Of a DNA stretch of 5,032 bases, positions 1 to 5,032 are shown piece after piece. The notes under the pieces are model-generated. The model was not told the DNA's origin. It searched no databases and worked only from the letters and a program-made list of their open reading frames with translations. The position numbers and the translations under genes are program-made. Within the stretch, counting starts at the first letter, position 1. Every line of letters starts with the position of its first letter. This DNA comes from a virus: the IMG/VR virus record IMGVR_UViG_3300045988_000158, positions 1 to 5,032 of that record. One strand, given 5' to 3'.

Positions 1-55
1 AGGAGTGGTACGTATGTCTAATAAAACTACTATGATTCTCACTTTCATTGTCACC
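1..55. repeat. Terminal direct repeat, copy 1 (circular-genome closure overlap)
   Basis: Bases 1-55 (aggagtggtacgtatgtctaataaaactactatgattctcactttcattgtcacc) are identical to 4978-5032. This implies a 4977-nt circular unit. Confidence 0.95.
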
Positions 56-253
56 GTTGTTGTCCCGTTCATTCAGGAAGTTGTAGATTTAATTGAAGCT
101 CTGAAAGGTCGTTCTACTCCATCTACCCAGCTTGTCAGTAAAGTTGCGTCCGACTTTTCGCATGATGTTGACAAGCTTGTTGAGCCAGTTGGTAATAAGA
201 ACGATTCTAAAAAAACTAGCCGTTTTTTCGGTTCTTGGAGGGATGCTAAGTGA
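14..253 (+). CDS. Small protein (79 aa) with an N-terminal hydrophobic/TM segment; function unknown; candidate membrane or lysis protein
   Basis: AGGAG at 1-5 lies 8 nt before ATG 14, so the track start GTG 5 is less likely. The N-terminus MSNKTTMILTFIVTVVVPFI is hydrophobic and contains a Pro; the rest is hydrophilic. By hand count about half of third codon positions are T, as in the recognisable genes. The stop TGA 251-253 overlaps the next start (GTGA). Confidence 0.7.
   Translation: MSNKTTMILTFIVTVVVPFIQEVVDLIEALKGRSTPSTQLVSKVASDFSHDVDKLVEPVGNKNDSKKTSRFFGSWRDAK
168..198 (+). promoter_or_regulatory. Weak promoter-like site (TTGACA, 19-nt spacer, TGgTAATAA)
   Basis: TTGACA at 168-173. TG at 190-191 precedes TAATAA at 193-198. 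The 19-nt spacer is longer than optimal, and the site lies inside the small-ORF coding sequence, upstream of the J-like gene. Confidence 0.25.
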
Positions 254-360
254 AACGTCGAAAATTATCTAAGCGTGGTTCTCGCCGTCTCTTTCGGCGC
301 ACCTCCAAATCTCGCCGTAGAAATTTCAAGAGAGTAGGACGAGGTGGATTTAGGATTTGA
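250..360 (+). CDS. Arginine-rich small DNA-binding/packaging protein (phiX174 J-like; gokushovirus ORF8/VP8-like), 36 aa
   Basis: Not in the ORF track. GTG 250 is preceded by GGAGG (237-241) with an 8-nt spacer. Translation: (M)KRRKLSKRGSRRLFRRTSKSRRRNFKRVGRGGFRI. It has 13 R and 5 K in 36 residues and no acidic residues. The position between VP2 and VP4 fits gokushovirus order. The start overlaps the upstream stop (GTGA). Confidence 0.8.
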   Translation: MKRRKLSKRGSRRLFRRTSKSRRRNFKRVGRGGFRI

Positions 361-385
361 CATTCTGACTTAATCCTGATACAAT
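357..385 (+). promoter_or_regulatory. Near-consensus sigma70-type promoter with extended -10, upstream of VP4
   Basis: -35 TTGACA at 357-362, 17-nt spacer, TG at 377-378, -10 TACAAT at 380-385. The predicted transcript start is near 390-392, just before the VP4 SD. The -35 overlaps the J-like stop codon. Confidence 0.65.
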
Positions 386-402
386 CGGTACAGGTGATTA
401 AT

Positions 403-1314
403 ATGGTATGTTATAATCCTATTCTTATGCTCCCAGTCGAGGGAGCAATCACAAAAAACGGAAAACAACATTATAGTTTCTACGGCAGCCTTAGTTCTCA
501 CCCTGAACTTGCTAATGATAGCCGTTTCATTCGCTGTTCTTGCAAGCAGTGCATCGGTTGTCGGCTTGAAAACTCTCGTCAATGGGCTGTCAGAGCTGTT
601 CACGAAGCCCGTACTTCGTCTTCAGCTTATTTTGTTACCTGTACGTTCGACGATTATCATTTGCCATCCGATAGAAGTTTGAGCAAAAAATTTCATCAGA
701 CTTTCATGAAAAATCTTCGCCGTGAGTATGGCAGTGGTATTCGCTTTCTCGGCTGCGGTGAATATGGTGAACTTCATGCTCGTCCCCATTATCATTATAT
801 ATTGTTTAATATTGATTTCAGCGACAAAGTTTTTCGGTTCAGAACAGACGGTTATAACACTTATACTTCTGCTCGGTTTTCTAAGATCTGGAAATACGGT
901 ATGCACCTTATTGGGGAGTTTAGCTTTGACGCTGCTGCCTATGTCGCGCGCTACATAGTGAAGAAGCAGACTGGTAGTAATGCTGCTGCTCACTATAATG
1001 GCCGTACGCCTGAGTTTATGCTAGCTTCTAATCGTCCCGGTATAGGCGGAAAATGGCTCGAAGAGCATGGTGAAGAGTGTTATGCTAATGATTTCGTTGT
1101 CGTCAATGGTAAGAAGATGCGTCCTCCTCGTTATTACGATAAGAAGTTCGATGAAACGCATCCTCACTGGATGGAATACATTCGCAATAACCGCATTGAG
1201 AAGATGCTTCATAATTTGGAAAACAATACTTATGAGCGTCTTATTGACCGCTGCCGTGCTCAGGAGGGCAAATATAAACATTTTCTTGGCAGAAGGCTTG
1301 ACAAAGTATTGTGA
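403..1314 (+). CDS. VP4: Replication initiator protein VP4 (HUH rolling-circle endonuclease), 303 aa
   Basis: AGGTGA at 392-397 lies 5 nt before ATG 403; an in-frame GTG at 394 sits inside the SD. RCR motif 1 YFVTCTF is at 628-648. The HUH motif HYHYILF is at 787-807. The double-tyrosine motif YVARYIVKK is at 940-966 (compare phiX174 gpA YVAKY). A Cys cluster CSCKQCIGC lies near the N-terminus. The N-terminus MVCYNP is typical of VP4. Confidence 0.95.
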   Translation: MVCYNPILMLPVEGAITKNGKQHYSFYGSLSSHPELANDSRFIRCSCKQCIGCRLENSRQWAVRAVHEARTSSSAYFVTCTFDDYHLPSDRSLSKKFHQTFMKNLRREYGSGIRFLGCGEYGELHARPHYHYILFNIDFSDKVFRFRTDGYNTYTSARFSKIWKYGMHLIGEFSFDAAAYVARYIVKKQTGSNAAAHYNGRTPEFMLASNRPGIGGKWLEEHGEECYANDFVVVNGKKMRPPRYYDKKFDETHPHWMEYIRNNRIEKMLHNLENNTYERLIDRCRAQEGKYKHFLGRRLDKVL

Positions 1315-1326
1315 CTGTGTTATCAT
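1298..1326 (+). promoter_or_regulatory. Near-consensus sigma70-type promoter with extended -10, upstream of the 79-aa ORF and VP5
   Basis: -35 TTGACA at 1298-1303 (inside the VP4 3' end), 17-nt spacer, TG at 1318-1319, -10 TATCAT at 1321-1326. The predicted transcript start is near 1333. Confidence 0.6.
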
Positions 1327-1344
1327 TAAGTCAGAAACGAGGTG

Positions 1345-1584
1345 ATGCTTATCAGCGAATTCGAAGCTGTTAATAATTTCTGTACGAAGCGTAATATTTC
1401 TTTCAGTTACTCTTTTCGTGGTAGTAAATATGCCGCTTACCGGCTGAAACCTGATGATTCCAGAGTTATTCGCCTTGATAATGACTATTATGTCATATCA
1501 GCTACGTTATATCTCATGATTCGTAGGTATCTAGTTGCATTTAGAAAAGGAGATGGTTCTGCTGAGACTCTATTCCATTTATGA
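1345..1584 (+). CDS. Hypothetical basic protein, 79 aa, no recognisable family
   Basis: Open frame between VP4 and VP5. By hand count about half of third positions are T, like the bona fide genes. It lies downstream of the 1298-1326 promoter. The start is uncertain because GAGGTGA (1339-1345) overlaps ATG 1345. It overlaps the VP5-like gene by 32 nt. Confidence 0.55.
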   Translation: MLISEFEAVNNFCTKRNISFSYSFRGSKYAAYRLKPDDSRVIRLDNDYYVISATLYLMIRRYLVAFRKGDGSAETLFHL

Positions 1585-1840
1585 CTCGAAGGCTGAACAA
1601 TTCAGCCCTCCACAGGTTTATCACAATGACATGCTTGCGCTGCGAGCTTTCGAAGGTTTAGTTAACGATGATAAGACGCTTATTAATAGCTATCCTGAAG
1701 ATTTCAGTCTTCATTATGTCGGTAACCTTGGCGATTCTGATGGCCGTTATTGTATTGAAAGTTCTGACGAATCCCGCGTTCCTATACTTATTGGTCGCGC
1801 CATAGATTACGTGAAGGATATTGACAACGATCCTACTTAA
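1553..1840 (+). CDS. VP5: Gokushovirus VP5-like non-structural protein (about 92-95 aa)
   Basis: The N-terminal LYSIYDSKAEQFSPPQ...NDMLALRAF and later PEDFSLHYVGNLGDSDGRY resemble the conserved small VP5/ORF5 family found next to VP4 in gokushoviruses (recognised from memory). The start is ambiguous: ATG 1553 abuts AAGGAG (1547-1552), while in-frame CTG 1562 lies 9 nt after it. Confidence 0.75.
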   Translation: MVLLRLYSIYDSKAEQFSPPQVYHNDMLALRAFEGLVNDDKTLINSYPEDFSLHYVGNLGDSDGRYCIESSDESRVPILIGRAIDYVKDIDNDPT

Positions 1841-1849
1841 TGATAATCT
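1821..1849 (+). promoter_or_regulatory. Promoter-like site with the same layout as the other two (weaker -10)
   Basis: -35 TTGACA at 1821-1826, 17-nt spacer, TG at 1841-1842, -10 TAATCT at 1844-1849. It overlaps the VP5 3' end and stop (TAA 1838-1840). Confidence 0.4.
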
Positions 1850-1870
1850 AATATAGAGCGTATCAGAATA

Positions 1871-1901
1871 AGGACGGTCTCGTGAGAGATCGTCCTTTTT
1901 C
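1871..1901 (+). terminator. Rho-independent terminator
   Basis: Stem AGGACGGTCTC (1871-1881) pairs with GAGATCGTCCT (1886-1896), giving 11 bp including one G:T. The loop is GTGA (GNRA type) and is followed by TTTTTCT. Confidence 0.8.
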
Positions 1902-1933
1902 TGTGCGCCACGCCCGCCGCGTCTAGGCGCGTA
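1902..1933 (+). other. GC-rich hairpin element directly after the terminator
   Basis: The tract tgtgcgccacgcccgccgcgtctaggcgcgta is far more GC-rich than its surroundings. GCGCC (1905-1909) pairs with GGCGC (1926-1930). An inner stem ACGC (1910-1913) pairs with GCGT (1919-1922), with a 3-nt bulge. The element ends 3 nt before the VP3 SD. Confidence 0.5.
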
Positions 1934-1950
1934 TGAAAGGAGGTGAAACT

Positions 1951-2433
1951 ATGAAGTTTAGAACAGCTTACGACCCCGTAGAAGAGCATGACCACTGCGG
2001 CATTGAGTTCACTATGCCCTCCCTCGCCGTCCAGGACGAAAAAGATGAAACTGATATCAATTATATCGTCAATAAGTACGCTGACGGTCAGAAAGGCATA
2101 GCCACTCTGGATCTCGGCGATAGTTCGCAGTATGCTTATCTCCAGTTTGGAGATGCAACACTTCCCGGTGACTACAGCACTGCGCTAGAGCTTGTGTCCG
2201 GAGTTCGTGAAGAATTCTACAGTCTGCCCGCTTATGTTCGAGCGAAATTCGGTCATGATCCCATGAATTTAATCAGCCAATTAAACAACCCTGAAACGCT
2301 CGAATATCTCCAACGAGAAGGTCTGTATGGTAGCAATTATACCTCTGATAAACCACAACAGTCCATGAGCAATGAACAAATACAAGAAAAAAGTAACACT
2401 TTAGAACATAATAATGAAAAAATACAAAAATAG
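1951..2433 (+). CDS. VP3: Internal scaffolding protein VP3, 160 aa
   Basis: The full SD AAGGAGGTGA (1937-1946) lies 4 nt before ATG 1951; the track start ATG 1933 lacks an SD. The N-terminus MKFRTAYD, the motif PSLAVQDEKDETDINYIVNKY and the stretch FYSLPAYVRAKFGHDP...PE...GL match the gokushovirus/chlamydiaphage scaffold pattern. Confidence 0.85.
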   Translation: MKFRTAYDPVEEHDHCGIEFTMPSLAVQDEKDETDINYIVNKYADGQKGIATLDLGDSSQYAYLQFGDATLPGDYSTALELVSGVREEFYSLPAYVRAKFGHDPMNLISQLNNPETLEYLQREGLYGSNYTSDKPQQSMSNEQIQEKSNTLEHNNEKIQK

Positions 2434-2482
2434 GCGTCACCGAAGCCAGTTACTTACTTGATGCAACTGGCGTAGGTGACGC
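2434..2482 (+). other. Bipartite stem-loop in the VP3-VP1 intergenic region (function unknown)
   Basis: GCGTCACC (2434-2441) pairs with GGTGACGC (2475-2482). GCCAGTT (2445-2451) pairs with AACTGGC (2465-2471). There is a 3x3 internal loop and a 13-nt loop, acttacttgatgc. No T-tract follows on the + strand; a T-rich run follows on the - strand. Confidence 0.6.
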
Positions 2483-2494
2483 ATAAATAAACTA

Positions 2495-2544
2495 AAACCT
2501 AAGAATGATTTTCTTTAGGATAATTCTTAGGTTTACACTAAGAA
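2495..2544 (+). repeat. Cluster of four alternating CTAAGAA / TTCTT(T)AG segments, including a perfect 12-bp inverted repeat
   Basis: aaacctaagaat (2495-2506) is the exact reverse complement of attcttaggttt (2523-2534). ttctttagg (2511-2519) is a near copy of the right arm. ctaagaa recurs at 2538-2544 and overlaps the 5' edge of the VP1 SD. Confidence 0.7.
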
Positions 2545-2553
2545 GGTGATTAA

Positions 2554-4278
2554 TTGGCTCGTAATATTAGAGTTAGAGGTCATCGCTTCAGCGATGCTCC
2601 TGCAATGTATATGCGGCGGACGAAGTTCGACCGCTCGCATGTTTATAAGACGACTTTCAACTCAGGCAAGCTCATACCTGTGTTCGTCGACGAAGTACTG
2701 CCTGGCGATACTACTCGTGTGTCCGTCAATTACTTCGCTCGCCTGGCCACCCCGATTAAGCCTATCATGGATAATATCTATCTTGATTGGTTCTTCTTCT
2801 TCGTTCCGAATCGCCTCGTATGGGATCACTGGCAGAATTTCTGCTTCGAACAGGAAGATCCTGATGATAATACTGATTATGTCATCCCTACTGTGACTGC
2901 TGCCGCTAACACTAATAATAATTATGTAGGCTCTCTCTGGGATTATTTCGGCTTACCCGTGAACACGGCTAATAATATAACTGGTGTTAGCGCTCTTCCA
3001 TTCCGCGCTGTCTATCTAATCTGGAATGAATGGTTTAGGGACGAAAATCTCCAGAAATCGGTCAAGATCCAGAAAGGCGACGCGAACGAAATATTGGATT
3101 CTTCTCGCGCTTCCGATCAACCTTCTTGGTTGTTCAGTTCAGGTACTACTATAGTATCTGGTCATGCTTGTCCGCCTCGCGGCAAGCGTCATGATTACTT
3201 CACTTCGGCACTTCCTTGGACACAGAAAGGACCCGGTGTATCTATAGGCCTTGCCGGTACTGCTACCTTAGTCGACCCTTCGCCTGTTCCAGGCTACTTC
3301 GTCCAGCAGTCTAATAATAGCCTAGGCGCTGCCCAGCTTCAGAAAGATGGTGGTGTGCACGAGGTCTTCACTGGTAATGGTTCGTTGAGTTACCAGAATG
3401 GTGGTTATTCCACTTCCATAGTTGGCCATTCCATCAACGGATCAGGAGTAATCACCGCTACGGCTCAACCTGGTTCTTCATGGCTTTCTAAGTCTGCTTA
3501 CGCCGACCTGGATTCCTCTAGCATCTTCACCATCAACAGTCTTCGTACGGCCTTCCAGATGCAGAAGTTCTACGAGCGCCTTGCTCGCGGTGGTAGTCGG
3601 TATACTGAAGTGCTTCGCTCTTTCTTCGGCGTTGTCTCTCCGGATGCTCGTCTTCAGCGTCCTGAGTTCCTCGGCTCATTCACGAAGATGGTTAATGTCA
3701 ATCCAATAGCTCAGACTTCCGCAACCGACAATACCTCGCCTCAAGGCAATCTCTCTGCTTATGGCGTTACTGCGTCTAGATTCCATGGATTCACGAAATC
3801 TTTCGTCGAACATGGTTATATCATAGGCTTCGTCTGTGCTCGTGCCGATCTAACCTATCAGCAGGGCGTCAATAAGATGTGGCTTCGCTCTACGGTCTAT
3901 GACTTCTATTGGCCGACATTCGCCCATCTCGGTGAGCAGGCCATTGAGCTTCGCGAGATCTATGCCCAAGGTACTGCAGCTGATACTACTGTTTTCGGAT
4001 ACCAGGAACGTTATGCCGAATATCGCTATAAGCCTTCTCAGATTACAGGTAAGTTCCGTAGCTCTGTAACTGGTGGCAATCTCGACGTCTGGCATCTTTC
4101 TCAGTTTTTCAGCAATGCTCCTACTCTGAATGAGGAATTCATTACGGAAAATCCGCCAATTAAGCGCATTGTCGCGGTTCAGGACGAACCTGAGTTCTTA
4201 CTCGATATCGGCTTCCGTTACACTACAGTTCGTCCTATGCCTATGTTCGGCACCCCTGGTCTCGTAGATCACTTCTAG
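2554..4278 (+). CDS. VP1: Major capsid protein VP1 (F-like jelly-roll), 574 aa, TTG start
   Basis: HRFSDAP...KFDRSHVYKTTFNSGKLIPVFVDEVLPGDT is the hallmark gokushovirus VP1 N-terminus. Later conserved blocks are RHDYFTSALPW, INSLRTAFQMQKFYERLARGGSRYTEVLRSFFGV and RLQRPEFLG. AAGGTGAT (2543-2550) precedes TTG 2554, and an in-frame TAA lies at 2551-2553. Confidence 0.97.
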   Translation: MARNIRVRGHRFSDAPAMYMRRTKFDRSHVYKTTFNSGKLIPVFVDEVLPGDTTRVSVNYFARLATPIKPIMDNIYLDWFFFFVPNRLVWDHWQNFCFEQEDPDDNTDYVIPTVTAAANTNNNYVGSLWDYFGLPVNTANNITGVSALPFRAVYLIWNEWFRDENLQKSVKIQKGDANEILDSSRASDQPSWLFSSGTTIVSGHACPPRGKRHDYFTSALPWTQKGPGVSIGLAGTATLVDPSPVPGYFVQQSNNSLGAAQLQKDGGVHEVFTGNGSLSYQNGGYSTSIVGHSINGSGVITATAQPGSSWLSKSAYADLDSSSIFTINSLRTAFQMQKFYERLARGGSRYTEVLRSFFGVVSPDARLQRPEFLGSFTKMVNVNPIAQTSATDNTSPQGNLSAYGVTASRFHGFTKSFVEHGYIIGFVCARADLTYQQGVNKMWLRSTVYDFYWPTFAHLGEQAIELREIYAQGTAADTTVFGYQERYAEYRYKPSQITGKFRSSVTGGNLDVWHLSQFFSNAPTLNEEFITENPPIKRIVAVQDEPEFLLDIGFRYTTVRPMPMFGTPGLVDHF

Positions 4279-4292
4279 AAGGAGTTGGTATC

Positions 4293-4979
4293 ATGTCTTG
4301 GTTATCTAATACCTTAGGCAGCGTCGCTGGTTCTGTTCTTGGATCTGTAGTTCAGAATCATTACAATTCTGCTAGTGCAGCACAGGCTAACGCTTGGAAT
4401 ATTGAAAATTATAAACATCGTTATCAATGGGCCGTAGAAGATATGCGTGCCGCTGGTCTGAACCCCATTCTTGCTGCGACTAATGGTATAGGCGGTTCTA
4501 TTTCCGGAGCTTCCGCTGCTTCTGTAGGCATGAGTGATATCGGTTCTACCATGAATTCTGCTAGAGCCGCTAGTGCCGCTGAACGGCAGGCGAAGAACGC
4601 CGAGCATCTCGCGTTATCTCAAATTGATAAAAACGTCGCAGAAGCCGATTCTACGCGTCAGGCGACCCATGGAATAGTTCTAGACAACGGTATTAAGGCT
4701 AACAATTTGAACCTCGCTGAACAAACCTACGAGAAACGTCTCGGCTATGAGCTTCAGCGCATGGACCAGGAGTTGCAGAACTTACGGCTTCAAGGATCTT
4801 ATCTTTCTTCAGGAATACTTTCAAACATTGCTTCAGCTAATCAGTCTAATTCTGCCGCGGGCTTCGCTGCCCAGAATGCCCGTCTTTCAAAGCAGGAAGC
4901 TGATTTCTATGATTCGTTAGGCGTTGGTAATTCAGGCCTTGGTCATATCCTTCGTGGCATTGGCTATATTTTTAAATAG
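4293..4979 (+). CDS. VP2: Minor capsid / DNA pilot protein VP2, 228 aa
   Basis: AAGGAG (4279-4284) lies 8 nt before ATG 4293. The motif NIENYKHRYQWAVEDMRAAGLNPILA is typical of gokushovirus VP2. The middle is Gly/Ser/Ala-rich and the C-terminal half is predicted helical. The stop TAG (4977-4979) overlaps the SD of the small TM ORF across the circular junction. Confidence 0.9.
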   Translation: MSWLSNTLGSVAGSVLGSVVQNHYNSASAAQANAWNIENYKHRYQWAVEDMRAAGLNPILAATNGIGGSISGASAASVGMSDIGSTMNSARAASAAERQAKNAEHLALSQIDKNVAEADSTRQATHGIVLDNGIKANNLNLAEQTYEKRLGYELQRMDQELQNLRLQGSYLSSGILSNIASANQSNSAAGFAAQNARLSKQEADFYDSLGVGNSGLGHILRGIGYIFK

Positions 4980-5032
4980 GAGTGGTACGTATGTCTAATA
5001 AAACTACTATGATTCTCACTTTCATTGTCACC
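4978..5032. repeat. Terminal direct repeat, copy 2 (includes a duplicated 5' fragment of the small TM ORF, 4991-5032)
   Basis: Identical to bases 1-55. This is not an independent gene copy. Confidence 0.95.

Follow-up and report, generated by a model that had tools for sequence, protein, structure and literature searches.

Introduction

Among described microvirus proteins, the nearest point of comparison for the gene studied here is the lysis protein E of phiX174 (Microvir_lysis, PF04517), a 91-aa MraY inhibitor of Bullavirinae that requires SlyD and whose N-terminal hydrophobic helix carries a conserved, essential proline. The E gene lies within the scaffolding gene D, overprinted in its +1 frame; the E protein is made at a low level, and its C-terminal domain is replaceable. 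Another small, non-core phiX174 protein with a hydrophobic N-terminal part, K, is encoded by a gene that overlaps genes A, B, and C. Tailed phages encode small membrane-anchored Sie/Imm proteins, such as T4 Imm, HK97 gp15, and lactococcal Sie2009. The single-gene lysis proteins (Sgls) of ssRNA phages, which include LysM, Sgl-PP7, and 33 newly described by Chamakura et al. 2020, form a class that is defined by its lysis phenotype and whose members mostly have a narrow distribution. The levivirus screen that yielded these 33 selected ORFs of at least 25 codons with a Shine-Dalgarno (SD) sequence and a predicted transmembrane helix; of the 158 candidates, 33 (~21%) lysed Escherichia coli (PMC7693330).

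Gokushoviruses have no assigned lysis gene (PMC7062461), a point on which the literature agrees with an earlier note on the DNA described here, and the cultured gokushovirus EC6098 lyses E. coli (PMC7062461). The earlier note drew attention to a 79-aa open reading frame, ORF79, as a possible single-gene lysis protein or membrane effector with a layout like that of E. The window, that is, the whole stretch of DNA analyzed (5,032 nt; IMG/VR record IMGVR_UViG_3300045988_000158), represents a circular gokushovirus genome of 4,977 nt and carries a 55-nt terminal redundancy. The family to which ORF79 belongs is already present in PHROG 23638 and, as hypothetical proteins, in GenBank, but is otherwise uncharacterized; our literature search retrieved no paper that describes it or that gives any gokushovirus a lysis gene.

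Results

Genomic position and expression signals of ORF79

ORF79 (14–253, plus strand; ATG at 14, TGA at 251–253) encodes a protein of 79 aa, MSNKTTMILTFIVTVVVPFIQEVVDLIEALKGRSTPSTQLVSKVASDFSHDVDKLVEPVGNKNDSKKTSRFFGSWRDAK. Its SD, AGGAG (1–5, plus strand), lies 8 nt 5' of the ATG; because the window is a circle with terminal redundancy, the same nucleotides recur at 4978–4982, where they overlap the TAG stop codon of VP2 (4977–4979). GGAG, GGAGG, or GAGG occurs 6–10 nt before the start at every ORF79-family locus inspected; the well-spaced SD described earlier was confirmed. The gene-like, T-rich third codon positions were also borne out, with 50% T in ORF79 compared to 47% in VP4, 49% in VP5, and 45% in VP2.

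Directly 5' of ORF79 lies the gene for the DNA pilot protein VP2 (4293–4979, plus strand; phrog_8693, E 2e-78), and directly 3' the gene for a 36-aa, Arg-rich, J-like DNA-binding protein, VP8 (250–360, plus strand; phrog_10695). The C-terminus of the latter, ...RGGFRI, is similar to that of EC6098 VP8, ...RGGIRL. The VP8 start codon GTG (250–252) overlaps the ORF79 stop codon, as had been noticed, and the VP8 SD (GGAGG, 237–241) falls within ORF79 codons W75–R76; the SD and the GTGA overlap (250–253) together occupy 237–253 on the plus strand. Close relatives have ATGA in place of GTGA at this junction. The stop/start overlap suggests translational coupling of ORF79 with VP8, and a fall of pS to 0.086 across ORF79 codons 68–79 indicates constraint at the DNA level in this region. 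A consensus match to a sigma-70-like promoter (TTGACA-17-TACAAT with TG; 357–385, plus strand) is found between VP8 and VP4, and this candidate promoter would leave ORF79 at the distal end of a VP1-VP2-ORF79-VP8 structural block. Being expressed together with structural genes would suit a late role.

The other ORFs of the window are VP1–5, VP8, and orf80. Pfam and PHROG scans of all eight ORFs revealed no peptidase or lysozyme domain, and inspection by eye of the unassigned ORFs in 80 related loci revealed no obvious enzyme, these ORFs having the look of divergent core genes or of orf80. With no muralytic partner enzyme in the genome, ORF79 does not qualify as part of a holin-endolysin cassette; the genome that encodes E likewise lacks an endolysin. 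A +1-frame ORF inside ORF79 (105–269 or 132–272) is interrupted by stops in 4 of 24 relatives and lacks an SD, and was therefore treated as compositional.

A family of gut gokushoviruses under purifying selection

The protein matches the PHROG 23638 profile over its entire length (E 4.3e-44, residues 1–79 on profile positions 1–79 of 79). At 90% identity the family comprises 493 clusters by single-sequence search and 654 by profile search, and at 50% identity 29 clusters. It is confined to gokushovirus contigs of ~5 kb, always directly 3' of VP2, and the clade that carries it is one of gut gokushoviruses; a "hypothetical protein" of Human gut gokushovirus SH-CHD4 (ARQ16008.1) is 82% identical and occupies the same genomic position. 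A 10.8-kb NCBI contig with a family member was considered as a prophage and rejected, since it is an inverted-dimer assembly artefact. Beyond the family, Pfam, NCBIfam, PADLOC, and PDB sequence profile searches returned no significant match, and Foldseek searches with the AlphaFold2 model gave 0 matches in the PDB and a best E of 2.1 in BFVD. An exhaustive hidden Markov model search of 1.84 billion representatives recovered just 29 small family members or fragments and one spurious 688-aa match (E 3.5e-4).

ORF79 is a genuine gene under purifying selection, which is strongest on the helix. Its absence or disruption in close relatives had been named as grounds for doubting a function; it is intact in 27 of the 28 close IMG/VR relatives that cover the region, the exception being a single frameshift in a partial contig. 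The pN/pS ratio is 0.29 across 12 genomes and 0.18 across 23, comparable to VP3 (0.12) and VP8 (0.10), and resolves into 0.10 for residues 1–31 and 0.56 for the linker described below. Synonymous changes are plentiful over the unchanging N-terminus. Several GenBank relatives leave the gene unannotated, as might be expected of a chance ORF or an annotation artefact. The 654 clusters, the preserved frame, the low pN/pS, and the conserved SD refute such a reading, and its likelihood is negligible.

Architecture of the ORF79 protein

The earlier description of an N-terminal hydrophobic helix containing Pro18 holds throughout the family. The apolar core (codons 5–20, 26–73, plus strand; TTMILTFIVTVVVPFI) is the sole long uncharged run in the protein, with 16 residues, Pro18 among them, of which 11 are beta-branched as read from the sequence. 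It is a putative membrane-spanning or signal-anchor segment, and it covers exactly residues 5–20 in all five family lineages examined, flanked by K4 (Lys in 63 of 64 N-terminal variants, Arg in the other) and by Q/R21-E/D22. Pro18-Phe19 (CCG TTC, 65–70, plus strand; the Pro18 codon CCG is 65–67) is invariant in the 64 distinct N-terminal variants of the family. The core is followed by an acidic amphipathic continuation (codons 21–33, 74–112, plus strand; QEVVDLIEALKGR; muH 0.35–0.41) in which D25 is invariant and I27 nearly so, and AlphaFold2 models both parts as one confident helix, residues 3–33 (block pLDDT 85–94).

I8, L9, F11, P18, F19, and D25 are invariant across ORF79-bearing lineages whose capsid proteins are only 52–57% identical. 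Such conservation goes beyond hydrophobicity and suggests that the helix contacts a particular protein and is more than an anchor. A single conserved helix face, as in E, is not supported: the conservation lacks a clean 100-degree periodicity, and nearly all positions from 4 to 27 are conserved. A cleavable Sec signal peptide was rejected. The sole candidate site, I-E-A (residue 29), is not conserved (Ala or Ser in most members, Met in 14 of 64 variants, Asp in P0268), and the modeled helix runs through it without a break.

The helix gives way to a variable, Ser/Thr-rich, charged linker (codons 34–68, 113–217, plus strand; pLDDT 48–57), for which AlphaFold2 predicts a low-confidence helix at residues 38–55 and whose length differs by lineage, resulting in proteins of 79–100 aa. 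A C-terminal motif, S-R-F-F (codons 69–72, 218–229, plus strand), comes next, with S69, R70, and F71 invariant in family alignment A3, where the motif is [WFYT]SRF[LFI]. Across the family it reads SRF[LFIW], with RRF in two remote members found later, and it is followed by a short polar or basic tail. Even lineages in which the motif is neither overlapped nor followed by a gene (L003 and L007) keep it, indicating that the constraint acts on the protein.

Membrane insertion and comparison with E, K, and the Sgls

ORF79 reaches a Kyte-Doolittle mean of 2.07 in a 19-residue window (classic threshold 1.6) and a Wimley-White octanol value of −6.2, compared to −17.3 for phiX174 E; by a crude Hessa sum, its best 19-mer scores +3.9 kcal/mol, compared to −3.4 for E. 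The first two scales favor insertion and the third is borderline. Given a short apolar core that is far less hydrophobic than the E helix, it is plausible but borderline that ORF79 spans the membrane. Flanking charges (N-flank 0 to +1; C-flank −1 in four of five lineages) weakly favor an N-in/C-out topology.

The earlier interpretation is supported in part; the resemblance to E that it proposed is superficial. ORF79 is a small microvirus protein, 79 aa to the 91 of E, and a conserved proline lies in an N-terminal hydrophobic helix in both. The rest of the layout differs. ORF79 stands alone between VP2 and VP8, with overlaps into its neighbors only at the SD and the stop/start codons, whereas E is overprinted, and the strong SD of ORF79 is atypical beside the low-level synthesis of E. 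The apolar run has 16 residues in ORF79 and 24 in E. The tail described earlier as charged is close to neutral overall: all residues beyond the apolar run sum to a net charge of +1 (0 to +3 in the family), in contrast to +11 in E, and the first 15 residues past the run carry −1 and +5, respectively, so that the charge bias weakly assigns ORF79 the reverse of the N-out/C-in topology of E. The conserved SRF[LFIW] motif has no equivalent in E. In keeping with the absence of sequence similarity reported earlier, ORF79 gave no match to Pfam Microvir_lysis at E≤0.1, and hhalign of the family profile against E returned a probability of 0.25% over 6 aligned columns, indicating no detectable homology. 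K, likewise small, non-core, and hydrophobic in its N-terminal part, also differs from ORF79, with an hhalign probability of 0.8%, apolar runs in K of at most 6 residues by the same measure, and a Wimley-White value of +2.8 for K, whose gene overlaps three others while ORF79 stands alone.

By length, SD, and hydrophobic helix, ORF79 fits the operational definition of an Sgl candidate, with 79 codons and AGGAG 8 nt upstream. As to a predicted transmembrane domain, it passes on the Kyte-Doolittle and Wimley-White scales, is borderline on the Hessa scale, and has the confident AlphaFold2 helix. It is the sole ORF in the genome to combine a good SD, a hydrophobic helix, and independent conservation. 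It is important to note that the Sgl class rests on a phenotype, whereas ORF79 is known here from its sequence, and that, in contrast to the narrow distribution of most Sgls, ORF79 spans distant lineages and is not embedded in another gene.

The VP2–VP8 slot in other gokushoviruses, and the host

Sister clades that share this gene order carry unrelated small hydrophobic or amphipathic ORFs in the slot between VP2 and VP8 (for example, MIDAILKFVNVLLNSGSAIWEAFKAVKKLFKK): 8 loci have an amphipathic cationic peptide of 32 aa, and others have hydrophobic peptides of 41, 33, and 26 aa. This turnover resembles, by analogy, that of lysis genes in ssRNA phages. In several other sister clades the slot is empty, and in EC6098 VP2 is directly followed by VP8, with no ORF79 homolog. 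The lysis of E. coli by EC6098, together with the empty slots, implies that an ORF79-type gene is not generally needed for gokushovirus lysis.

A genome-collection search for the host returned a single match, a contig of 5.5 kb that had been assigned to a Clostridiales MAG by binning, and such binning has explicitly been called error-prone (PMC9239249). The SD on every gene and the sigma-70-like promoters argue only against Bacteroidota as the host. A search of the genome for a dif motif of the EC6098 type found none.

Discussion

Based on these data, the best single guess is that ORF79 is a single-gene lysis protein, to which we assign a probability of roughly 0.35. Among the genes visible in this phage it is the strongest candidate for the missing lysis gene, a case made at the level of sequence. 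A simple model would have ORF79 act as a small bitopic membrane protein of the signal-anchor type, probably expressed, to judge from the gene arrangement, from the distal end of the VP1-VP2-ORF79-VP8 block with its own strong SD and coupled to VP8. The first half of helix 3–33 (residues 5–20) would sit in the cytoplasmic membrane and the acidic second half (E22, D25, E28) would emerge from it, followed by the variable linker and the conserved SRF[FL] motif. The near-invariant helix may target a host membrane protein that is conserved and acts in the cell-wall precursor pathway, and such binding would provoke autolysis once virions have accumulated; the C-terminal motif may serve as a second contact or a regulatory handle. 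ORF79 would then share with E no more than the general character of a small protein antibiotic that acts in the membrane, and would differ from it in its weakly favored N-in/C-out topology, stand-alone gene, and functional C-terminus. Conservation on all helix faces and a C-terminal motif foreign to E speak against the lysis reading, as do the short and weakly hydrophobic core, the strong SD, the ~21% rate of lysis among the levivirus candidates, and the lysis achieved by EC6098 without such a gene.

The outward orientation that the flank charges weakly favor, together with a conserved motif on a flexible linker that would suit a partner outside the membrane, may instead indicate a role in superinfection exclusion or envelope modification, in which the C-terminal part keeps incoming microviruses from delivering their DNA, for instance through contact with the VP2 pilot conduit or its receptor. 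Small membrane-anchored Sie or Imm proteins of other phages work likewise. ORF79 adjoins VP2, is accessory in that EC6098 and sister clades lack it, and belongs to a group in which gokushovirus carriage gives superinfection immunity (PMC7062461). Its size, N-terminal anchor, and possibly outward-facing C-terminal effector part are similar to those of T4 Imm, HK97 gp15, and Sie2009, but it shares no detectable homology with them, and PHROGs, Pfam, and PADLOC returned no similarity to known exclusion proteins. Moreover, EC6098 has this immunity without ORF79, no dif motif or integrase points to the lysogeny in which exclusion genes are most useful, and a 5-kb lytic genome would still require a lysis function, for which no other candidate has an SD. 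We regard exclusion as unlikely. A contribution to morphogenesis or DNA delivery, with ORF79 as a possibly virion-associated partner of VP2, the capsid, or VP8 and the SRF[FL] motif docking onto a phage protein, would account for the invariant position between VP2 and VP8, the coupling to VP8, an SD as strong as in structural genes, and a helix surface conserved as a whole, as in a buried interface. EC6098 and the sister clades nevertheless make infectious virions without ORF79, and a beta-branched apolar helix is hard to fit into a soluble T=1 particle. We know of no such component reported in the gokushovirus capsid structures of EC6098, SpV4, and Ebor. These structures are named in PMC12328618. 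VP2 has a glycine-zipper-like N-terminus that does not differ between genomes with and without ORF79 and therefore gives no sign of complementation; the idea that ORF79 supplies a membrane segment missing from VP2 was rejected, as VP2 N-termini are rich in Gly, Ala, and Ser in either case. A structural or delivery role is the more doubtful for these reasons.

The remaining alternative places the true lysis function in an overprinted ORF or a core protein and makes ORF79 a non-essential, K-like modulator of burst size or timing. E itself is overprinted, EC6098 lyses its host without a gene in the slot, and hydrophobic +1-frame ORFs embedded in VP5 and VP4 stay open in close relatives. For a 45-aa ORF in the +1 frame of VP5 (1668–1805; MIRRLLIAILKISVFIMSVTLAILMAVIVLKVLTNPAFLYLLVAP), the ATG is retained in 29 of 30 close relatives, 28 of which have an open frame of ~45 codons, and the frame is intact in 23 of 24 genomes in a tblastn screen, while +1-frame ORFs within VP4 are open in 24 of 24 (398–679) and 24 of 25 (710–955). 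However, the embedded ORFs have no usable SD (GAAGG lies 11 nt from the ATG), their peptides drift with synonymous changes in VP5, VP5 pS over the body of the overlap is 0.39–0.43 and thus not depressed, and they are not kept in distant ORF79-bearing lineages. T-rich third positions would be expected to yield long hydrophobic +1-frame ORFs, and the profile comparison given above does not relate the family to K. This account, too, is improbable.

The lysis reading can be carried further, tentatively. ORF79 might be the first dedicated gokushovirus lysis gene and found a new protein antibiotic family unrelated to E, its ILTF...PF...D helix blocking a conserved membrane step of cell-wall synthesis, and the VP2–VP8 junction might be a cradle of de novo lysis peptides. 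The host under that reading would be a gut bacterium whose gene expression relies on SD sequences and promoters of the sigma-70 type.

Few ssDNA phages are as common in the human gut as gokushoviruses. In a clade that accounts for over 600 protein clusters from gut metagenomes, ORF79 is the one concrete, synthesizable candidate for how they exit their hosts. If it is not lytic, it is still an unannotated, strongly constrained membrane-type protein that annotation schemes built on VP1–5 and VP8 omit. If it does prove lytic, its target would offer antibiotics a new point of attack, and, more generally, the recurrence of small hydrophobic ORFs at the VP2–VP8 junction of sister clades would provide a rule by which to locate lysis genes throughout the subfamily.

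Genome Organization and Flanking Features

The 5,032-nt window covers one circular gokushovirus genome, 4,977 nt in length, with 55 nt repeated at the ends. The closest GenBank records are gokushoviruses of human, pig, and dog faeces, such as 'Human gut gokushovirus' and 'Gokushovirus WZ-2015a', with 79–86% nucleotide identity across 90–98% of the genome. ORF79 (14–253, plus strand) is followed by genes for the VP8/J-like Arg-rich protein (250–360), the VP4 Rep (403–1314), an unannotated product, orf80 (1342–1584), VP5 (1553–1840), the VP3 scaffold (1951–2433), the VP1 capsid protein (2554–4278), and the VP2 pilot protein (4293–4979). Sigma-70-like promoters, each with a consensus score of 11/12, precede VP4 (357–385) and orf80 (1298–1326), and VP5 is followed directly by a terminator-like hairpin of 12 bp and a T-run (1870–1897), a layout that places ORF79 at the distal end of a VP1–VP2–ORF79–VP8 block. 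Judged solely by such consensus matches, ORF79 is probably co-expressed with the structural genes. With regard to the host, a single contig binned with a Clostridiales MAG gives the only hint, an unreliable one, and the SD sequences and sigma-70-type promoters would speak against Bacteroidota only.

Several neighboring features were recorded. Within 1870–1932, the hairpin after VP5 is followed by an unusually GC-rich stretch, GCGCCACGCCCGCCGCGTCTAGGCGCG, shortly ahead of the VP3 SD sequence. The VP3–VP1 intergenic region (2434–2553) contains two strong ssDNA hairpins (MFE −27.3 kcal/mol, z −7.95 versus shuffles), one of them a 15-nt inverted repeat at 2495–2534; these are possible origin, packaging, or terminator elements. 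VP2 N-termini across clades (4293–4370 in the window and all 80 related loci) are Gly/Ala/Ser-rich and glycine-zipper-like, for example LGSVAGSVLGSVV, and not of the classical hydrophobic transmembrane helix type. The plus-strand orf80, 80 codons between VP4 and VP5 that overlap the VP5 start, with a promoter match just 5' of it, had no PHROG, Pfam, or NCBIfam match; the reading frame stays open in 23 of 25 close relatives, and its conserved blocks read FRGSKYAAYRLKPDD..VIRLD.DYYVIS..LMIRRYL..RKGD..ETLFHL. Positional analogues occur in the distant lineages L018 (2314–2667) and L017 (444–758). The latter, a 10.8-kb MAG contig (NCBI GCA_019971555.1, JAHXDV010000481.1), consists of two copies of a 5-kb gokushovirus genome inverted head to head; it is an assembly artefact and not a prophage.

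ORF79 Is a Conserved Gene under Selection

The gene signals that the earlier note had described from the sequence were all recovered. The frame runs from ATG at 14 to TGA at 251–253 (79 aa); AGGAG lies 8 nt 5' of the ATG and, in the circle, overlaps the VP2 stop codon; third positions are 50% T, as in established genes; and the VP8/J-like gene starts with GTG at 250 within a GTGA overlap with the ORF79 stop. The GGAGG of that downstream gene sits inside ORF79 codons 75–76, and relatives have an ATGA overlap in place of GTGA.

ORF79 matches PHROG 23638, a family without an assigned function, over its full length (E 4e-44), and its homologues in GenBank relatives are either 'hypothetical protein' or without annotation. 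Searching 5.8 billion proteins with the single sequence gave 493 clusters (90% identity), of which the best 120 are 77–82 aa long; the longer contigs carrying them are mostly ~5 kb. A profile search yielded 654 clusters. Extra members, 84–100 aa long, came from a separate profile made from the divergent pig, monkey, and mink lineages. When 1.84 billion representatives were scanned exhaustively by HMM, only 29 clusters at 50% identity emerged, nearly all of them short family members or fragments of such members with a frameshift, and none linked to any known protein. ORF79 is confined to one group of gut gokushoviruses, without known relatives. In all loci inspected, the gene lies directly 3' of VP2 with a GGAG-type SD sequence. 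Among close IMG/VR relatives (VP1 at least 75% identical), the gene is intact in 27 of the 28 that cover the region, the sole exception being one frameshift near the 3' end in a partial contig, and one further contig stops within ORF79.

Across 12 GenBank genomes, pN/pS was 0.29 for the whole gene, 0.10 for residues 1–31, and 0.56 for the linker (residues 32–67). Across 23 genomes, the whole-gene value was 0.18, compared to 0.12 for VP3, 0.10 for VP8, and 0.48 for orf80. The invariant N-terminus is rich in synonymous differences, which indicates that constraint acts on the protein. Synonymous change, too, is rare (pS 0.086) in the final 12 codons, where ORF79 overlaps the SD sequence and the start of the gene that follows. 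ORF79 is a real, conserved, and selected gene.

Proposed Membrane Character of the ORF79 Protein

The hydrophobic stretch with Pro18 to which the earlier note had drawn attention lies in residues 5–20 (TTMILTFIVTVVVPFI), the sole long uncharged run. The run has exactly these limits, flanked by K4 and Q/R21–E/D22, in all lineages compared, including those with capsid protein identity to the window's as low as 52–57%. I8, L9, F11, P18, F19, and D25 are invariant across these lineages. So too is a C-terminal S-R-F; after it come L, F, or I and then a short tail, polar or basic. The SRF motif is kept in lineages without an overlapping gene, and it is therefore a protein-level feature. From the N-terminus, the protein has a helix of membrane type that bears an invariant Pro–Phe, a variable linker, and the invariant SRF motif. 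AlphaFold2, run with the family alignment, predicted one confident helix (residues 3–33, block pLDDT 85–94), a low-confidence helix (38–55), and a disordered C-terminus (mean pLDDT 67). The first half of the main helix is apolar and the second acidic-amphipathic; all of its faces are conserved, and no single conserved stripe was found.

The transmembrane helix proposed in the earlier note calls for a qualification. Kyte–Doolittle (2.07 over 19 residues) and Wimley–White octanol (−6.2 kcal/mol) values favor insertion, although the latter measure is not very specific, as it assigns −6.8 to an arginine-containing segment of orf80. Against this, the apolar core spans 16 residues and a crude Hessa sum is +3.9, compared to −3.4 for the phiX174 lysis protein E. 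With the scales in disagreement and so short a core, membrane insertion appears plausible but borderline. Beta-branched residues make up 11 of the 16 core positions, a composition that would suit a membrane helix and fit poorly in a soluble one. Charges flanking the run are small (N side, 0 to +1; the next 15 residues on the C side, −1 in four of five lineages) and lean toward an N-in/C-out topology. We infer that ORF79 is a bitopic membrane protein acting via a specific partner.

Comparison with phiX174 E and Candidate Lysis Genes

The likeness to E proposed in the earlier note was retained for one defining feature only, the proline-bearing N-terminal hydrophobic helix, which in ORF79 is predicted and weaker. 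Unlike E, ORF79 is not overprinted, its tail is neutral rather than +11 and bears an invariant motif, and its topology is likely reversed. The absence of sequence similarity to E was borne out (no Pfam match; hhalign 0.25%), and there is no homology to phiX174 K (hhalign 0.8%). With at most this weaker helix in common, ORF79 should not be classed as E-like; its mode of action might, at the most, resemble that of single-gene lysis (Sgl) proteins. It fits a published operational filter for Sgl candidates, its membrane helix being borderline; only 33 of 158 such candidates were lytic in E. coli, and the authors caution that lysis does not follow from a transmembrane domain by itself (PMC7693330).

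The window genome encodes no endolysin or peptidase, and in 80 related loci none was apparent among the ORFs left unassigned. Since E is itself an overprinted gene, hydrophobic +1-frame ORFs embedded in VP4 (398–679 and 710–955, plus strand) and VP5 (1668–1805, plus strand) would be formal rivals as lysis genes. They are open in 23–24 of ~25 close relatives, and the VP5-embedded ORF (45 aa, N-terminal MIRR, long apolar run) keeps its ATG in 29 of 30. T-rich third positions create a +1 frame with T-rich second positions and few stop codons, so that long hydrophobic ORFs are an expected by-product. The VP5-embedded ORF is probably such a by-product, since its SD spacing is poor and VP5 pS over the body of the overlap is not depressed (0.39–0.43); its peptide drifts along with VP5 synonymous changes, and it is not preserved in distant lineages that retain ORF79.

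Candidate Functions

In sister clades whose gene order is the same, other small ORFs of unrelated sequence occupy the junction between VP2 and VP8: a conserved 32-aa cationic amphipathic peptide, MIDAILKFVNVLLNSGSAIWEAFKAVKKLFKK, after VP2 in eight loci (L047, L049–L055); in L060, a peptide of 41 aa whose hydrophobic N-terminus contains a proline and whose tail is basic; in L058 and L067, a hydrophobic peptide of 33 aa; in L091, one of 26 aa, likewise hydrophobic and with a basic tail; and, in L075/L080/L093, a family beginning MAKLVAVVVFSLFFDLQVVVSSKER that overlaps part of VP8 in a different frame. The junction is empty in other clades and in the cultured E. coli gokushovirus EC6098. This recurrent, patchy occupancy by membrane-active-looking peptides is consistent with lysis-gene turnover. 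EC6098 lyses its host (PMC7062461) with an empty junction, and a gene at this site is therefore not required for gokushovirus lysis generally. Separately, the distant gokushovirus contig L079 carries an 86-aa ORF between VP3 and VP8 (927–1187) that starts MLKTILIILPLSIILPGCTVQ, a signal of the lipoprotein type in which LPGC resembles a lipobox.

If one function is to be guessed for ORF79, single-gene lysis is the best choice, at a probability of roughly one in three. Three other roles are live rivals: superinfection exclusion; modulation in the manner of K, with lysis encoded elsewhere; and an accessory role for the pilot protein or in assembly. ORF79 is put forward as a sound candidate that can be tested, not as a discovery.
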